In this document: positions 1 through 64,000 of the stretch, piece after piece
Layout: every line of letters begins with the position of its first letter
Numbering within the stretch: position 1 is the first letter of the stretch
IMG/VR virus record: IMGVR_UViG_3300031867_000008
Location: 64,001 to 128,000 of that record
Origin: a virus
Lineage: Duplodnaviria; Caudoviricetes
DNA length: 64,000 nucleotides
Reading direction: 5' to 3' (one strand)
The notes under the pieces: model-generated
Told to the model about the DNA's origin: nothing
Databases searched by the model: none
Seen by the model: only the letters and a program-made list of their open reading frames with translations
Program-made: the position numbers and the translations under genes

Positions 1-2
1 AG

Positions 3-326
3 GGGCTTAAAGAAGAAAATAAAGCTTTAAATAAAATCGCAACTTCTGTTGAATTGATCGCACAGGACATGACCCACTTTAAAGAGGATATTGTCGAGAT
101 GAAAACTTCACAGGCAGAAATGAAAACTTCGCAGTCAGAAATGAGAACCGAACTGTCCGAGGTTCGTACAGAGATGAAGAATGACTTGACAGAAGTTAAA
201 AATGAAAGTCTTAGAAACAAGGCTAAGACCTACGATGATATTAAAAGTAAAGTGTGGGGGCTTATTATAACGGGGATAGCTGCTTTTGTGCTTGGAACGA
301 TTGCTCCTACGATTTTTGGAAAATAA
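3..326 (+). CDS. Probable holin (coiled coil plus one C-terminal TM helix), 5'-truncated by window edge
   Basis: Frame is open back to the window start; heptad repeats EMKTSQA/EMKTSQS/EMRTELS; hydrophobic C-terminus; directly upstream of the endolysin. Confidence 0.6.
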   Translation, partial: GLKEENKALNKIATSVELIAQDMTHFKEDIVEMKTSQAEMKTSQSEMRTELSEVRTEMKNDLTEVKNESLRNKAKTYDDIKSKVWGLIITGIAAFVLGTIAPTIFGK

Positions 327-342
327 AGGAATGGTGATTAGA

Positions 343-1776
343 ATGAGTAATAGTAAGCTGATATGTTATACAAAGCTTTCGCCGAATTGCAACAAGCCAC
401 GTAATCACAAGATTGATACAATAACAATTCACCACATGGCAGGAAATTTAACTATTGAACAGTGCGGAAATGTGTTTGCTCCCACAAGCAGACAGGCAAG
501 TTCTAACTATGGCATTGGTTCTGACGGAAGAATTGCTATGTATGTCGAGGAGGCTAATCGCTCGTGGTGTAGTTCTAATGCGGACAATGACAATAGGGCT
601 ATAACTATTGAGGTCGCTAATGACGGTGGCGATCCTGATTGGCACGTTTCCGATAAGGCTATGGCTTCATTGATAAATCTTTGCATTGATATTTGTCAGA
701 GAAATGGTATTAAGAAATTAAATTATACTGGTGATAAGTCGGGAAATTTGACTATGCACAAGTGGTTCGCAGCTACGGGATGCCCGGGAGCTTATCTAAG
801 TAGCAAATTCCCTTATATTGCTGAACAAGTAAATAAGAGATTGAGTGATTCTACGGAATCGAAAGGAGAAAAGAAAATGAGTACGACTAAAGGTATCGAC
901 ATTTCTCGTTATCAGGGAAACCCCGATTTTGCAAAAGTAAAGAAAGATGTTGATTTTGTTATTATGCAGGCAGGCTATGGTAGATATACCAATCAGGTGG
1001 ACAGTTCGTTTGAACGCAACTATGCTGAGTGCAAGAAACATGGAATAAAATGCTCGGTTTACTGGTTTAGTTACGCATCATCAGTTGAGGATGCCAAGAG
1101 AGAAGCCAAGACTTGCCTTGAAGTAATTAAAGGAAAACAGTTTGAATATCCGATTTACTTCGATATTGAAGGTTCTGCTTTGTCAGGAGATGTGTCAGGA
1201 AAATGCAAGGCGTTTTGTGATGTTATTGAAAAGGCAGGATATTTTGCAGGCATTTACATTTCGCGTTCCCCTGCTCAGTCTTATCTTACTAAAGATGTAG
1301 CATCGAGATACGCTCTTTGGCTTGCTGAATACGCTCCGTCTTGTAACTATAAAGGCGATTATGGTATGTGGCAATATAGTTCAAGTGGCAGAGTCAGTGG
1401 TATTAGTGGAGATGTCGACATGAATTATTGCTATGTCGATTATCCTACAATAATCAAAAACGCTGGTCTTAACGGTTTTACAAAGCCTGCGACTACCACA
1501 ACCAATGCAACCATACCTACAACAACTGCCGAACTCAAAACTCTTGATAGCGCAGGAGTAAAAAAAGGAGACAAGGGTTATCAGGCACTTGCTCTCAAAT
1601 CTCTGCTTAAACTTGCGGTCGATCGAAAAATAGTTGAAGGCAAGATGGACGATACAAGTGGTATTGGCAATGGTTGTATCAAGGTAATAAATGCTCTGCT
1701 TAAAAAGTGGGGGTATAAGCAGACTGGTATTGCAGGCACGAACTTTATCAATAAGATATACAAAGAATTAAAGTAA
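343..1776 (+). CDS. Endolysin: Amidase_2 + GH25 muramidase + C-terminal cell-wall-binding region
   Basis: TITIHHMAG...ITIEVAN...HKWFAATGCPG (amidase) and KGIDISRYQG...YFDIE...WQYSS...DVDMN (GH25); ATG 343 preferred as start. Confidence 0.9.
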   Translation: MSNSKLICYTKLSPNCNKPRNHKIDTITIHHMAGNLTIEQCGNVFAPTSRQASSNYGIGSDGRIAMYVEEANRSWCSSNADNDNRAITIEVANDGGDPDWHVSDKAMASLINLCIDICQRNGIKKLNYTGDKSGNLTMHKWFAATGCPGAYLSSKFPYIAEQVNKRLSDSTESKGEKKMSTTKGIDISRYQGNPDFAKVKKDVDFVIMQAGYGRYTNQVDSSFERNYAECKKHGIKCSVYWFSYASSVEDAKREAKTCLEVIKGKQFEYPIYFDIEGSALSGDVSGKCKAFCDVIEKAGYFAGIYISRSPAQSYLTKDVASRYALWLAEYAPSCNYKGDYGMWQYSSSGRVSGISGDVDMNYCYVDYPTIIKNAGLNGFTKPATTTTNATIPTTTAELKTLDSAGVKKGDKGYQALALKSLLKLAVDRKIVEGKMDDTSGIGNGCIKVINALLKKWGYKQTGIAGTNFINKIYKELK

Positions 1777-1792
1777 CAAATCAAAAGCTATG

Positions 1793-1822
1793 GTTCTCAT
1801 AGGAAACTGTGAGAGCCTTTTG
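1793..1822 (+). terminator. Intrinsic terminator after endolysin
   Basis: ttctcatag-gaaa-ctgtgagag hairpin followed by ctttt. Confidence 0.55.
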
Positions 1823-1824
1823 TT

Positions 1825-2034
1825 ATGAAAGGTGGTATGAATAATATGGTACAGCTTAACTCTACTGGTGATGACAAGAACCAGAAAGAATACTTTTTCA
1901 CAGGACTGTCTACTGACACAAAGCCAATTGAATGGAAGGGTATAACACTTGCACAGATGTCTATATTTCTGGAACTTGATACAAAAAAGGTGTTCTTATT
2001 CGATATAGAGAATAAGATTTGGAGAGAATTTTAA
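1825..2034 (+). CDS. Small hypothetical phage protein (tail-associated)
   Basis: ORF with GLSTDTKP motif between lysin and tail fibre genes. Confidence 0.6.
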   Translation: MKGGMNNMVQLNSTGDDKNQKEYFFTGLSTDTKPIEWKGITLAQMSIFLELDTKKVFLFDIENKIWREF

Positions 2035-2068
2035 GACAAATGTATGAACAAAGAGAGGTGAAACATAA

Positions 2069-4120
2069 ATGGCAACGGATAATTTTGCGAGAATACTTGC
2101 ATTAAAGGCTAAAAGTGCGGCAGAAACAACATCTTATTCTGACCTCATTAATAAGCCGAGCATTAACGATGTTGTACTTGACGGAAATTTATCGCTGGAA
2201 GATTTGGGATTGAATGCGATATGGGTAGGTACATCGGCTGAATACGCAGAGATAGCTTCAAGTCTTGAAGATGGCACGTTGGTAGTAATTACTGATGACC
2301 AAGACGTGGATAATGTTCCAACTCAGAATAGTACAAACCTCGTAACAAGCGGTGGAGTTTATGCTTTTGTTGTTGGTGGTTATCAGACTAAGATTGATTC
2401 GCAGAATAAATTAGATGCAGATTTGGTTGACGATACCAACGCTACTCATAAGTTTGCCACATCTGAACAGTTAAGCCAGATAGCAACCAATGTAGCTAAT
2501 ATTGCTAATAAGGTTGATAAGGTTAATGGCAAAGGGTTGAGTACAGAAGATTATACAACTGTGGAAAAGACTAAATTGGCAGGCATTGAAACCGAAGCAA
2601 ATAAAACAGTTGTGGACTCTGCTCTTAGCGATAGTTCAACTAATCCTGTACAGAATAAAGTTGTTACAGAGAATCTTAATGATAAGTACCCAAAAGCGTG
2701 GGACGTTGAGTTGACACAGGCTGAATACGATGCACTCCCCGCAAGCAAGTACGTTGATGGTAAGAATTATTACATTACAGACGGTGATCCCGATAAACCT
2801 ATCATATATGGTTTTCACATTGACCCCGATGAAAGCGACCCATCTGATGCTGTGACTTACCTCATGGATGCAGTAGGTATGGAGCCTGCTAAAATGGGAA
2901 CAACAGCTTTTAACTACGGCTCATGGAAGAATGCTTTCTTCATGCCGAAACCTTGTATGTTGAAGTATGACGGTACGGTTGACTACTATCTTGACCCGAA
3001 TGACTTCACAAAGAAAGCTGATGGAACAGCTTCGGATGTTGGGAATATTAACTATGCGGGTAATGCAATGATGGAGTTCCCGAAAATCTGGTTCAAATTT
3101 GAAGCGGGGACGGCAGATGGAGAGGGCTATTTCTATGTCAGCAATCAGAAAGTCGATGATACTTATAGGTGCTGGTGTAACATGGATGCGGACGGTAATG
3201 AGATAGATCATTTCTATGTTCATATCTATAATGGTGTAATTTATGACGGCAAGATGCGTTCGCTTTCAGGCAAGGGATTGACCCCGTGGAGTACAACAGC
3301 ATACTCGTCAAGCGCAACGTATGCTGTCAACAGTATTGTTAATTATGACGACAAAATGTGGAGGTGTATCACAGCGGTTGAGACAGCGGAAGCGTTTGAT
3401 TCGACCAAGTGGGAACAGTTCGCATTTAACGGAAATACAGATGGAACGCAAGAAGTAAATAGTGCAACTGCGAATAATACTACTGCGAAATCCGAGTGGT
3501 ATATAGATACATGGTGCGATCGAGTGCTGATAACTGCATTGCTGTATCTCATGGGTAAATCCCTCGATCTGCAAGGTACGTTCGGTAGAGGTATCGACAG
3601 CGGTTCTCAGTCAGCGGCAGAAGCATATGCAACTGGTACGGCTAATGATAAGGGACTATTCTATGGTTCAACCTCAAATGGTAGCACAGTTGTAAAGGTG
3701 TTTGGTATTGAAAACTTCTGGGCTTGCAAGTGGCATAGAACGGCTGGACTTGTTGGTAATTCCTCTGGTGGCTATTCTTATAAGATGACCGCTTCGACCG
3801 CTGACGGTTCAAGTGTAAGTGGGTACAACTCTAATGGCAACGGTTATCTGACTACAACATTTAATAGACCTGCAAACAACTATGTAAGATTAATGGAATT
3901 TGGAGCGCATGGAGCTTTACCGTTGAATACAACCAGCGCAACTTCGGTGACATATTACTGCAATTACTTCTACACTGGCACCGGATATGCTTTGGTCGGC
4001 GGTGCCTCCTACATTGGGGCGCTTTGTGGCTTCTATGTCGATCTGGCCTCTGCGTTTGGGGCTCGCTACTGGTTCTTCGCCGCCGCGCTGTCTTGTAAGC
4101 CGCTTGCACAGAAGGGGTGA
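2069..4120 (+). CDS. Tail fibre/receptor-binding protein, DGR target with C-terminal CLec-type domain and a CBM5/12-like insert
   Basis: VFGIENFWA motif; C-terminal VR matches TR; PWSTTAYSSSATYAVNSIVNYDDKMWRC resembles a carbohydrate-binding module. Confidence 0.85.
   Translation: MATDNFARILALKAKSAAETTSYSDLINKPSINDVVLDGNLSLEDLGLNAIWVGTSAEYAEIASSLEDGTLVVITDDQDVDNVPTQNSTNLVTSGGVYAFVVGGYQTKIDSQNKLDADLVDDTNATHKFATSEQLSQIATNVANIANKVDKVNGKGLSTEDYTTVEKTKLAGIETEANKTVVDSALSDSSTNPVQNKVVTENLNDKYPKAWDVELTQAEYDALPASKYVDGKNYYITDGDPDKPIIYGFHIDPDESDPSDAVTYLMDAVGMEPAKMGTTAFNYGSWKNAFFMPKPCMLKYDGTVDYYLDPNDFTKKADGTASDVGNINYAGNAMMEFPKIWFKFEAGTADGEGYFYVSNQKVDDTYRCWCNMDADGNEIDHFYVHIYNGVIYDGKMRSLSGKGLTPWSTTAYSSSATYAVNSIVNYDDKMWRCITAVETAEAFDSTKWEQFAFNGNTDGTQEVNSATANNTTAKSEWYIDTWCDRVLITALLYLMGKSLDLQGTFGRGIDSGSQSAAEAYATGTANDKGLFYGSTSNGSTVVKVFGIENFWACKWHRTAGLVGNSSGGYSYKMTASTADGSSVSGYNSNGNGYLTTTFNRPANNYVRLMEFGAHGALPLNTTSATSVTYYCNYFYTGTGYALVGGASYIGALCGFYVDLASAFGARYWFFAAALSCKPLAQKG
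3988..4095 (+). repeat. DGR variable repeat (VR)
   Basis: 108-bp ungapped match to 4323-4430 with 15 mismatches, 14 of them at TR adenines. Confidence 0.97.
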
Positions 4121-4155
4121 ATGGCTGCGAATGAGCGTAGCGAATGAACAGACAG

Positions 4156-4179
4156 AGGGGAAACACTCGTGTTGCCCCT
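4156..4179 (+). promoter_or_regulatory. Hairpin/cruciform downstream of VR (DGR target-recognition element)
   Basis: aggggaaacac-tc-gtgttgcccct near-perfect inverted repeat 60 bp after the VR. Confidence 0.6.
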
Positions 4180-4322
4180 AATTTACTAATCAATACAGAT
4201 AAAGACGGTTTATGTAGAACGATACATTCTATGTAAACATTTAGATATATGAAAATTGTTTAACTTGTGTAATACGTTTTAAGTGCAATTTATAGAATTG
4301 CAGGGATTTGTGGTGTGACTCT

Positions 4323-4430
4323 TGCTTTGGTCGGCGGTAACTCCAACAATGGGGCGAATTGTGGCTTCTATGTCAATCTGAACAATGCGTTTGGGTATCG
4401 CTACTGGATCATCGCCGCCGCGCTGTCTTG
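4323..4430 (+). ncRNA. DGR template repeat (TR)
   Basis: AAC/AAT-rich copy of the VR located upstream of the RT. Confidence 0.97.
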
Positions 4431-4654
4431 AAAAAATCAAATCGAATGTATCACAATGCACCACATTTTCCTTTCCCCTTGGAAAAAATAATGTTCGCAG
4501 CAAGCAACTGTTAGTAAGCTATCCTAGCTCAAAGTGGTTGAGAATTTCAAGACAATTTTTATATACCAAATTTAAAGCAGTGTAGCCAGAAATCCTATTG
4601 GTTTTAGACGGTGGGTAGTTCACCTAACATAAATAAGAGAAGGAGTCAGTTGAA

Positions 4655-5764
4655 ATCAAATCATATAACGGACTTTATGACAAGATGTTGTCAGATGAAA
4701 ATATAAAATGTGCTATTCTAAATGCGGCAAGAAACAAAACCAAAAACAATAAGCGTCACAGACGGTTGAGATATATACGAGACCACTGTGATGATATGAT
4801 CGATGAAGTACGAGAATATATAATTGATTTTAAAGTACCTAAACACAAAGTTTTTGAGATCAATGATGGTATTTCAGCGAAGAAAAGAAAAATTATAGTA
4901 CCAACTGTTGAAGAGATTCTTGTGCATCACGCGGCTGTAAATGTATTAAAACCAATTGTAAGTAAAAGTTTTTATGAGTATTCTTATGCGTCTATACCAA
5001 AACGCGGTACTCATGCGGCTATCAAGAAAATAGAACGGTGGATAAGAAACGATCATTCAAACACAAAGTATTGTCTTAAACTTGATATTAAAAAATTCTT
5101 TGAGAGTGTTGACCAAGATGTTTTAATTGCGAAGTTGGACAAGATTATCAGAGACAAGCGGTACATGGAAATTTTGACCAAGATAATCAGAACTGCTGAC
5201 AGTGGTATTCCTCTTGGATTTACCACTTCTCAGTGGTTCGCTAATTTTCTCTTGACTGAATTAGATCATAAGATTAAAGAAGAATTTGGTGCAAAGTATT
5301 ATGTAAGATTTATGGACGACATGGTTATCTTTGGCAGTAACAAAAGAAAACTGCACAAGATAAAAGAACAGATCGAACAGTATTTAAATAAGGAATTGCA
5401 TTTACAACTAAAAGATAATTGGCAAATATTTTTTATGGATAGCATTCGCAGTCGAAGGAAGAAAGGTAAGTTTCTTGATTTTCTTGGTTTTAAGTTTTAT
5501 AGAACGCACACAGGTATACGGAGAAAAGTGGCTTTAAAGACTCAACGAAAAGCTAAGAGAATCTATAAGAAAAAACAAAATGGTAAAAAAGTAAACGTGC
5601 ATGATGCAAGACAAATGGTAACGTATGCAGGATTGTGTAAGTATGCTGATTGTCATAACTGGTTTTATAATCATGTTTTAAAATATGTAAGTGTCAAAAA
5701 GTTGAGAAAACAGATTTCAAAATATGACAAGTTGCAAGCTAACAATAGAAAGCAGAGGTGTTAA
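4655..5764 (+). CDS. DGR reverse transcriptase
   Basis: LKLDIKKFF, GIPLGFTTSQWFAN (DGR-type GxxxSQ), YVRFMDD, DFLGF; frame extends upstream of ATG 4685 as (I)KSYNGLYDK behind an AAGGAG RBS. Confidence 0.95.
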   Translation: MKSYNGLYDKMLSDENIKCAILNAARNKTKNNKRHRRLRYIRDHCDDMIDEVREYIIDFKVPKHKVFEINDGISAKKRKIIVPTVEEILVHHAAVNVLKPIVSKSFYEYSYASIPKRGTHAAIKKIERWIRNDHSNTKYCLKLDIKKFFESVDQDVLIAKLDKIIRDKRYMEILTKIIRTADSGIPLGFTTSQWFANFLLTELDHKIKEEFGAKYYVRFMDDMVIFGSNKRKLHKIKEQIEQYLNKELHLQLKDNWQIFFMDSIRSRRKKGKFLDFLGFKFYRTHTGIRRKVALKTQRKAKRIYKKKQNGKKVNVHDARQMVTYAGLCKYADCHNWFYNHVLKYVSVKKLRKQISKYDKLQANNRKQRC

Positions 5765-5767
5765 ATA

Positions 5768-6052
5768 ATGAATTGGTATTATTCAGAAGGAAGAGATAGA
5801 CCCAAAACGATAGATAGTATATCTTCTAAAAAGTGGGTGTATCTCAGAAGAAACATTGTGGAATGTGAGCGAGAAGATGAGACAAATCCTCAAATAAAAG
5901 AGAAGTTTTATAAATGGGAAGAAATGAAAATCCCTAAAGAAAACTATCCGATCTATGAATTGGAAGCCCAAAACGCGGCTAACCTTGACTATCTCGCTAT
6001 GATGAATGACATTGATCTGGATAGTGGCGAGGATGAGGACGAAGGGGAGTGA
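5768..6052 (+). CDS. Hypothetical protein upstream of XkdX (tail-fibre-assembly-like)
   Basis: Ends in ANLDYLAMMNDIDL; does not resemble Avd. Confidence 0.6.
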   Translation: MNWYYSEGRDRPKTIDSISSKKWVYLRRNIVECEREDETNPQIKEKFYKWEEMKIPKENYPIYELEAQNAANLDYLAMMNDIDLDSGEDEDEGE

Positions 6053-6056
6053 TGAT

Positions 6057-6212
6057 ATGCAACACAGTAAAAAGTTTAAAAAAGTAAAGGGATATTATGA
6101 CTCTGGACTTTGGAATAAAAGTAAAGTTCATGATGCGGTAGTTCACGGTTGGATTACCGCAGAGGAATATGAGGAAATCACTGGAGAGCCTTATGAGGAG
6201 GTGGATGAATAA
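6057..6212 (+). CDS. xkdX: XkdX-family small phage protein
   Basis: KVKGYYDSGLW...GWITAEEYEEITG. Confidence 0.85.
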   Translation: MQHSKKFKKVKGYYDSGLWNKSKVHDAVVHGWITAEEYEEITGEPYEEVDE

Positions 6213-6445
6213 TGGGAATAATTGTTAGAAATGGCGTTGCTTATGGTGGCGGTGGTGGATATACAAAAAAGGAAATCAATGACCGATTGAAACCTATTGA
6301 AATCGCCACAAACGGAATTAGTAAATCAAACGCTAATTATATTGAGTTAAAGAACGGATTAAGATTATATATTTCTTCCACAGAACCAACAGATACCGAT
6401 ATTCCCGATGGGTCAATAGGAGTGGGGTGGAGTAATGGGGTTTAA
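6212..6445 (+). CDS. Small tail-associated protein
   Basis: Coupled ORF; ISSTEPTDTDIPDGSIGVG motif. Confidence 0.55.
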   Translation: MGIIVRNGVAYGGGGGYTKKEINDRLKPIEIATNGISKSNANYIELKNGLRLYISSTEPTDTDIPDGSIGVGWSNGV

Positions 6446-7319
6446 AATTAAGAAAACTGTCAATGGCGAAACAGTATGGGAACCAATAAAAGCAAAGAAG
6501 TATACTGCATCAAAAATTACTGAATACACGGGAGCGTTACCAATAACGATAACCACCGATGGGAACTCACTGCTTGATTATCGGATATACGGAAACACCG
6601 TCCAGACAGGCACGCCAACGCCTGAGAATCCTATTATGCCGATTGGGTGCGGCGAACTCGAAACCACAGGTGCTCACGCAGGGCAGTACAAACTCCCAAT
6701 ACTCAGCAATTCCACCGTAACTAACATCTATCTCGGAGAAGTGGAGACGACGAGAAGGATTAAGAGGTTGGTGCTGACGGGGGAGGAAGATTGGAAAAGA
6801 GCACAGAATCAAAGATGCTACTACATCAATGCATCTACTGGTTGTCCCACTGATTATCTTAAACAAAGAATCACAACATCAATATGTTCACATTATCAGT
6901 CGCAAAATAATACGGCATCGGGTTCAAACGAAGTTGAAGTTGGACATTTTTGTTTCTATACTGGTGGTGGTTTTGAGCTATACATCAGTGAAACAACTAT
7001 ATCATCAGCAGCAGATTTCAAATCCTACTTACAACAGCAGTACGCCGCAGGAACACCCGTCACAGTTTGGTATGTCCTCGCAAAACCCGAAACAGGCATA
7101 GTAAACGAGCCGCTGATGAAGATTGGTGACTACGCTGATACGGTCAGCATGGAGCAGGCAAGCGTGAACATACCGACAAATAATGGCAGTACGGTTATCG
7201 ACTATGACGGGACACCAAAGCCGTCGCAAATGTATACAGAATACAATAGTTGGAGCGGGTGGAGCGATATAGATGATTACAAAATGGTTAATGAAGATTG
7301 GACACAGGAGATGACATAA
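6435..7319 (+). CDS. Tail protein (beta-rich)
   Basis: GNTVQTGTPTPENP and GTPVTVWYVLAKP motifs typical of Firmicute phage tail proteins. Confidence 0.7.
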   Translation: MGFKIKKTVNGETVWEPIKAKKYTASKITEYTGALPITITTDGNSLLDYRIYGNTVQTGTPTPENPIMPIGCGELETTGAHAGQYKLPILSNSTVTNIYLGEVETTRRIKRLVLTGEEDWKRAQNQRCYYINASTGCPTDYLKQRITTSICSHYQSQNNTASGSNEVEVGHFCFYTGGGFELYISETTISSAADFKSYLQQQYAAGTPVTVWYVLAKPETGIVNEPLMKIGDYADTVSMEQASVNIPTNNGSTVIDYDGTPKPSQMYTEYNSWSGWSDIDDYKMVNEDWTQEMT

Positions 7320-7343
7320 AACCAACTTTTTATCGGTACTACA

Positions 7344-7391
7344 TACCTATATATTGTACATTTCCAACGCAAAGAACACAATATATAGTGT
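7344..7391. promoter_or_regulatory. Tandem NrdR-box-like pair
   Basis: tacCtATATATtGtac (7344) and acaCaATATATaGtgt (7376), 32 bp apart. Confidence 0.65.
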
Positions 7392-7410
7392 TCAACAAAT
7401 TGTATTTTAT

Positions 7411-7446
7411 TCTCCGTGGAGATCAACTCTCTGCGGAGGATTTTTA
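7411..7446 (+). terminator. Intrinsic terminator
   Basis: ctccgtggaga-tcaac-tctctgcggag followed by T-run. Confidence 0.55.
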
Positions 7447-7471
7447 TTTATAAGGAAAGTGAGATGATAAA

Positions 7472-8107
7472 ATGAGCGTAAAGTATTACAAAGACGGAGA
7501 GTTGATTGATATTTCTAATATCGCTATAAAAGGCAGTGGTAGTACACTTCCTGAGTACATTCAAAACGGCTTGTTCTACTACACCGACAAGGACATCGGC
7601 AAGTTCGGCAGTCAGGTGTTAATCGGCGAAGGACTTGATTTTTCAAACGGTTATACGTTTGAGGTATGTGCAAAAATCACATCAACCAACAACGAGTATA
7701 TGCGTTTTCTTGAATTTGCGCCATATGGTTATGACATAAGTTCTGCAACTGTCATAGCATCAATGAATTACGGAAAAATTGATATGGCAATTAACGGCGA
7801 ATGGTATCATAATCATAGTTCCTATTCGTGGCCTGTGGGACGTTTGATTACTATATCAGTAGTAGTTGACATTCCAAATGCAATAGCCTACGTATATGTT
7901 AATGGCGAATTGGCTGATACCTTTACTAATATACCCAATGATACCAGCGGGATGACAGACAGAGGCGGTTATATCTATTTAGGCTGCGGTTCGGTGAGTG
8001 ATCGAGTGCTTGAAGGCAATGTTTACAGCGGACGTTACTATAACAGGATTCTTTCTGCTACCGAAATGACAGTGAATCGTGCAGTCGATGCTCAAAGGTT
8101 TACATAA
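7472..8107 (+). CDS. LamG/concanavalin-A-like domain protein
   Basis: YTFEV...YVYVNGEL...YLG...RYYNRILSATEM. Confidence 0.75.
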   Translation: MSVKYYKDGELIDISNIAIKGSGSTLPEYIQNGLFYYTDKDIGKFGSQVLIGEGLDFSNGYTFEVCAKITSTNNEYMRFLEFAPYGYDISSATVIASMNYGKIDMAINGEWYHNHSSYSWPVGRLITISVVVDIPNAIAYVYVNGELADTFTNIPNDTSGMTDRGGYIYLGCGSVSDRVLEGNVYSGRYYNRILSATEMTVNRAVDAQRFT

Positions 8108-8125
8108 ATGAGGGGGCGAAAATAA

Positions 8126-9205
8126 ATGGCAAACAGAAAAACAGTTTACAACAATATAACTTCCCCCGAAAAACTCGCACAGGTCAATTCTGAGAACATA
8201 GATTTGATGAATGACTTTCTCGAATATCTGCGCTCGGTTGACAAAGCTGCAAGTACGATCAAACAGTACGAAGCTAATCTTAAAGTTTTCCTCTGTTGGA
8301 ATTTGGAATACAACAAGAACAAGTTCTTCATTGATCTGACTAAGAGAGAAATAGCAAAGTTTCAGTCACACGCTCTTAATGAGTGGGGCTGGTCGCCTAA
8401 AAGATTGCGAACAGTAAAGGCAACGATTTCTTCATGGTCAAACTATATTGAAAATATTTTAGACGATGAATATGAAGATTACAGACCTATTGTTCGCAAA
8501 ATTGAATCTCCCGAAAACGTAGCGGTTCGTGACAAATCAGTGTTCAAAGAAGAAGAACTTCAACAGCTTCTTGATTATCTTGTTGGACAGGGCGATTGGC
8601 AGAGTATTGAAAAGGCTTGCTTACTTGCACTTGCTATGTATAGTGGCAGGCGCAAAGCTGAATTGCCGAGATTTAAGGTGAGTTATTTTGACGACAGCAA
8701 TTTGATTTGTGGGGGTTCGCTGTATAAGACACCTGAAAAGGTAGTGACAAAAGGCAGAGGTTCACGAGGTAAACTTCTTGACCTTTACACGCTTGCGAAA
8801 CCTTTTAGTCCTTACCTTAAATTATGGATAGACAAAAGGAACGAACTGGGTATTGAAAGCGAATGGCTGTTCCCGAAGATAGACAGAGAGGGAAAATGCG
8901 TTGACGAAAAGGTTGAAACTAATACAATTGATTCATGGGGCGACATGTTTAATACAATATTATCAAAGAAGTTAGGGATCGAGACCAAGTTCTATTGGCA
9001 TTCAATGAGACACTATTTTGTTACTGCGCTTGCAAGAAATAATATTCCTGATGATGTTATCAATGAAATCATCGGCTGGAGCAAAAATGGTGGGAGTGCG
9101 ATGGTGTCAGTGTATAAGGACATTGATGCTTCTGAAAAACTTGAACAGTATTTTGGAGAAGAAGGAATCAAGAAAGTCGAACAGAAAGGATTAAATGATT
9201 TATAG
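8126..9205 (+). CDS. Tyrosine recombinase
   Basis: SGRRKAEL (R), KGRG (K), HSMRH (HxxR), IIGW, VSVY (catalytic Tyr). Confidence 0.9.
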   Translation: MANRKTVYNNITSPEKLAQVNSENIDLMNDFLEYLRSVDKAASTIKQYEANLKVFLCWNLEYNKNKFFIDLTKREIAKFQSHALNEWGWSPKRLRTVKATISSWSNYIENILDDEYEDYRPIVRKIESPENVAVRDKSVFKEEELQQLLDYLVGQGDWQSIEKACLLALAMYSGRRKAELPRFKVSYFDDSNLICGGSLYKTPEKVVTKGRGSRGKLLDLYTLAKPFSPYLKLWIDKRNELGIESEWLFPKIDREGKCVDEKVETNTIDSWGDMFNTILSKKLGIETKFYWHSMRHYFVTALARNNIPDDVINEIIGWSKNGGSAMVSVYKDIDASEKLEQYFGEEGIKKVEQKGLNDL

Positions 9206-9230
9206 TATTAGTCATTGCTAACTAATAAAT

Positions 9231-9284
9231 AAAAAATAGGGGCATACAAATAGCTATTGCTAAATGTACGCCCCTTATTTTTTT
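9231..9284. terminator. Bidirectional terminator
   Basis: aaaaaataggggc...gccccttatttttt inverted repeat. Confidence 0.65.
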
Positions 9285-9313
9285 ACACGATTTTCATCAT
9301 GTTTAATTTTGAC

Positions 9314-9342
9314 TTGACAAGTTATTTCAAATATGTTACACT
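9314..9342 (+). promoter_or_regulatory. Sigma-A promoter for the serine integrase
   Basis: TTGACA-17-TACACT with an extended TG. Confidence 0.65.
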
Positions 9343-9386
9343 AATAATGGATTTGTGTAGCTATCTGATTGCAAGGAGTTTGATAA

Positions 9387-11237
9387 ATGAATATTTATGA
9401 AATCATGAATCAAATGCGTGTTGAACGAAAACGTATTGAAGATTTTCAACTTAGGGTTGTTATTTACGCTAGAGTTTCGACTCAGAAAGAAGAACAAGAT
9501 GGTTCGGTCGAACATCAAATCTCACACTTCAAAGAAATGGTAGAAAGAAATCAAAATTGGAGTTTGATAAAAATTTATACGGATAGAGTTCGAGCGGAGA
9601 GTGCAGAGAATAGGGAACAGTTTCAACAAATGGTAGATGATGCGTATAATGGTGAATTTGATCTAATTCTCACCAAAGAAGTAAGTCGTTTCGCTCGAAA
9701 CACTATTGATAGTTTGACTTACACAAGAGACTTACTGAGACATGGTGTTGGAGTATTTTTTTACACGGATAATATTTGCACAGTCGATCCTGACAGTGAG
9801 TTGCGTTTAACTATCATGTCAAGCATGGCACAAGATGAAGTAAGAAAACTTTCAGAAAGAGTTAAGTTTGGACATAAGAAATCTATTGAGAGCGGACACG
9901 TTCTTGGCAACTCTCGAATATTCGGCTACACAAAAGTTAATAGCAAATTGATTATTGATGAACGTGAAGCAGAAATGGTTCGTCTAATTTTTGAAACGTA
10001 TGCCACAGGTGAGTACGGTTTACGATATATAGAACAGTTATTGTGGGATAAAGGTTACAGAAATCGGAATGGAAAAAAAATCCACCACAATACACTTTCA
10101 GGAATAATTCAGAATCCTAAGTATAAGGGTTATTATTGTGGTAATAAAGTTAAGATAATTGATTATAGAACTAAAGAACAAAAATTCTTACCACCTGATG
10201 AATGGGTAATTTTTAAAGATGAAAGCGGAGAGATTGTCCCTGCCATAGTTTCAGAAGAATTGTGGCAAAAGGCAAACGTTATTTTTACAGAAAGAAGTAA
10301 TAAGGTCAAAGAGCTTGATAGATCGGCTAAAAAGACATCTCCACTATCTGGAAAAATCATGTGCGGAGTTCACAATACCCCTTTTTGGAGAACATCTTAC
10401 AGTCACAGGCTTCATAAAGACAAGTCTATTTATCAGTGGATATGTAGGGAAAAGAAGCGTGGTAAGTCTTGTTATTGCACCACGATAGCTATTTATGAAT
10501 CGGAACTTTACAGTATTCTCGGAGAATTGATAACAAGGTTAATACCGAATATCGACACATATCTTGATGAATTTGTAAAAACTTATAATGAAACCAAGGC
10601 TATGAAGAGTGTGAAAACAGATGTAGGTACTATGGAATCAGCCATTGATGCAGTTAATCAAAAACTTGAAAGACTGACACGAAAGAAAGACAAGCTCTTT
10701 GATTTGTATGCGGATGATATAATAGATAAAAATGAGTTTAAAGACCGTAATGCTTCATTGGTTTCAGAGATAGAGGAATTAGAAAAACAGCTCGCAGAGT
10801 TCAGAAAAAAAGATGAAGATACTGATGACGATGTTGTTAGTTCCATACATTCGTTAAAACTTTTGTTCCATAAAATTTTACAGAAAGATAATGAAAGTTA
10901 TGTAATAAATGAAGATTACATCAACTATTTTAGCGAACTTATCATAGACAAGATAATAGTTTATCCTGTAGACAATTCAAGTATGAATCTTGAAATCTGT
11001 CTGAAAGTTGGATCAGAGGAAGTAGAATATAAACGTCTTGGACGGAGTTCTGGACACACGTTCAAGAAGATGATGCCTAAACAGCGTACAATACAAGAAA
11101 GAAAAGGTAATCAATTCTGCTCACCGAACAATAATCAGATAGGAATACCTTTAATATCTTACGAAACAAATGTGAAACGAGAACTTAGATACAGGCAAAA
11201 ATACTGTTTAAAATATCTGATTACAGTTGCATTATAA
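9387..11237 (+). CDS. Large serine recombinase (integrase)
   Basis: YARVST catalytic Ser, SRFARN, recombinase domain, Zn-ribbon (CGVH...C...C), coiled coil. Confidence 0.93.
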   Translation: MNIYEIMNQMRVERKRIEDFQLRVVIYARVSTQKEEQDGSVEHQISHFKEMVERNQNWSLIKIYTDRVRAESAENREQFQQMVDDAYNGEFDLILTKEVSRFARNTIDSLTYTRDLLRHGVGVFFYTDNICTVDPDSELRLTIMSSMAQDEVRKLSERVKFGHKKSIESGHVLGNSRIFGYTKVNSKLIIDEREAEMVRLIFETYATGEYGLRYIEQLLWDKGYRNRNGKKIHHNTLSGIIQNPKYKGYYCGNKVKIIDYRTKEQKFLPPDEWVIFKDESGEIVPAIVSEELWQKANVIFTERSNKVKELDRSAKKTSPLSGKIMCGVHNTPFWRTSYSHRLHKDKSIYQWICREKKRGKSCYCTTIAIYESELYSILGELITRLIPNIDTYLDEFVKTYNETKAMKSVKTDVGTMESAIDAVNQKLERLTRKKDKLFDLYADDIIDKNEFKDRNASLVSEIEELEKQLAEFRKKDEDTDDDVVSSIHSLKLLFHKILQKDNESYVINEDYINYFSELIIDKIIVYPVDNSSMNLEICLKVGSEEVEYKRLGRSSGHTFKKMMPKQRTIQERKGNQFCSPNNNQIGIPLISYETNVKRELRYRQKYCLKYLITVAL

Positions 11238-11252
11238 CACAAGACACCAATA

Positions 11253-11314
11253 ACCGTAAAAAAATAGGAGCGAACACCTCTTTATCGAGATGTTTACTCC
11301 TATTTTTTTACGGT
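11253..11314. terminator. Bidirectional terminator between convergent genome arms
   Basis: accgtaaaaaaataggag...ctcctatttttttacggt inverted repeat. Confidence 0.8.
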
Positions 11315-11477
11315 CAATTTGTTTACGGTTAGTTTGTAAACTTTTTAACTAACATATTATAAGTTCTGTTGTCTATCAAGCCTTGTTTAAGCAACATTTT
11401 TGAGAGCGCAATCATATGAGCTTCTTTAATAATTTTTTCTTGGTCTTTTGTAATAAAATCACCCCCGATCATTATTA

Positions 11478-11816
11478 TCAATTGTTAGTAATATTGACAG
11501 AGTTCAATTCCTTTATTCTTCTTTCAATGTACCACACAGCCTTACGGAGATCATTGATTTCTTTCTCCTTATCACTCATATTTCCTGACTTCTTCTTCCC
11601 TGCTCTGCTGATATACTTAATAGCATTGCCAAGACAGAAACCCAGTTTCTTATCTTCGATATAATCAATAACTTCAATTTTGCCGTCAGTGTAGTGTGAA
11701 GGATGATTTACGTTATCGAGTGTTCGGGTGAACTCTCTTATGTTATCTGTTTCTTCTTTAAACTTTCTAAGTTCGCTGAGGGTCATTTTATTTTCGTTAG
11801 TCAGTATTTTAGTCAT
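11478..11816 (-). CDS. DUF3310-family protein
   Basis: DNVNHPSHYT...GNAIKYISRAGKK...DLRKAVWY. Confidence 0.85.
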   Translation of the reverse strand: MTKILTNENKMTLSELRKFKEETDNIREFTRTLDNVNHPSHYTDGKIEVIDYIEDKKLGFCLGNAIKYISRAGKKKSGNMSDKEKEINDLRKAVWYIERRIKELNSVNITNN

Positions 11817-12609
11817 TAGAATCGTCCTTTCTACATTCTGTTCTTATTCTTTTGTAACGTTCCTGCATATCTCTCATATGTCCACAGCTCATTGCACCTT
11901 CGGGACACCTGTTGTTTACGACACAGCTTGCGCCTGCATGAGAAAATAAAGTCGGAGCAATTTTGTATACGATTCTATACATCTGCTCTGCGACTTCTTG
12001 TATCTCCCACTGCGCTCTGTTACAACAACGATGAGCAAAGAAGTTGTAAAGCGAACGAGCGTTCATCGTAACAATTATCTTTGTTTCACAGGCGTTTGGT
12101 AATATGTATCGAGCATCTTCGTTAGCCAACTTTTTAGCTTTCCCAATTGCTTTCTCACAATCTAACCCCTCATGTTCCATAAGATTTGCCGCATGAATTG
12201 TAGTAAGTCTGTCTGCAAGTTCATTATACCCGTTTGAGATTTGCTTTATTAGTTCTTGGTAAATATTATTTGCTTTTTCATCAGATAGTATTGCAGGCGG
12301 TGTTATGTAATCAAAGTTGTTCATATTCACATAGCGTTGAGACTGCTGTGAGTAACTTGCTATACGATGTCTTACCAGCTGATGGCTACAAGCGCGTGAA
12401 ATCCCCTCGATTGCAAACGTGAAGCTAACGTGTTCGATAGGACTTTCATGCCCCATGTTCATCAATTTTTCTACAAACTCCGCTGATTTCTCAGGTGTAA
12501 GCCCCTCTCTTAAAGTGTTTATGTCTGTTGGCGAATAGCACAGCTTCGCAGCTGTTGCTATCACTTCTTCTGGATTTGGTGTATTGGCGATCAATTCAAC
12601 CTTAATCAT
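11809..12609 (-). CDS. thyX: Flavin-dependent thymidylate synthase
   Basis: GHESPIEH, RHRIASYSQQSQR, AQWEI. Confidence 0.95.
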   Translation of the reverse strand: MIKVELIANTPNPEEVIATAAKLCYSPTDINTLREGLTPEKSAEFVEKLMNMGHESPIEHVSFTFAIEGISRACSHQLVRHRIASYSQQSQRYVNMNNFDYITPPAILSDEKANNIYQELIKQISNGYNELADRLTTIHAANLMEHEGLDCEKAIGKAKKLANEDARYILPNACETKIIVTMNARSLYNFFAHRCCNRAQWEIQEVAEQMYRIVYKIAPTLFSHAGASCVVNNRCPEGAMSCGHMRDMQERYKRIRTECRKDDSND

Positions 12610-12850
12610 TACTCGTTCTCCTTTCAAAACAATCTCCACATATGTAACCATCAACTAATTCTTCTTGAAAAAAGTATTCCCCGCATTCATAACATAATAC
12701 CGCTGTTGTAAAACACTCAGAACCACAAGCGGGGCAAACCTCAAATTCCTGAACCGCTGAACGGAATCCTAAGTCAACGTTATACCCATAATCTTCGGTT
12801 TCTATTTCGGGTTCTGAAAAAACGTACTCGCAATTAGCACATTTATACAT
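12602..12850 (-). CDS. Small Zn-finger protein
   Basis: Four CxxC pairs. Confidence 0.55.
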   Translation of the reverse strand: MYKCANCEYVFSEPEIETEDYGYNVDLGFRSAVQEFEVCPACGSECFTTAVLCYECGEYFFQEELVDGYICGDCFERRTSND

Positions 12851-12863
12851 ACGTATTCTCCTT

Positions 12864-13364
12864 TTACTTATTACTACTTCCCAAAGCCCCCATGCCACGT
12901 TCCGAAGCAATCTTAACAAGTTCATCATAACTTACTTCTTCAACAAGACTATCAGGAACAGGAATTACGAGAGCTTGGCAAATAGCTTTTGTTGTTGGAT
13001 AAAAAATTACATCGTAGTTTTTAAATCTTTCTATCTCATTTTCGTCACCAATAACTAATAGCTTGTCCGAAGTATTTGTTACAGGCACGAACCACTCGTT
13101 TCTGTAACCGCTGTCGATAATACCACATCTCTGAGCTATTCCTTTTGTTCCAGTACTTCCACGTTCTTTAAGAACAAAACAAAAATCTTCGTCACAAGCA
13201 GAAGCAATACCTGTCGGTATCATTTTTGTCTCGTGGGGCATTATAGCGATATAAGGTTTCTTAAAACATGGATATATGTCATATCCAGCATCTTCCTTTC
13301 TCTTAGTTGGAATAATTGCGTAGGGGTTTATTTTTGCAAATTTAATTTTGGTAGTCATAATCAT
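12864..13364 (-). CDS. dut: Trimeric dUTPase
   Basis: DAGYD, GIIDSGYRNE, RGMGALGSS. Confidence 0.93.
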   Translation of the reverse strand: MIMTTKIKFAKINPYAIIPTKRKEDAGYDIYPCFKKPYIAIMPHETKMIPTGIASACDEDFCFVLKERGSTGTKGIAQRCGIIDSGYRNEWFVPVTNTSDKLLVIGDENEIERFKNYDVIFYPTTKAICQALVIPVPDSLVEEVSYDELVKIASERGMGALGSSNK

Positions 13365-13380
13365 TCTCCTTTTACATTTA

Positions 13381-14469
13381 TCAATTCTTTATACTCGTAA
13401 GTATTTCGCAAGTCCTCACAAGCGTATTTACAAAATAAATAATATCTTCATCTCGGAACGTTTCGTCAAACGATATTCTTATAGTTCCGTGTTCATAATC
13501 TTCTGGAAGGTTGAAACTCTTTACTGTTGGGCTTGCTTCAAGACTTTTGCTGTGACAAGCAGAACCAGTTGACACGAATATCTCTTTGCTGTCAAGAATA
13601 AGAGCAACACTTTCACCCTCGATACCTTGAATAGCAATATTCAAAATGCTTGGAACGTTGAAGTTTTTATTTTCAAGAATCTTGAAATCACATGGCATCT
13701 TGGCACATAGCTGAGTGATAAGTTTGTCTCTGATTATTTTGCAAGCCATTTCTTTTTCTTCGCTGTAATTGTAGAGTTCCGCAGCTTTGCCTATTCCAAC
13801 TATCGCAGGAACGTTTTCTGTTCCCGATCTGAGATTTGATTCTTGTCCACCACCAATAATATCTGAATGGAATTTCTTCGGTTCTTTTATATAGAGAACC
13901 CCAATTCCTTTTGGAGCGTGAAACTTATGACCGCTGAATGAAGCGAAGTCAACGTCAAGATGTTCAACGTCTATTGGAACTTTGCCGAAAGCTGCTGTCA
14001 TGTCGGAATGAAAATAAGCATTGTTCATGTGAGTAATCTGCACTATTTCTTTTATTGGGAATATCATTCCTGTTTCACTGTTGACATACTGCCATGATAA
14101 TAGTGTATCACTCATATGACAAATTTTTTGCTTCTGATTCTCATAACTTTCTTTGTCATAAACGATATGTCCTGCTCTCATTGATGGATGCTCGTATATT
14201 GAAGCGTAAACAGTATTCTTGCCAAAGAATCGCCTTACAAGATTATTGCTTTCCGTTGCTCCGCTTGTAAAGAAAATCTGCTCAGGCTCGGTATTGATCG
14301 CCTTTGCAAACTGTTCTCTCGCCTGCTTTATCGCCGCTTTAGCGATTCGTCCATATTTGTAAGACGAACTTGGATTGCCGTACATACTAGAAAAATATGG
14401 TAGCATGGCATCAAGCACAGGTCTTGTCACTGGTGTTGTGGCTGAATTATCAAGATATAAACTCATCAT
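13381..14469 (-). CDS. iscS: Cysteine desulfurase (IscS/NifS/DndA type)
   Basis: YLDNSATT, SGHKFHAPKG (PLP Lys), RSGTEN, STGSAC (catalytic Cys). Confidence 0.93.
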   Translation of the reverse strand: MMSLYLDNSATTPVTRPVLDAMLPYFSSMYGNPSSSYKYGRIAKAAIKQAREQFAKAINTEPEQIFFTSGATESNNLVRRFFGKNTVYASIYEHPSMRAGHIVYDKESYENQKQKICHMSDTLLSWQYVNSETGMIFPIKEIVQITHMNNAYFHSDMTAAFGKVPIDVEHLDVDFASFSGHKFHAPKGIGVLYIKEPKKFHSDIIGGGQESNLRSGTENVPAIVGIGKAAELYNYSEEKEMACKIIRDKLITQLCAKMPCDFKILENKNFNVPSILNIAIQGIEGESVALILDSKEIFVSTGSACHSKSLEASPTVKSFNLPEDYEHGTIRISFDETFRDEDIIYFVNTLVRTCEILTSIKN

Positions 14470-15096
14470 TATTATTATTACCTCTGTATGTATTTTTCTA
14501 AATCCAGCGGATTTGTCGTCTTGTATTTTGTGTAAGTCAAGCTATCGCCGTTGACCTGATAGAGTTTGTATACTTCTCGGTGTAGGTCTGAGGTTATAAC
14601 GTGGGTCAGCTTATCCTGTGAATCGAATATCTGAACCCACAAAATTTCATTCTTTGGTGTTTTAATCATGTTGATCCCTCATAAAATATTTCTTTCATTC
14701 ACAAGCAGCAAATCCCTTGAATGAACCATCGTCGTAAAAGTCTATACAAACACCACCAAAAGTAATCATTGAGTCAGGGTGTATCTCAATATAATTGTTT
14801 CCTGTTGAGAATTTACATCCAATGTCTCTCAACATTCCACATAGTTTTTTATAATCAGTCATTCTCTTCCCTCCAAAACTCCATTGTCAACGGTTCATCA
14901 TTTTCAACGGTCAATGTCCACATACGATCTCTGCGATCTTTATAAAAAGTAAACACTCCTTGTCTACGTTCGCCATTATATATAAGCTCTTTTCCTATAG
15001 AAATGGAATCGTGTGTTTTAAGATATTCGTTTAATCTTGGATCGTTAGAAAACCAATTGTCTATATCAACAATAAAGCTATTACCTTCGGTCATAG

Positions 15097-15906
15097 TTAT
15101 TCTCCTTTATATCTAAATAGTTTTTCAACCGCCCTGCTCTTATCAGATGCGTTAATGCTTCTGCTTACCTCTTGTTCCCATATACATTCAAAGTCATCGG
15201 GTGCTTGAAGTTCGCTTATGTAAACTATACATTTTCTGCTCCAAATTCTCATTGTTTCCCAAAAGTCATCATAGTCAAAGTTTTGGGAATTAGAGAATTG
15301 TTTTGTGTTTGCATAGGGTGGGTCACAATAAATTAAAGGTTTGTACTTTTCATTGGTGATTGCATAGCCGTCAAACCATCTATAATCGCCCACCATAAAT
15401 TCGATGTCCTTTAAATTAGGAACTTGTCTTAGAAGATTGTCTTTTGCTTCTCTATAATAATTTCGATAACGTAATCCGTTTTTTGTTTTTTCATAACCTG
15501 ACTTAGCATAACCGCCATCATAAAAACGGGCATTATAACTTGCAAGAAATCCTATCGCTCCTAATTCCCACAATTCAAATTCTGACGAATTAAGAATTTC
15601 GTATTGTTCTTGCCACGGAGCTTTCTCAATTTTATAATAAACCGCTCTTGCTCTATCATATAATTCTTTAGGAACTGATTCAGGTAATCCTCCCCCACTA
15701 ATAACGTGTTTAAGAAGTGCCATAAGATATGGATTATAGTCATTGGCAATTTTTCTGCTGCAATTTATCTTATCTATAATCGAGCAACCACCACAGAATG
15801 GTTCTATGTAAACATTGATGTTGTTATCGTCTATCTCTTTCTGCAAAATAGGAACAATGTATTTTGCTATTCTGCTCTTTGAACCCATGTATTTAATTGA
15901 AATCAC
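15097..15906 (-). CDS. DNA adenine methyltransferase (Dam/D12 class)
   Basis: KYMGSK, EPFCGG, YCDPPY. Confidence 0.9.
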   Translation of the reverse strand: MISIKYMGSKSRIAKYIVPILQKEIDDNNINVYIEPFCGGCSIIDKINCSRKIANDYNPYLMALLKHVISGGGLPESVPKELYDRARAVYYKIEKAPWQEQYEILNSSEFELWELGAIGFLASYNARFYDGGYAKSGYEKTKNGLRYRNYYREAKDNLLRQVPNLKDIEFMVGDYRWFDGYAITNEKYKPLIYCDPPYANTKQFSNSQNFDYDDFWETMRIWSRKCIVYISELQAPDDFECIWEQEVSRSINASDKSRAVEKLFRYKGE

Positions 15907-16660
15907 GCTCCTTTTGTGTTGTGAATATTCTTTCCTTTGCTATCTCAAAATATTCTTCATTTAATTCCATGCCTATAAAGTGTCTGTTGGTATTTACGCA
16001 AGCGACCCCTGTTGAACCGCTTCCCATGCAATTATCTAACACCCAATCTCCCTTGTTTGTATACGTTTTAATTAAGTATTCCAATAAATCGACAGGCTTT
16101 TGAGTCGGATGGACACAGGTTGACGGATGAGGCTTTGAAAATGTTAAGATACTATTAGGATATTTTTCTGTACTCCCCTGTCGTTCATCATCGGTTATGT
16201 AAAAATCTCCATAATTGTTATTGGTGAATGTTTTATTTTTGTATGCCGAACCCTTGCTATGTAATGGAGAGCCTTGTGTAAATTGGGGATTGTAAGTAGG
16301 CAACTTTTTATAAAACACGGCTATCTGTTCATGCTGTCTCAATGGCATTCTTTTCGCATTAAGAAATCCAGTTTTAAGAACTTTGTCCCAAATTAAATCA
16401 TAACGAAATTCTTTGCGATTACTATTGACTAAATCAATGAAGAATGTTCCTTGTGAAAATAGAACTATCGGAGTATCATCTTTAACAATTCTATGATATT
16501 CATTCCACAACTTGTCAAATGGTAAACAGCAATCTTTTTTATTATTCGTCACTCCATAAGGCAAATCACACAAAATCATATCAATACTTTTGTCCGGAAT
16601 TTCTTTCATTAGTTCAAGACAATCGCCTTGTTGTAACTGGAAGTGGCTAATTGGAATCAC
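15893..16660 (-). CDS. N4/N6 DNA methyltransferase (beta class)
   Basis: CDLPYG, HPTQKP, DNCMGSGSTG. Confidence 0.92.
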   Translation of the reverse strand: MIPISHFQLQQGDCLELMKEIPDKSIDMILCDLPYGVTNNKKDCCLPFDKLWNEYHRIVKDDTPIVLFSQGTFFIDLVNSNRKEFRYDLIWDKVLKTGFLNAKRMPLRQHEQIAVFYKKLPTYNPQFTQGSPLHSKGSAYKNKTFTNNNYGDFYITDDERQGSTEKYPNSILTFSKPHPSTCVHPTQKPVDLLEYLIKTYTNKGDWVLDNCMGSGSTGVACVNTNRHFIGMELNEEYFEIAKERIFTTQKERDFN

Positions 16661-17379
16661 TCTCCTTACTCAATTTACATTTCTTATTCCACAATCTGAT
16701 TGCTCCCAAAAGAGTGAAACGAGCCTCATCATAATTAGCCGCTATAAAACCGCAGTCGTTACACTCTATAACGTAAGCATCTCTCAGATATAGATAGTGC
16801 GATTCACTTACGAATCTCGCTTTGCCCCTACCTTTGCATTTGGGACAAGGGTGTATTTTATAGAAGTTTATATAAGTCGCCTCCGATTACTTTTTATTCT
16901 CTATATCTGTTGTGTCATCGTAATAAAACGTTTCTACATTCTTCGTAAATGGACACAGATTATTAACTAACGCTTTACACCTATGTCCAAGAGAAGTACA
17001 TACCGAAAACGGGCAATCAATCCAACAAGCACCTTTTCCCGGTGTCCAGTCAATTGGTGCATCAAATCCGAACTCTACTCTTTGACCTATTGTTTGCTTC
17101 TTCGACTTAGTTATAATTGTTTTCTTTATAAATGTTGTTTTCATTTCGCTCATCTACTTCACCCCGTCACAAATCTCTTAAACTTACCTCGCCTGTCAAA
17201 CTCTATACCTAAATCGCCGTCAGCTAATATTGGATCAATCTCAATATAAATACGATCAGGGTAGAGATAAACAAGATACTTACAACCGATTCCCTTGAAT
17301 AGCTCTTTGAATTTCTCGTAATCTGTTGGACGAGTCTTTGGTGGCTTAACTTCGGGCATCGGTGGAGTTTGTGAAGGCT

Positions 17380-17733
17380 TTACATTAACCATTTCTTATA
17401 CTTCCTTTCTCTGCGTTTATATTTACGCTTGTTCTGCTTGGCAAAATATTTTATTGCAAATGAATGAAAGTCGGACAATTCGGTTTCTGTGTAGCTGTCG
17501 TTATACAAGTTCGGAATAATTGCAACGAGAAAAGCAACCGAAAGTACACTGACACATATAATTGCAAATTGTATTTCTGAAATATCTCCGTTAGCTCTTA
17601 CTCCTCCCAGTATCGGGATAACAACTAAAACAGTAGTTAGAACTGAAATTACAAAGAACAAATACTCCAATTTGTAGAGTAAGTTGTGCCTGTGATATGC
17701 TTTTGCTACTTTTGATTTATGAATATTCTTCAT
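17380..17733 (-). CDS. Membrane protein (2 TM)
   Basis: Two hydrophobic helices. Confidence 0.6.
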   Translation of the reverse strand: MKNIHKSKVAKAYHRHNLLYKLEYLFFVISVLTTVLVVIPILGGVRANGDISEIQFAIICVSVLSVAFLVAIIPNLYNDSYTETELSDFHSFAIKYFAKQNKRKYKRRERKYKKWLM

Positions 17734-17766
17734 TTGTATTTACCTCCCACCCACCACTACTAACAA

Positions 17767-18945
17767 TCAATTACTTTTTATACCATTTTTAACAATCGCA
17801 CTCAGAATCAATGCAACGCAATACAATGTTCCAATAAAATAGAACACTGTCATATAAGACCCACTGTGTCTATGAATAAACATTGAAAGCTGATTGCCTA
17901 CAAGACCAGCACAGCCCCAAGCCGAAAGAATTAAACCGTGAATCTTGCTTATGTTCTTCATATCATAAATGTCTGCAAGCAAAGGAGCAATACAACTAAA
18001 ACCAGCTCCGTAGCAAGCTGATATGATGATTAACGCAATCATTGAAAATCTGTGCGAGATTATAGATAAGATTACAGTCACTATTGAGATACAGAAAATT
18101 AAATAATATATATGTACTCTTTTCTTTAGTTTATCCGACACCGCCGAAAACACCAATCTGCCACAACCATTGAACACACCCATGATACTTACTACTAAAG
18201 CAATCCATGCTGACTTAACATTAAGTTCTGTAAGCATTGGGCTTGCTATTGGAATAAGTGCAAGACCACAAGTTATATTTAGGAAGAAGAATAACCACAT
18301 GGCTATAAACTTCTTGTCCTTTAACATAGTGGTTGCTTTAAAATCAGCATTTGATTTTGGCTCGATCCAGTCTTTTGGCTTCTGTAATAAGAAGTGTCCT
18401 ATCATCATAGGAATAAAATAAAGCCCTGCAAGAATCAAAAACGTTGTTGAGATTGAAACTCTATTTAAAAGGAATGTAATTATTGGTGAGGCTACTGTTG
18501 AAGCAAACCCAAAAGCACAAACTGAAATTCCTGTTGCAAGACCTTTATTATCTTTAAACCAAAGCATTAAAGTTTTGACTGGACTAAGATAACCTAAACC
18601 GAGTCCAATGCCACCAATAAATCCATATCCAATGTAGAGTAAAGGCAACGATTTAATATGTACTGCCAATGCAGTGAGCGCAAGCCCACCGCAAAAGCAT
18701 ACCGTACTTAACAAAGATGATCTGTGAATGTTTCTCTCTACAAAAGCCCCACCAAAAGCTGCGGATATTCCTAAGAAGAAAATCGCAAGTGAAAAGGCAA
18801 ACTGTACAAGTGATTGAGATTTCCCAATATAATCTGAAATCGGTTTAGCGAATAATGAAAAACTATAAACAGAACCTATACAAATATGAAGAAATATTGC
18901 TGGGATAGCAGCGTTCTTCCATTTATTTTGGGTTGCATTATTCAT
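17767..18945 (-). CDS. OFA-family (oxalate/formate antiporter-like) MFS transporter
   Basis: About 12 TM helices; GSVYSFS, GIGLGLGYLSPV, WFKDNKGLATG, FNGCGRL, CYGAGFS. Confidence 0.85.
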   Translation of the reverse strand: MNNATQNKWKNAAIPAIFLHICIGSVYSFSLFAKPISDYIGKSQSLVQFAFSLAIFFLGISAAFGGAFVERNIHRSSLLSTVCFCGGLALTALAVHIKSLPLLYIGYGFIGGIGLGLGYLSPVKTLMLWFKDNKGLATGISVCAFGFASTVASPIITFLLNRVSISTTFLILAGLYFIPMMIGHFLLQKPKDWIEPKSNADFKATTMLKDKKFIAMWLFFFLNITCGLALIPIASPMLTELNVKSAWIALVVSIMGVFNGCGRLVFSAVSDKLKKRVHIYYLIFCISIVTVILSIISHRFSMIALIIISACYGAGFSCIAPLLADIYDMKNISKIHGLILSAWGCAGLVGNQLSMFIHRHSGSYMTVFYFIGTLYCVALILSAIVKNGIKSN

Positions 18946-19489
18946 TGGCATCACCCCACAATACAATTCTTCTTTGTTTAAGAGACTTGTGTACATCTAT
19001 TATTCTTTGGTTTGATGAACCTCGGAATGGAAGTGTTAAGTCTCTAAGTTTTTCGATGTATTCGCCGTCAACTATAATATCACAGTTTTGTATTATGTAA
19101 TACCAATAAACATCTCCCTCAGTGCTTATACGCAAACCATTTATTTCGCCAAAATCAGAATCGTGTAAGGTATAACCAGTATACAACCAAATTGTTTTAC
19201 CAAGTATATACTTGTCTCTTATTTTATTAACAAGACTATAAACACCAGAAAGATTTTCGTCTGTGAGAGGTTCGCCACCTAAGATTGTAACTCTTTCGAT
19301 ATATGATCTATCAATTAAGTCTATGAATTGATTTTGTGCTTCATCAGTCCATTCTTTTCCACCATTGAAATCCCATGTCTCAGGATTGAAACAGTTTTTA
19401 CAATGTCGATTACAACCTTGTACAAAAAGAGCAACGCCTATACCATCTCCATTGCTTACATCAAGATTCCTTATGCTTGCATATCTCAT
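18938..19489 (-). CDS. nrdG: Anaerobic RNR activase (radical SAM)
   Basis: CNRHCKNC, LGGEP, FRGSSNQR. Confidence 0.95.
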   Translation of the reverse strand: MRYASIRNLDVSNGDGIGVALFVQGCNRHCKNCFNPETWDFNGGKEWTDEAQNQFIDLIDRSYIERVTILGGEPLTDENLSGVYSLVNKIRDKYILGKTIWLYTGYTLHDSDFGEINGLRISTEGDVYWYYIIQNCDIIVDGEYIEKLRDLTLPFRGSSNQRIIDVHKSLKQRRIVLWGDANE

Positions 19490-19493
19490 GTAA

Positions 19494-21680
19494 TTATTCC
19501 TCCGAATCATGATTGTCAAGATGAACGTATCTCTCTAATATTTCTTCTGTTCTGCCTTGATTCCAGAAGTTAGTTCCTATATATCCACAGGTACGTCTTG
19601 CAACATTTAGCTTGCTTGTATTTCTATTACCACAATTGGGACATTCCCATATGAGTTTATTGTTTTCATCTATGATCTTTATTTCACCATCATAACCACA
19701 GACTTGACAATAATCGGATTTGGTATTTAATTCAGCGTACATAATATTGTTATAAATAAATCTAAGTATCTTTATTACACCTTTAATGTTATTCTGCATA
19801 TCGCAACACTCAATATAAGAGATAGCACCACCGGGACTTAATCTTTGGAACTCACTTTCAATAGCAAGTTTATCAAAAGGATTGATTTTTTCAAAAACTG
19901 GAATATGGTAACTATTGGTTATGTAATCACGGTCTGTTATACCTTTTACTTTTCCAAATCTCTTTTGAAGTTTCTGTGCAAATTTATAAGTAGCCGACTC
20001 TATGGGAGTACCATAAAGTGAGTAGTCGATATTTTCATTCTCTTTCCAAAGTTTACATTTATCATTAAGCCGTTGCATTACTTCTAAACCAAAGACTTTG
20101 CCTTTGCCGCCAGAGTGACTTTCGCCAGTCATGTATTTTACGCACTCATAAAGTCCAGCATATCCAAGGGATATAGTAGAGTAACCGCCATACAGGAGTC
20201 GATCTATTGGTTCACCTTTAGACAAACGACCTAATGCCCCATCTTGCCACATTATAGGGGCTGTATCAGATAACGTACCTTTTAATCTTTCATGCCTAAC
20301 TCTTAGTGCTTTATGGCAAAGTTCGGTTCTTTCTTCAAAGAGTTTCCAAAATTCATCAATGTCACCATGAGAAGAAAGTGCGAGGTCTACAAGATTAAGT
20401 GTAACTACGCCTTGATTAAAACGCCCATAGTATTTAGGATTGCCATGTTCATCAATATAAGGTGTTAAGAATGAGCGGCAGCCCATACAAGGGTAGCAAT
20501 GACCATCGCCATTTTTGTCAACCTTGTATTCGAGCATTTTCTTTTCCGAGATATAATCAGGAACCATTCTCTTAGCTGTACATTTAGCAGCTAATCTTGT
20601 AAGATAATAATACTTGCCGTATACATTGATATTATCTTCTTCAAGAACATAAAGCAATTTAGGAAAGGCTTGTGTTACATATACACCTACCTCATTTTTA
20701 AGACCTACTATTCTTTGATTTAAAAATTCTTCAATTAACATAGCAAGTTCCGCTTTGTATTCCTCAGTTTCACCAAGATACATACAAACACTCAGAAATG
20801 GTGCTTGTCCATTAGTGGTAGACATTGAATTACATTGATAATTGAATGTTTGTACTCCATCTTCAATTTCTTTTCTTAAATCTTCTTTAGCATACTTAAC
20901 GCAGTCATCAGCAGAAAAACCACGATCTGTGTACTTAATAAGGTAATTATTATAACTATCTCGTACAAACGGAGCAAGTGCAGTTAGTGATACGGTTGCG
21001 CCACCATATTGACTGCTTGTTACGGCAGTAATGATTTGAGTAGCAATTGTCATAGCAGTAATTAACCTATGTGGTTTTTCTATCATGACACCATTGATTA
21101 CAGTACCATTTTGTAGCATATCTTCAAGATTTATTAAGCAACAATTATTTATGTGCTGAACAAAATAATCTTGGTCATGAAAATGAAGTATGCCTAATTC
21201 GTCTGCTTCCTTCACATCTTCGGGCAAAAGAAATCGTTTGGTAATATCAGTGCTTGTCACACCAGCTATATAATCTCTTTGTACTGTAGCTCTACGGGGA
21301 TTCTTATTAGAGTTTTCATTGTTCCAATAGTCATTAGTTCCATCAATCAATTCTTTAATGGTTTTATCGGTAGTATTACTTTCTCTCACAAGTTTTCTTT
21401 TATATCTATATGTAATATACGCTTTAGCTGTCTTTCTATCGAAATCAAGAAGGGCATCTTCTACCCAGTCTTGTATTTCTTCTATGTCAATAGGAGTGTC
21501 ATCGTCCGAATATTCACTTTTTACATAGCTTACGATCTTTCTTTCGATATATTCAGCGGCATTCTGATCGTTTTCTACTCCAACTTCTTTAAATGCTTTT
21601 TGGACAGCGTTTCTTATTTTGTTGCTATCGAACGGAACAACACGTCCATCTCTTTTCTTTACCTTTATTGATTCTATCAA
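19494..21680 (-). CDS. nrdD: Class III anaerobic ribonucleotide reductase with ATP cone
   Basis: VKKRDG ATP cone, NCC, MGCRS, YITNS, RRTCGY glycyl-radical motif. Confidence 0.97.
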   Translation of the reverse strand: MIESIKVKKRDGRVVPFDSNKIRNAVQKAFKEVGVENDQNAAEYIERKIVSYVKSEYSDDDTPIDIEEIQDWVEDALLDFDRKTAKAYITYRYKRKLVRESNTTDKTIKELIDGTNDYWNNENSNKNPRRATVQRDYIAGVTSTDITKRFLLPEDVKEADELGILHFHDQDYFVQHINNCCLINLEDMLQNGTVINGVMIEKPHRLITAMTIATQIITAVTSSQYGGATVSLTALAPFVRDSYNNYLIKYTDRGFSADDCVKYAKEDLRKEIEDGVQTFNYQCNSMSTTNGQAPFLSVCMYLGETEEYKAELAMLIEEFLNQRIVGLKNEVGVYVTQAFPKLLYVLEEDNINVYGKYYYLTRLAAKCTAKRMVPDYISEKKMLEYKVDKNGDGHCYPCMGCRSFLTPYIDEHGNPKYYGRFNQGVVTLNLVDLALSSHGDIDEFWKLFEERTELCHKALRVRHERLKGTLSDTAPIMWQDGALGRLSKGEPIDRLLYGGYSTISLGYAGLYECVKYMTGESHSGGKGKVFGLEVMQRLNDKCKLWKENENIDYSLYGTPIESATYKFAQKLQKRFGKVKGITDRDYITNSYHIPVFEKINPFDKLAIESEFQRLSPGGAISYIECCDMQNNIKGVIKILRFIYNNIMYAELNTKSDYCQVCGYDGEIKIIDENNKLIWECPNCGNRNTSKLNVARRTCGYIGTNFWNQGRTEEILERYVHLDNHDSEE

Positions 21681-21860
21681 CTTTCATCACCCTTTCGTCA
21701 AGTCCTTATAAATCAGTCACCATCATTTCTGTTATCGTCAAATGACTTGTCCGATTTAATCTCACCTTTTTTGCTTGTTACACACAAGCATATCACAGCG
21801 ACACCTATCAACCCACCCACTACAAGCCCAAAGCAGAACGCAATACCCACATCAATCATT

Positions 21861-22280
21861 TTAGTTCACTCCTTTTGGTCTATCGACAATCTTCATAAAA
21901 TCAAGTTCATGTTCGTCAAACAATCCTTTATCTGCGTGTTCTTTTATAGGAATCCCCATAAGTTTCGCAGCTACGATTTCACAATTAGTACCTATGGAAT
22001 CATCGTACTCTCCCACAGACCACAATTCATCGCACAACCCTAAAAGCTGAACACACATTGTAATGCCCTCCTGCATAGTAGTTTCTTTATAGAGATAACT
22101 GAATTGACTAACTCCATTGATATATAAGTTATGCGAAGAACCGTACTTCTCACGGAACTTCTTACAACAAAGTTCTATATATTTCTTGTTTGCTTCAACA
22201 TTCTGAAACTTCCCTGCCACATAAATTATTTTGTCATACTGACGATGATTTATACTTTTATCTTCTCTCATGTTATCCAT
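21861..22280 (-). CDS. DUF4406/nucleoside 2-deoxyribosyltransferase-like protein
   Basis: IYVAGKF...LCDELW...SIGTNCEI. Confidence 0.6.
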   Translation of the reverse strand: MDNMREDKSINHRQYDKIIYVAGKFQNVEANKKYIELCCKKFREKYGSSHNLYINGVSQFSYLYKETTMQEGITMCVQLLGLCDELWSVGEYDDSIGTNCEIVAAKLMGIPIKEHADKGLFDEHELDFMKIVDRPKGVN

Positions 22281-22576
22281 TGGAACAATTTACCTCATAT
22301 TTTATTAAGTGTTGCCTTTGCGTTTAAGATATACTGAATCCAGTCTTTGAACTTTATGAACAAAATTTAATGTTTTGAGTTTATCATACCATTCGTCAAA
22401 GCTATCACCATAATTCTCGTTAGGGTTTGCCTTACGAAGATATTCCCAAAATTCTTTGGCATAAGATTTATCTTTTAACAGCTTTATTGGAATACCGTTT
22501 GTAGAAGTATTATTAGCCACATTTGTAGAAGTGTTATCAACTATTCGTGCTTTCATAAAATCAACTCCCTGTTTAG

Positions 22577-23596
22577 TCAATCTGTTATAGTTTCATCGTC
22601 CATTACATCAAACTCCTTGCAGTCACAGTCACAGCAATCACAATCATAGTCGTCAAGATAACTCTTTGGAACACCATACTTTTCAATAGCTAACTTTTCA
22701 GCTTCCTCGGTGAGTTCTTGTGCATAGTATTCATCAGCTATCTGCTTGGCAAGTTTTTCAATCTCACGCTGCTTTTTGCGCTTTGCTTTCTTAGCATCTC
22801 TCTTAGCCTTTGATTCTGCATGAATTTTATCTTCTTTTGCTTTCTTTTCTGCTTCAATCTTAGCTTTTTCTTCTGCTTTCTTAGCATCTTCAATAGGTTT
22901 GATTACAAGCCTGTCCCATTCAGAGAGCATTTTGCCACCGTTACCAAAGGCTTTCTTTGCAATAGCTGTAACAAAACCTGTGTACTGATCTGCTGTTTTA
23001 GGGTCACAAGTCACTGTTGTAGAAGTGTTGTCAGACCATTTAATAATAGTTACTCCGTTTTCTGCTATGTATTTGTAATCTACTATCTTCGGAATATTTG
23101 TAATCATGTTATTGTCCTTTCTAGCATATTTATTTGTGATTGCTTCAAGATACCAATTTGCAAGTATCTCGGTACTTAGTCTCTCACAATCTTCAATTGT
23201 TGAATCTATACTCTTTTCAGAATTTGTCCTCGTATCAGAAATTGTCCTCATATCCGCATTTTCCCTTTCATTATGATAAAATTCATCAAAATAAACACTA
23301 TCTGCTCGTTTACCATCGCCATAGATTGTATTTGTTTGTAATAAATCTCTTACCTTTTCAAAAGTTTGTCTGCTAACTTCCACATTGTCTATCATGCACC
23401 TTGCTCTAATGGCTATTTCACTGAGCGAGATTCCTCTAAATTCTGCGTTAGCATATACATTGTTTACTTCAAACATCGAAGTTTTTGTAGCGATATGGGC
23501 TTGTCCATCAGCACCTAAGTACACTACAAAAATATCATCTGTATCTACATATAAAATGTGAGGTTCAATAAAGCGTTGTCCGTGTGTTATATACAT
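22577..23596 (-). CDS. Hypothetical phage protein
   Basis: Long ORF with TIIKWSDNTST motif and a coiled coil. Confidence 0.6.
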   Translation of the reverse strand: MYITHGQRFIEPHILYVDTDDIFVVYLGADGQAHIATKTSMFEVNNVYANAEFRGISLSEIAIRARCMIDNVEVSRQTFEKVRDLLQTNTIYGDGKRADSVYFDEFYHNERENADMRTISDTRTNSEKSIDSTIEDCERLSTEILANWYLEAITNKYARKDNNMITNIPKIVDYKYIAENGVTIIKWSDNTSTTVTCDPKTADQYTGFVTAIAKKAFGNGGKMLSEWDRLVIKPIEDAKKAEEKAKIEAEKKAKEDKIHAESKAKRDAKKAKRKKQREIEKLAKQIADEYYAQELTEEAEKLAIEKYGVPKSYLDDYDCDCCDCDCKEFDVMDDETITD

Positions 23597-23602
23597 TTGT
23601 TA

Positions 23603-24286
23603 TCACATTCCTCTCTTAATTCTTTTTTGAGCAATCTCAAAATAGCTTTCGTCAATTTCTACACCGATGAAATCACGGTTTAATTCAATAGCTGCAATTC
23701 CAGTTGAGCCAATTCCCATAAAAGGGTCAAGTACAATTTCATTTTCCAAAGATGAATTGTCGATCAGTATTTTCATTAACTCAACTGGCTTTTCAGTATT
23801 GTGAAGATTTTGTCCATCCTCACCCTTAGTCTTTTTATTTGGTATTGAAAGAATATCCGAAGTTCCACAATGGTTTATTTTCTTACCCTTGCCTTTTCGG
23901 AAGAAAAGTATATACTCAAAAGAACTCATGTAGTAATGTCCCATTATCTTATTACCTTTGCTCCAAATAAGGCTTTTGACAAACTTGAAACCATTTTGAG
24001 TAAACACGTTCAACATATGTATTAAGTTGATATGATTGCACATTACATAACAATGTGAACCATCTTTCAATACTCTGTAAAATTCAGGAGCATAAGATTC
24101 ACAATCTATATTGTTATAGGTAAAGACTTTGCCTATCATAAATTCTTTTGATTGTAACATTCCACCACTATTTCCTGCGTTTCCTCTGGAAGTAACTGGA
24201 TAGGGGGGGTCAGTTACGATAAGGTCAACACTGTTATTAGGAATACTTTTTATTATTTTTAGACAATTATCTTGAAATAATTTAAT
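23603..24286 (-). CDS. N4/N6 DNA methyltransferase with probable ATT start
   Basis: Catalytic DPPY lies upstream of ATG 24160 in the same frame (IKLFQDNCL...IVTDPPY); also HNTEKP and DPFMGIG. Confidence 0.88.
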   Translation of the reverse strand: MKLFQDNCLKIIKSIPNNSVDLIVTDPPYPVTSRGNAGNSGGMLQSKEFMIGKVFTYNNIDCESYAPEFYRVLKDGSHCYVMCNHINLIHMLNVFTQNGFKFVKSLIWSKGNKIMGHYYMSSFEYILFFRKGKGKKINHCGTSDILSIPNKKTKGEDGQNLHNTEKPVELMKILIDNSSLENEIVLDPFMGIGSTGIAAIELNRDFIGVEIDESYFEIAQKRIKRGM

Positions 24287-24306
24287 TTCTTATCACTCAC
24301 TTTCTT

Positions 24307-25203
24307 TTAATAATTTGTAATCAGCACTTCTTTAGTTTTAAACTCTTTGTTTTTAGCTTGATAATTACAGTTATCATAATTGTAGTTCATCGGAATTAGA
24401 TTATAGTCATACTTCTTAATCCATTCGATTAGAATATCATTAGTCTCGCCCTTATGTTCGATAACATTTGATAATGCGAATCTTGTGCCATAATTAGTTA
24501 GTTCGTTGAGAATATATAGCAAGGTTCTATCATCATTTTCAGACCAACCTCTAAAACCTCTCTTACCATCATTATAAGCTGCACAGCCAAGTCTGTAAGG
24601 TGGATCACAATAAATGAAACTGTTGGAGTATTTATCAAGAATAGAGTAATCAAAGTCCACGAAATCTTGTTTTGAAAAATTGATGTTATGATTATTTAAT
24701 AACTGATGGAATGCTATTAGTCCATCTTCATAAATCTCTCTGTAATAATATCTATCTTTACCAAAAGAGCTATTATACTCATGATTATTATTAAATCTAA
24801 TTTGACGATTAAAGCTATAACAAGTTAAAAGAAATAAATCAATCGGACTTCTGTTATTAGATTTGTTATACCAATTCCTATATTCTATAAACCCTTGCTC
24901 GTTCATTTTGCATAATTGAAATTTGACAATTTGTGAATGAATATAATCTCTTATCTCACATATATCATTTCGTTGTAAATATTCATAAAGCTCTATTATA
25001 TGATAATTTATGTCATTCGCATAGGTGATTTTTATGCTTGGCAATTCATAATTGACTGCAACATCACAACCACCACAAAACAAATCAACAAAACAATCTG
25101 TATCTTTTGGAAAATGTTCAAAAAGTTTGTCTAAGAGTTTATACTTATTTCCTATATAATTCATGGGAGATTTAACATATGGTTTTGTCTTTTTATCTTT
25201 CAT
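24307..25203 (-). CDS. Dam-like adenine methyltransferase
   Basis: SPMNYIGNK, DLFCGG, YCDPPY, EVLITNY. Confidence 0.9.
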   Translation of the reverse strand: MKDKKTKPYVKSPMNYIGNKYKLLDKLFEHFPKDTDCFVDLFCGGCDVAVNYELPSIKITYANDINYHIIELYEYLQRNDICEIRDYIHSQIVKFQLCKMNEQGFIEYRNWYNKSNNRSPIDLFLLTCYSFNRQIRFNNNHEYNSSFGKDRYYYREIYEDGLIAFHQLLNNHNINFSKQDFVDFDYSILDKYSNSFIYCDPPYRLGCAAYNDGKRGFRGWSENDDRTLLYILNELTNYGTRFALSNVIEHKGETNDILIEWIKKYDYNLIPMNYNYDNCNYQAKNKEFKTKEVLITNY

Positions 25204-25721
25204 ACACCACTCTCCTTAATTTTCAAATCCTCCCTTAATACTTCATAGATCACTGAATCATGATACTTACCGTTGAACCAAGCTACTCTACACAGAGTAC
25301 CAACTTTTCTGCCACCAAACTTCTTAATAAACCTATCGTACAGTTTAATAGCAGGATTGTCGGCAAATGCAAAGAACTCCATTCGCTGCGCTCCATGCTC
25401 AAACATGGTTTTGATATTTGAAAGCACGTCAATTAGAAAAGGTATGTTGTTCTCGTTGAATCCTATAAGCCCAAAGTTCCTGAGCGACTTATTACCATCT
25501 TCGTAGTTGTAGGTGAAATAACCATCGACTTCTCCTTCGTTGTTTAAGTGAACGAAGTCTCTGCGCCAATAAGCGTTGTCGGGTATCTCAAACTCATTTC
25601 TGTCGTTTGCAAAATACCACTGATATTTCGGATCATACCAACAAGAAATCATCTTGCGTTTAAGTTCTTCTTTGTAAAGCTGTGCAGGCATGAGCAATTC
25701 TACCAACTCCTTACTGTACAT
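25200..25721 (-). CDS. GNAT-family acetyltransferase
   Basis: DNPAIKLY...GKYHDSVIYE. Confidence 0.65.
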   Translation of the reverse strand: MYSKELVELLMPAQLYKEELKRKMISCWYDPKYQWYFANDRNEFEIPDNAYWRRDFVHLNNEGEVDGYFTYNYEDGNKSLRNFGLIGFNENNIPFLIDVLSNIKTMFEHGAQRMEFFAFADNPAIKLYDRFIKKFGGRKVGTLCRVAWFNGKYHDSVIYEVLREDLKIKESGV

Positions 25722-25857
25722 ATTTTATCCAGTCTCGTATACTCTTGAAGAAAAGGCAAATTGTAGAGCCTATCTTCTGCAAAATATTTAAATCTTTATC
25801 AGACCAAACTAACTTGTATTTTGTCATATGTATATATCACTTCCTTACTGTTCTTTC

Positions 25858-26082
25858 TTAATTTCTAAGATGATGGTCTACAATTAAGTAAATCAATAAT
25901 ATCACCACGACTAACACCAAGGGAATCCATATTGGTGCAAGCACCCATAACCAAGACCATTTTATGACCCCACAGAGTTTAAGTGCAATAAACACAATCG
26001 TAAGCAAACCACAAAATCCTATACCGCCTGATTGGGTAGACTTGTTGTTGTTATTATTATCAGCCATTTTATCTCCTTTCAC
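25858..26082 (-). CDS. Small conserved phage membrane protein
   Basis: GIGFCGLLTIVFIALKLCGVIKWSWLWVLAPIW. Confidence 0.75.
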   Translation of the reverse strand: MKGDKMADNNNNNKSTQSGGIGFCGLLTIVFIALKLCGVIKWSWLWVLAPIWIPLVLVVVILLIYLIVDHHLRN

Positions 26083-27367
26083 TATACTTTATACCTCAAA
26101 AAGTCCTCGCCATAAATTTCATTGACTGAATCAAACACATACCGCAATCCGAGTCCATGAGAATTGCTTGTCCACAATTTTTTCGGATTCCAGTTCTTCC
26201 ATTCTCCATCGTACTCAGGAGCATTTGGATCATAATAGGGATTGTCTATCCATTCTCCACCTTTTAAACAGAAGTCATATTGTTTTGGGTGAGTTCTTGC
26301 AAGTGCTTGTATTCTTGTTTCGCCTTTTTCTAAATGGACACCTAGTAGGCAGAAGATGCAACCTGACCTTCTTACACCAGTTGTTTCTAACAATCCCTTT
26401 TCATTCTCTACAATATCGCCATAAACCGAACATATTTGAATATTGTATCTTCTTATGTATTCAAGAATATCCTGTTCAGTCCAAAAACTTAATGGCTGAG
26501 AACTTGGTTTCTTTCCCTCAAAAGCGTTACAACCTGTTCTTATCCATGATTGTCTACGCATAAGACTTTCTTCTGCCATAGTGCCAAGATAAGGTTTGTT
26601 ATGACTTGCTCTCTGATAAATACCGATAGGAGATTTTTTCATAACATCACAACATTTGCCACTTATAAGAAAAGGTGTGTAAACCAAAGGCAACCATTTC
26701 TTCTTGTTAAACTTTGACTTAACTTTAACATCGTCATAGCTACCCAGAATCCCAAGGAGCTGTTTTCGTCTGTAATTCTCCTGCACTACATGAGTCTGTA
26801 CTGTTGTTACAGTTGTCGATTCTTCTGCCAAGCAACTCTTGTCTCTTTCTGATTGCTGTCTTGAATTGCTCTGATGGGGGGGGGGATTTGGTAGTAACGC
26901 TTGTCGAGTAGTTCTTCTCTCCTGTGTTTCGTTTCCTTGAATCCTCTCTCTGCCCCCCCCTCAGAGGTATTGCTATTTCGTATTCTTCTTGCATAATAAA
27001 TAGCATTAGCAACTTCTTTACTGATTAAAGGATAACCATAATTTCTTATGACGTTTACAAAATTCATCTTAGGAGTCACAAACGTTGCGTTCTTACTTCT
27101 TGCGAATTTCTGAATTTCGGGATATTCAAGCCCTGTGTTGCTAAATACAACAGGAAGTTCAAACGTAGGGTCAATGGCGGCAAGAGTTTTCTTTACAAGG
27201 TCAAGAAGAACTGTGCTGTCCTTGCCGCCCGAGAACGATAGATAAACTTGACCCTCCCAAAAATTGAACCATTCTATAATTCTTGCTTGTGTAATTGCTA
27301 TCTTGCGGTCAAGTGGCAAGACTTGCAGTTCTTTTAGTCGAGCTGCATCATGAATGTCGATTGGCAT
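26082..27367 (-). pseudogene. PAPS-reductase-family gene split at homopolymer tracts (frameshifted or phase-variable)
   Basis: N-half has SFSGGKDS (27367-26807); C-half has CCDVMKK and RSGCIFC (26831-26082); coding-strand G8 (26953-26960) and C10 (26876-26885) lie between them. Confidence 0.85.
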
Positions 27368-27862
27368 TTATTCATCTCCTTCTCTATCATCTATTTCTTT
27401 AAAACCTGTTTTGAATTTAACATTTCTAAAGCAATGTGTATTAACACTCGAAACCCATAATAGGAAATTAGAATCGTTAAATAAACTATCAGACATAAGA
27501 ATGTTTGCTGCTTTCTTACCTTTAAACTGTAAGGGATTTGGGTTTTCACTTGAATACCAATGAATTTGAATATCTCTGTGACGATAAATTTCTTCTTTAT
27601 TGTTTGGCGGCTCTGGAATTAACCAATCTATATAGCGAATATTAGGGAAATTTGCGACTCTATATTCAAATCGTCTTTTCTCTAATATAGAAATGATTGA
27701 TTCTATTACATTGTAAAAGTTGTCAAAATCGTTGTTCTTATCAATGTACACAATAAAGTTATCACCGAGTTCTTGGCAATAATTATCTATTAACAATGAA
27801 ATATTATCTTTTGATATTCGATAATATCCATGCTCTTCGTTTATAAATGGTTGCGCATTCAT
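27368..27862 (-). CDS. Hypothetical protein
   Basis: ORF with GGAG RBS. Confidence 0.55.
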   Translation of the reverse strand: MNAQPFINEEHGYYRISKDNISLLIDNYCQELGDNFIVYIDKNNDFDNFYNVIESIISILEKRRFEYRVANFPNIRYIDWLIPEPPNNKEEIYRHRDIQIHWYSSENPNPLQFKGKKAANILMSDSLFNDSNFLLWVSSVNTHCFRNVKFKTGFKEIDDREGDE

Positions 27863-27946
27863 AGCCTAATCTCCTATTTGTTCTTTTTACGTTTCTCCAT
27901 CTCGCAAACCACATCTGCATAGAATTTATTCCATGTAGGTTTGTCT

Positions 27947-28063
27947 ATGAACTACTCACGAGCTAAAGCTCAATGAGCTTCTTGCTTCCTCGTCCTCGTA
28001 ACCTACTAACTCCACAAGCGTATAAGTTCGGACAGTTCCTGCCCTACTTTATCATTATCTTAT
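27947..28063 (-). ncRNA. TnpB omegaRNA scaffold / IS200-IS605-type right end
   Basis: ...gcaagaagctcattgagctttagctcgtgagtagttcat terminal hairpin and TCA end after tnpB. Confidence 0.7.
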
Positions 28064-29170
28064 TTATCCTGCTACCCTTAATCCTTCATAAAGAATATTA
28101 ACAGCAGCATTTACATCTCTATCATGATGCTCACCACAATTAGGACAAATCCACTCTCTTACAGACAAGTCTTTAGTCTCTGTATTCTTATAGCCACAGC
28201 AGTTGCACAACTGCGAACTTGGATAGAATTTATCAATTTGCACCACCTGTTTACCATACCATTCAGCCTTGTAATACAACATTCTAACAAACTCACTCCA
28301 AGAAACATCACTGATAGATTTTGCAAGATTATGATTCTTCATCATATTACTTACTTGTAAATCTTCTAAGCAGATAATATCATAAGTCCTAATCAGTTCT
28401 GTACTCAGCTTCTGTAAGAAATCCTTCCTCTGATTAGTAACCTTCTCCCAAGCCCTCGCAAATCTCACTCTTGCCTTATCACGATTCTTACTACCCTTTG
28501 ACTTTCGAGATAGTTGTCTCTGTAATTTAACAAGTTTCTTTTCAGACTTTGTGAGGTATTTAGGATTGGGTATCTTCTGTCCATAAGAAGTGATAGCAAA
28601 TTCTTTTAAACCTAAGTCTATGCCTACTGAACAACCGGTTTTGGGTAAAGGTTGTTCATCATCTTTTTCAACAAGAACTGAAACATAATATTTACCGCTT
28701 GAAGTTTGACTGATCGTGGCTGACTTTATCTTGCCCATTATGTTAGGGATTCCATGAGCTTTAACCCATTTGAATTTGGGGAGTTTTATTTTGCGGTTAT
28801 CAAAGTCTATTTCTATATTTGTACCAGTTATATTAGTTTTATAAGACTTTTTACTTACCTTCTTGCTCTTGAATTTAGGAAATCCAGTATGTTCCTTAAA
28901 AAACTTTTGATAAGCAGAATCAAGATTATTCACCGCGTTTTGTAAAGAAAATTTATCAACTTCTTTAAGCCATAAATATTCTTGTTTTAACACTCTATTA
29001 ACATAATTCACTATATCAAATTTAGATAAAGAAATATTCTCATTCTTATACTTATCAATTCGATAAGCTAAACATTGATTATAAACAAACCTCACACAAC
29101 CGAAAGTTTTCTGTAATAATATTTCCTGTTCTTTATTAGGGTAAAGTCTAAACTTATAGCTTTTATACAT
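28064..29170 (-). mobile_element. tnpB: TnpB RNA-guided nuclease, no TnpA
   Basis: HTH (YKFRLYP), RuvC D (GIDLG), E (LEDL), D (DRDVNAA), Zn ribbon. Confidence 0.95.
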
Positions 29171-29198
29171 TTGCTATCACTTCACTTTATTTTCCCAC

Positions 29199-29753
29199 TC
29201 ATTCGACTAACGCCCTTTCGTATTTATGTAGTTCTCTCAGTTCCAGCTTACTCGGCAGAAAATCTCTACAAAAGTAAGCTGAACCAAAAGCTGTTCCCTC
29301 AGTAACGTGCTTCATATCACCGTTCATAAAGAACCCGACTCTTGAATCGAAGCAGAGCATTTGGATTTCATTATTAAATATCTTGAACCTTGACTTTCCT
29401 TGAATACTATTGCAAGGGAGCAATAAGGCAAATGGTTTATTGAAATCAAACGCTCTTTCGAGAACTTTATCTTTCTTACTGAATGGTGGGTTGCTTATCA
29501 TGATGTCCCAATGATCGGGTTCGCATTTGAAAAAATCTTTGCCTTCGTCAATGTGAGAGTGAACAACTCTCATGCCCCCCCCCCCTGTGAGGACTTGAAC
29601 AAATGCGGAATATTCTTTATCGAATGGACACCAAATAATTTTGGACTTGTCTGTGAGAAATTCAAGGAGAGGGTCTACGGCATAGAAAGGTGTGTACATT
29701 TCATCACCCGAACTTGTTCTATTAGACGTTAAGTAACCTTTATTCAACGGCAT
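29199..29753 (-). CDS. Small N6-adenine methyltransferase with in-frame G11 tract
   Basis: DEMYTP, WCPFD, SNPPFS; G11 at 29575-29585. Confidence 0.85.
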   Translation of the reverse strand: MPLNKGYLTSNRTSSGDEMYTPFYAVDPLLEFLTDKSKIIWCPFDKEYSAFVQVLTGGGGMRVVHSHIDEGKDFFKCEPDHWDIMISNPPFSKKDKVLERAFDFNKPFALLLPCNSIQGKSRFKIFNNEIQMLCFDSRVGFFMNGDMKHVTEGTAFGSAYFCRDFLPSKLELRELHKYERALVE

Positions 29754-30189
29754 TATTACTTCCTTTCTCAATTCCTATTGCGTTTTCTTTCTCCCAATCC
29801 CATTTATCTTCATTCCATCCAGAACGTTGTCTTAACCCTAAAGCTGTAAGGTTGATTACATTATCACTCATACGATAATCGTCATAATAGGTGTCCACCA
29901 AAACTTTTGCATTTCCTTTGAACTTCGTTACAACACATTCTTCAAAAGAAGCCCGATAGCCACGAGAATTTCTGCCAGAGAAAAGGATCGTGTCACCAAC
30001 GCTTATTTCATTACCGAGATAATCTTTCATCATCAACCATCCCCTTTATGATAAAACCTCGATTTTATAGGTGTTTATTGTCCATTTTTATGGACAATAA
30101 AGCTAAATTTTAGCAATTTTTAAAATATTCGCTAAATAACTGTACAATTATTTGTACTATAAATCATTTAACCATCAACTATTTTTGGC

Positions 30190-32513
30190 TCACGCCCCCC
30201 CTTGCATTGTGCTAAGAGTAGGAGCAAGATAGTCTTTATCATACACCCTACGGATTTGTTCTTTACCTTTAATATCAAGCATACCCATTACAACAATTTT
30301 TGATTCGGTGTTACCACCACAGCCAATACCATGCAGAGTAGGAGAAATACCTTCTTGTGAATAAACTCTATGTCTTGATTCAATCCATTCAGGTTTGTCA
30401 AGGCTTCCCATTGTTTCAATTTCATTTGCGTGAACACTATTATTTTTAGTATTCACGCTTGCTGAAAATTTTCGTCAGAACACTTGTAATTAGGATTATA
30501 CTGACTGCGATATAAGTGTTCAAATATTAACTCAACACAGTTACTCACGAGCGAATTTCCTGCTTGTTTGTACATCTGTGTATCTGACATTCCTATGTTT
30601 TTCACTTTCTGAATATCTTCATCTGAAACACTCATAAGTCTTAAACATTCTGTTGGCGTAAGTTTTCTAATTCTAAATTTCTTCTTATCAATACTCATTG
30701 GCTTATTGCCCCCCCCCCGTTGCGGTTACTAAAGTTGGTGCTATATTCTGTGGATCATATACAGCTCCATGTCCAGCTTTAAAGGCGTTTTCACATTGAC
30801 TGTCATATATTGTTCCAAGAACATTAGGTTTACTTCTGTTAGTCATTGTTATCCTTAACCCTCTCAATTCTATACAAACAACAATTACCACTTGCCATTA
30901 TGGTAGGACAAATCCCCCCCCACTTCCATATCACACAGAACGATTATTTTAGGTTGATTTTTATAATAAGTACTTAATACAGTCGCTGATACTCCAAGCG
31001 CAGACAACACTTCTGAGTGTTGATGAATTTTATTAGAATCAGGAATCAATCTGCCTATCAACATGGGTTTATGAGTTTCGCTTTTCTGTTTTAGATTCAA
31101 TAGTTATCACTCCTGTCATTGATTGATTTCCAAAACCACGCCAATCTCTTGCTTCTAAAGTAGCTGCATAATCAAGTTTCTTATTAAACTGGGTTGCATA
31201 ATTACTTAGTAACACACCCTGATTAGTTGTTGAACTCAACAACACCGGTGCCGTCTCGTCTAAAATTTGAAATTCCTGCATCATATCTTGCCTTGATGCA
31301 GTTTGCTCGGTCAATTGCTCTTGGTTCGTTAAGTGTGAGGTCGATTGTAATTGCTCTCTCTCTCTCTCAATCAAAAGATTATCTTTTTGAACAGTAGAAA
31401 TTGTATTTGTCATACCATCATTTCTCGGAACAGCCTCACGATAATCATTAAAGCCATGCTTTATCTTGCCGCTTTCATAGTCTTTTCTTAGCGACTTACC
31501 CTGTTCGGTGCGCTGCATTTTAAACACATACTATCCTTTTGAACAGTAGTCAATGCGTTTGCGACACTTTCGGTTCTTACTTCAATATTCTGCTCAGTAG
31601 AATTATCATCGGTATATCTACCTCTCGAAACTACAGGGTAATCTTCCTCTGATAAAGTTCCGTTAGCAACAAGTTCATCAATTAACTTGTCAGCTTTTTC
31701 GTTATTTATGTAATACTTTTCATCTACTACATCATCAAGAACATCTTTGAGTCTAAGACCATTATCGAAAGGCTTTGGGAAGGTCATTTTGCCTGTGTCT
31801 ATATCCTTGCGAATTGCTATTCCAAATACTCTTTCGCGATTTTGAGGAACGCCGCAGTTCTTAGCATTGAGAACTTCGTAATAGGTATTATAATCAAGCT
31901 CATTAAGCACCTCTATTAGTTTCTGAAAATCAGGCATAAATTTCTTTGAAATTAAGTTTTTGACATTTTCAAAAAATAAATACTTCGGAGCTTTATTATC
32001 GGTAACAGCTTTTCTTAACAATCGAACTTGTTGCCACAACAATGACGATCTTGTTCCGCTACCCTCTGATAAGCCCTTCATTGCTCCCGCGACAGAAATA
32101 TCCGTGCATGGCCACGAAACTGTCCATAAATCAGCATAAGGTAATTCCTCAATACTGCTTATGTCTCCAAGATTGTTGGATAACTTCATAGCAAGCCAAT
32201 ACTTTTCAAGTTCCTTACTTTTACTTTTTGTTTTCTTGTTCCAATCGTAAGGCTTGTTCTTCTTGAAATCAAATCCTATATTTCTATCTAATAGGTCTTG
32301 CGCCATTTGTTCTCTACTCGGATAATCGGAATAATTCTCGATCATTTCGTTAGTCAAACCGTTATGTATAGCCGCATATGAAACCATTACATCTTTATCA
32401 ATATCAGAAGTACAATTTACTGTTAGGTCAAACAATCCCGTATTCATAATTCCTCGCTCTTGGTTTCCTAACCCTGAGAAAAGAACATTTGCTGACAATT
32501 TAACCTTTTCCAA
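30190..32513 (-). CDS. Split multi-TRD C5-cytosine methyltransferase locus
   Basis: 32513-31488 has FSG, PC, ENV and QNRER (motifs I-VIII); 30698-30453 has RKLTP and KQAGNS (IX-X); TRD-like modules lie between and after these. Confidence 0.88.
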
Positions 32514-32516
32514 CTT

Positions 32517-33362
32517 TTAATCAATCCTTTCAATACTTACAACATTGCCACCTATATTGTCAAGTACTCCACAATCTCCCATTGTCCAAGCAGAAGAATC
32601 AAGGCAGTCTGTATCGCATATAAATTCCACCACGTTCAATCTGCCGTCTCCGCAGACATGATACCAACTTTTATAGCCATCATAACTAACAGCATCATAG
32701 CCTTTGGCATCACTCATGATTACAGAATAGCTGTTTCCTTTGTCGGTAGTGACAATAAATCTGTCACCAATTTCGCCATAGTATGTTCCGAGCGCAACGC
32801 AATAGTCATTACCTATTCTTCTGAATCCTTGCCAATCAGTCCACGCAGACTGTTGGAGTTCCCACTGTTTGCTACTCGTATCTGTCAATGTCCGATAGTC
32901 CATAAACCCATAACAATCGGTTTCACCCGATGGAATGGCGAGCGATTCAAAATCATCTTGTCCAGAATCTGATTCAGATTCAGAATCAATTTCCATGGAA
33001 TCGCATATCGTTTCTTCATCAGGAATTATCGTTTCAGGCAAATCAGCTTCATTATTGCTATCATTTGCATTATTTTTATAATATAAATTTGTTAATGTGA
33101 CAGCATTTTCAGAATCTGTTATTGAAGCGTCATCTGTTTTCAAAGGTTTTAAATCTTCAAATTTAACCCTTTCCGATTCAACTAACGAAGATGAATAGTA
33201 TGTAACTGCTTTTTCTTCACTGTCAATAGTATTACTCTGAAAACTTTCACTACTCTTTTCATCATTGGAACTATCAACTTTAGTGGCTACATTTGCTGTT
33301 ATAAGCAACGCTGTTCCAATAATAAATAGTGTTGTATACAATTGATATTCATGTTTAATCAT
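32517..33362 (-). CDS. Secreted/membrane-anchored protein with a 3D-like cell-wall domain
   Basis: Signal/TM helix, acidic linker, YCVALGTYYGEIGDRF. Confidence 0.55.
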   Translation of the reverse strand: MIKHEYQLYTTLFIIGTALLITANVATKVDSSNDEKSSESFQSNTIDSEEKAVTYYSSSLVESERVKFEDLKPLKTDDASITDSENAVTLTNLYYKNNANDSNNEADLPETIIPDEETICDSMEIDSESESDSGQDDFESLAIPSGETDCYGFMDYRTLTDTSSKQWELQQSAWTDWQGFRRIGNDYCVALGTYYGEIGDRFIVTTDKGNSYSVIMSDAKGYDAVSYDGYKSWYHVCGDGRLNVVEFICDTDCLDSSAWTMGDCGVLDNIGGNVVSIERID

Positions 33363-33594
33363 TGTTCACTATCCACTTTCCGAAATCTTCAAGAATATTG
33401 TCAAGTTGACATTCAGGAAATTGAATCTTCACCCCGTCAGACAAGTCAATTAAACTCATCACCGACATTAGTGAGCAGGCTGGAAACTCATAATTTCTTC
33501 CTCTCACAATCAGATCGTCACCATACTTGCTTGCTAAATCCACAAAGTTCTTTATATCTTTGTAAAACTCAATTTTAATTATTCGGCTTATCAT
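33355..33594 (-). CDS. HPr-like protein
   Basis: DIKNFVDLASKY...PACSLMSVMSLID; GGAGG RBS before ATG 33594. Confidence 0.6.
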   Translation of the reverse strand: MISRIIKIEFYKDIKNFVDLASKYGDDLIVRGRNYEFPACSLMSVMSLIDLSDGVKIQFPECQLDNILEDFGKWIVNND

Positions 33595-33959
33595 TTCACA
33601 ATCCTCCCAAAACTCATCATTATCATATGTTTTTCTTGCTTCTTTATAAAATGGAACGTTATCGGAACAGCCGTTATCGCATTCATCGCTCCAATAAATG
33701 TCCATAAAATCTCGATAAAATTCCTGTTTCATTTTTTGTCTCCAAGGTATCTTTAATGTTCTTTGAACCATACTTTTCACCACCTTTATTGATATTTTCA
33801 ACAGTAACTCACGCTATAATCTTTTTAAAATGGTGCAGTAATAACGTAAAGCGTTTGTAAAAGACCAAATTTTACAAACTTTTACAAACGGTATTTCACG
33901 TTATTACTGCACTATTTACACTATATCGCTAAAATTACATCTTTTATCTCTGTAATTAT

Positions 33960-34017
33960 ATTATACACCACAATAAGCATTTTGTCAAGTACTTTTCAAC
34001 AGTCATTGACGATTTTA
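33960..34017 (-). promoter_or_regulatory. Consensus sigma-A promoter with operator-like motif
   Basis: TTGACA (33983-88)-17-TATAAT (33960-65); 35-bp block nearly identical to 52154-52188. Confidence 0.75.
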
Positions 34018-35688
34018 CAATTTGTTAATATTATTAGAAGTAGTTGTCAACGCCATCGGTAAAACAGTACCCAAATAATAATTCTGGTTACTTACAGTTT
34101 TTTCATAGCTCTTTTCACCCTCAAATTCATTGACAATTTTCTGTTCCTCAGAAGTCATATCTTTATAGGTTTTAGTACCATAGTCATTAGGAAGAAAATT
34201 CTTTTTCTTTCCTGCAAAGATATTCCATTTCTTTAACAGTTCTTCATTGGTGAACCACAAATGAATAGTTCCCTTTTTCTTGAACTCAATATCAAAGAAA
34301 GCACAATGTATTTTTTCTCCGTTATAGTTCTTACTGCTCTGATAGCTGCGAATGATCCAATCAACTCTATGCTCTGCTGTAAAGCCACCATTTAAAAATA
34401 TGAGTATCTTTTCTATTTCATCAAGTTTTTCTTCTGCTTTCCACAGATCCCAACTATTACAATACCGAGCATCGAATACACCATAGCAAGGAATAATGAT
34501 TTTCTTATTTAATTTGTAAGCATCATTTGTACACCAACCATTATAATAATGAACGTTACTGCTGTTACTCATGCTGTTTTTATAAGTGAGTTTATCGAAC
34601 TGTTTTAAGATAGCATCTTCCATATTAGTTGACATACGTTTTGAAAGTTCAAGTTGAATTTCTTTAATGTTGCTTAAAGTAAAATCAAATGCTCTGAATT
34701 GTTCTAAGTTTGCTCGAAAATAATCTCTTGTTGCCTGTGTGAGCATAGGAGCAATAGCATCGCTTGAAAACAATATGTTCCAGTATTTAGCTCTAAGTTC
34801 TCTAAGAAATGCGTTGTGTTTTGAATACTTTTCATTATCACTATCACGAGAATTTATGTGTATACCAATCAAAGCGTTGTCACGTTCTCCTTTTGGAATG
34901 ATATTTTCAAACCTATCAAACGTGTCAATTAAACTCAATCCTAAAATACACTCGTCATTGTACTGTTTAAGAACGTTAGCAATTACATCGTTAGTCGCAA
35001 GCTGATAATCGTTGCTCATACTATCATACTTAGGCTTGTATTCTTGCGCTCGATTCATTTTGGTGAACATATCGTAATCATACTCTATTGTAGGAATATC
35101 AATATAAACAAGAGCTATTTCTACATCAGTTTTACGTTCGCTGTCAATGAACTCATCTTGTAAATATTCAATATCAGCGTGATATTCATTTAACTTATTT
35201 ACAAGGTCTTGTCTTATGTTGCTATAAGGATTCCTTAAAGTTTCAGCGTTGAGAATACAAACAATCTGACCGCCAGTTCTGCATAACTCTATTGCTTTGA
35301 GCAAATGCTTATCTCCCTCGATAAAAGGTGGGTTCATAGCAATTAAATCATATCTCGAAAAGGTGTCCCATGTTAAGAAGTCAGCTTGTGTAACATTATA
35401 AGCATTTAGAATTGTTCCACTTATTCTTTCGTCTTTAAGAATAGCTACAAGATTAGGATCGATTTCTACACAGTCAATTGAAACATTCCATTTGGAAGTC
35501 CTGTCATAAAGATCGTACTTTGAACACTTCTCTTTTTCTTCTTTAATAAACGTGTTTTTCAACCCTTTTATTATGTCACCCTTACCAGCAGAAGGTTCAA
35601 GAATTGATTTAACCTTGTGCCATTTTACTTTATTGTACATCTTTTCAACAAGTGATAAAGGTGTAGGATAAAACTGTATTCCAAACAT
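34015..35688 (-). CDS. Adenine methyltransferase fused to DUF4942
   Basis: QFYPTP, LEPSAGKG, MNPPF, FKKKGTIHLWF. Confidence 0.85.
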   Translation of the reverse strand: MFGIQFYPTPLSLVEKMYNKVKWHKVKSILEPSAGKGDIIKGLKNTFIKEEKEKCSKYDLYDRTSKWNVSIDCVEIDPNLVAILKDERISGTILNAYNVTQADFLTWDTFSRYDLIAMNPPFIEGDKHLLKAIELCRTGGQIVCILNAETLRNPYSNIRQDLVNKLNEYHADIEYLQDEFIDSERKTDVEIALVYIDIPTIEYDYDMFTKMNRAQEYKPKYDSMSNDYQLATNDVIANVLKQYNDECILGLSLIDTFDRFENIIPKGERDNALIGIHINSRDSDNEKYSKHNAFLRELRAKYWNILFSSDAIAPMLTQATRDYFRANLEQFRAFDFTLSNIKEIQLELSKRMSTNMEDAILKQFDKLTYKNSMSNSSNVHYYNGWCTNDAYKLNKKIIIPCYGVFDARYCNSWDLWKAEEKLDEIEKILIFLNGGFTAEHRVDWIIRSYQSSKNYNGEKIHCAFFDIEFKKKGTIHLWFTNEELLKKWNIFAGKKKNFLPNDYGTKTYKDMTSEEQKIVNEFEGEKSYEKTVSNQNYYLGTVLPMALTTTSNNINKL

Positions 35689-36383
35689 TTATATTATTCC
35701 TCATTTTCTAATAATTTTAAATATGTTTCTTTATCAATTATTTTGTTATCGAGCGCAAAGTACAACCATAAGTCCCGTACTGTTCTAAATGGAGTTTCAA
35801 CAATGCCATCACCAGTATCGTATTCGCATTTTTCATTATACTCATCACCGAAGTCAAGTTCATAAATGAAGTAATCAAAAGTATCTAATTCGTCATTTAA
35901 TACTTTTTCAGTCATATTTATAAGATAACGAAACATTTTCAACATTGGTTCGGTTTCAAACAAATCAAGTGACTCATTGCTCGCTCCATACACAATATCA
36001 CAAAATTCCATATATTCCTTAATAGCTTTTGTGATCCTTTGAAATTCATCATAAGTAATATTATTTATTTTTTCAGGAAACATTATTATCTTTCAACTCC
36101 TTTACTTATCCTTAATCAGCGACTTAATTAAATCAGAATAGTTTGTGATGCAAAGATTTTCTAACTCATATTCTTCGACCATTAGAAGAACGTCAGAAAG
36201 TATCTTTTTTAATGAGCAAATTTCTTGATTAAGTCGATCAGCAGTCTCCTTTAATCTGTTTATATCTCGAATGGCATCTGCATACTGATTGGTATTTATT
36301 GTGTGCTGTTTAGCAGTATCAAATACAATGCGTTTATAGTTCATAACTACTACCACTTCCCTCTTTTAAAGTCACGTTTTATT

Positions 36384-36914
36384 TCACTTAATTCTAAGCG
36401 ACTCCCCTTGTGGCTGAATAACACCATACTCACTCACAATAGAGCCATCTTCTTTAACCTCTCCATGAGAATTTATAAACTCTCTCAGAGCATCGCCATC
36501 AACTTTATCGGGTTGCTTTATCCTAAACTTCTCAGGAAGATCGGTAATGGGAACAGACAAATCGAGTTTTCTCTTACCACCATTTTTCTGAATGTTAAAT
36601 GTAAATAAATCGGTTGTGATTCTTTTTTTACCAGTTATCTCCATTGTAGTTTTAAGATTGTTCTTTAATGACTTGATTCGATTCTGGAAAGTAGTCTTTC
36701 GCTTCTCCAATCTGTCAAGTTCACTTTCAATACCGATGATTTCATTTTCAAGATTTCTGATAATGCGACCATAACAATCTGCCTTATAATCAATGTCCAT
36801 ACTTTCTTCTGAACTTTCGAGAGTGTCTTGAATCACATCGTCTGGGATCTCCATGTCCTCTAACATATACATGAGTTCGAGATACTTTCCTGTTAATTCA
36901 TATAAACTTGCCAT
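36384..36914 (-). CDS. Siphovirus Gp157-family protein
   Basis: MASLYELTG...FTFNIQKNGG...GESLRIK. Confidence 0.85.
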   Translation of the reverse strand: MASLYELTGKYLELMYMLEDMEIPDDVIQDTLESSEESMDIDYKADCYGRIIRNLENEIIGIESELDRLEKRKTTFQNRIKSLKNNLKTTMEITGKKRITTDLFTFNIQKNGGKRKLDLSVPITDLPEKFRIKQPDKVDGDALREFINSHGEVKEDGSIVSEYGVIQPQGESLRIK

Positions 36915-36934
36915 AATTCATTTTCCTTTCTGTA

Positions 36935-39307
36935 TTACATTTGATTATTAAGCAGAGCAGTAAGAAACGTCTGCTTATTATTAACTTCTTTAGTATGAAT
37001 AGCTTTTCTTACGGCACCAGTCTGACCTACAAGAACGCAATATTTCTGCGCTCTTGTAATAGCTGTATATAACCATTCTGCATTATTCATTATGTACGAG
37101 CTGTTGTCTATTCCAACTATTACAGATTTAAACTGCGAACCTTGTAATTTATGAGTGGTGCAAGCGTAGGCTAATTCAAGATTCTTACAATCATTCTGTG
37201 TAAATACTACCTCTCCAAGACCGATAAAATCTATAATTGTTTCGCCATCGTCTTTTATTTCTTTAACGATTCCAATATTACCATTAAACACTGAAACGCT
37301 TGTATTATCAATAGATTTTACATCATAATTATTTTTAACGTTTATTACTTTATCGTTTCTGCGAATATGATATTCTAATTTCTCACCCTCTGAGGTCTTA
37401 CCCATGTATATAACAATTTCATTACCTTGAACAAACTTAGGATTGTATATCTCTTGAATAGCGTTATTTATACTATAACAAGACAAATCACCTTGAACTC
37501 TCTTAGCTATACAAACCTGAACCTCTGTTATATCATTATCATTCTTTTCTAATTCAGTCTTAAAATGATTGATTATTAAATCCTTTATAAAAAGTTTGTC
37601 TTTTCTTATGTCAAGCTCCATATCCTGTAACTCACCAAGAATTTTGTTACCCTCATAGTCATTGTTGAAAATCTGTTCTTGATGAGCAATGCTCATTGAA
37701 GTCGGTATAATGCCGCTTCTCATAGCTTGTCTATGAGGTTTTGTAAGTTTCACTATCGGAAGAACATCGCTATTGAGAATATCCGCAAACACTTGACAAT
37801 TTCCGATTGGTGTAAGCTGCTGAACATCACCCAAGATTATAACTTTTGCTCCTGTCGGAATAGCTTTTAATAAGGCTAAGAACAAGCTACCATTTATCAT
37901 AGTGGCTTCATCTATTATAACCATATCAGCTTCCAACTTTTCATACTCGTTGTGCATAAATCTGTGAATTTCAGGATTCCAACCTAACGTTTTGTGAATA
38001 GTTGCGGCAGGAAGTCCTGTCACTTCTGAAATACGAAGTGCAGCTTTACCTGATAACGCACATTGAATGATCGTTACTCCCACACAAAGTTTACTAATTG
38101 CTAAAGCAACACTTGTCTTACCCGTTCCGGCAGAGCCTGTAATACAAACAACGTTATTATTTACCGATTTTTCAATACCTTGCATTTGTTCATCTGTAAA
38201 ATCAAATCCTTGTTGTTCTTCAATTTCTTTTACTTTTTCTTGCCAACCGTCATATGAAAACTTCTTGACAGAATAATCTTTCTTAACAAACGAATTATTA
38301 AAATCACTACCAAAAGGATCATCTTCATCAAAAGAAAAAGGTTCAACATCTTCTTGTTCTACAATTTCAACATTACCAACATGAAGGCGTATGAGTTCTT
38401 CTTTGATTCCCTTTTCTAACATATAATATTTTCTTAGTGCTACATATTCACCATCATCGGTAACTATAATAGACTTTTGATCTATAAGCAACTGCGCCGC
38501 TTTCTGTATGGCTTCGTCTGTAATACCTTCTAAGGTATCATATATTGCTGTCAATATATCTGAGTAAGATACATAACTTCTACCCATTTCGCCCTCATCA
38601 GTAAGAAAATTCACTATAAAACCTTTTGCTCTTTGAGGATCAGTATAACTCATACCGCCCTTAATAGCTATGCTATCGGCAGTTTTAAAACCTATCCCCT
38701 CAACATTTACTAAGTCATAAGGATTGTTTTTTATCACATCGACTATTATATCAGGAGATTTATAGTGTTCTCTTAATTTTCTAAGCATTGTATCTGTTAA
38801 GCCATACTCAGAAAGTTCCATAAACATTGTCGAGTAATCTTTTGAATCCTCATATTCATCTATAATTCTTTGTGCTTTGATTTCCTTTATACCCTTTATT
38901 TTACAAAGCGATTCAATATCATGATTTTCAAGTAAAGGAATAACGTCATCATACACTGAGAAAATACTTTCTACAACGCTTTCACTAAGAAAACCTTTGA
39001 GAAATTTCCTCTGCTTTTTCGGATCACTCAAATCAAGAACCTTATTCATATATTGAATTTGGTATGTATCTCCATACTGCTCATGGTGTTCAGCCAAAAC
39101 ACATTCAACTTTATACTTTTCACCATACTCTAACCGAGGAACATTACCTTTTAGTTTTATCTTTTTCAAAGGACACGATTCAATGTTTTTTATTACAGAC
39201 GCTTGAAAAATGGCAAACGAATTACTTTCCACAACACTTTTATTCTTTGGAAAGAAGATTCTATCCAATAATATCTCACATTTTAATACAATTGGTTCAT
39301 TGCTCAA
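36935..39307 (-). CDS. recD2: RecD2-like SF1 helicase
   Basis: HhH repeats, GSAGTGKT, IIDEA, HKLQGSQF, YTAITRA. Confidence 0.92.
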   Translation of the reverse strand: MSNEPIVLKCEILLDRIFFPKNKSVVESNSFAIFQASVIKNIESCPLKKIKLKGNVPRLEYGEKYKVECVLAEHHEQYGDTYQIQYMNKVLDLSDPKKQRKFLKGFLSESVVESIFSVYDDVIPLLENHDIESLCKIKGIKEIKAQRIIDEYEDSKDYSTMFMELSEYGLTDTMLRKLREHYKSPDIIVDVIKNNPYDLVNVEGIGFKTADSIAIKGGMSYTDPQRAKGFIVNFLTDEGEMGRSYVSYSDILTAIYDTLEGITDEAIQKAAQLLIDQKSIIVTDDGEYVALRKYYMLEKGIKEELIRLHVGNVEIVEQEDVEPFSFDEDDPFGSDFNNSFVKKDYSVKKFSYDGWQEKVKEIEEQQGFDFTDEQMQGIEKSVNNNVVCITGSAGTGKTSVALAISKLCVGVTIIQCALSGKAALRISEVTGLPAATIHKTLGWNPEIHRFMHNEYEKLEADMVIIDEATMINGSLFLALLKAIPTGAKVIILGDVQQLTPIGNCQVFADILNSDVLPIVKLTKPHRQAMRSGIIPTSMSIAHQEQIFNNDYEGNKILGELQDMELDIRKDKLFIKDLIINHFKTELEKNDNDITEVQVCIAKRVQGDLSCYSINNAIQEIYNPKFVQGNEIVIYMGKTSEGEKLEYHIRRNDKVINVKNNYDVKSIDNTSVSVFNGNIGIVKEIKDDGETIIDFIGLGEVVFTQNDCKNLELAYACTTHKLQGSQFKSVIVGIDNSSYIMNNAEWLYTAITRAQKYCVLVGQTGAVRKAIHTKEVNNKQTFLTALLNNQM

Positions 39308-39321
39308 AAATATCCCACCTT

Positions 39322-41988
39322 TTAATAATCACTACTAAAATAACTTTCCTCACTTGCTATATTTTTGTATTTAGTATTTCTATAATTTATGTCATAACTC
39401 ATTATCACATCATAAACTTTTTCCTTATTTTCCTCTATTATGTTAATTCCCTTATCATCTTTACCAACAATCTTTTCACCGAACTTTTTACCCCACGATT
39501 TCACTTGTATTAAATCACCACCATATAAAGGCAGTATGTTAAAGATTCTTTTATCAACCTTGACATATTTATATTCGCCAGTTGCAATAGAATAAATTAT
39601 AATGTTAGGAGCGATCACATTTCTTACATTTAACACAAAGTATAAATCTTTAGACAGTGATTGATTAACGTATCTGCACTCTTGAAATTTTAAAATTTGT
39701 GCTTCAAGTATTCTATGAATATCTATATGTTCATTTGGAATCCTATCAAACAACCATTTTAGAAACACTTCATAATTAAATGATGTATACGTTTTTCCAG
39801 TTTTTGATAATTCAGATAATGATATTATCTTATCTTTAAGTGTTTGATTAGTTACATTCTTTTCAAGCCATGAAATATTGAACTTTTCTTTCTGATAAAA
39901 TAATTTGAAATAATCAACAAATGCTAACAATCTCTTAGATTTACCATATTGCTCACAACAATTGGCTTCAATATAAGGTTTCAACATATTGTCTGTGATA
40001 TTTTGTATAGGATTGTTTTTTACATTCTTCATAAACTCATAGAACGTTCCACTTTTCTGCATACAATCAAACAGTATGTCGGGTACTTTATCTTCTACTA
40101 CTGGTTCAGGAACAAGAAATTGTTTTATCCTATCCTTTGCCATATCAATATAGTATTGCCTGTCAAGATACTCTGGGATAGGTGAATCATGAATATCATC
40201 ATTGTTTATAAAACATCTATCAGGAGTATAAGAAATCTTTTCAAATGTTTCTTCTCCCTTTTCCATTCGCATTTTGTATAACCCTTTGTCAGTAGGGCGA
40301 GTTGAAGCGAATACCCTATGAACCTTTTCTCTTAGAGGAATGCCATTCTTGACTACGATTTTATTTTTAACTTTCTTACCATTCGTAATCTTTACAACTT
40401 CTCCATTACCATAAAGAACTTTTCTATAACTTGACGATAGTTTAATTATTTTTTGAAATTGAATCAGATCATTACATTCGTTTATGGTCGTTTCAACAGG
40501 AACATCATTGACAAAATATTCGATCAGAGCTTTATTGATAATAGGCAAGTCATTATCTATCGGAGAAAGTTTCTTGACATACGCCCCTTTAGATTTATAA
40601 TGTGATTTATCGTTCATGTCAATGAGAATATAATTATTTACATCTTTTTGAATAAGTTTGCCATGTTCAAAAACATCTACTTCAAGTTCAAGTTTTGTTC
40701 TCTGCTGCCATTCATCGAGTATGGGTTTTACTTTATCCAGTATATCCATAGAATCCAACTTCATATAAACACCATCGGTATTCGACTGCAAAATTGAAAC
40801 TCCAACAACTGCTCCGAGTTTAGCAATAAGTTCTGTCATATACAACTGCCCTGAGATACACACATTATTTGACATAAGAGGATCATAGCAATCTGAATGA
40901 GGGTCTTTAAGCACTCCATATGCACCATTGATGCAAATCTTTAATGGTTGTTGTCTTTTGTCTTTCTTAGCTTTAAGCTCCAATCGTCTGTCTCGAATGA
41001 CCTTGAATTTCTTAGGTTCTTTTAATTTTCTCGAATAATAGTTTTCATTTATCATCAAACTTGGATATTCTGAACCAACATCAGCTATGAGCAGTATGCC
41101 TTCCACAACAATATTATTATCACAACCATGAATGCCACCATAACCATAGTCATGAGGAACATTAGCAACAATTGTATGCAACTGTCTGTTATCTTGGTGG
41201 GAATCATCTTTCAATGGAAGTTTATATGCCTTGTTCATAGGGTTAGTGAACCAATCGACTATGTATTGATACTCTTTCGGCATACGCAGATTTGCGGGAA
41301 TTGTTATTTCAAATTCATCATCGAGGGTATGATTATGAACTGCACCTAATACATAAGATGTGAGCTGTGCCTTTGTTTTATTAAACATCTTTTTGTCTAA
41401 GTCAAACATTTCGATCATTGTGACTATCGCTTCAAAATCTCCATGAGTATAATAAAGAACTTTACAAGTTTCCTCTACATCATGAATGTTATAGTCAATG
41501 ATTTGTTGTATTTCTTCTTCTGTAAGTTCTCTGTCAATGTCAAAATCAACATCTGTTTCCTTAATCATATCTCCCATAAAACCTTCAAGTTGCTTTAAGG
41601 ATTTATCTTGAAGAATACAATCATAATTCTGCAAAGGAATACTATTTGCTTTGCCTATAATTTGAAATCCTCTGCCACCATCAATAAGTTTATCGTTTAT
41701 TTCAGGTGCTTTGCCACCGTTCATGATGCCTTTGTATAAGAATTGATCGTATGCTCTACTGTTATATCCAGCAAATACATTATCTTTGTACTGATTATAA
41801 AAATCTCTAAGTTTAGCAGGATCATTAACAACAGTGACAACAATTGGTTTTTGCTCGCTTTTGTTTAACCACCAGTCAATAAAGGATTGATATTCAATAA
41901 AAGTAACACACCACCAACCACCATTAGGAACTTTAGAATAAACCTCAAAGTCATAACACCATGTTTTTATGTTATTTTGTTCACTCAT
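39322..41988 (-). CDS. Family B DNA polymerase
   Basis: YDFE exonuclease motif, DVGSEYPS, KICINGAYG, NTDG. Confidence 0.88.
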   Translation of the reverse strand: MSEQNNIKTWCYDFEVYSKVPNGGWWCVTFIEYQSFIDWWLNKSEQKPIVVTVVNDPAKLRDFYNQYKDNVFAGYNSRAYDQFLYKGIMNGGKAPEINDKLIDGGRGFQIIGKANSIPLQNYDCILQDKSLKQLEGFMGDMIKETDVDFDIDRELTEEEIQQIIDYNIHDVEETCKVLYYTHGDFEAIVTMIEMFDLDKKMFNKTKAQLTSYVLGAVHNHTLDDEFEITIPANLRMPKEYQYIVDWFTNPMNKAYKLPLKDDSHQDNRQLHTIVANVPHDYGYGGIHGCDNNIVVEGILLIADVGSEYPSLMINENYYSRKLKEPKKFKVIRDRRLELKAKKDKRQQPLKICINGAYGVLKDPHSDCYDPLMSNNVCISGQLYMTELIAKLGAVVGVSILQSNTDGVYMKLDSMDILDKVKPILDEWQQRTKLELEVDVFEHGKLIQKDVNNYILIDMNDKSHYKSKGAYVKKLSPIDNDLPIINKALIEYFVNDVPVETTINECNDLIQFQKIIKLSSSYRKVLYGNGEVVKITNGKKVKNKIVVKNGIPLREKVHRVFASTRPTDKGLYKMRMEKGEETFEKISYTPDRCFINNDDIHDSPIPEYLDRQYYIDMAKDRIKQFLVPEPVVEDKVPDILFDCMQKSGTFYEFMKNVKNNPIQNITDNMLKPYIEANCCEQYGKSKRLLAFVDYFKLFYQKEKFNISWLEKNVTNQTLKDKIISLSELSKTGKTYTSFNYEVFLKWLFDRIPNEHIDIHRILEAQILKFQECRYVNQSLSKDLYFVLNVRNVIAPNIIIYSIATGEYKYVKVDKRIFNILPLYGGDLIQVKSWGKKFGEKIVGKDDKGINIIEENKEKVYDVIMSYDINYRNTKYKNIASEESYFSSDY

Positions 41989-42000
41989 TTTTACACAACC

Positions 42001-43743
42001 TTATATTAAGAATCCTACTTTTTTACTACTGGGTCTAAAATTCCAATCCTCAATTCTTACTTGTGCAGAACCATCGTAAATATCAAATATTCCAACAACG
42101 TCAAATTCAACTACATCCGATTTTATATCAAACATTTCCTTATATTCTTTGAGTAACGAACTACGACTAAACTTTACAAACGATACGTTTTTATACTTAA
42201 ACATTATTCTATTATTAGTTTTACCTAAGTTTTGAATCAGTGACTTCTTGATTGGAATACCTTTTATAACGAACAAAGGTTCATCTACTGAACAACCCCA
42301 CACATAATTGTACTTGGCAATATGCTTTACAATGTCACCGGAGAAGTTTTCAGCTTCATAATCAGCACAAACCGTATACACGTTGTCACCAAACGCTGGA
42401 GTTTGTGAAAGCAAGTCGAATAAAAGTTCAGTTTTATCAGTGAAAATTTGCGCTCCAAAGGCATTTTCATGTCCATCAAGTCCAAAAAATAACCCAGTTG
42501 ACTTACACCAAGCCTTAAAATCTGTCAGTTCACACTTCAAATAACCTCGTCCACTTCCCTTACAAACGCCATTATTCTCTCTTAAAAGCAAGCAAGGCTT
42601 TTTGTACATAGAAGCTAATCGTCCCGCAATCAGTCCTGTTGAATTACTATCCACATCTTCGCCAGCGTTTACTACTAAGATAGGATATTGATTCAAACCA
42701 TACTCAGCGATTTCTTCACTGAGTTTTTCTGAACTTTCTTCTGTGATGCTTTTCTGTTTTCTGTTTGTAGATTCACACGCTCGTCTGACATACTCTTGTA
42801 TACTCATTTCAACTTCGCCTTTACCACGAACTTTTCTCACAAGTTTTTTATCAGAATTACAGAACGCTTCAAACATTAAAAGTTTTTCTTCTCTTGTACC
42901 AAGTCTTATCAAAGAGTTAATCATGGGACAAATATAAAAGGCAATTCCATTAACAGTAATTTTGTTACTCATAGAATAAGACTGAGATTGAATAAGTTCT
43001 TTAATAAAAAGATTTTTGCTTATCCCTTTAGAAATTTCTTCAAGTCCTCGGAAAACATAATAACGAGATTGATTTTGAAACAGATTACACTTATCACCTA
43101 TCATTCCAACAGCAATCAAATCATAATAATCATTACTCCAATTACAACCGATTTCATTATCAACAGCCCTACAAAATTTATAGACTATTCCTACACCAGT
43201 CATAGCTTTGTCTTTTATATTTTCTTCAAGTTGATTGTTTATAATAATCGCTTTATTATCTTTTGGGTCAATTGGGTGATGATCTAATATAATTACTTGA
43301 CAACCAGTATCAATTAAAGAATTACATTCTTTTGCATTACCAGTACCAGCGTCAGGAACAATGAGCAAATCAAGTTTAGCATCAATAATCTCATTCACAA
43401 CATCTTCGAGTCCATGAATTTTACGATCATGTATGTAATATTTCAATGTTAAATCAGATTTAAACTCTTTTTGTATTCTTAAAAGATAACTCATCATGAA
43501 TGCTGCGGAAGTATAACCATCACAATCACAGTCAACCACAACACCTACTCTTGGACGATCCTCTTTTAATTTCATCATAAACAAATCCACAGCCTCTCGC
43601 ATATGCCGAAATGACTTTACAGATTCATTATACTTTATAGTTGGCTTTAAAAAGAAATCAGTATCTTCAACACCTTTAGAAACAAGAATTGATTCTACAC
43701 TATTATCAAAATTTATATTTTCATCAATTTTATAATCAAACAC
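42001..43743 (-). CDS. recJ: RecJ-like DHH ssDNA exonuclease
   Basis: DCDCDGY, ILDHH, GSGRG, GHENAFG. Confidence 0.9.
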   Translation of the reverse strand: MFDYKIDENINFDNSVESILVSKGVEDTDFFLKPTIKYNESVKSFRHMREAVDLFMMKLKEDRPRVGVVVDCDCDGYTSAAFMMSYLLRIQKEFKSDLTLKYYIHDRKIHGLEDVVNEIIDAKLDLLIVPDAGTGNAKECNSLIDTGCQVIILDHHPIDPKDNKAIIINNQLEENIKDKAMTGVGIVYKFCRAVDNEIGCNWSNDYYDLIAVGMIGDKCNLFQNQSRYYVFRGLEEISKGISKNLFIKELIQSQSYSMSNKITVNGIAFYICPMINSLIRLGTREEKLLMFEAFCNSDKKLVRKVRGKGEVEMSIQEYVRRACESTNRKQKSITEESSEKLSEEIAEYGLNQYPILVVNAGEDVDSNSTGLIAGRLASMYKKPCLLLRENNGVCKGSGRGYLKCELTDFKAWCKSTGLFFGLDGHENAFGAQIFTDKTELLFDLLSQTPAFGDNVYTVCADYEAENFSGDIVKHIAKYNYVWGCSVDEPLFVIKGIPIKKSLIQNLGKTNNRIMFKYKNVSFVKFSRSSLLKEYKEMFDIKSDVVEFDVVGIFDIYDGSAQVRIEDWNFRPSSKKVGFLI

Positions 43744-43768
43744 TTCATCACCTTATCTTTCATCAAAC

Positions 43769-44881
43769 CTAATCTCCAATCGCAGGAACATATATTTTAT
43801 TATCCATCAACTTTAACAACGTATCTTTCCCTCGATCAGTGGGAGAATCTTTATATCCAAGTAACTCATCCGAATCTAAAAGAACTGTGACTTTAACATA
43901 AGCAGCTAATGGTTTTATAAAATGCTTAAAGATATGTTCTATCCATAAGTCATATTCTTCTGTATCAACCTTTTGATATTGTTTATCTAAAGCTACAATC
44001 ACTTCATTGATGTCAAGTTTGAGTATTGTTTTGCGTTGCCATTCACTTAAATTAGAACCACAAACAGCTACGGTAAAATTATCTTCGCCAAACATGGTAT
44101 CAGTTTGAAGAACAGATTTTTCTCCCTCCACAAGCATGATTTTATGTTTTCTTTGTATAGCTTCAAGATTGAAATTCAAACCGTATAAATTCTTTCCCAA
44201 AGGATGACTAAAATAATAATCTCCGAGTCTAAATGGGGAATACTTACCAAAATTTTCTTCATTCTCAGGGATAACATTTCGACCTCTTACTCCGATCAAT
44301 CTATCATATCTATCCCTATGAGGAATAATTATTTTCTGCTGCCAAGTACAATATTTGATACTATACTTTTTCATAGATTGAATCGAAATTCCTTCATTGA
44401 TCCACGAACTACTATATTGCTCTGAAAAAATTCTTAGTATTCGCTCATCATACTCAGGAATCAATTCATCAGTTGTTCTTTGTTTCTTGCGTTTTTTACT
44501 CCAACGATTTATAAAAGACCAATCACTACATTTCTCATTTTTAGGGTTATTTAGTTTACCAAACTGACCGTAAACATAGTCTTGCCATTTGAGATTGACC
44601 TTTATCCATTGAATAGCTTTTGGAAATTCATCCAATGTAAAATCTTTATAGTGCATAACCAAACCGATTATGTCCATTGAACCGCATTCGGTATAACAAT
44701 GAAAAGTTTTAGTCAGTTTATAATAATACAACTTAGGCTTATTGCCGCCGTGACAAACAGTATCAGTTATCCAATAAGTATCATTTTCAGAGAACCATGT
44801 AGCACCCATTATTTCAAGCAGCAGTCTAATTTCATCTTCTGTGATTCGTTCTTTTAATTCTTCGGCAGTCAAAAGATTCAC
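43769..44881 (-). CDS. DNA primase
   Basis: Zn motif CH...CYTEC; TOPRIM VEGEKS...ALD. Confidence 0.88.
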   Translation of the reverse strand: MNLLTAEELKERITEDEIRLLLEIMGATWFSENDTYWITDTVCHGGNKPKLYYYKLTKTFHCYTECGSMDIIGLVMHYKDFTLDEFPKAIQWIKVNLKWQDYVYGQFGKLNNPKNEKCSDWSFINRWSKKRKKQRTTDELIPEYDERILRIFSEQYSSSWINEGISIQSMKKYSIKYCTWQQKIIIPHRDRYDRLIGVRGRNVIPENEENFGKYSPFRLGDYYFSHPLGKNLYGLNFNLEAIQRKHKIMLVEGEKSVLQTDTMFGEDNFTVAVCGSNLSEWQRKTILKLDINEVIVALDKQYQKVDTEEYDLWIEHIFKHFIKPLAAYVKVTVLLDSDELLGYKDSPTDRGKDTLLKLMDNKIYVPAIGD

Positions 44882-44889
44882 CTCACAAA

Positions 44890-46509
44890 TTATGAATTTG
44901 ATTTCTTGCTAAGTTCTGAAACAAGATCTGCAACCTCAGTGGCGTTTATCTCATTTTCTTTATCTATAAGACCTACTTCGCCAACATCATCAAATATTGC
45001 TTCCGTTTTTTCAATATCAGTGATTAACTCAAAATTATAATTGGTAACAAAACAGTCTTTTTCTCTCATTGTACCTAAATTTAACTTAGTCCATACAATA
45101 ACAGAATACCATTTACCGCCACGGTTTTTAAAAATATAGTAAGCCATGTTAGGTTCGGTTACACCAAAACTACCATAACTGTGCATAATAGGTTCGAGTT
45201 TTTTCAAATCTTTCTTAGTTACCGGAAGAGCAAGTATACCACCATCCGCTTTTTCAATGATAGCCTTAGAACCTTTCAGAGCAGAAGCATCTTTATTCAT
45301 ATCATCTTTGTAACTATCGTTGAGCTGTGTAGACGAACCTAAAAATATATCAAACTTATTCGCTATAAGTTTTAATTCTTGTGAAAACATAAACAATATC
45401 TGGTCTGTTCTTAATCGTGTTTTTGATTTTTCATAAAAGTAAGAGTACAGCGACGGAGAATCGTTTATGTAATCATAAAAACAGTATTCAATGTTCTCGT
45501 TTATCACATACTTTTCTATTGTATTGGATATAGTATCAATAGTAAAGTCAGGCATATACTCAACAAACAACCTACAATTTTGCATTATTTCCGCTGACTT
45601 ATTTATCACTCGTATTTCTTCTTCCGTCACGTCCCACGAGGACAATTTATCCTCATCAACTCCCGAAATATGAGCCAACAAACAACTTTCTATTTCATCT
45701 TCTTCAAGCTCTGTTGAAATGAACAATACAGGTTTTGCTTCACCCATACTAATCCATTCCTTTTTAGACCAATCATAAATTGTAGTAGCTGCGATATTTA
45801 TAGCATCTGCCATAGAATTTCTCGACTTGCCTCCACCAGAGATAGATGATCTTATTATAAATTTTTTTGGTCGCATACCTCTAAAAATAGTGGTAAGATA
45901 AGCAGATTGAAAAGGATAACCAAAAGAATCATCTTTTGAACTATATAATTCTATAAGTTCTTTGACTCTATCACCAGCTTTAAAAGCATAACCATCTTGA
46001 TTTAACGCAGAGAATTTATTTTCAAAATCCAAAAATCTATCCTTAAAAGCATTGATTACATCTTTTGAAGTCATCGACTGGAATTTTTCACTTTTCTCGT
46101 TGTCTTTTTCATTATAGATGAAGTTAGTGTCGAACTTGAATTGCTCATTGGCGTTACGAATAATTGAATACTTACGCACATCATCTCTATATGAAGCGGC
46201 ATTATCCACCTTATCTTCTACCATTTCAATGGCTTGCTCAATGTAATTCCAACCATCGTTTTGTTTCCAACATTCTAACGCTTCAACAGAATACGATAAT
46301 TCTGTTTCTATCTCAAAGCTATCTATACTTTCAATATTACCTTTCTTAGCAAGATTGAGAATTGCACCCCATATGATCCTATGAAACTTTTCAGGATAAT
46401 CAAACTCAAATGTTTCACAGTTTTTATCTAAAACCAATCGAGGGTTTCTACAATAACAACCCAATAGTAAGAATATAGCTTTTGTATCTACTTGTTCACG
46501 AAATTCTAT
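44890..46509 (-). CDS. DnaB-like replicative helicase with probable ATA/ATC start
   Basis: SISGGGKS Walker A, ISTEL, YDYI, STQL, KNRGG. Confidence 0.85.
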   Translation of the reverse strand: MEFREQVDTKAIFLLLGCYCRNPRLVLDKNCETFEFDYPEKFHRIIWGAILNLAKKGNIESIDSFEIETELSYSVEALECWKQNDGWNYIEQAIEMVEDKVDNAASYRDDVRKYSIIRNANEQFKFDTNFIYNEKDNEKSEKFQSMTSKDVINAFKDRFLDFENKFSALNQDGYAFKAGDRVKELIELYSSKDDSFGYPFQSAYLTTIFRGMRPKKFIIRSSISGGGKSRNSMADAINIAATTIYDWSKKEWISMGEAKPVLFISTELEEDEIESCLLAHISGVDEDKLSSWDVTEEEIRVINKSAEIMQNCRLFVEYMPDFTIDTISNTIEKYVINENIEYCFYDYINDSPSLYSYFYEKSKTRLRTDQILFMFSQELKLIANKFDIFLGSSTQLNDSYKDDMNKDASALKGSKAIIEKADGGILALPVTKKDLKKLEPIMHSYGSFGVTEPNMAYYIFKNRGGKWYSVIVWTKLNLGTMREKDCFVTNYNFELITDIEKTEAIFDDVGEVGLIDKENEINATEVADLVSELSKKSNS

Positions 46510-47087
46510 GATTCTTCACCACCCATCAACGAATCAATATCTATCAAATTTATCTTTTTCTTTTTCCTTTGAGATGTAGATGATAGCTTATGGATAACTT
46601 TTGTTTTTATTATTTCTGATTCGTGTTTATTTTCAAGCTGTTCTTTCAACTTATTTTCCAAACGTTCTTGTTGTTTTTCAAGATTCTCAGTATAGTTCTT
46701 TGCTTCATCATAAAACGTTTTGATTAAAGCTACACCATATTTTTCTATAAAAGCCATACCTTTTATTTCATGAGCATACCAAAGAGCATTACCCATCCAG
46801 CGATATTCGTACCCGAAGTTCTTTTTATAGTTGGCAATCTGACCAAGAATCAATCCTGTTGGAGCATCAAGTTCATATTGTTCACAAATGTAGTCTATCA
46901 ATTTTTGATAGTCATTTTCAAGTTCCTTTTCTCGTTGCAGTCTACGTTCAGTTACTTCCTGCAATTTGATTTCATAATCGGATTTCGCAGTCTCTATACA
47001 GGAAGAACAATACTTTTTACCATGAAACAATGTCATCGTTTCTGTTGGGAATTTCTCACCACACAATTTACAAAGTGATTTCCCCAT
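46506..47087 (-). CDS. Zn-finger protein (possible helicase loader/accessory)
   Basis: N-terminal CxxC...CxxC; overlaps the helicase start. Confidence 0.55.
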   Translation of the reverse strand: MGKSLCKLCGEKFPTETMTLFHGKKYCSSCIETAKSDYEIKLQEVTERRLQREKELENDYQKLIDYICEQYELDAPTGLILGQIANYKKNFGYEYRWMGNALWYAHEIKGMAFIEKYGVALIKTFYDEAKNYTENLEKQQERLENKLKEQLENKHESEIIKTKVIHKLSSTSQRKKKKINLIDIDSLMGGEES

Positions 47088-47199
47088 TATGATTTTCCTC
47101 CTATTTATTTTGTTTCTCCTAAATTGATATAAAAATAGGAGTAGGGTTTGACCCCACCCCTATCATTTACGGTTATTTGTGTGGACATGATTTTATATT

Positions 47200-48201
47200 T
47201 TAGGATAGATTGTACTTCTGAATGAGTTCTTCAAGTCTTACAAGAACAACCTTTGCTACATCACACTGCTGTGAATTAAGATCGTCAATCATTATGGGTG
47301 AATCATCTTTATTCACACCAATTTCAGTTCTAAGAATATGAAGAACTTCGTCAAGATGATTATTTTCTGTAAGAATAAAAGCATAATCGTTAGCCTTTTT
47401 CTTTATATCATCAAAAGAATCTTCTTCAACAATTTCCTCTATTAACGCAGTTTCTGTTATTTCTTCTTTGCCGTATCTACTATCAAAGAACTTTTCAAGA
47501 TTGGACTTCAATTCTGACACATACATCTTTTCAGGCAATCCAAACTTATCTTTGAGATCAGGGTATGTGTTCGACTTCTTGAAAGTAATGTATCTATCGC
47601 TTGTGATTGGGTCTTTAGCCTTATTATCAAGTGTTACACAACCTACGAGAAACGCATCGTGATACATCTGTTGAGTCGTTGCTTCATCAAGTTTCGTTTT
47701 ATAAATCACCTGATTTGTACTAAAATCGGTAGTCTTATAAAGCTGCGCTGTAAAATGTACTGGATAACCAAGATTGCGAATGTCGTTCACGATTCCATTT
47801 GCAGATCGAAGATACTTCTTACCTCTTGCAAATCCAATGTCCTCGATAATGTCAACTTCCTTTTTACTCTGAATAAGTGACTTGTTCATAGCTTCAAATT
47901 TATCGGCAGTATCAATAACAACACAACTAAACTTTTTCTTGGCGGCAGGATTCTTTAACTGATTATAAACCTGTCTAAGTTCTGCTACATCATGTACCCT
48001 TGCGGCAATAATATTCGGAACTATCATAGTAGCATCTTCAAGAGCTATAAAGAATGGCACTTTGCCCTCTGGTGCTACACTTGTAAGAAATCTATTTATA
48101 CTATCAGTTTTTCCATCTCCTGTTTCACCAAGAAAGATAACAGGATAACTACTAAAATCGTGAGAAACCTTATTAGGCTGAATATCAAGAATATTTATCA
48201 T
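47200..48201 (-). CDS. AAA (Sak4/AAA_24-like) ATPase
   Basis: GETGDGKT, VVIDT. Confidence 0.8.
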   Translation of the reverse strand: MINILDIQPNKVSHDFSSYPVIFLGETGDGKTDSINRFLTSVAPEGKVPFFIALEDATMIVPNIIAARVHDVAELRQVYNQLKNPAAKKKFSCVVIDTADKFEAMNKSLIQSKKEVDIIEDIGFARGKKYLRSANGIVNDIRNLGYPVHFTAQLYKTTDFSTNQVIYKTKLDEATTQQMYHDAFLVGCVTLDNKAKDPITSDRYITFKKSNTYPDLKDKFGLPEKMYVSELKSNLEKFFDSRYGKEEITETALIEEIVEEDSFDDIKKKANDYAFILTENNHLDEVLHILRTEIGVNKDDSPIMIDDLNSQQCDVAKVVLVRLEELIQKYNLS

Positions 48202-48220
48202 TCGTTGTCACCAACCTTTC

Positions 48221-49192
48221 TTACTTAGCAAATGGATTCTTGTTTGCCTTTGCAAAAGGATTACCAGAAACCTTCGGCTTTTCAGAAGTGTTATTAGAAG
48301 AACCATTTTTACGATTATTTTTCACATCGTCAAGATGAATCTTTCTCTTCTTGATAAGAGCTTCAACAATTTCATCTGTAAGGTCTACATCGTAAATACT
48401 CTTAGGTTCATCGGCAGCTTCGATAAGATACTTTCTATCATATGTTGTAAACTCTTTGACATGATCCTTACCAAGAGCCATCTTCTCGACTACCTTTTCA
48501 GTTTTAGTTGTGTTTATTAACCTTCCGACAAACTTAGTATAGCAACCTTCATAATATCCTATCTGAGCAAAGCCTTCCACAAGATCGCTCGGAAGTGTCA
48601 GTTTAATAGGAATAAGACTGTCTACTTCTAATTCAGCATCTTTGTTCCACTTTCCATTTGCGGAAGTCTGTCTAATATTATTAAATGTAATAATCTTGTT
48701 TCCGGTAGGAGTATCATTCTTCGTTTCATCTTTAATGCTCTCAATGATTCCTGCAACATTAAATTCTGCTTTCATAAGAGTAGAATCAATATCCTTTTCA
48801 GGAACTACATTGATAAATCTCGCCCAGATCGCATTAGAAGTAACCACATCAGTCTTTCCTTCGGGAACATAATCATTAGCTGTAAACGAACCATCTGTTA
48901 TTCTCACAACGGTAGGTCTTTCGTCACTGTCTGCAACATCAGCAATAGTTTTAGCTGTTTCAATAAATTCAGCATAGGATTTATATAGCTTGTTTTCCTC
49001 AGAAGTATAATTCTTATTTGCATCCTTCTTGTACTTGTCCGCAAAAAATCTAATCTCATGCTCTGATTCATCATCTGTTCTAAGTACAATCGATCCACCT
49101 ATGTATTCAGAGCCATCATCTCTTGTCTTTTCTTCAAGGTTATTAGCAACAAGAACTCCTGCGATATAAACATTATTTTCAATTTTCTTCAT
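48221..49192 (-). CDS. Single-stranded DNA-binding protein
   Basis: OB-like pattern, position upstream of the AAA, NPF C-terminal tail. Confidence 0.65.
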   Translation of the reverse strand: MKKIENNVYIAGVLVANNLEEKTRDDGSEYIGGSIVLRTDDESEHEIRFFADKYKKDANKNYTSEENKLYKSYAEFIETAKTIADVADSDERPTVVRITDGSFTANDYVPEGKTDVVTSNAIWARFINVVPEKDIDSTLMKAEFNVAGIIESIKDETKNDTPTGNKIITFNNIRQTSANGKWNKDAELEVDSLIPIKLTLPSDLVEGFAQIGYYEGCYTKFVGRLINTTKTEKVVEKMALGKDHVKEFTTYDRKYLIEAADEPKSIYDVDLTDEIVEALIKKRKIHLDDVKNNRKNGSSNNTSEKPKVSGNPFAKANKNPFAK

Positions 49193-49548
49193 ATAATCAA
49201 AATCCCTCACTCTTATTATTTTCATTTTAAATCATCTTTAAATTCAAATTTACAAATAATCATTCATCTTACATATTCTTTATTATACCACAATCATATT
49301 TATCGTCACCTAAACTCTCTCCCAAAATAAAATATCTATATTATTAGCTAAAAGCATTTGATACAGACCATAATACTTTAGCCAGTGTAGCCATAAACGC
49401 TCGTCTTTCCGAGCTGTCAATATGATTTGTCAATCTTCCACACACTCATTCGGACGCTCACATATTTTGCGCTGTGTCATAAGCATCGCCTTTCTTGTGC
49501 CGATTTACCTTTTAGGTAGCGAAGTAACGTATTATCGGGAACGTTAAA

Positions 49549-49622
49549 TGCCCCCTATGAGACTTGAACTCATACTTTACAGATTTTGAATCTGTTTCCT
49601 CTGCCGTTTGGGATAAGGGAGC
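49549..49622 (-). tRNA. tRNA-Leu(CAA), short variable arm
   Basis: Anticodon arm acaga-ttCAAaa-tctgt; GTTCAAG T-loop. Confidence 0.85.
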
Positions 49623-49854
49623 AAATGCTATCGGCAATCCTCAACGATAGCTTTGTATAATGACATTCCGCAAAATATCTTCTACATTTTTACGCAAAAC
49701 TCCCGTTGCGGAAGGAGCCGTAGGAGGAATCTCATTGTTCAAATGGACTGTCACACTACCAATTTGTGTCAAAGGGAATCGAACCAACAGTTGATCCACT
49801 TGCTTTCAAGCTGATGCTATCACTTATCAAGTTTAACGACATTGACAAGTCGGC

Positions 49855-49943
49855 TGGTGTTGGCAATAGGATTTGAACCTATAAATCTCTTGTACTTCGA
49901 GAACAGTGTTTACACTGCGCCTATGACATTTGGCTATACCAAC
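49855..49943 (-). tRNA. Atypical or degenerate tRNA with encoded CCA
   Basis: Acceptor stem and GGTTCAAATCC T-arm are intact; anticodon loop is shortened (cagtg-taaa-cactg); long variable arm. Confidence 0.55.
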
Positions 49944-49950
49944 ATTTTAA

Positions 49951-50023
49951 TGCGCCTAATGGGACTCGAACCCATGCTCCCTTGATTAAAAGTCAAGTGC
50001 TTTACCAACTAAGCTATAAGCGC
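49951..50023 (-). tRNA. tRNA-Lys(TTT)
   Basis: cttga-ctTTTaa-tcaag; canonical D and T arms. Confidence 0.92.
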
Positions 50024-50029
50024 ATAATC

Positions 50030-50450
50030 ACTAACCACACAACAGCTTTGTGGACAACTAAACGATAACAAAACCAACTCGCAAAACCAATCTCAAAGAT
50101 TTTCCTAAACTGTAATCTGTAAACTGTAACATTTCAACTTTAACTTCGGCAGCTCTTACAGGATATGAATTACACATAATCATAATAAAAGCCTATAAAC
50201 TTTCAGCTTTGTAGCTTTAATTCTTAATCGTTAAGTGTTAAACTTTACAGAATCTAATCTAAATAATTTTGCACCCAATGGTGGGACTTTAACCCACATA
50301 CTCATATTTATCAGATATGCGCCTGTTACAATTCGGCTACATTGGAAGTAATCTTAATAATTCCTTTTCATTAAGAACTATTATTATAGCATTATACTTA
50401 CCCTGTATAATAAGGTGGTTTTAATTTATAGTTTTCGTTGTGCAGTTAGT
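50030..50450 (-). ncRNA. Putative large structured RNA with heptamer repeats enclosing tRNA-Ile
   Basis: 14-bp terminal helix (50450-50437 with 50043-50030, two G-U pairs); two heptamer arrays. Confidence 0.6.
50273..50346 (-). tRNA. tRNA-Ile(GAT) with variant T-loop
   Basis: catat-ctGATaa-atatg; T-loop reads GTTAAAG. Confidence 0.7.
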
Positions 50451-50482
50451 AAATAGAAATATGAAATTAGCTCATTATCTCA

Positions 50483-51118
50483 TCAATACTCTACTGTAAT
50501 CTTTGTCAGAGCATTACTTATACTAAGAGTAGCATCAACCTTGCTCATAAATGTATCGGTTTCAGTAGAAAGGGATTCGATGATCTTTTCGCAACCAATG
50601 GGGTCAATGAGGTCAAGGGAATTATCCTCTATGAACTTCGCCTTTGCACTCTCGATTACATCCTTATTAACTGACTCCTTGTTAGCGTAAGCTCTTTCAA
50701 CATATGATATTGCCTTATCAGAGATGGTGTCATTTATAGCGTGAATATTTCTGGTAGCTATATTGTAATCAGCAGATACTTTATTGAGAAGCATTTCCTT
50801 GAACTCTATGCCACTACGCTTGTATTCAATAGCTTCTGCTACGGTCATTGAAACATCGCCTATTGTTACAACAGTTGTTGCATTTGAATTGGTTACAGCT
50901 TTCTTGATAGCTGTTCTACGTTTAATTAGATCAGTTATCTTCGCATACTTAGCCTGAATAGTGGTCTTATAATCGTTAATTGCAATACCGTTTATCTTGG
51001 TGTTACAACGCTGGTTAAAATCAGCAAACTTGGCTTCTGAGATTTCCTTCTTAATTCTCTTGTCGAGAACTTTCAGCTCAGACAGTGCTTCGTGAATCGT
51101 CATAGTTTCAGTTGTCAT
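50483..51118 (-). CDS. Coiled-coil protein of DIP1984/DUF6847-like type
   Basis: MTIHEALSELKVLDKRI...MTVAEAIE...VDATLSISNA. Confidence 0.6.
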   Translation of the reverse strand: MTTETMTIHEALSELKVLDKRIKKEISEAKFADFNQRCNTKINGIAINDYKTTIQAKYAKITDLIKRRTAIKKAVTNSNATTVVTIGDVSMTVAEAIEYKRSGIEFKEMLLNKVSADYNIATRNIHAINDTISDKAISYVERAYANKESVNKDVIESAKAKFIEDNSLDLIDPIGCEKIIESLSTETDTFMSKVDATLSISNALTKITVEY

Positions 51119-51167
51119 AAATTATTTCTCCTTGTCAAATAAAATTTAAGTTTTATATGCCTATCAT

Positions 51168-51214
51168 ACACAATATATAGTATATGCTTCAATTTACATA
51201 TCTATATATTGTAT
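51168..51214. promoter_or_regulatory. Tandem NrdR-box-like pair
   Basis: acaCaATATATaGtat (51168) and tatCtATATATtGtat (51199), 31 bp apart. Confidence 0.65.
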
Positions 51215-51223
51215 ATAATCAAA

Positions 51224-51294
51224 TCGAAAATGTCGGAGTCGAACCGCTATTCAGCATCCCAAACGCTGTGTGTTACCGTTACACTACATTCTCG
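51224..51294 (-). tRNA. tRNA-Pro(TGG)
   Basis: cagcg-ttTGGga-tgctg; GGTTCGACTCC. Confidence 0.85.
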
Positions 51295-51633
51295 GTGAAC
51301 AAAACTCAATCTCAAACCTTTACGAATAAATTTAGATCAGTTATTTCTATTTTTATTCTGCCTTATCTGTGTGTACATCACAAACCGCCAGTCTGAGATT
51401 GAGCGTAGGTTTTCGGGGCGGGTTGTCCTACAACCCTACATCATCGAAGAAAACCACTTGTGAACAAAACAGTCACGACCTTTCTTTTATATGATTGTGA
51501 ATTATTTTCTTTTGTCTCAGCAGTATCTTTTGACTGTCCTACTACTGTTCGCAACAGCAAAAGACTTACCGAGACAAAAATTATAGGAGGTACACGATGA
51601 ACAGAAAGCAGATCATCGTAAATTGGAGAAAAG

Positions 51634-51718
51634 CTGGGAAGGTGGGATTTGAACCCACGACAGATAAATCATGCAGAGGTCAAAGCTCTGTGTGTTAAAA
51701 CCACTTCACCACTTCCCA
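51634..51718 (-). tRNA. tRNA-Gln(TTG) with extended variable region
   Basis: cagag-ctTTGac-ctctg; GGTTCAAATCC; 85 nt long. Confidence 0.8.
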
Positions 51719-51888
51719 ATGAGTGAACCTGATTAACCAATCACAGGCTTAGGTGTGCTGTCAAATCATATTGACTTATCACTCACGTCTATTGCACACA
51801 TAGACTAACCTATATTAGTGGCGGCTACCACTCATCAGAACGCATTAACCGAAGTCACTCTCGATCTTAGAGCTGTTGTTCTTTTGAA

Positions 51889-51962
51889 TACTCCCACCGA
51901 GACTCGAACTCGGACTTTACGCATTTTAAGTGCGCTCTCTCTGCCTATTGGAGTACGGGAGC
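51889..51962 (-). tRNA. tRNA-Leu(TAA), short variable arm
   Basis: gcgca-ctTAAaa-tgcgt; GTTCGAG. Confidence 0.85.
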
Positions 51963-52130
51963 AAATGCTGAGTATTGTTTTACATCGCACTCAGCACACG
52001 ATGTTGAAAGGAGTATCATCGTATAGGTCAAAATTCGGTTTTTTGTAAAGTTTCAACAGTCACTCACGCTGTAAGTAGCCAAAAAATAAAGGTTTTATCA
52101 AATATTTATCCTGTCCTCTTTACATATATT

Positions 52131-52188
52131 ATTATATCACAACTCATTCTGTATGTCAAGTACTTTTCAACAGTCACTGACGATTTTA
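52131..52188 (-). promoter_or_regulatory. Consensus sigma-A promoter with operator-like motif, driving the tRNA/replication region
   Basis: TTGACA (52154-59)-17-TATAAT (52131-36). Confidence 0.78.
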
Positions 52189-52297
52189 TATGATTGTACA
52201 AAAAGCACCTATTTTAGCAGGCGCTTTTTGTGAACATCATACAAATATTGAAGATATAACTTGTGACAAGATATAACCTGTAACAAAGCGAAAAACG

Positions 52298-53215
52298 TTA
52301 ATTATTGTTCTGATCGTTCTGAGCGTTCATAGCGTTAATCTTCTGCTCTTTCCACAATTGATACCTTTCTTCATTTACAATTGTAAAATGGCTTATGGTT
52401 GCAGTGACTATCTCTTTGTAACTGATCGTAGAGTTTGTTTTGCTATTGTTTATATCCTCTGTTGCAAACACTCTAAAAAATTCCCCAGCTTGTATTATAT
52501 TTGAAGAATTAAGTTTTATATTTGCTAATTTGTTAAGCATTCTTTTTATCGTTTTAACATTCATTTTTTTTAGAATGTAATATTGGTCATTATAAGACTT
52601 GACCGTTCCTTTTTTCTGATTGTTAGCCCTTACATAAGTTGTTGCAGTTGCCAAGAGCATTATTTTATCTTTTATCAGTTGATTGTCTATCTTTACACCA
52701 TTCGGCAATATAAATGTGTTCGTTATGTTCTTCGCAAAAATATTCGTTGCCTGCTCATCGCTGCAACCGTAGTAGAGAAGATAGCCATATACTTCGGCAA
52801 TCAAAAAATAGCTGGAATAATCGAAATCTCTCTTCTTACCATATGCGGCAATAGCTTTTTTAAATTCATTATATAATTCATTAGGATCAAACACGTAATT
52901 ACTCTTACCCGAATCAATGACTGCCTTTTTTATATCGTTTTCGTTCAATAAATTGTATTGAGGTCTTTTACAAAAAACTCTAAATTCGTTTATGAGTTTT
53001 CGGTCTTTACTATAGCATTCATAACTCACACGGTTTTCTTGAATGAATACCTCGTTAATCTCTTGCTCGTTGAAGTCCAACAAGCTACGTTTCTTATCTT
53101 TTTCGTATCCTGCAAAGATGTTGAATAATGCTTCTGCTCGTTTTTTTCGATGATCCTTTGTCAAATAGTTATTGATAAAATCTTCTTTCAACTCTTTATC
53201 ATAAATTATTTTCAT
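52298..53215 (-). CDS. MrpR/YopR-like repressor (degenerate tyrosine-recombinase fold)
   Basis: YDKELKEDFI...FAGYEKDKKRSLLDFNEQEI N-terminus resembles the SPbeta master-repressor family (recognised from memory). Confidence 0.55.
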   Translation of the reverse strand: MKIIYDKELKEDFINNYLTKDHRKKRAEALFNIFAGYEKDKKRSLLDFNEQEINEVFIQENRVSYECYSKDRKLINEFRVFCKRPQYNLLNENDIKKAVIDSGKSNYVFDPNELYNEFKKAIAAYGKKRDFDYSSYFLIAEVYGYLLYYGCSDEQATNIFAKNITNTFILPNGVKIDNQLIKDKIMLLATATTYVRANNQKKGTVKSYNDQYYILKKMNVKTIKRMLNKLANIKLNSSNIIQAGEFFRVFATEDINNSKTNSTISYKEIVTATISHFTIVNEERYQLWKEQKINAMNAQNDQNNN

Positions 53216-53387
53216 TTTTAAAAGCCTACCTTTCATGTTAAAATGTCGGCAATAATTCTTACACAATTATATAAGTATATACTTATAGTCTTGTTTATAA
53301 TTATATACCAAAATAAGTAACAGTTTATAGATAGACTTTTATATAATGAAAAAGTATGTTTTAAATGCTTGTTAATTGTGTTATAAT

Positions 53388-53792
53388 TCAGCAAATTCCG
53401 ACCTGAACTAATATTTTTTCATTGACAACATTCATTATTTCCGTAGGCAACGCACCAATGCAATTACGAAGTCTGCTTTTGTCAACGGTACGCATCTGTT
53501 CGACCACAAGGGTGGAATCTTTGGTTAATCCACCAGTTCCTTTCATTAAGGAAACGTGTGTAGGTATTGACTTCTTATGTGCAGAGGTTATAGGAACTAC
53601 AAGCACTGTATTACTGTAATAATTTCCTTTATCATTTTGAACAATGAGGACAGGTCTAATTCCCTGCTGCTCAGAACCACACCCCTGACCTAAGTCAGCG
53701 ATATACACCTGTCCTCGCTTAACTCGTTCACAATCCGCAAAGGATAAACTCGTTCTGTTCATAGCGTTTGTTGAAATTGTAGTGTTAGTCAT
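53388..53792 (-). CDS. mazF: MazF/PemK endoribonuclease, no adjacent MazE
   Basis: KRGQVYIADL, GSEQQGIRPVLIVQND, VPITS, EQMRTVDKSRL. Confidence 0.92.
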   Translation of the reverse strand: MTNTTISTNAMNRTSLSFADCERVKRGQVYIADLGQGCGSEQQGIRPVLIVQNDKGNYYSNTVLVVPITSAHKKSIPTHVSLMKGTGGLTKDSTLVVEQMRTVDKSRLRNCIGALPTEIMNVVNEKILVQVGIC

Positions 53793-53834
53793 AACAATTT
53801 TCCTTTCTGTTTAGGAGATTGCAAAATTGAACGC

Positions 53835-54671
53835 TTAACTACAATCCCCTATGGTTGTCTGTTTGTTGTCTAATCTATCTAAAGTGTGAACTATAAGTTT
53901 TTCAGCTTCCTGCAACGTTTCTAAATACTTGTCCTTGTATCTATGTATAACGTTTTTGTTTTCCTCGCTAAGTTCATCAATTTCCCCAAACCCGAGAATG
54001 TACTCCCCTGTTCTGCTGTCCAATAACCCTATATCAATTCCTCCAACAAACGGATGTCTAAGTCCATCTGTAAAATCTTCATTCACAATGAACGCCAACA
54101 CATCATGAACGTTCTTATCTTCAAGTCTTTCCTTTGCATGAGGTGATCTATACCAACCAGATTCTTTCATATTCTGTATTATATACTTCAATATCGGGTA
54201 ATGTTCATATTCGTGAGTGTCAACACCGATGATTACTCGTCCATCTGGCAGTCTAAAAGTATATTCCTTATTTATAGAATCAACCAGTTCATTTGGTATA
54301 TCTTTTCCTATCTTTTTGTACTTTCCATTATGGTAAGTAATGTAAACCGTTGCTAAAAGTACCTGATCGTTATATATTTCAAGAGTTTTGCTTGAATCTG
54401 TTTTGCTTGTAACCTTATATGAGAAGTCACCAAAGTATATTATTGTTCCGACTATATCAGGGAGAAAAACCGATGAATAATCACCTTTGTAAAAAACCAT
54501 GTGTCCGATTCCACCCATCGAAACAGCACTGTAAGATGAATTATAATCATTCCCAATTGTGCCATTTGTACCGTTTGTTTCTACGATAGTTCCATCAGGC
54601 AGTTTAAAAATTGCGCTGTATGAATTATCAAACTCCCTGATAAAAGCCTTGTGAATCGTTTTAAGTTTCAT
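53835..54671 (-). CDS. Hypothetical protein with its own promoter
   Basis: ORF; TTGACA (54749-54)-17-TATAAT (54726-31) upstream. Confidence 0.6.
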   Translation of the reverse strand: MKLKTIHKAFIREFDNSYSAIFKLPDGTIVETNGTNGTIGNDYNSSYSAVSMGGIGHMVFYKGDYSSVFLPDIVGTIIYFGDFSYKVTSKTDSSKTLEIYNDQVLLATVYITYHNGKYKKIGKDIPNELVDSINKEYTFRLPDGRVIIGVDTHEYEHYPILKYIIQNMKESGWYRSPHAKERLEDKNVHDVLAFIVNEDFTDGLRHPFVGGIDIGLLDSRTGEYILGFGEIDELSEENKNVIHRYKDKYLETLQEAEKLIVHTLDRLDNKQTTIGDCS

Positions 54672-54847
54672 TATTTATCAATCCTTTCGTTTCTGTATGT
54701 TTTGAAATTCATCTTTTATGATGATATTATACACCCGTGCGAACTCATTGTCAAGCAAAGTTCACATCATTTCTGCGTTCTGTACTAAATGATGTTCACT
54801 TTTTTAGTCAAAACGCAGAAATTTTATGAAACTTTTTACCGTTTTAG

Positions 54848-55753
54848 TTACTTTATGGAAGAAATGTCAGGCAGTTTATTCTTGTTGCGATAATTGTAAA
54901 CATCACAGATTGCCCTAACTACTCTATCTGTTTTGGTGAATGCGGCACTATCACTGTAAGAAGCCTTTACGATTTCAGCAACAGGCTTTTTGGAAAAGAC
55001 TTTTACAAATTTATTTCTGTCAAACTTATCTCCGTAAAGATGGAAGAACTCACCCATACCACCAATGAACGTTGCGCTGATTGAATCCTTATCATCTTTC
55101 CAAGTTTCTTTCATGAGTTTAAGCATTACGTTTGTGTTCTCTGAGCCTATAAGGTCGTATACCTTTTCAAAAGTGCTGACACACAAGATTCTTCTTTTAC
55201 TGGTTGTCTTATCATAGTTCTTGCTTGTTGCAAGTATATAGCCTGCATCTGCACAAACGTTAATCATGTCTTTTGCCTTGCTATCATATTCTTTACGAGA
55301 AGTCATGTGTTCTTCGGGTGTAAGTTTGGCACAGTTTTCATACTGCTCGTTGTAATAGGCAGCTTCATCATCATAAGTAAGACCTGTGAGAACTCTTGCT
55401 GTAACGATATAATCTTCTCCAAATAACATTCTTAAAACTGTAAGAGTATGCTGTCCATCAACCACATAATACTTACCGTTGCGCTTAGATACTACAATAG
55501 GCTTGACCTTATTCTTGTCGAACTTGCGAATGATTGACTTAATACGACTATCCTTTGTGTTCCTCTGATAAGGTGCGCTTAGAAGCATTTTTGCAGGCAG
55601 TTTTCTTATCTCCATGTCATCGCTCTTAGGGAAGTTGAGTTCTGTTGTCTCAGTTCCACTGTTGACATTAGATGTGGTGTCGTTCTTAATGGGTCTTGTC
55701 CCAGAGGGATCGAACTTTGCACTTACCTTAGTTCCTTTGATTACTGATTTCAT
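54848..55753 (-). CDS. ParB/Srx-fold protein (DUF6551-like)
   Basis: PYQR...IVVSKRNGKYYVVDGQHT. Confidence 0.8.
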   Translation of the reverse strand: MKSVIKGTKVSAKFDPSGTRPIKNDTTSNVNSGTETTELNFPKSDDMEIRKLPAKMLLSAPYQRNTKDSRIKSIIRKFDKNKVKPIVVSKRNGKYYVVDGQHTLTVLRMLFGEDYIVTARVLTGLTYDDEAAYYNEQYENCAKLTPEEHMTSRKEYDSKAKDMINVCADAGYILATSKNYDKTTSKRRILCVSTFEKVYDLIGSENTNVMLKLMKETWKDDKDSISATFIGGMGEFFHLYGDKFDRNKFVKVFSKKPVAEIVKASYSDSAAFTKTDRVVRAICDVYNYRNKNKLPDISSIK

Positions 55754-55792
55754 TTGTAAATCCTCCTAAAATTTTAAAATTTTTATGTCACA

Positions 55793-56779
55793 TCACAACT
55801 CGAAATAGTCAGTGATGTAATTGGCAAATTGTTTAATCTCGTCAAGAAGTTGACAAGCTATTTGTTTACTTTGTATGGTGATTTTTGGCTTACTTTCTTC
55901 TTCGATAGTATTACTTACCGAAAGTATAGCACTCCTGATATTGTCAATGGATAAACGAGCTAAGTCTATATCGTTTAAACTTCTGTCTCGTTCTTCGTCA
56001 TGCAAATCATCAATATAATCTTGAAGTGTTTTTGCTTCCTGTGTAGGACTATCATTTTCATTTATTGTTGCACATCTTTGACTTATCCTATGGATTCTGC
56101 GATAGAACTCACCCTTACAGGAATACTGTTTACGTATTTCCTCACGTTCTTTATCAGTCCATGAGTCAATCTGATTTACGAATCCGTTGCGCCTTATCGT
56201 AGACACCGAAATGTTATCCAACAGAATGTATAAGCATTCCAAATCATCTATTCTGCCCTGTTCTTCCAGTTCCCACATTTTTCTACCCACTAAGATATAA
56301 TCTTCGTAACATTTCGCACACAGCAAATTGTTACTATCGTCTTTCTTGATTGAAAATATATTTGGGAGATAAGGTAACAATTGCTTTCCTGTCAAATACA
56401 TATCATGACCTTTTGGGTATGCTTTGCGGTAGCTTTCATAATACACATAAACAGCTTTGCAAAGTTCTTCCTTTGAACAGTCTCTATGATCGTAGTTCTT
56501 GATTATCTCTACTATAACTTCATCGTCATTTGAGCAATTGCACTTTGTAGCTTTGATTTTTCCAAAGCCCTTAGCACCATTGTTATGAAGCTGTGCAAAC
56601 GCTCTTACAGTATCAATGCCAGCTATGACATTATTATTAGTGTCAACCACTATTGGAGTATAATCGTTTTTATCCTCAGTGAGAGCGTTTATAAGTTCCG
56701 AAATGTCACGTTCATTGTAGATACGCTCATAAATATCGGGTATCTGTATCTCGTCTATCGACAACTTCATGACGCTCAT
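55793..56779 (-). CDS. ParB N-terminal-domain protein (divergent)
   Basis: LSIDEIQIP...PIVVDTNNNVIAG. Confidence 0.6.
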   Translation of the reverse strand: MSVMKLSIDEIQIPDIYERIYNERDISELINALTEDKNDYTPIVVDTNNNVIAGIDTVRAFAQLHNNGAKGFGKIKATKCNCSNDDEVIVEIIKNYDHRDCSKEELCKAVYVYYESYRKAYPKGHDMYLTGKQLLPYLPNIFSIKKDDSNNLLCAKCYEDYILVGRKMWELEEQGRIDDLECLYILLDNISVSTIRRNGFVNQIDSWTDKEREEIRKQYSCKGEFYRRIHRISQRCATINENDSPTQEAKTLQDYIDDLHDEERDRSLNDIDLARLSIDNIRSAILSVSNTIEEESKPKITIQSKQIACQLLDEIKQFANYITDYFEL

Positions 56780-58061
56780 CTCCATTCTCTCCGTTAGTTT
56801 GCACATTATTATCATCTCCAACTGTGTCACTATCACTTACTACACTGTCATTGTCTGTTATATCATCAGTAACATTTGTCACATCAACGTCACTTATTAT
56901 TTCAGTTTCGACTTCTTCTTCTTTGCTTTCGTTCTCGATCTCATTCAGGAAAGAATAATCACCATTCTCCCAATCAAAATCGTCACCCTTGATTTCTTCC
57001 ACAAGATCACACATTTTGTCACCAACCACATTTATAAGAGTTTGACAAATGATGTTTACTCTCGCTTCAACTTTCGTTTTCTTAGTAGTACCTTCCTTAC
57101 AACCTTTTTCAGTGTACTCTTTCTGATACGTTTTAGTAACCCACTTGTAAAGCCATTCCTCAAATTCTTCCTCACTAAATCTGCACTTAGCTACATTATG
57201 GAACAACAGCTTTCCACTTTGAATATTAAGGAATACTTTCATGCACATTACTAACGCTGGAATGTGGAGTTTTTTCAGATAAGATACACATTCTTCATCA
57301 GCAGGATAGTATTCATCGAGCTTGTTAAGTAACAGAGCAAGTTCATCAAGGTCTGAATCCTTGTAATTATCCTTATAATACTCAGCAAACTTTATTATAT
57401 CAGGCGAACCATAAGACTTAGTTTCATAGTCAGTCAACAGCATTAAGCACTCCAAAGCTACACCAAGTTTAGCATCTGTTTTACTGTTTGCAATTGAAGG
57501 AGCGCACCTATCCCAGAAAGGCAGATTAAGAATCTTTTCATCAAACTTCGGAGCAATCTGAGTTCCGAGTGCCACTTTCGCTTTCTGCGTGGGCTTGAAT
57601 GAAGTGCCACTGTTCAGACGAAGGAACTGTTCTTCAAGTTGTTCTTCATCATAATTAGTGATCTGAATTACTTCAAGAGTATAATGCAATATGAGAGTTT
57701 GTATTTTTTTATCAAGTTCGGAAAACTTTTTTCCTGCTACATCGTAAAATTCTCCTTTGTAATAAACAGGCTCAAAGGTCTTAGCCAATTTCCACTCATC
57801 ATCAATGAATGAAAATATTGTACTTGTTCTCTGCTTACCATCAATGATTGTCCAAGTTCGGTCTGTGGGAGTGTCATTCACTATCACCCAGATTGAAGGT
57901 ATAACAAAATTTCTAAGCATACTATCAATAAGAGCGTTCTTCTGCCCCCGATTCCACTGTCCACCATCACGTTGTAAAGCATAATCGTCATTCATTTCAC
58001 CATCATTGTGCATATTATAAAGTGATTCGATTGAATTTCTCACCAGTACAGTCGCTTCCAT
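56727..58061 (-). CDS. DUF262 (GmrS-like ParB/Srx) protein
   Basis: LQR...W...LIDSML, IIDGKQR, FLRLNSG. Confidence 0.85.
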   Translation of the reverse strand: MEATVLVRNSIESLYNMHNDGEMNDDYALQRDGGQWNRGQKNALIDSMLRNFVIPSIWVIVNDTPTDRTWTIIDGKQRTSTIFSFIDDEWKLAKTFEPVYYKGEFYDVAGKKFSELDKKIQTLILHYTLEVIQITNYDEEQLEEQFLRLNSGTSFKPTQKAKVALGTQIAPKFDEKILNLPFWDRCAPSIANSKTDAKLGVALECLMLLTDYETKSYGSPDIIKFAEYYKDNYKDSDLDELALLLNKLDEYYPADEECVSYLKKLHIPALVMCMKVFLNIQSGKLLFHNVAKCRFSEEEFEEWLYKWVTKTYQKEYTEKGCKEGTTKKTKVEARVNIICQTLINVVGDKMCDLVEEIKGDDFDWENGDYSFLNEIENESKEEEVETEIISDVDVTNVTDDITDNDSVVSDSDTVGDDNNVQTNGENGDERHEVVDRRDTDTRYL

Positions 58062-58103
58062 TTTTATTATCTCCTTTCGGGATTTAGGTTTTTCATTGAT
58101 ATA

Positions 58104-58222
58104 ATTATAGCACATCTGCTCATGGTTGTCAACAACCCTGAACATGATTGTTGTGAATAATTTGTAAATTTTAAGCATCAACCAATTAGCAACTTGACAC
58201 AATCTGCATTATAAGATATAAT
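58104..58222. promoter_or_regulatory. Divergent sigma-A promoter pair
   Basis: Minus: TTGACA (58127-32)-17-TATAAT (58104-09); plus: TTGACA (58194-99)-17-TATAAT (58217-22). Confidence 0.8.
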
Positions 58223-58245
58223 ATAATATAAAAGGAAGTGATTAA

Positions 58246-58473
58246 ATGCCGCATGGTCAAATCTCATCTCATAAAACTCGCACAGGAATTACACTTACCA
58301 AAATTTTAAAATCCGAATTAGAATATCTTGCAAAACAAGATCATCGAAGTCTTAATAATTATATGGAAATGGTTCTCACCGATCACGTTGAGCAGCAACG
58401 TAAACTTGGTAAACTGCCAGAGAAGATTGAGCAGGAGAGTTCTGATAATAGTTCCAATAATGATAATTCTTGA
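58246..58473 (+). CDS. Ribbon-helix-helix (Arc/CopG-like) DNA-binding protein
   Basis: TRTGITLTKILKSELEYLAKQDHRSLNNYMEMVL. Confidence 0.8.
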   Translation: MPHGQISSHKTRTGITLTKILKSELEYLAKQDHRSLNNYMEMVLTDHVEQQRKLGKLPEKIEQESSDNSSNNDNS

Positions 58474-58544
58474 CAAAAGAGTTTTTTCGATTCTAATACA
58501 AATGTGAATAATTTGTAAATTTTCTGAAAAACTATTGAAAAGTG

Positions 58545-58573
58545 TTGACAAATTGCTGTTATTAGTGTATACT
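58545..58573 (+). promoter_or_regulatory. Promoter of type III TA cassette 1
   Basis: TTGACA-17-TATACT. Confidence 0.8.
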
Positions 58574-58592
58574 AATATTAGGAAGAATACAC

Positions 58593-58763
58593 CTTCCGAG
58601 AACAACGGCGAGAATATTGTTCATGTGTATGTTTGGTCTCCGAGAGCAACGGGACTTGAATTTAGAATATTGCTCATGTTAGATGTTTAGTCTCCGCGAA
58701 TGACGGGACTTGAATTTAGAATATCATTCATTATTGAAGCTCTATGATTTTCATAGGGCTTCA
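58593..58763 (+). ncRNA. Type III antitoxin array 1 (about 2.7 x 54-nt pseudoknot repeats) plus terminator
   Basis: Loop/stem-2 covariation gaacaa/ttgttc, gagcaa/ttgctc, gaatga/tcattc; terminator hairpin 58735-58763. Confidence 0.88.
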
Positions 58764-58786
58764 TTCTATAATAAGGGGAAACGTAT

Positions 58787-59311
58787 ATGAAAATTATTTC
58801 TGTGACAGATGATCTGTTCGATTTACTAAATGACCAAGAATTATTACATAATAAAAATCGTAGACCTCATGTACTCATATTAAAATTAACGTATAAAGAA
58901 ACAAAAATAAACTTTGCTGTACCATTCAGATCGAATATTCCACCAAATGCAAACAAATTATTTTATTTTTCAATGCCACCTCGTCCAAGTACCAAACCGA
59001 AATATCGTCATGGATTACACTATATAAAAGCGTTTCCCATAACAAGTGAATATTATACTAAGTGCAACATTGATGATAGTAAGTATTATGAAACTATTAG
59101 AAAAATAGCTAATTAAAAACTAACAGAAATAATACATGGTATGCAGCATTATTTAGAATTATATGAGCAAGGTTTACGAGAAAAATATTGTGTTGATATT
59201 GATAGCGCAATAAAAAAATTAAACATAACTCTTTTTAATAATGCTCAATACACAATACCCAATTCTGTTGCAGCTATTTCGGAAACTGATAATTCCAATA
59301 ATTTAATATAA
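58787..59311 (+). pseudogene. Type III TA toxin (TenpN-like) with in-frame TAA at 59114-59116
   Basis: RRPH...FAVPFRSNI...GLHYIKAFPI; frame stays open for 64 codons after the stop. Confidence 0.75.
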
Positions 59312-59350
59312 TGAATTTTGTGAATAAATTGTAAATATTTTTTAAAAGTA

Positions 59351-59379
59351 TTGACAACTGGTAGATTATAATGTATAAT
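59351..59379 (+). promoter_or_regulatory. Promoter of type III TA cassette 2
   Basis: TTGACA-17-TATAAT. Confidence 0.85.
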
Positions 59380-59407
59380 AAATATTAGAAAGAGGAAACT
59401 CTATCTG

Positions 59408-59525
59408 TTGTCGCACCACGATAAGCGACTAATAAATTGTCGTGCGCTAAATGTTTTGTCGCATCATAGTACGCGACTAATAAATTACTATGTGCTAATT
59501 TGAAGCCCTGTTCGCAGGGCTTTTC
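59408..59525 (+). ncRNA. cptI: CptI-like antitoxin array (2 x 48 nt) plus terminator
   Basis: Stem 1 gtcgc/gcgac; stem 2 cacgata/tgtcgtg and catagta/tactatg; terminator aagccctg-ttcg-cagggctttt. Confidence 0.88.
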
Positions 59526-59541
59526 TTTTAGGTGAATAGTC

Positions 59542-59994
59542 ATGTTTGCTGGAGAATTTTACTTTATTGATAAATCATACGCTGAAAAATACAGCAATGG
59601 AGAAATAATGATTAACCCAAAACGTCCTTATATGTTCGCTTTTGTTCAGAATGGATTGTTTTGGTTTATACCTATCACTTCCAAGGTCGAAAAGTTTGAA
59701 ACCATTCGTAATCATAAAATTATAAAATATAAAAAGTGCGACACTATTGATTTTTCTTATGTGTTGGGGCATAAGAAAGCTATTCTAATTCAGAACATGG
59801 TTCCTATAAGATATGAATACATAAAAGAACAGTACACAGACGATCAAGACAATCCGATCAGACTACCTTTAAAAGACGAGCGCAGAATTATCAATAACGC
59901 CAAGAAAATTCTTGCACTTCATCGAAAAAATCCAGTTTATATTTATGGAAATGTGCTTGAAATAGAAAAAGATTTCAATACATTACCTATATAA
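59542..59994 (+). CDS. cptN: CptN-family type III toxin
   Basis: GEFYFID...KRPY...WFIPITSKVEKF...CDTIDF...LIQNMVP. Confidence 0.88.
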   Translation: MFAGEFYFIDKSYAEKYSNGEIMINPKRPYMFAFVQNGLFWFIPITSKVEKFETIRNHKIIKYKKCDTIDFSYVLGHKKAILIQNMVPIRYEYIKEQYTDDQDNPIRLPLKDERRIINNAKKILALHRKNPVYIYGNVLEIEKDFNTLPI

Positions 59995-60028
59995 ATATGA
60001 ACAAATTGTAAATATTTTCTAAAAATAG

Positions 60029-60057
60029 TTGACAAATCATATACTTTGGTGTATAAT
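60029..60057 (+). promoter_or_regulatory. Promoter of type III TA cassette 3
   Basis: TTGACA-17-TATAAT. Confidence 0.85.
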
Positions 60058-60093
60058 AAAAATGTAAGGAAATACCTTTACTATATCGCTGAT

Positions 60094-60243
60094 GATGATG
60101 TGTGACGGTTCTGACACATCGGTAAAATAAAAATTGACCGAGCGTAGATGATGTGTGACGGTTCTGACACATCGGTAAAATAAAAATTGACCGAGCGATG
60201 AATTACTTTGAGTGAGGTTGACGTTTGTTGACCTCACTCTTTT
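60094..60243 (+). ncRNA. tenpI: TenpI-like antitoxin array (2 repeats, 53-nt period) plus terminator
   Basis: 51-nt exact duplication; stem 1 gatgtgt/acacatc, stem 2 cggtt/gaccg; terminator hairpin 60210-60239. Confidence 0.9.
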
Positions 60244-60258
60244 ATTAGGAATGATTCT

Positions 60259-60855
60259 ATGAACTACAATTTTGACTATGAGGTTTACAAACTCTCTGCA
60301 AAATTCTACAATGATTATCCACACAACCAATACCCTGAAATATTGGAAAAGCCCACAAGAAGATACAACTGTATTTTAGTAGACATAAACACAGATTATT
60401 TTATTTGTCTGCCTTTTCGTTCTGACATGAGACACCAGAATGGTTATAGTTTTAAGAAGTCCAAAAGAAGTAAACACCATAGATCAGGAATTGATTATTC
60501 AAAAATGGTCATAATCAAAGATACAAAGTATCTTGAAAAAGGTGCAATCGTTGATACCGATGAATATAAGGAAATGGTTCTAAATATCAATACCATTGTT
60601 AATGATTCCGTTGAGTATTTATTGAAATACATCAATCATAAAAAGGGAATTTCTGTACTACATGAAAGACAATACCAGAGATTATATGGCTTATCTTCAC
60701 TGCCTTATTTTGACTTAATCATAATTGAGCCTGATATAAACAGCTCATATAAAATAAATGATAAAAGCAGTTCGACAAACAATAATAATGTTTCTCCATA
60801 CGCTCTTGCTGTATCGGTAGAACAAAATCAAAGCACATCTTCAAAGTTTACATAA
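60259..60855 (+). CDS. tenpN: TenpN-family type III toxin
   Basis: LSAKFYNDYP...EILEKPTRRY...CLPFRS...SGIDYSKMVII. Confidence 0.88.
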   Translation: MNYNFDYEVYKLSAKFYNDYPHNQYPEILEKPTRRYNCILVDINTDYFICLPFRSDMRHQNGYSFKKSKRSKHHRSGIDYSKMVIIKDTKYLEKGAIVDTDEYKEMVLNINTIVNDSVEYLLKYINHKKGISVLHERQYQRLYGLSSLPYFDLIIIEPDINSSYKINDKSSSTNNNNVSPYALAVSVEQNQSTSSKFT

Positions 60856-60905
60856 CCTATTTTAAATAACTTATCGACATCTCCTAAATTCTAAACCTTT
60901 TTTTG

Positions 60906-60938
60906 AGAAAGAGTGTATCTTCGGGTATGCTCTTTCTC
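60906..60938 (+). terminator. Terminator closing the TA island
   Basis: agaaagagtgtatc-ttcg-ggtatgctctttct. Confidence 0.75.
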
Positions 60939-61069
60939 TGTTTATAAATATATCATGTTCAAAGATGATAGTCAATGCAAAATATTTTCCAATAAGTAAA
61001 CCAAAAGCAGGAACCACAAAGCTCCTGCTTTTTATTATAGTTTATGTTTTTTATAGTTTAACGAGCCGT

Positions 61070-61119
61070 GAGCAAGAAGTCCCCCACCTCTAAGCGAAGC
61101 GTAGGTCGGGGTGGTTGAC
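61070..61119 (+). mobile_element. IS200/IS605-type right-end remnant
   Basis: gcaagaagtcccccacctctaagcgaagcgtaggtcggggtggttgac, same layout as the tnpB right end. Confidence 0.45.
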
Positions 61120-61261
61120 GATTATAATTGTTCAACTTTTTTAAAACCTTACGTAATTACAGCATTTTTTACATTTTCGCCCTATCCCTTTTTGATTATT
61201 CAGACACCCTCTTTCCGCGTAAGTCGGAAAGGCGAGGGTTGGTAAGGGAAACGCCTTCCCC

Positions 61262-61489
61262 TTACAGTGTCACAACATTTGCTAATTTATTTTTTCTCTC
61301 ACTATTTCCATTCCAAACAGCAATAGCGCCGAGTATTGTAGACCTTGCTTCACTGTTCTTAGCTACTGTTTGCTGACAATTTTGACAGCGTATTATGTAG
61401 AGATTTTTATTATCTCCTACGGTTTCTAATTTTCCTTTGCCACCACAAAAAGGACAGGATTTTATATTATAGTATACCATGTTTGCCAT
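61262..61489 (-). CDS. Lar-family (restriction alleviation-like) Zn-ribbon protein
   Basis: IKSCPFCGG...CQNC...AIAVWN. Confidence 0.7.
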   Translation of the reverse strand: MANMVYYNIKSCPFCGGKGKLETVGDNKNLYIIRCQNCQQTVAKNSEARSTILGAIAVWNGNSERKNKLANVVTL

Positions 61490-61493
61490 TTAA

Positions 61494-63964
61494 TCACTCC
61501 AAGTTCTCTGAATCTTTCTGTACATTATCTTTCTGCATATTTAGCTTTAACGCTTCTTCCAACGTATCATCTTCCATATAAAAGCAATCGTACTTACCTG
61601 TGAGATTAAAGATCAACTGACCAAGCCTCCAATCGGGAACCTGTTTCCATACATCTCTAAGCAGATCGCAAATTACGTCTATTCTATTCGGATCACGCAT
61701 TAGTATCATCTCCTAAGTTATCTTCCAGTAAATCATCAATCATATCAACTACAATACTATAAGCATGAGCCTTGCCTTGTAAATATCTATCACTACAACC
61801 ACTACGTTCAAAACTCTCCCATTTATCATTAGATAATTTTTGCAATGTATCACGCAGCTTGTAGATTTCTTTAGTAGGAACAACACATAACTTTGCAGGC
61901 GCATCATTGTAGACAGGTGTACCTTTAAGAATACAAGTAGAATGAAAACTTTCAGTCTTTTCAAAAACCTCTGATAACATTTCAAGTAGTTCAATTTCAT
62001 AGTTACCACTTATGGAATCCTCTGAATAAACCTGAGATATAACATCGGCAGTAATACGCCCTATACTATCTTTAAACTTATCTTGATTGAAATGCTCCTC
62101 AAAGTCCTTCGGTATATCAATCATTATTTTCATTATTCTTCACTCCTTACAATCCTCACAATGAAAATCTCGTTTCATTCTCTCATCTACTCAAATAAAT
62201 TCTCCCTGTTCAATAAGTATCTTATCCACAGAATTAAGTAGAAAGTCACTCCAGAATCCCCACACCCAATCAATTTTATAAAAACGATAGTCCCTTAAAA
62301 CGTTGACTGTCTCACAGAATAATCTACGCTGAGTATCTTCGTCATTAACTTTGACTGAGCAACAATAATCCATATCATCATCGTCTATCAATTGTAGTGT
62401 AACTCGTTTATTCCCCTTGTATTTATAAGCTTTTACTACCCCATAAAGTCTGCCGCAACAAATCCGTTCACCCGCACCAACTGTATCAAGTGTCATTGGC
62501 TGATCGTACACGAGCATACTGCGGTCAGAATAATAACGATATTCTCCATGGAATGGAGTAAGGCTCATGAAACACATCTCCTTTCATTCATTTATCTCAA
62601 TAATGTTTCTATACCAAGACAGGAAAGGAACTCGCCAACCATTCACTGTCACAGTATAAGTCTCGCCAACTTTCAAACTGCCGTAATCATCCGACGAATT
62701 AAATCGCCCAAGAAGAAATTCGTCTGTGATTTCAAAAGTCTCATTGTCAGTGTATATGATGTACTTGTCGGATTTGTTATAGCGTTTGATCGCTTTATCT
62801 GTTACTGTAATAGTCACTGTTTCTTTTGTGCCATACACGCTATAAATACCAAGCCCAATAAACGAAATGATCGGTATACAAATCGCTATGATTATCAAAA
62901 CTTTGTGTATAGTTGTTTTTATTTTCCTTGCTTTTTTGCTCATATATGCTCTCCTTTATATTTTTGATATACTATCTCTCCTGTTTGTTGTTTTTTCGAT
63001 CACCAAACTCACAACTCATTTTTTGCCTTTAAACATACGCTTATATTGGTCTTATATTCTTTTTCGTCAAAACTAATAGTTATCCACTTCACCAAATCTT
63101 TATCATCAAAAGAAAGTTTATTAAGACTGTCATGAAGCCTTACATAAAGAACGTCCCAAGATTCTCCCGGTTTAACATCACTCTCAGCAACCAAGTCGTG
63201 ATTCCATCTATTCATCTCACCCCGTCTAATCACAGACAAATGAACAGTTCCAAATTTACTTATGGAGTCACCTATTCTATTAAACACTTTGATAAATGTA
63301 TTATCCATTACTTATTTCCTCCAAATCATACAACGCCTGTCCGCAATGATGGCAATAGTTTGTATTTATTACGTCCCAGAGTCCTACATGGCACTTAGGA
63401 CAACTCCTAATTATCTGAGCGTGATTATCAATATCTGCTAACATCGGCAACCCTATATCCCTTTTAGCCAACTCTTTTACATACTTCAAATCTTCTAAGA
63501 AGTCATCATAAACTGTACACTGATGAAAGGTGTTCAGTTTCTTCGACATTTCTTCCATATGATCTAAAATAGTTAGTTGACGTTCGGGTGTTAGCCTATT
63601 CATCATTTTCCTCCTGTATATTATAATTATTTATTTCTATATACTCCAATTCATCCCAGCCCTTAGCATAAAACCAGTTAGTCCAAAGAGACTTACTATA
63701 GTGTTTCTTTTTTCTTATGGTTGCATTGTATGTTACTATATCTTTATATAGCTGATTTTGCACTGTAATATCCTTGTTTTCTTTAAGTAACATAATATAG
63801 ACATTACGACAGTCTCTTGCTTCTTCAACTTCAAATTTACCGCCAGCATTTGCGTGTAGAATTAACACCGAACAAGTAGCGATTATTATAAAGGATATTA
63901 TCCCAGAAATAATAGATAAAGTCTCAAAAAAATCACTCGTTACAATTCTTTTCTTATCATTCAA
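61494..63964 (-). other. Run of small early hypothetical genes (61494-61709, 61693-62133, 62191-62577, 62584-62943, 63009-63308, 63301-63606, 63596-63964)
   Basis: Tightly packed co-oriented ORFs with RBSs; 62584-62943 is membrane-anchored, 63301-63606 has a Zn ribbon. Confidence 0.65.
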
Positions 63965-64000
63965 CTCGTTGTTATAACATATTTTGGCTATGTTATAAAA

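Follow-up and report, generated by a model that had tools for sequence, protein, structure and literature searches.

A predicted phage cytosine-5 methyltransferase encoded in pieces, with target-recognition modules that repeats may switch

How could a cytosine-5 (C5) methyltransferase function when its gene is divided among seven open reading frames (ORFs) in three frames? The question is raised by a locus at 30168–32513 on the minus strand of the window, the 64,000-nt stretch of phage DNA analysed here, in whose numbering all coordinates are given; every feature described below lies on that strand. The locus holds a catalytic ORF, four short ORFs with target-recognition domain (TRD) sequence only, an ORF with motifs IX–X, and a trailing ORF with two TRDs. 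Nine TRD-like modules are positioned between and after the catalytic and motif IX–X ORFs, two of them downstream of motif X. The initial annotation had described the locus as a split multispecific C5 methyltransferase, and all the features it listed (ORFs, modules, repeats and a slippery heptamer) are present where it placed them. We consider that the locus probably encodes a working multi-TRD ('multispecific-type') cytosine-5 methyltransferase in pieces, switched by repeats.

The split itself is borne out by the profile matches, in which PF00145 is divided between two chains. The catalytic chain, alpha (341 aa, 31488–32513), covers PF00145 positions 38–248 (E 3e-42), and its residues 10–271 match the PDB entries for M.MpeI, M.HhaI and M.HaeIII. 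Motifs I (FxGxG), IV (PC), VI (ENV) and VIII (QxRxR, here QNRER) are readable in the translation, and the C, ENV and QNR columns are invariant in a 28-sequence alignment of the catalytic part. A complete module, TRD1 (about 31518–31634), forms the C-terminus of alpha. The second chain, gamma (81 aa, own ATG, 30453–30698), covers positions 271–322 (E 1e-7) with motifs IX (R.LTP.E) and X (GNS/A), of which the R, T, E and GN columns are invariant in an alignment of this part. Both chains are constrained (dN/dS 0.11 for alpha and 0.09 for gamma), and wherever the junction is present (6/6 loci) the frame of gamma differs from that of the preceding TRD. Because alpha and gamma share a frame in the window, an inserted element between them was considered; this was dropped, as the frames differ in the relative L003. 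Pfam and PHROGs searches with the TRD-only ORFs returned nothing beyond a faint match of ORF-C to phrog_4092 (unknown function, E 0.008). Thus, motifs I–VIII and IX–X reside on separate neighbouring genes, as in the M.AquI type, and nine non-overlapping tandem TRD units are present, as in the multispecific type; the TRDs are not all on one catalytic polypeptide, as the latter type would have it, and their spread is conserved in seven loci. These features support the prediction of a split, multi-TRD C5 methyltransferase gene set.

The arrangement shares features with four kinds of known systems. The multispecific C5 enzymes encoded by Bacillus phages are single polypeptides with 2–4 TRDs in one frame and without repeats; the tandem TRDs, of ~40–50 aa, sit between motifs VIII and IX, and each is thought to have its own target. 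The present locus resembles them in being phage-borne and in combining a catalytic core with several TRD modules, but differs in having nine modules in seven ORFs and three frames, some after motif X and some gated by repeats. M.SPRI, M.Phi3TI, M.Rho11sI and M.H2I are enzymes of this kind (Trautner et al. 1996, PMC450048, as listed in PMC12707154). In M.AquI, motifs I–VIII and IX–X are on separate polypeptides that assemble, in M.EcoHK31I motif IX alone is detached, and detached fragments of monomeric C5 enzymes complement one another (PMC3404938). Like M.AquI, our locus has its catalytic and motif IX–X parts on separate ORFs; unlike these two-chain enzymes with one specificity, it has at least three classes of pieces, TRD-only ones included, and switchable connectivity. 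In bacterial phasevarions, coding repeats of Type III mod or Type I hsdS genes slip and toggle methylation or specificity (PMC7383803, PMC9577141, PMC4889913). Simple-sequence repeats in coding regions change the frame here too, but phasevarions belong to cells, methylate adenine at N6 (Type I, III or IIG) and regulate globally. The present enzyme is a C5 methyltransferase of a phage; the unit that is switched is a single TRD of an array, and one of the switches uses an overlapping frame to select either of two TRDs. Phage contingency loci, finally, include poly-G tracts in receptor-binding genes of Fletchervirus (Sorensen 2021), loci of T2/T4 and, noted but not studied, a poly-G in a methylase gene that Bordetella phage BPP-1 carries (all as cited in bioRxiv 10.1101/2025.10.21.683753). 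These also have hypermutable homopolymers in phage genes that create subpopulations, in host recognition and other genes. Our literature search found no published description of a repeat-switched multi-piece phage C5 methyltransferase or of TRD-module switching.

If the pieces are functional, their layout and their reading frames should be kept among relatives, a comparison that the initial annotation had also proposed. The same piecewise layout, with shared stop/start overlaps, was found in L003, L136/L137, L138, L139, L140 and L141, which are independent assemblies with alpha 77–92% identical to that of the reference, L136; L136 is also the closest to the window (92%). In their own frames the modules have dN/dS of 0.08–0.27, while shifted frames as a rule give about 1–2 (0.95–9.2), and three independent pairs of TRD-only parts give pN/pS of 0.20–0.29 (each P<1e-10). 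At the level of sequence, these ratios show purifying selection on all modules, each in its own frame. The strains L003 and L141 are 96% identical and differ by three interior frame-changing indels, all of which are in poly-G tracts; one of them flips the TRD3/TRD4 state described below, and the sole other interior indel is of 3 nt. This pattern supports the view that the repeats act as frame switches. The contig of L141 ends in a G13 run. L004 and L143 are clean two-ORF alpha/beta forms, and the subunit boundary of distant relatives falls between other TRDs at an ordinary stop/start overlap. Units of the types seen in the window share a single frame, placed between motifs VIII and IX, in L004, L143, P0047, P0113 and P0131. 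L138 and L140 have endonuclease-like insertions inside the array. Among named phage records no close relative was found; there were four short matches to other phage genes (74–76% identity), three of them cytosine methyltransferase genes.

One candidate switch is in ORF-B (31069–31527; 152 aa as assembled), which encodes TRD2 (31366–31518; dN/dS 0.11), a linker read across TRD3, and TRD4 (about 31072–31240; dN/dS 0.26). TRD3 (31223–31366) is out of frame as assembled and overlaps the linker frame; its own frame is conserved (dN/dS 0.10) and the linker frame is unconstrained (0.89). After TRD2 comes a (GA)7 tract (31354–31368), for which the initial annotation had predicted that the loss of one repeat exposes a hidden module. 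Indeed, changing the tract in silico yields TRD2 joined to TRD3 (100 aa) with (GA)6, TRD2–linker–TRD4 (152 aa) with (GA)7 and a 66-aa stub with (GA)8. Both joined states are common in public assemblies: there are about 14 clusters of TRD4-state proteins (133–149 aa) and about 28 clusters of 98–107 aa, all five inspected of which are in the TRD3 state. In relatives the same junction carries (GA)14, (GA)9, G9, G8, G8 or G8. The bypass frame over TRD3 to TRD4 is stop-free in 6/7 loci, a condition that only 1.2–2.5% of synonymous recodings would satisfy, and it is closed solely in L138, whose TRD4 has been destroyed by an inserted ORF; judged by these recodings, the overlapping bypass frame is shown to be held open by selection. 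In P0110, TRD2, TRD3 and TRD4 are in a single frame, which is likely the ancestral arrangement. Homologues of ORF-B were called as separate ORFs in 48 cases, and the TRD2-type unit was found in 505 representative proteins, whose lengths range from 60 to more than 1000 aa. When viral contigs were searched with ORF-B, only the L003 contig was found; a metagenome scan added L141 and distant lineages.

Other tracts are at or inside the remaining pieces. ORF-C (30885–31100) has a TTG start, TRD5 and an out-of-frame tail past a G8 tract (30914–30921), with dN/dS of 0.13; an NTG start occupies the equivalent position in 7/7 loci, and AGGAG lies 9 nt before it. At G8 about 270 nt, comprising a whole module plus the first half of its neighbour, is absent from the window and present in L003, L136, L138, L139 and L141 (by alignment to L003 and module maps), so that G8 marks where a deletion joined two poly-G tracts. 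Of a 'type B' TRD (...CPTIMA...) only the C-terminal half remains at this joint (30839–30934; dN/dS 0.21); L138 and L140 have a complete module, whose second half is homologous to it. As the initial annotation proposed, G7 in place of G8 links ORF-C in silico to this piece, giving GGICPTIMASG; because of the deletion, however, the product would hold only half a TRD. ORF-E (47 aa, 30703–30846; dN/dS 0.11) has an ATG start 5 nt after AAGGA, contains TRD7 and ends in a G10 tract (30709–30718). Shortening G10 to G9 produces in silico the proposed fusion of TRD7 with motifs IX–X (130 aa), and natural counterparts were found in P0054 (128 aa, a cluster of 20) and P0067, with unfused forms in P0049 and P0051. 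The last ORF, delta (30168–30456), stands alone and carries TRD8 and TRD9; it starts at a GTG that shares bases with the stop codon of gamma (GTGA). A G7 tract (30195–30201) removes its last 9–10 residues, and G6 restores in silico the full tail ending at 30168, confirming the predicted interruption. Delta belongs to a stand-alone family of 28 clusters (44–96% identical), and an alternative form, delta2, has dN/dS of 0.08. With one and a half modules lost and the last ORF truncated, part of the window copy may be on the way out.

Across the 141-kb genome there are 13 G/C runs of at least 6 nt (5.2 expected). Seven of the nine runs of at least 7 nt, as well as the only GA/CT repeat, fall within a 6.7-kb DNA-modification island (window 24203–30921/31368). 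Two properties expected of a simple-sequence contingency locus are found here: an in-frame repeat whose length sets the frame, as seen in the in-silico tract changes, and tract lengths that vary among close relatives, with ON and OFF forms in existence. Against phase variation, most repeat-gated modules are out of frame in the majority of consensus sequences, and errors of assembly could account for some of the differences in tract length. The claim that the modules are joined by slippage can apply only to the repeat-bearing ORF/module junctions, which are about half of the total; the others are conserved stop/start overlaps at which the downstream piece has its own NTG start. A Shine–Dalgarno (SD) core of at least 5 nt precedes 3/5 of the small-ORF starts, compared with rates of 2.5% at random sites and 41% among long ORFs.

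Are the pieces then joined by the ribosome? Programmed frameshifting would produce one or a few long polypeptides, a −1 shift at T_TTA_AAA (31518–31524, alpha frame) appending TRD2 and later modules, and this was the link between alpha and the next module put forward in the initial annotation. All 7/7 loci have the identical heptamer, a canonical X_XXY_YYZ in the zero frame; that of L139 is directly followed by a stop, and in P0109, a relative at 55%, a single frame holds the TRD1 tail together with TRD2. However, RNAalifold found no conserved stimulatory structure 5–9 nt 3′ of the heptamer (consensus −10 kcal/mol, unfavourable covariation), and the helix it predicts pairs the heptamer itself. 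The heptamer also overlaps the starts of ORF-B, a GTG that AAGGA precedes by 6 nt and, 9 nt further on, an ATG, so its conservation can be explained by dual coding of an overlap that holds a GTG start with a well-spaced SD; an ordinary start codon and ribosome-binding site explain the alpha/ORF-B junction. The other fixed junctions would need shifts in both directions with no common signal, each has its own NTG start, and the clean relatives split alpha from beta at other TRD boundaries by plain stop/start overlap. The slippage proposed at this heptamer is not supported, and we regard frameshifting as unlikely.

The many frame breaks, the ~270-nt loss between poly-G tracts, the truncated last ORF and the insertions in L138 and L140 could also describe a decaying pseudogene, a once-continuous multispecific methyltransferase with inherited ancestral frameshifts. 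Such decay is highly improbable given the strong purifying selection on each module with shifted-frame controls near or above 1, the confinement of non-triplet indels between close strains to repeats, the start codons retained at each break, and the overlapping frame held open by selection. Nor do we give much credence to a silent store of cassettes, drawn on through recombination (poly-G tracts being possible sites) instead of being translated in place. It would account for the window deletion joining two poly-G tracts and for the variable module content of relatives, and silent cassettes can also show purifying selection; yet no inverted repeats or long flanking direct repeats were found at the locus, where the only notable repeat is a 46-nt TRD1/TRD2 paralogy (72% identity), deletions are irreversible, and the fragment start codons, SD-like sites and selected bypass frame indicate translation in place. 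We therefore rate this store as very unlikely. Sequencing or assembly errors in what is truly one gene of one or two continuous ORFs are barely credible, although several breaks are in G7–G10 runs, where assemblies are least reliable, and the G13 end of L141 is of this kind. Half of the breaks are away from repeats and identical in seven independent assemblies, two modules lie past motif X, no combination of tract lengths yields a single ORF in silico, and both the ON and the OFF forms are found repeatedly, in clusters of many members. The initial annotation had argued against simple sequencing error; the layout, kept in six independent relatives with constrained modules, reflects neither error nor decay.

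For a repeat-switched enzyme encoded in pieces, the role of the free modules must be considered. To our knowledge, no C5 methyltransferase accepts a free TRD subunit, and we know of no proven mode of action for pieces without catalytic or closing motifs. A complex of alpha, gamma and delta was modelled with the L136 versions (90–94% identical to those of the window), delta alone being scored. The score was 0.65 (best of three controls, 0.00), above a mark reached by 58/80 solved complexes and 2/110 mismatched pairs; the three runs disagree (agreement at least 0% of contacts) and the pLDDT of the partner is low (at least 54). In the best run, delta residues 71–96 are placed against motif VIII of alpha and the N-terminus of gamma (motif IX), which in this predicted model corresponds to the canonical TRD slot; resemblance to solved methyltransferases may be the reason for the pass. 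TRD-only proteins such as ORF-C, ORF-E and delta may act in trans by docking between the alpha and gamma chains. Tentatively, and with somewhat less than even confidence, we propose that C5 enzymes can have free-standing specificity subunits, namely TRD-only proteins of 50–100 aa that sit between the catalytic and motif IX–X chains in a three-part organization like that of Type I enzymes, and that the repeats, including a two-TRD chooser operating through a selected overlapping frame, set which subunits are made.

The proposed working of the locus is as follows. Alpha and gamma alone would already constitute an M.AquI-like two-chain enzyme with one specificity. Poly-G and (GA)n tracts, hypermutable and located at or inside the other modules, would alter module connectivity by slippage. 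The tract after TRD2, either (GA)n or poly-G, would select TRD3, TRD4 (through the overlapping stop-free frame) or neither; the poly-G before gamma would leave TRD7 fused to motifs IX–X or separate from them; and the remaining tracts would toggle single modules on and off. The phage population would thereby hold a changing set of methylation specificities. The rate of slippage and its reversibility within one population we infer from differences between strains and contigs; enzymatic activity and targets are predicted.

Phages escape restriction by methylation, and each methylated motif can expose them to methylation-dependent nucleases. A changing specificity would most plausibly be a hedge between protection from host restriction and exposure to methylation-dependent enzymes, and a switch per module, if real, would let a population hedge across hosts with different sets of defences with its gene content unchanged. 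It would be a novel means of changing cytosine methyltransferase specificity and a new class of contingency locus in phages, where the modification island as a whole holds the repeats of the genome. For annotation, such loci risk being labelled as pseudogenes or assembly errors. If the TRD-only proteins act in trans, the accepted plan of C5 enzymes, with one chain or at most two, would need widening, and the modules would be a natural kit of interchangeable DNA readers.

The locus belongs to a virus record of 140,956 bp that has a G+C content of 35% and carries direct terminal repeats; the window represents its bases 64001–128000. The catalytic ORF, alpha (32513..31488, minus strand, 341 aa), matches PF00145 positions 38–248, that is, C5 methyltransferase motifs I–VIII; its residues 10–271 match the solved M.MpeI, M.HhaI and M.HaeIII, and its final 40 residues form a complete target-recognition module, TRD1. 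Gamma (30698..30453, minus strand, 81 aa) matches PF00145 positions 271–322, or motifs IX–X. With a complete TRD at the end of alpha and motif IX at the start of gamma, the pair matches the plan of M.AquI, a two-chain C5 enzyme (PMC3404938). Eight further TRD-like units lie in three frames, between alpha and gamma and downstream of gamma. The initial annotation had proposed a split, multi-TRD enzyme switched by repeats; every repeat it listed, namely (GA)7 (31354–31368), G8 (30914–30921), G10 (30709–30718) and G7 (30195–30201), was found at these coordinates, and changing tract lengths in silico reproduced its predicted products exactly.

Such fragmentation could reflect assembly error or decay of the locus. 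Regarding error, fragment searches found the piecewise layout in six other contigs from independent assemblies, L003, L136 (to which L137 is identical), L138, L139, L140 and L141, whose alpha proteins are 77–92% identical to that of L136, the contig most like the window (92%) and taken as reference. The repeat-free junctions are unchanged in all these loci, with short stop/start overlaps and ATG, GTG or TTG at a fixed position. In the window, well-spaced SD cores of at least 5 nt accompany three small-ORF starts out of five; the share is 2.5% among random sites and 41% among the long ORFs of the phage. Gamma has its own ATG, in a frame different from that of the preceding TRD at 6/6 loci where the junction is present, and the two-TRD ORF delta (30456..30168, minus strand) starts at a GTGA overlap on the gamma stop; stand-alone delta family proteins make up 28 clusters, 44–96% identical. 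These sequence comparisons indicate that the layout is conserved and not an error. Decay is ruled out as the main explanation, since each TRD module read in its own frame shows a dN/dS of 0.08–0.27 (Nei–Gojobori, seven loci; alpha 0.11, gamma 0.09), as opposed to about 1–2 as a rule (0.95–9.2) for shifted-frame readings of the same alignments, and since the TRD-only parts give pN/pS of 0.20–0.29 in three phylogenetically independent pairs (P<1e-10 each).

The tract after TRD2, in ORF-B (31527..31069, minus strand), differs between phages: some have a GA repeat, as (GA)7, (GA)14 or (GA)9, others a poly-G run, G8 or G9. In silico, its length sets whether ORF-B yields TRD2+TRD3, TRD2+linker+TRD4, or a stop, and the two longer forms both occur commonly among public assemblies, with about 14 ORF-B clusters of 133–149 aa and about 28 of 98–107 aa. 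The linker is the +1 frame over TRD3 and lacks protein-level constraint (dN/dS 0.89). This frame is free of stops in six of seven loci, whereas it would stay open in only 1.2–2.5% of synonymous recodings with the TRD3 protein fixed and phage codon usage; the sole closed case is L138, where TRD4 has been lost to an inserted ORF. In a distant relative, P0110, the three modules TRD2, TRD3 and TRD4 share one frame, which is likely the ancestral state. Inserted ORFs occur within or just past the TRD array at L138:4293–4814, L140:4598–5338 and L140:5720–6400; those in L140 weakly match HNH_3 or NUMOD1, unlike that in L138, which has no match.

Other tracts vary similarly. L003 and L141 are 96% identical, and all three interior frame-changing indels between them fall in poly-G tracts, the only further interior indel being 3 nt long. 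The poly-G before gamma leaves it unfused in the window (G10), L003 (G7) and L139 (G6), and the TRD7–gamma fusion foreseen by the initial annotation exists naturally, with that junction, in P0054 (a cluster of 20); P0067 is a natural gamma fusion with a different TRD. Further tracts sit within modules, in frame at some loci and out of frame at others. Judged from sequence, then, the repeats behave as switches. The L141 contig terminates at the tract before gamma, in a G13 run (L141:4547–4559); an assembly break of this kind would be expected from mixed tract length in the sample. In three unrelated phage lineages (L144, L150, a 180-kb contig, and L154), multi-TRD C5 methyltransferase regions likewise contain G7–G10 tracts and broken frames, and L150 has a TRD module downstream of motif X as well. 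In the copy carried by the window, ORF-B has the TRD4 configuration, TRD7 is unfused, delta is without its final 9–10 residues, and ORF-C (31100..30885, minus strand; TRD5) enters a deletion joint, where only G8 survives from two tracts and a segment of about 270 nt is missing.

A frameshift at the heptamer T_TTA_AAA had been suggested to link alpha to the next module. The heptamer is indeed identical in 7/7 loci, but its bases are dual-coding and include a GTG start codon that has AAGGA 6 nt before it, and no conserved structure was found downstream of it. Clean relatives separate alpha from beta via ordinary overlaps at different TRD boundaries. Frameshifting here is possible, but it is not needed.

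The 141-kb genome contains nine G/C runs of at least 7 and a single GA/CT repeat; seven of these runs, together with the GA/CT repeat, fall within 6.7 kb that form a DNA-modification island. The island holds an N6/N4 methyltransferase, a Dam-class methyltransferase, a split PAPS-reductase-domain gene, a small adenine-methyltransferase-like ORF and the C5 enzyme; a DUF4942 protein (34015–35688) lies just outside. The PAPS-reductase-domain gene (26082–27367, minus strand) consists of two out-of-frame halves (PF01507 positions 2–46 and 62–161), with homopolymer tracts at 26876–26885 and 26953–26960 in the N-terminal ORF, a short way 5′ of the join, and is probably another repeat-gated DNA-modification gene. 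For the N6_N4_Mtase ORF (23603–24209, minus strand), the match begins at profile position 32 of 221 and a 7-base homopolymer (24203–24209) sits 43 nt upstream of the start; this tract may therefore gate the N-terminus of the ORF. The adenine-methyltransferase-like ORF (29199–29771, minus strand; phrog_799, NPPF motif) reads an 11-base G run (29575–29585) in frame as a Gly run. Also within the island is an intact TnpB (28064–29170, minus strand; OrfB_IS605 with a Cas12f-like TNB), and L136 likewise has a TnpB near the corresponding locus. The genome's longest homopolymer, G14 (C1:50738–50751), is outside the window and far from the island.

Published work describes poly-G tracts in receptor-binding genes of phages, as well as T-even contingency loci, and a phage methylase gene with a poly-G tract is mentioned in passing, as cited in bioRxiv 10.1101/2025.10.21.683753. 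We found no published description of TRD-level switching in a C5 methyltransferase.

Delta shows strong conservation, although no frame change can put it between motifs VIII and IX. Modelled as a complex, alpha, gamma and delta (L136 versions) scored 0.65, versus 0.00 for the best of three controls, passing a mark that 58 of 80 solved complexes and 2 of 110 mismatched pairs reach; across runs, contact agreement was at least 0% and partner pLDDT at least 54. The best run placed the second TRD of delta against alpha motif VIII and the gamma N-terminus, the canonical TRD slot. This pass signifies compatibility, not binding, and may stem from likeness to solved methyltransferases. Modules always on TRD-only ORFs (ORF-C, the relatives' 'type B' ORF and delta) must either work in trans or serve another purpose. 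TRD3, TRD4 and TRD7 can be joined to pieces on the alpha or gamma side, which would require no new biochemistry, and the repeat-gated modules would add or swap methylation specificities.

What the first reader, a model, noticed from the sequence alone, without database searches (positions are those of the whole stretch)
50030..51118. Coiled-coil gene followed by an approximately 420-nt closed RNA with heptamer arrays and an embedded tRNA: candidate undescribed ribonucleoprotein
About 30 nt after the stop of ORF 50483-51118, acuaacugcacaac pairs with guugugugguuagu 400 nt downstream (14 bp; two G-U pairs that work only on the minus strand), with a second aacua/uaguu helix inside. The enclosed region has two runs of degenerate 7-mers (+ strand taaactg taatctg taaactg taacatt tcaactt taacttc at 50106-50147, and taaactt tcagctt tgtagctt taattct taatcgt taagtgt taaactt at about 50196-50246) plus tRNA-Ile. 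Periodic unpaired 7-mers suggest repeated binding by an oligomeric or filamentous protein, plausibly the upstream gene product. The layout resembles a protein-RNA toxin-antitoxin or scaffold system, and tRNA processing could cut it open.
Basis: partly seen in the sequence, partly recalled or inferred. Interest (0 to 1): 0.75.

Follow-up and report, generated by a model that had tools for sequence, protein, structure and literature searches.

The report
Knotted heptamer-repeat phage RNA with partner gene
Right behind a widespread phage gene of unknown function (the phage T5 gene T5.085 family, mislabelled "tail fiber") this 141-kb phage encodes a real 425-base, multiply knotted non-coding RNA that carries about a dozen 7-base repeats and a nested tRNA; it matches no catalogued RNA family and is probably half of an undescribed protein-RNA particle.

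Summary

It is one copy of a large family. The same 260-430 nt RNA follows relatives of the 211-aa gene (phrog_1491 = T5.085) in 84 of 95 sources searched. These include phage T5 itself, Lactococcus phage 949, Brevibacillus phage Jenst and Salmonella Seunavirus.

Six helices covary: closing P1, P2, a long-range loop pairing, an H-type pseudoknot, helix C and hairpin D (360 double-compensated cells against 140±10 in shuffles, 0/500). The middle carries about 11 YAAAGNU units that fold no better than shuffles.

Gene and RNA are tied both ways. All 25 structurally valid RNAs found by an RNA-only pattern, with enough upstream DNA, have the gene directly upstream; 0 of 37 chance matches do.

The protein is a four-helix bundle with a predicted symmetric homodimer. 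Rfam 15 and the paper library hold nothing like the RNA.

Best reading: an undescribed RNP in which protein dimers read the heptamers. The binding is inferred, not shown. A toxin-antitoxin reading is not supported.

This scan has already met the same family on other DNA at least nine times.

The parts
50483..51118 (-). Partner gene, 211 aa, T5.085 / phrog_1491 family (database label 'tail fiber protein' is propagated, not tested)
   Evidence: phrog_1491 E 9e-51 over the full length. 702 homologs. T5.085 in NC_005859. AF2 pLDDT 87.7, four-helix bundle.
50028..50452 (-). Whole structured RNA, 425 nt (RNA position p = window 50453 - p)
50437..50452 (-). P1 5' arm (16 nt), directly followed by the conserved GAAAAC
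50028..50043 (-). P1 3' arm. It starts at the last G of the conserved GCUG and ends 3 nt before tRNA-Lys.
50429..50436 (-). GAAAACUA: conserved junction motif. Its AACUA is the 5' strand of P2, pairing with UAGUU at 50060-50056.
50416..50423 (-). UAAAACCA: 5' strand of the long-range pairing PK-L, pairing with UGGUUUUG in the loop of hairpin D (50076-50069)
50391..50416 (-). H-type pseudoknot. Stem A is ACCUU (50416-50412) with AGGGU (50404-50400). Stem B is AUUAUAC (50411-50405) with GUAUAAU (50397-50391).
   Evidence: native score 14.2 against 9.1 in shuffles; a pseudoknot was scored in all 47 sequences, most at this site, with differing sequences
50352..50390 (-). Two small hairpins of the variable insert (CUAU/AUAG; UCUUAAU/AUUAAGA)
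   Evidence: read from the sequence; not conserved outside the close relatives
50273..50346 (-). Nested tRNA-Ile(GAU)
   Evidence: Other tRNAs are nested at the same site in other lineages.
50195..50249 (-). Heptamer array 1 (about 7 units, consensus YAAAGNU)
50148..50194 (-). Central spacer between the arrays (variable; a hairpin in some relatives)
50105..50147 (-). Heptamer array 2 (about 6 units, here drifted to UUACAG-like)
50044..50104 (-). 3' domain, in order: GGAAAAU; helix C CUUUG (50098-50094) with CAAAG (50050-50046); C' UGG (50089-50087) with CCA (50053-50051); hairpin D GCGA (50082-50079) with UCGU (50065-50062), whose loop holds PK-L; the P2 3' strand; then GCUG.
49950..50024 (-). 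tRNA-Lys(UUU) 3 nt after the RNA. RNase P cleavage at its 5' end would make the RNA's 3' end (inferred).
   Evidence: In more than 20 loci a tRNA starts about 350-450 nt after the gene's stop, i.e. close behind the RNA.
51163..51192 (-). Weak promoter-like site upstream of the gene (9/12); candidate start of the gene+RNA transcript
   Evidence: consensus match only
52131..52159 (-). Perfect sigma-70-type promoter (TTGACA-17-TATAAT with TG) upstream of the whole tRNA/gene/RNA cluster
   Evidence: consensus match only

Best explanation
Window 50452-50028 (minus strand) encodes one member of a widespread, uncatalogued phage non-coding RNA family. The RNA is made together with, and works with, the protein encoded directly upstream (T5.085 / phrog_1491 family).

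SHOWN:
- The RNA folds into a compact knotted core. In it the 5' 60 nt (P1, P2, PK-L strand, H-type pseudoknot) and the 3' 75 nt (helix C, C', hairpin D) are locked together.
- The core holds out a long loop that carries about 11-13 YAAAGNU heptamers and is not locally structured.
- Gene and RNA co-occur almost without exception, in both directions.
- The protein is a helical bundle that is predicted to form a symmetric homodimer.

INFERRED:
- Protein dimers bind the evenly spaced heptamers one after another, as TRAP and HutP read spaced triplets. This would give a defined protein-RNA particle made early in infection.
- The RNA's 3' end is cut by RNase P at the next tRNA. In phages without that tRNA the RNA ends at an intrinsic terminator.
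- The tRNA-Ile is a passenger inserted at a permissive peripheral site. If it is processed out, the RNA becomes two pieces held together by P1 + P2 + PK-L (about 29 bp).

What the particle does is open. Its constant place in tRNA islands and nucleotide-metabolism or early regions points to RNA or translation biology, or to a counter-defence role.

My odds: real RNA family tied to the gene, about 0.95. The heptamers are the protein's binding sites, about 0.45.
For: Structure:
- Compensatory changes in the closing helix in close relatives.
- A 10/10-bp P1 next to GAAAAC and GCUG in about 70 of 88 loci, with 46 distinct arms among 59 RNAs, and 95 G-U among 590 pairs, so it is the gene's strand.
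- The count of structure pairs on 47 sequences and 31 pairs: 79.6% of cells paired against 56.7% in shuffles; 360 double-change cells against 140±10; 0 of 500 shuffles as high; slid controls no higher than 0.263 against 0.531.
- Helix C pair types UA/AU/CG/GC at two columns.
- P2: 42 distinct helices at fixed offsets.
- H-type pseudoknot: native 14.2 against 9.1 in shuffles.

Heptamers:
- PWM of Y, A (99%), A (85%), A, G, N, U (94%), median 11 per RNA, aligned in register across the family.
- Period 7.
- Array folding z = -0.4, so no better than shuffles.

Linkage:
- A 3'-domain HMM gives exactly one hit per source, always on the gene's strand and always downstream of the gene, in 84 of 95 sources.
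- An RNA-only pattern scan of viral contigs found 32 structurally valid RNAs. All 25 with at least 650 nt of upstream DNA have the gene directly upstream; 0 of 37 chance matches do.

Breadth:
- T5 (43486-43150 of NC_005859), 441 T5-like records, phage 949, Jenst, Seunavirus, Bacillus CM1, phiCDIF1296T.

Protein:
- pLDDT 87.7.
- Homodimer model score 0.69, best of 3 controls 0.05. The mark was reached by 20 of 30 proteins solved as pairs of one chain and by 1 of 23 solved as single chains. The runs agree in at least 99% of contacts, and the partner's pLDDT is at least 89.
Against:
- The protein family is mildly acidic (median pI 5.6, net charge about -4), has no known RNA-binding domain and no informative structural relative.
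- The predicted interface is a closed symmetric dimer, not a ring or filament, so repeated binding needs several dimers.
- Co-occurrence would also arise from shared transcription or from cis-regulation.
- Array 2 of this copy has drifted from the consensus.
Confidence: 0.5

Rival explanations
1. An RNA-only machine or a decoy. The knotted RNA works without the neighbouring protein, as proposed for ROOL and GOLLD. Its single-stranded heptamers would soak up a host factor, tRNA anticodon loops or a host defence ribonuclease. The gene would be linked only because it shares the transcript or acts in the same pathway.
For: - The structural complexity is typical of ornate RNAs. ROOL and GOLLD also lie in phage tRNA islands, and GOLLD sometimes carries tRNAs in its linker (PMC12286853).
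- The protein is acidic and has no RNA-binding domain.
- The arrays are unstructured and A-rich.
Against: - Hosts range from Lactococcus, Bacillus and Clostridioides to Escherichia, Vibrio and Erwinia, so a host target would have to be universal.
- The gene-RNA linkage is stricter than shared transcription requires: 25 of 25 and 84 of 95. It survives wholesale change of the neighbouring genes.
Confidence: 0.25
2. A cis-acting 3' UTR element. The structure would control the stability, processing or translation of the upstream mRNA, or the maturation of the downstream tRNAs, and would not be a free-standing RNA.
For: - It begins only about 30 nt after the stop codon, and no promoter is evident between gene and RNA.
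- It is flanked by tRNAs whose processing would cut the transcript.
Against: - Six covarying helices, including three crossing pairings, and a conserved array of 11 repeats are far more than known 3' stabilisers or processing signals need.
- The element is kept whether a tRNA or a terminator follows it.
Confidence: 0.15
3. A protein-RNA toxin-antitoxin pair (type III-like).
For: - Repeated RNA next to a small protein gene.
- By an unchecked first-reader note, this phage carries three type III-like cassettes elsewhere (e1-5689047, listed).
Against: - The repeats are 7 nt, not about 35 nt. They lie downstream of the gene, not upstream, and are embedded in a knotted scaffold.
- No ToxN/AbiQ-type or other toxin family matches.
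- The pair is conserved in strictly lytic phages such as T5.
Confidence: 0.03
4. A DNA-level element: iterons or an origin with an inverted repeat.
For: Short direct repeats and a terminal inverted repeat.
Against: - 95 of 590 P1 pairs are G-U, which would be A-C mismatches on the other strand.
- Pairings are kept by compensatory change while the sequence is free.
- The orientation relative to the gene is always the same.
Confidence: 0.02

Closest known systems
GOLLD and ROOL RNAs (large ornate phage and prophage RNAs)
   Same: Large, multiply pseudoknotted non-coding RNAs of phages, typically in or beside tRNA islands. GOLLD sometimes carries tRNAs in a variable linker, as this RNA carries tRNA-Ile (PMC12286853).
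   Different: - No Rfam match, even at E <= 1.
- Smaller: 260-430 nt against about 580-800 nt.
- It has a heptamer array.
- It is obligately linked to one protein gene, whereas no protein partner is known for ROOL or GOLLD.
TRAP (MtrB) on the trp leader and HutP on hut mRNA of Bacillus subtilis (from my own knowledge)
   Same: Evenly spaced short purine-rich motifs on single-stranded RNA, read by the repeated subunits of an oligomeric protein. HutP sites have a 7-nt period.
   Different: - No sequence or fold relation to the protein here.
- Those are attenuation switches in mRNA leaders, not repeats held in a knotted stand-alone scaffold.
- A ring has not been shown here; only a dimer is predicted.
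Bacterial Y RNA (YrlA) with Ro60/Rsr
   Same: An RNA closed by pairing of its ends, carrying a tRNA-like module, and encoded next to its protein partner (PMC4201824, listed).
   Different: - No Rfam hit.
- The partner is not a TROVE/Ro protein.
- The tRNA here is an optional insert that most members lack.
DUF6847 / DIP1984 proteins (PF20935; PDB 3KDQ)
   Same: Small helical proteins of phages and bacteria. An ESM Atlas cluster in which 10% of members carry DUF6847 aligns at TM 0.53/0.64, and 3KDQ appears in the Foldseek list (rank 22).
   Different: The sequence match is at noise level: 1 of 23 members at E 0.063. The 3KDQ match has E 0.44. No function is known for that family either.

Membership tests
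T5.085 / phrog_1491 protein family | Full-length profile match | tested here: met
   phrog_1491 E 9.1e-51, residues 3-210 on profile positions 2-210 of 211. 722 phage records hold a relative of the protein by tblastn. T5.085, annotated at 43505-44143 of NC_005859, occupies the same syntenic place as the homolog in the T5-like phage VEc33.
T5.085 / phrog_1491 protein family | 'Tail fiber' function implied by the label | not testable with these tools
   No fibre-like fold: a 211-aa helical bundle. The gene lies in tRNA or early regions, not in tail modules. The label is propagated annotation.
Heptamer-repeat knotted RNA (unnamed family defined in this scan) | P1 closing helix flanked by GAAAAC (5') and GCUG (3') | tested here: met
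Heptamer-repeat knotted RNA (unnamed family defined in this scan) | P2, PK-L, H-type pseudoknot, helix C and hairpin D at the family's positions | tested here: met
Heptamer-repeat knotted RNA (unnamed family defined in this scan) | Array of YAAAGNU units between the 5' and 3' domains | tested here: met
   13 PWM hits in the window copy; family median 11
Heptamer-repeat knotted RNA (unnamed family defined in this scan) | Lies directly 3' of a T5.085-family gene on the same strand | tested here: met
GOLLD (Rfam) / ROOL (Rfam) | Match to the family covariance model | tested here: not met
   No hit at E <= 1 in window 48500-53000. No hit at gathering score in 20 related loci.
Type III toxin-antitoxin (ToxIN-like) | Tandem repeats of about 34-36 nt upstream of an endoribonuclease toxin gene, separated from it by a terminator | tested here: not met
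   The units are 7 nt and lie downstream of the gene. No toxin family in Pfam, NCBIfam or PADLOC.
Bacterial Y RNA / YrlA with Ro60 | Rfam model match and a neighbouring Rsr (TROVE) gene | tested here: not met
tRNA (RF00005), for the nested element | Covariance-model score above gathering, and a cloverleaf with an anticodon | tested here: met
   53.8 bits against the gathering score of 29. ARAGORN calls tRNA-Ile(GAU).
DUF6847 / DIP1984 | Pfam profile match | tested here: inconclusive
   1 of 23 members at E 0.063. Atlas fold row at TM 0.53/0.64.
RAGATH-27 (an earlier agent's closest known) | Rfam model match | tested here: not met
   No RAGATH hit at E <= 1 or at gathering score in 20 loci.

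The most novel reading that the evidence does not exclude
The T5.085-family protein and the heptamer-repeat RNA form a previously unknown, ancient class of viral ribonucleoprotein particle. A knotted RNA core would present a ruler of about a dozen 7-nt sites, each read by a protein dimer. The particle would act on the host's translation or tRNA machinery, or on an RNA-targeting defence system, in phages of both Gram-positive and Gram-negative bacteria, including the classic phage T5.
Probability: 0.3. Interest if true: 0.9.

Novelty: categorically new. Interest (0 to 1): 0.8.

Why it matters
An RNA with six covarying helices, three of them crossing, is as elaborate as a riboswitch or a small ribozyme. 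This one is present, unannotated, in hundreds of sequenced phages, including the 60-year-old model phage T5, therapeutic-type Salmonella and E. coli phages, and dairy phages.

A strictly conserved gene-RNA pair with a periodic binding array would be a new kind of viral RNP. It is immediately testable in T5 on E. coli.

It also corrects a propagated mis-annotation ('tail fiber protein'). And it explains why about 350-450 nt of 'empty' DNA persists in otherwise tightly packed phage genomes.

Tried and rejected
- DNA search of the whole tRNA/RNA region against cultured phages found only tRNA fragments.
- Protein function: Pfam, NCBIfam, PADLOC and PDB sequence searches gave nothing above noise. 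Foldseek on the PDB had no match at E <= 0.001. VIA-align gave only generic helical bundles, at Z no higher than 9.6, which is within the noise range for helical models.
- RNAalifold on a plain MAFFT alignment of the 3' domain recovered only helix C. The other helices needed position-anchored, native-against-non-native tests.
- An unrestricted best-helix test was noisy in this AU-rich RNA and was replaced by fixed windows.
- Reading the 'tataat' at 50397-50391 as a -10 box for the tRNA was rejected: it is stem B of the covarying pseudoknot.
- Pairing between the two heptamer arrays was rejected: both have the same polarity, and the region folds no better than shuffles.
- The toxin-antitoxin, DNA-iteron, hammerhead-like and reverse-transcriptase-template readings were considered and set aside. 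No matching family, no RT gene, and G-U pairs on one strand only.
- Literature searches for T5.085, DUF6847/DIP1984, phage T5 non-coding RNAs and heptamer-repeat RNAs found no description. The 10,006-motif viral catalogue (PMC10690425) does not describe it in its text; its supplementary tables were not searched.

Full report
CONTEXT. The window is bases 64001-128000 of a complete 140,956-bp phage record with direct terminal repeats. The flagged stretch lies in a minus-strand tRNA cluster: Leu, Gln, Pro, then the ORF, then Ile, Lys, an aberrant tRNA and Leu. SPbeta-like genes surround it: MazF, an MrpR-like gene, and YorF-like, Sak4-like and YorH-like genes. The ORF 51118-50483 encodes 211 aa. 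It matches phrog_1491 over its full length (E 9e-51) and no Pfam, NCBIfam or PADLOC family.

OBSERVATION. Taking RNA position p as window 50453 - p:
- The ends pair over 16 bp (positions 1-16 with 410-425).
- AACUA (20-24) pairs with UAGUU (393-397).
- tRNA-Ile(GAU) occupies 107-180.
- Two heptamer runs occupy about 204-258 and 306-348.
Within the window alone the terminal helix is only suggestive: 14 or more pairs arose in 38 of 2000 shuffles, against 17 observed. The whole region folds at z = -3.3.

A FAMILY, NOT A ONE-OFF. The protein has 702 homologs in the large protein collection and relatives in 722 cultured-phage records. Close relatives (66-95% aa identity) keep the non-coding region. 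They also keep the closing helix through compensatory changes: C-G to U-A, A-U to G-C, G-U to Watson-Crick.

In 80 viral contigs whose protein is only 29-52% identical, the first downstream tRNA starts about 350-450 nt after the stop in more than 20 loci. The gap holds the same architecture.

I found it by eye and by script in Lactococcus phage 949, Brevibacillus phage Jenst and a Salmonella Seunavirus. I also found it in a T5-like phage, Bacillus phage CM1 and C. difficile phiCDIF1296T, and in phage T5 itself. There the gene is T5.085, and the RNA lies at 43486-43150 of NC_005859, in an unannotated gap. The gene+RNA unit is at least 88% identical in 441 T5-like records, and none annotates an RNA there.

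STRUCTURE. A simple finder requires a 10-bp helix whose 5' arm is followed by GAAAAC and whose 3' arm begins in GCUG. It succeeds in about 70 of 88 loci, with 46 different arm sequences among 59 non-redundant RNAs and 16% G-U pairs. The G-U pairs place the RNA on the gene's strand.

Behind P1 the family shares:
- (i) P2, between the AAAC... that follows P1 and a strand just 3' of hairpin D (42 distinct helices at fixed offsets).
- (ii) PK-L, a 6-10 bp pairing between positions about 22-30 and the 12-13 nt loop of hairpin D.
- (iii) An H-type pseudoknot at about 27-62 (stems A and B; native score 14.2 against 9.1 for shuffles).
- (iv) Helix C (UCCNNG with CNNGGC), with UA/AU/CG/GC alternation.
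- (v) Hairpin D.
P2 and PK-L cross helix C, so the RNA is multiply knotted.

Counted formally on a 47-sequence MAFFT alignment that was not fitted to the structure: 79.6% of cells pair against 56.7% in shuffles. There are 360 doubly changed cells against 140±10, with 0 of 500 shuffles as high. The covariation score is 0.531, against at most 0.263 for slid partners.

HEPTAMERS. The arrays are not low-complexity filler. MAFFT aligns them in register across the family, with invariant A and U columns every 7 nt. The unit is Y-A(99%)-A(85%)-A-G-N-U(94%), with a median of 11 units per RNA. Autocorrelation peaks at lags 7, 14 and 21. The array region folds no better than dinucleotide shuffles (z = -0.4). 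It is therefore best seen as a single-stranded, periodic display held out by the knotted core.

NESTED tRNA. tRNAs sit at the same site, just after the pseudoknot, in independent lineages: Ile here, Val, Thr, an aberrant one, and Gln in L003. Most members have none. The site is therefore a permissive peripheral loop, much as tRNAs occur in the GOLLD linker (PMC12286853). If RNase P and 3' processing release tRNA-Ile, the RNA would persist as two pieces joined by about 29 bp. That is an inference.

The 3' arm of P1 ends 3 nt before tRNA-Lys, so RNase P would also define the RNA's 3' end. In phages 949 and Jenst an intrinsic terminator follows instead.

LINKAGE TO THE GENE. An HMM of the 3' domain alone hits 84 of 95 sources. 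Each has exactly one hit, always on the gene's strand and always 200-450 nt past the gene. There is no second copy in the 64-kb window. Most of the misses contain divergent copies that are visible by eye.

In the reverse direction, I scanned all viral contigs with a pattern taken only from the RNA, which gave 110 matches, 80 of them fetched. Of these, 32 also show helix-C complementarity and a P1/GAAAAC. All 25 of those with at least 650 nt of upstream sequence have the gene directly upstream. None of the 37 matches without RNA structure does.

THE PROTEIN. AlphaFold2 gives a confident four-helix bundle with short beta hairpins (pLDDT 87.7). Two SNAxT motifs and several basic residues are conserved.

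Fold searches give only generic helical bundles, plus a weak likeness to a cluster that partly carries DUF6847.

A two-copy model passes the controls: score 0.69, best of 3 controls 0.05. The mark was reached by 20 of 30 proteins solved as pairs of one chain and by 1 of 23 solved as single chains. The runs agree in at least 99% of contacts, and pLDDT is at least 89. This supports, but does not show, a symmetric homodimer.

The family is mildly acidic (median pI 5.6). That argues against unspecific RNA coating, though not against sequence-specific reading.

KNOWN FAMILIES. Rfam 15 gives only tRNAs in the window at E <= 1. In 20 related loci it gives only tRNAs, one drum RNA and one group I intron elsewhere in the loci. 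Six literature searches found no description.
- The nearest in kind are ROOL and GOLLD (ornate phage RNAs near tRNA islands).
- The nearest in proposed mechanism are TRAP and HutP (periodic short motifs read by oligomers).
- The nearest in layout is the bacterial Y RNA with Ro60.
It is a member of none of these.

MECHANISM AND RIVALS. I commit to an RNP in which dimers of the partner protein read the heptamers. I put the binding at about 45%, and the existence of the RNA family and its tie to the gene at about 95%. The rivals are:
- an RNA-only machine or decoy (about 25%);
- a cis-acting 3' UTR or processing element (about 15%);
- a toxin-antitoxin pair (about 3%);
- a DNA-level element (about 2%).

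EARLIER NOTES OF THIS SCAN. The same family has been reported by follow-up agents on at least nine other stretches of DNA: T5-like phages, giant phages and viruses, and Bacillus-type elements. One of those reports was later marked 'part of it fell' without detail.

I took two leads from these notes: the name T5.085, which I verified, and the DUF6847 idea, which I could only weakly reproduce.

New here:
- the formal covariation count including the crossing helices;
- the two-way linkage test;
- the homodimer prediction with controls;
- the folding test of the arrays;
- the charge census;
- the element-by-element map of this copy.

LIMITS. No expression or binding data. The alignments of the variable middle are approximate. 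The PK-L and P2 counts are depressed by one-column shifts in MAFFT. The pattern scan samples only the GAUAAAAUCC subfamily.

Noticed in passing
window 49855-49943 (-): Aberrant 89-nt tRNA-like gene directly after tRNA-Lys. ARAGORN reports a two-base 'anticodon' (aa) at position 33, and by eye it has a 6-nt anticodon loop and a long extra arm. Rfam tRNA scores 39.5 bits. The same gene is kept in the 95%-identical relative L086.
   Followed up: partly
window 51633-51718 (-): tRNA-Gln(UUG) of 86 nt, about 12 nt longer than usual. It is kept at this length in relatives L082 and L084, but is 73 nt in L087. It may hold an insert or an enlarged arm.
   Followed up: no
window 51168-51214: AT-rich palindromic boxes between tRNA-Pro and the partner gene. 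If real, they would put the gene+RNA unit under dNTP-sensing control. In T5 the unit lies beside nrdA, nrdB, thy and frd.
   Followed up: no
window 53388-53792 (-) and 52298-53266 (-): A PemK/MazF-type toxin gene (E 1e-30), followed by an MrpR-like gene (core-binding domain only), just upstream of the tRNA cluster. I did not look for an adjacent antitoxin ORF.
   Followed up: no
L086 893-966 against window 50273-50346: The nested tRNA-Ile has anticodon AAU in the 95%-identical relative and GAU here: a single-base anticodon difference between near-identical phages.
   Followed up: no
L085 5058-6074; T5-like records H106, H108, H111: HNH/homing endonuclease genes are inserted right beside or inside the gene+RNA unit in several phages. 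In T5-like phages the match splits into two pieces of about 1620 nt in total, against 1081 nt.
   Followed up: no
L093 (Erwinia phage Deimos-Minion) about 2150-2530: The RNA copy of this jumbo phage seems to hold two tRNA-like half-molecules in swapped order (T arm and 3' acceptor before the 5' acceptor and D arm), which suggests a permuted or split tRNA insert. My P1 assignment there is uncertain.
   Followed up: no
L017 2127-2236; L034 1409-1685: A drum RNA (68.6 bits) lies inside the tRNA island upstream of a homologous gene. A group I intron (64.8 bits) lies upstream in another locus.
   Followed up: no
PMC9241854 (phage K): Phage K RNA-seq reports two very abundant long non-coding RNAs next to its tRNA genes. 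The authors compare them with ROOL and GOLLD. I did not test whether either is related to this family.
   Followed up: no

Follow-up and report, generated by a model that had tools for sequence, protein, structure and literature searches.

Three type III toxin-antitoxin cassettes of different families in tandem in a cattle-gut phage

[quoted passage not shown] Phage PhiTE reportedly evades one of them, ToxIN, by expressing pseudo-ToxI repeats; its antitoxin-like repeats are said to be phage-borne and to lack a toxin. The described systems closest to the locus presented here are TenpIN of Photorhabdus and E. coli (cryo-EM, PMC13682666; survey, PMC12283969), CptIN of Eubacterium rectale (4RMO, PMC4627078), and ToxIN of Pectobacterium atrosepticum together with AbiQ (2XD0, 4ATO, 4GLK). 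Phage-borne copies have been catalogued only recently; the viral tenpN loci and the toxIN locus of a Clostridium botulinum phage are phage- or prophage-borne, and are single in the portions of PMC12283969 and PMC3401426 that describe them. We analyzed a 64,000-nt window (positions 64,001 to 128,000 of IMG/VR record IMGVR_UViG_3300031867_000008) from a 141-kb cattle-gut phage, which carries three complete type III cassettes in tandem (58503-60938, plus strand). In each, a consensus sigma-70-type promoter is followed by a pseudoknot RNA array, a hairpin and a ToxN-fold toxin gene. The kinds of module are known, but the stacked arrangement is rarely seen. A fourth co-oriented unit (58154-58473, plus strand), with a ribbon-helix-helix (RHH) gene, lies directly 5′ of the three cassettes. 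The features, in window coordinates, are:

58154-58222, plus strand: promoter module 0, of the RHH unit (16-nt box 58154-58169; consensus promoter, -35 at 58194, -10 ends at 58222)
58246-58473, plus strand: RHH (Arc-like) gene, 75 aa (PHROG Arc-like repressor, E 1.2e-5)
58505-58573, plus strand: promoter module 1 (box 58505-58520; TTGACA-17-TATACT at 58545-58573, score 11/12)
58590-58735, plus strand: antitoxin array 1, three non-identical units, one short and two long
58735-58763, plus strand: hairpin 1 (13 bp, -18 kcal/mol), separating array 1 from toxin 1; an attenuator whose U tract is weak
58787-59311, plus strand: toxin 1, a divergent TenpN-like ToxN-fold gene (ORF as called, 58787-59116)
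59321-59379, plus strand: promoter module 2 (box 59321-59336; promoter 59351-59379, score 12/12)
59407-59502, plus strand: antitoxin array 2 (cptI type), two 48-nt units, read from the sequence
59502-59531, plus strand: terminator/attenuator 2 (hairpin 59502-59523)
59542-59994, plus strand: CptN toxin, 150 aa (NF047359, 124.6 bits)
59998-60057, plus strand: promoter module 3 (box 59998-60013; promoter 60029-60057, score 12/12)
60094-60199, plus strand: antitoxin array 3 (tenpI type), two identical 53-nt units (TRF, 53 nt x 2.0, 100% match)
60210-60239, plus strand: terminator/attenuator 3 (hairpin scan)
60259-60855, plus strand: TenpN toxin, 198 aa (NF047358, 152.2 bits), a core of ~155 aa and a disordered C-terminal tail
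60905-60938, plus strand: island-closing terminator (hairpin scan), facing the terminator of minus-strand genes at 61003-61032

Cassette 3 shares with TenpIN the order of promoter, two repeats, terminator and toxin, the P-x-R-S active-site and G-x-D-x-x-K motifs, an H-type pseudoknot with an A-rich loop and, as noted for some TenpN proteins, a C-terminal extension of the toxin. It differs in that its repeats are 53 nt long and identical, its promoter module is phage-specific, and it is stacked with other cassettes. Cassette 2 resembles E. rectale CptIN in the number (about two) and length (45-48 nt) of its repeats and in their make-up of two stems plus an A-rich linker; however, its active-site stretch reads T-S-K where 4RMO has S-S-R, it is phage-borne, and its repeats diverge in stem 2, with full compensation. 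The operon logic and protein fold of ToxIN and AbiQ recur in all three cassettes, although the RNA units here are longer (48-54 nt vs 36) and fewer, and the window has no ToxN-family member, whereas the same slot in a sister phage has one. Unlike the single loci of those phages and prophages, the three families here stand head to tail behind duplicated promoter modules, with one toxin inactivated, and, in contrast to the PhiTE repeats, the cassettes are complete except for cassette 1. The phage itself is like SPbeta (PMC10516654) in being large and apparently temperate, in encoding both a serine integrase and a protein resembling MrpR, and in having, like SPBRE, a short conserved element repeated in a few promoter regions, one of them before a toxin gene. 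It differs in that the MrpR domain match falls below its cut-off and that only one of 10 other box-bearing phage records has a detectable homologue of this protein.

The initial annotation had proposed three different type III cassettes, each with a consensus promoter, a pseudoknot array (periods of 54, 48 and 53 nt), a terminator and a toxin, lying against surrounding lytic genes as a lysogen-expressed island. Our analysis agrees with the first part of this: layout, toxin family and RNA structure were all found. The order of promoter, tandem repeats, Rho-independent terminator and toxin that defines type III loci (Blower 2012 criteria, restated in PMC12283969) is present in 3/3 cassettes, with promoter scores at or one short of the maximum and hairpins in all three, although the U tract of the cassette-1 hairpin is weak. 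As proposed, the cassettes are flanked on either side by minus-strand genes, opposite to their own direction. Those upstream, however, are lysogeny-control-like rather than lytic. Expression from the lysogen is likewise unsupported: the same 16-nt box and promoter head all four units, precede the ToxIN cassette that the sister phage has in this slot, and head ordinary genes in ~30 other large phages, including those for DNA polymerase, deoxyribonucleotidase and HNH endonucleases, so the cassettes may follow the lytic programme instead. The modules have identical stretches of 16-20 nt in common, and the placement of each cassette behind the phage's own module suggests domestication. Elsewhere in the 141-kb genome, searches turned up no additional array or toxin from these families.

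Family assignment depends on NCBIfam profiles; Pfam and PADLOC are insufficient, detecting ToxN/AbiQ weakly in cassette 2 and nothing in cassettes 1 and 3, and an Rfam search matched no family to any of the three arrays. With NCBIfam, CptN and TenpN score above their cut-offs and toxin 1 below, which upholds the first two names as proposed. By translation, all three toxins have the P-x-[RT]-S motif, within which fall the catalytic residues named in PMC13682666. The ToxN fold, whose absence would have counted against the proposal, was found by sequence for CptN and by structure models for TenpN and the cassette-1 clade, and compensatory changes in all three RNA types bear out structured pseudoknots.

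For cassette 3, TenpN reaches 152.2 bits against NF047358 (cut-off 90). An alignment of 24 relatives has R34, P52, R54, H59, G77, D79 and K82 as invariant residues, the counterparts of the R, P-x-R, H and G-x-D-x-x-K that PMC12283969 lists. A PDB sequence search with the TenpN profile gave nothing useful and Foldseek of the model gave weak matches, but a second structural alignment resolved the ToxN fold (Z 12.4 to ToxN, 4ATO; 11.5 to AbiQ; 10.1 to CptN; at most 6.6 to MazF). TRF recovers the array at the expected 53-nt period, and each unit folds as an H-type pseudoknot with a 7-bp stem 1, a CGGUU/GACCG stem 2 and an A-rich loop. Across 93 tenpI-type units, 99.5% of cells are paired, with compensatory changes in six of the seven stem-1 pairs (0/500 shuffles); stem 2 does not vary, which puts it beyond a covariation test. 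An array of the same type lies upstream of TenpN in 66 of the 87 loci scanned, the window's own included. The RNA is far more conserved than the toxin (mean column identity 85% vs 46%), which makes cross-neutralisation of host toxins conceivable. A Ruminococcus genome has a tenpI unit that matches the phage one at all but 1 of 52 positions, yet the toxins are only 57% identical.

In cassette 2, CptN scores 124.6 bits against NF047359 (cut-off 90) over model positions 1-149 of 150 and matches the solved CptN 4RMO by sequence (E 3.5e-13). The two 48-nt units of its array, the length first proposed, were missed by TRF; a structure scan found the first and a motif search both. Both share the stem 1 GTCGC/GCGAC; for stem 2, unit 1 has CACGAT/GTCGTG and unit 2 has CATAGT/ACTATG. 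Stem 2 is perfect in 21/22 cptI-type units, and compensatory changes support both stems. Between phage variants, 13 of the 22 CptN differences listed are synonymous, vs 32% expected.

Cassette 1 is the divergent member, and its toxin gene is broken. After codons 1-109 comes an in-frame TAA at codon 110 (59114-59116), which, like the RHH unit, the initial annotation had not described, and the homologous frame continues to 59311. Its 95% identical relative P0040 (174 aa) is intact, with Glu at the TAA column, and 16 further relatives are open through that column. Cassette 1 is predicted now to yield only its RNA and a truncated protein, and with toxin 1 truncated at most two of the cassettes can be complete killers. 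The label "divergent TenpN-like" was apt: against NF047358 (TenpIN) the protein scores 35.6 bits as called and 40.8 when read through the TAA, below the cut-off of 90, and profile-profile comparison gives probabilities of 96.7% to TenpN and 90.6% to CptN. Relatives have R-P, F-A-x-P-x-R-S-N-I and H-G-L-H-Y-x-K as invariant motifs. A PDB sequence search with the cassette-1 profile gave nothing useful, but for a structure model of the intact relative the top five hits are five solved type III toxins (TM 0.60-0.67). Although TRF reports the proposed period of 54 (2.1 copies, 85% match), array 1 actually consists of three non-identical units. The unit RNA is a CCG-N7-CGG...AGAAUAU-N7' pseudoknot, with stem 2 as GAACAA/TTGTTC, GAGCAA/TTGCTC and GAATGA/TCATTC in the three units. 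Across 36 units of this type, stem 2 is 99.5% paired and five of its six pairs covary (0/500 shuffles). On sequence grounds the clade is related to TenpN yet separate and unnamed, with its own covarying RNA. Scanning metagenomes with P0040 gave no matches, nor did single-protein scans of viral contigs find close relatives; scans with alignments as queries recovered them.

The phage looks SPbeta-like and, as first suggested, temperate: it has an MrpR-like protein and a large serine recombinase, and a relative that is distant (30% identity in the DUF262 protein) is classed as a provirus. Comparison with related phages, which the initial annotation had recommended, found the slot to be variable and supports a hotspot. 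The syntenic slot of the sister phage holds ToxIN and MazF, MazF-type toxins occupy it in relatives, and contigs from other cattle-gut samples join the island region differently, in ways that fit missing cassettes or deletion of a toxin gene. In one such contig, which comes from another study, 60245 is followed directly by 60792; this join would leave tenpI in place and take out most of TenpN. A prophage has a TenpIN-CptIN doublet between its repressor and integrase, the same placement as the island. Among 193 relative loci and ~400 Clostridia genomes we found doublets but no other triple stack, in line with the view that type III loci are usually single; ToxN pseudogenes were common in the genome survey.

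On balance, we favor the reading that the island is a set of working abortive-infection or addiction modules collected in a recombination hotspot of an SPbeta-like temperate phage. What we observed is the layout of the island, the families of its parts, the toxin fold, the covariation of the RNAs and the varying joins in contigs from other samples; how expression, array processing, toxicity and the trigger would work, and what the benefit would be, we infer. A cassette slot adjoining lysogeny-control genes would have gathered three independent type III modules and a small RHH gene. In each cassette, a very strong constitutive-type promoter would transcribe a short pseudoknot array, with the hairpin letting only part of the transcripts continue into the toxin gene. 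The ToxN-fold endoribonuclease would cut its own array into single units, which would bind and silence it. Should a superinfecting phage shut down transcription, or the prophage be lost, cassette transcription would stop, the short-lived RNA would decay and the toxin would cleave cell and phage RNA, resulting in abortive infection or exclusion of rival phages and in addiction to the prophage. The three families have unrelated RNAs and are expected not to cross-neutralise, so stacking would widen the range of triggers and hinder escape. Recombination at the promoter modules, which are repeated, is probably how the stack has gained cassettes and how it loses them.

The broken toxin 1 behind an intact promoter and array, and the join that deletes TenpN, would both fit selection on the RNAs rather than the toxins. 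In a different reading, which we regard as possible but hold tentatively, the arrays would be transcribed early in the lytic cycle from the phage's own promoter class and would flood the cell with antitoxin RNAs. Once host transcription has been shut down, these would silence the type III toxins of the host (TenpN, CptN and members of the cassette-1 clade), and the phage toxins would be retained mainly as array processors or would be in the course of loss. The intact hairpin of cassette 1, the near-identical Ruminococcus tenpI unit beside a divergent toxin, the box-promoter class at the head of DNA polymerase and nucleotide-metabolism genes in other phages, and the reported PhiTE escape are all consistent with it. 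However, two of the three toxins are intact with their catalytic motifs kept, synonymous change in CptN is in excess, and the TenpN-deleted contig is just 212 nt long at depth 6. An RNA decoy also needs no toxin, whereas complete cassettes are a requirement of defence or addiction. Support for the antitoxin library raised in the initial annotation is indirect. Slightly more doubtful is an extension of this reading, that the island is an exchangeable antitoxin-RNA library, expressed during infection behind one phage promoter module, whose cassettes are swapped at the promoter modules to track host toxins, the toxin genes being dispensable passengers lost stepwise; the cassette 1 nonsense codon and the apparent TenpN deletion in another sample would be such losses.

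It is unlikely, in our estimation, that the cassettes are selfish cargo, addiction modules spreading among phages and prophages through the hotspot and kept because losing them is difficult, without a defence benefit to phage or host, with cassette 1 decaying. The joins in other samples' contigs fit gain and loss of cassettes, and the nonsense mutation, the MazF-type toxins in relatives and the abundance of ToxN pseudogenes point the same way, but the phage's own module on every cassette suggests domestication and the CptN variant differences are mostly synonymous. The record is a metagenome assembly, its modules share identical stretches, and several structural variants coexist in cattle-gut samples, so a chimeric stack, built from strain variants fused at the repeated modules, has to be weighed; we consider it very improbable. 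The shared stretches are below the usual assembly word length. In Logan, an independent assembly of the probable source run, a second assembler reproduced 58100-60123 with 0 differences in a single 10.5-kb contig of even depth (37.7), from the same reads as the record, and a contig from another study spans CptIN and TenpIN (59401-60904) in one piece. No RNA runs are among the sequencing runs listed as holding the stretch, the "metatranscriptomic" run X23 being probably DNA.

Whether taken as working modules, as we prefer, or otherwise, the island leaves the known type III mechanism unchanged. What it adds to the existing catalogue is three families stacked head to tail, a fourth family behind the same promoter module in the same slot of the sister phage, contigs hinting at naturally occurring variants that have gained or lost cassettes and have inactivated toxins, and an unnamed toxin-RNA clade between TenpN and CptN whose pseudoknot is very well supported by covariation. 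It offers a natural system for asking whether phages deploy such modules to fight rival phages, to secure their own retention or as RNA decoys that counter host defence, and for studying RNA-toxin specificity and the movement of defence cassettes between phages.

Three explanations of the box were considered. A general host UP element was rejected, since box and -35 occur together in 4/401 Clostridia genomes; this pairing is absent from the rest of the type III loci scanned (~1 Mb total). An operator of the MrpR-like repressor is unsupported, given how rarely box-bearing records have a detectable homologue. Binding by the RHH protein is weakened by the sister phage, which has the box before ToxIN and lacks an RHH homologue. 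The RHH protein itself has no match in Pfam and a weak RelB-like match in NCBIfam.

Three type III toxin-antitoxin cassettes lie in tandem in the plus-strand island at 58503-60938, as the initial annotation had proposed. All three promoters are present and are consensus or near-consensus, the three repeat arrays are unrelated in sequence, and all three toxin ORFs are found. The hairpin claimed for each array is also there: in cassettes 2 and 3 it makes a good terminator, and the cassette-1 stem is 13 bp long, with a poor U tract. The proposed family labels stood. NCBIfam sets a curated cut-off of 90 bits for both CptIN and TenpIN; ORF2 scored 124.6 bits as CptIN and ORF3 152.2 bits as TenpIN, and ORF1 gave a weak TenpIN-like match of 35.6 bits. 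Toxin 1 was therefore rejected as a TenpIN member, and its clade was not filed under that family, because it falls below the cut-off. The ToxN fold, in turn, was supported for all three families. CptN (toxin 2) matches the solved E. rectale CptN structure 4RMO (E 3.5e-13), and the model of TenpN (toxin 3), confident in its core and disordered in the tail (residues 160-198), aligned with B. thuringiensis ToxN (Z 12.4), AbiQ (11.5) and CptN (10.1), with MazF at 6.6 or below. For cassette 1, a modelled intact relative returned the five solved type III toxins as its top five Foldseek matches (TM 0.60-0.67). All three translations keep a P-x-[RT]-S stretch, the site of catalytic residues in ToxN, CptN and TenpN (PMC13682666). 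The TenpN tail (60736-60855) consists of ~40 Asn/Ser-rich residues with pLDDT below 50 and is predicted to be disordered; TenpN relatives that are 85-93% identical are likewise 198 aa long.

Two features had been omitted from the initial annotation, an in-frame stop in ORF1 and a fourth co-oriented unit upstream. ORF1 terminates at a TAA at 59114-59116, and homology continues in the same frame to 59311. P0040, an intact 174-aa relative that is 95% identical to toxin 1, has Glu at this codon, and the frame is open there in 17/17 relatives, which argues that the window's toxin 1 is a recent nonsense allele, predicted to have lost its C-terminal helices. Positions 58100-60123 reappeared with zero differences in another assembly of the run that is the probable source, so the stop is not an artefact of one assembler, though the reads are shared. 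Members of the cassette-1 clade are ~150 aa long, carry the invariant motifs R-P, F-A-x-P-x-R-S-N-I and H-G-L-H-Y-x-K, and returned no cluster name beyond "hypothetical protein". In profile comparisons the clade reached 96.7% to TenpN and 90.6% to CptN, and TenpN and CptN barely detect each other (18.8%); judged by these profiles, the clade is intermediate between the two families. It is predicted to work as a TenpIN system does.

Each toxin type is accompanied by its own antitoxin RNA. Of 87 TenpN loci scanned, 66, the window's own among them, are preceded by the array-3 consensus repeat (51-55 nt, ~2 copies by TRF). Stem 1 of this tenpI RNA (7 bp) is 99.8% paired over 93 distinct units, with double compensatory changes in six of seven pairs; 0/500 shuffles reached the observed value and slid controls collapsed. 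Stem 2 (CGGUU/GACCG) is invariant and is followed by an A-rich loop shared with the published tenpI and cptI structures. Cross-neutralisation inside the tenpI/TenpN subfamily seems possible. In the RNA of the cassette-1 clade, the six bases after a conserved AGAAUAU pair with the loop of a short CCG...CGG hairpin; this stem is 99.5% paired across 36 units, individual positions showing as many as six pair types (0/500 shuffles reach this pairing). Short and long non-identical units alternate in these arrays, so that TRF usually misses them, and they match the "non-identical repeats" described for many tenpIN systems (PMC13682666, PMC12283969). Array 1 of the window holds three units, each with a different, fully compensated stem. 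Among cptI relatives both stems vary, with 11 distinct stem-1 sequences among the units, and stem 2 pairs perfectly in 21/22 units (best partner-shuffled control, 4.77 out of 5); the two cptI units of array 2 differ by a compensated stem 2. We infer that differing stems in adjacent units would reduce mispairing between units and recombination between the DNA repeats. Mean column identity is 85% for tenpI RNA (A4, 93 units) versus 46% for TenpN (A2, 24 proteins), and one Ruminococcus tenpI unit differs from the phage unit at 1/52 positions, the toxins being 57% identical.

The window corresponds to bases 64001-128000 of the parent IMG/VR record (140,956 bp, direct terminal repeats), which is rated complete, and a bovine gut metagenome is the best holder of the sequence among public runs. 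Among the products of the phage are a tail protein, an endolysin, a DNA polymerase, RecJ-, DnaB- and NrdD-like proteins, and a large serine recombinase (616 aa; Resolvase, Recombinase and Zn-ribbon domains). The island is flanked as follows.

Genes flanking the island
52298-58202, minus strand: operon-like gene run directly left of the island and divergent from it, with the next six entries
within the run, minus strand: MrpR-like protein, N-terminal domain scoring 25.3 bits, slightly short of its 27-bit cut-off
within the run, minus strand: orphan MazF/PemK toxin, 106 bits, with no MazE evident
within the run, minus strand: unknown gene
within the run, minus strand: DUF6551 gene
within the run, minus strand: weakly ParB-like protein
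within the run, minus strand: DUF262/GmrSD_N/NsnA-like protein
58246-58473, plus strand: Arc-like RHH gene, 75 aa, just upstream of the cassettes, co-oriented and with the same kind of promoter
61262-61489, minus strand: small zinc-ribbon gene matching the Lar restriction-alleviation family (PF14354, 36 bits), adjoining the island's right side

The left run has the look of a lysogeny-control or defence cluster of the SPbeta type. Given the serine recombinase, the MrpR-like protein and the provirus classification of a distant relative (DUF262 protein 30% identical), it is reasonable, though not proven, to regard the phage as temperate and SPbeta-like. With the Lar-family gene directly to the right, counter-defence and toxin-antitoxin genes are adjacent.

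All four units, the RHH gene and the three cassettes, begin with the 16-nt box TGAAYAAWTTGTAAAT; a TTGACA-17-TATAAT promoter follows after 24, 24, 14 or 15 nt, spacings that are about one helical turn apart. Similarity runs on through an A/T-rich tract, and an AGGAA-like stretch follows each -10. The 141-kb genome has no other exact copy of the box; a further site at 34028 on the minus strand has 2 mismatches and lies 24 nt before its own perfect TTGACA-17-TATAAT promoter. There (33790-34030, minus strand), the box-like site is followed by a ~150-nt leader with a long hairpin and repeated TTTGTAAAA words, and then by a 148-aa gene. The module was absent from the other type III loci fetched by then (~1 Mb), with the sole exception of the sister phage (L128 record, IMGVR_UViG_3300033463_000027), where it heads a ToxIN cassette. 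It occurred in only 4/401 Clostridia genomes, and an IMG/VR scan located it in 33 stretches on ~30 phage contigs, most of them large (they include L203, L213, L229, L231, L210 and L224), where it heads genes for a DNA polymerase, a deoxyribonucleotidase, two HNH endonucleases, two phrog_20187 proteins and unknowns. The module is therefore a phage promoter class fitted onto the cassettes rather than a feature of type III loci, and the class appears to be undescribed. Neither the RHH protein nor the MrpR-like protein found support as the box binder.

Comparison with related phages fits the suggested hotspot. The nearest relative, the sister phage (a 139.5-kb record whose DUF262 protein is 63-67% identical), has the same flanking genes and quite different cargo, and another relative terminates in a MazF gene. 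The same slot in the sister phage holds the following.

Cargo of the sister-phage slot
between the same flanking genes: DUF6017 gene
L128:6000-8000, minus strand: ToxN-family cassette, 125 bits, two ~37-nt units, same box
L128:6000-8000, minus strand: MazF/PemK toxin
L128:6000-8000, minus strand: HTH_26 gene with its own consensus promoter, ~130-nt leader and terminator-like hairpin

The HTH_26 unit is laid out like a type III cassette, but its downstream gene is a regulator. Contigs from other cattle-gut studies differ in the same region: one leaves the RHH gene at its end, crosses a box-3-like module (resembling that of cassette 3) and enters cptI-CptN-tenpI-TenpN, with cassette 1 absent, and another carries cassette 1 and then a box-3-like module. 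An 11.6-kb contig, read at its joins, runs from the RHH gene to box 3 to the final terminator, and a short low-depth contig keeps tenpI and skips 546 nt of TenpN. The breakpoints lie at or near promoter modules, a pattern consistent with recombination between the modules adding and removing cassettes.

The cassettes are built as working type III modules are, and we prefer, with some reserve, the reading that they would give a temperate phage defence or exclusion as well as addiction, and that the phage has collected them in one slot. A library of RNA decoys against the type III toxins of hosts, the main rival, strikes us as rather unlikely. Broken or apparently deleted toxins beside intact arrays would suit a decoy library, as would a tenpI RNA so much more conserved than TenpN and a promoter class shared with replication genes; however, two of the toxins are intact, and differences between CptN variants show a synonymous excess (13/22 listed, versus 32% expected). 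Selfish cargo takes the remaining weight, and an assembly chimera finds little support.

Systems of this kind, including members on phages, are already known (PMC12283969, PMC3401426). What is new is that three families are stacked and share a phage promoter module, that the hotspot has a fourth family in the sister phage, that there are signs of natural variants, and that one toxin-RNA clade is intermediate. The papers returned by a literature search on type III systems do not mention stacked cassettes, and no other triple was found among 193 loci fetched around TenpN, cassette-1-type and CptN relatives or in ~400 Clostridia genomes (CptIN in 15, TenpIN in 13, ToxN in 32; one tight tandem). 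A second type III toxin occurred in 14 of the 193 loci, but two of these (L179, L180) show a single gene split by a frameshift; the remaining 12 represent four lineages.

Lineages with two type III cassettes
L025: Oscillospiraceae contig
L124:1450-2950, minus strand (bacterial genome G199): prophage whose TenpIN-like and CptIN cassettes are flanked by a LexA/CI-like repressor and a tyrosine integrase, the latter next to a structured RNA gene
L167: viral contig
L182-L192 (L182:4780-6300): 65-110-kb phage contigs with two tandem CptIN-type cassettes

A ~45-nt direct repeat follows both toxin genes in L124, as if the second cassette had been inserted there by recombination. In L182-L192, the two cassette promoters share a near-identical ~45-nt stretch, making this lineage a second example, independent of the first, of stacking with promoter-module duplication.
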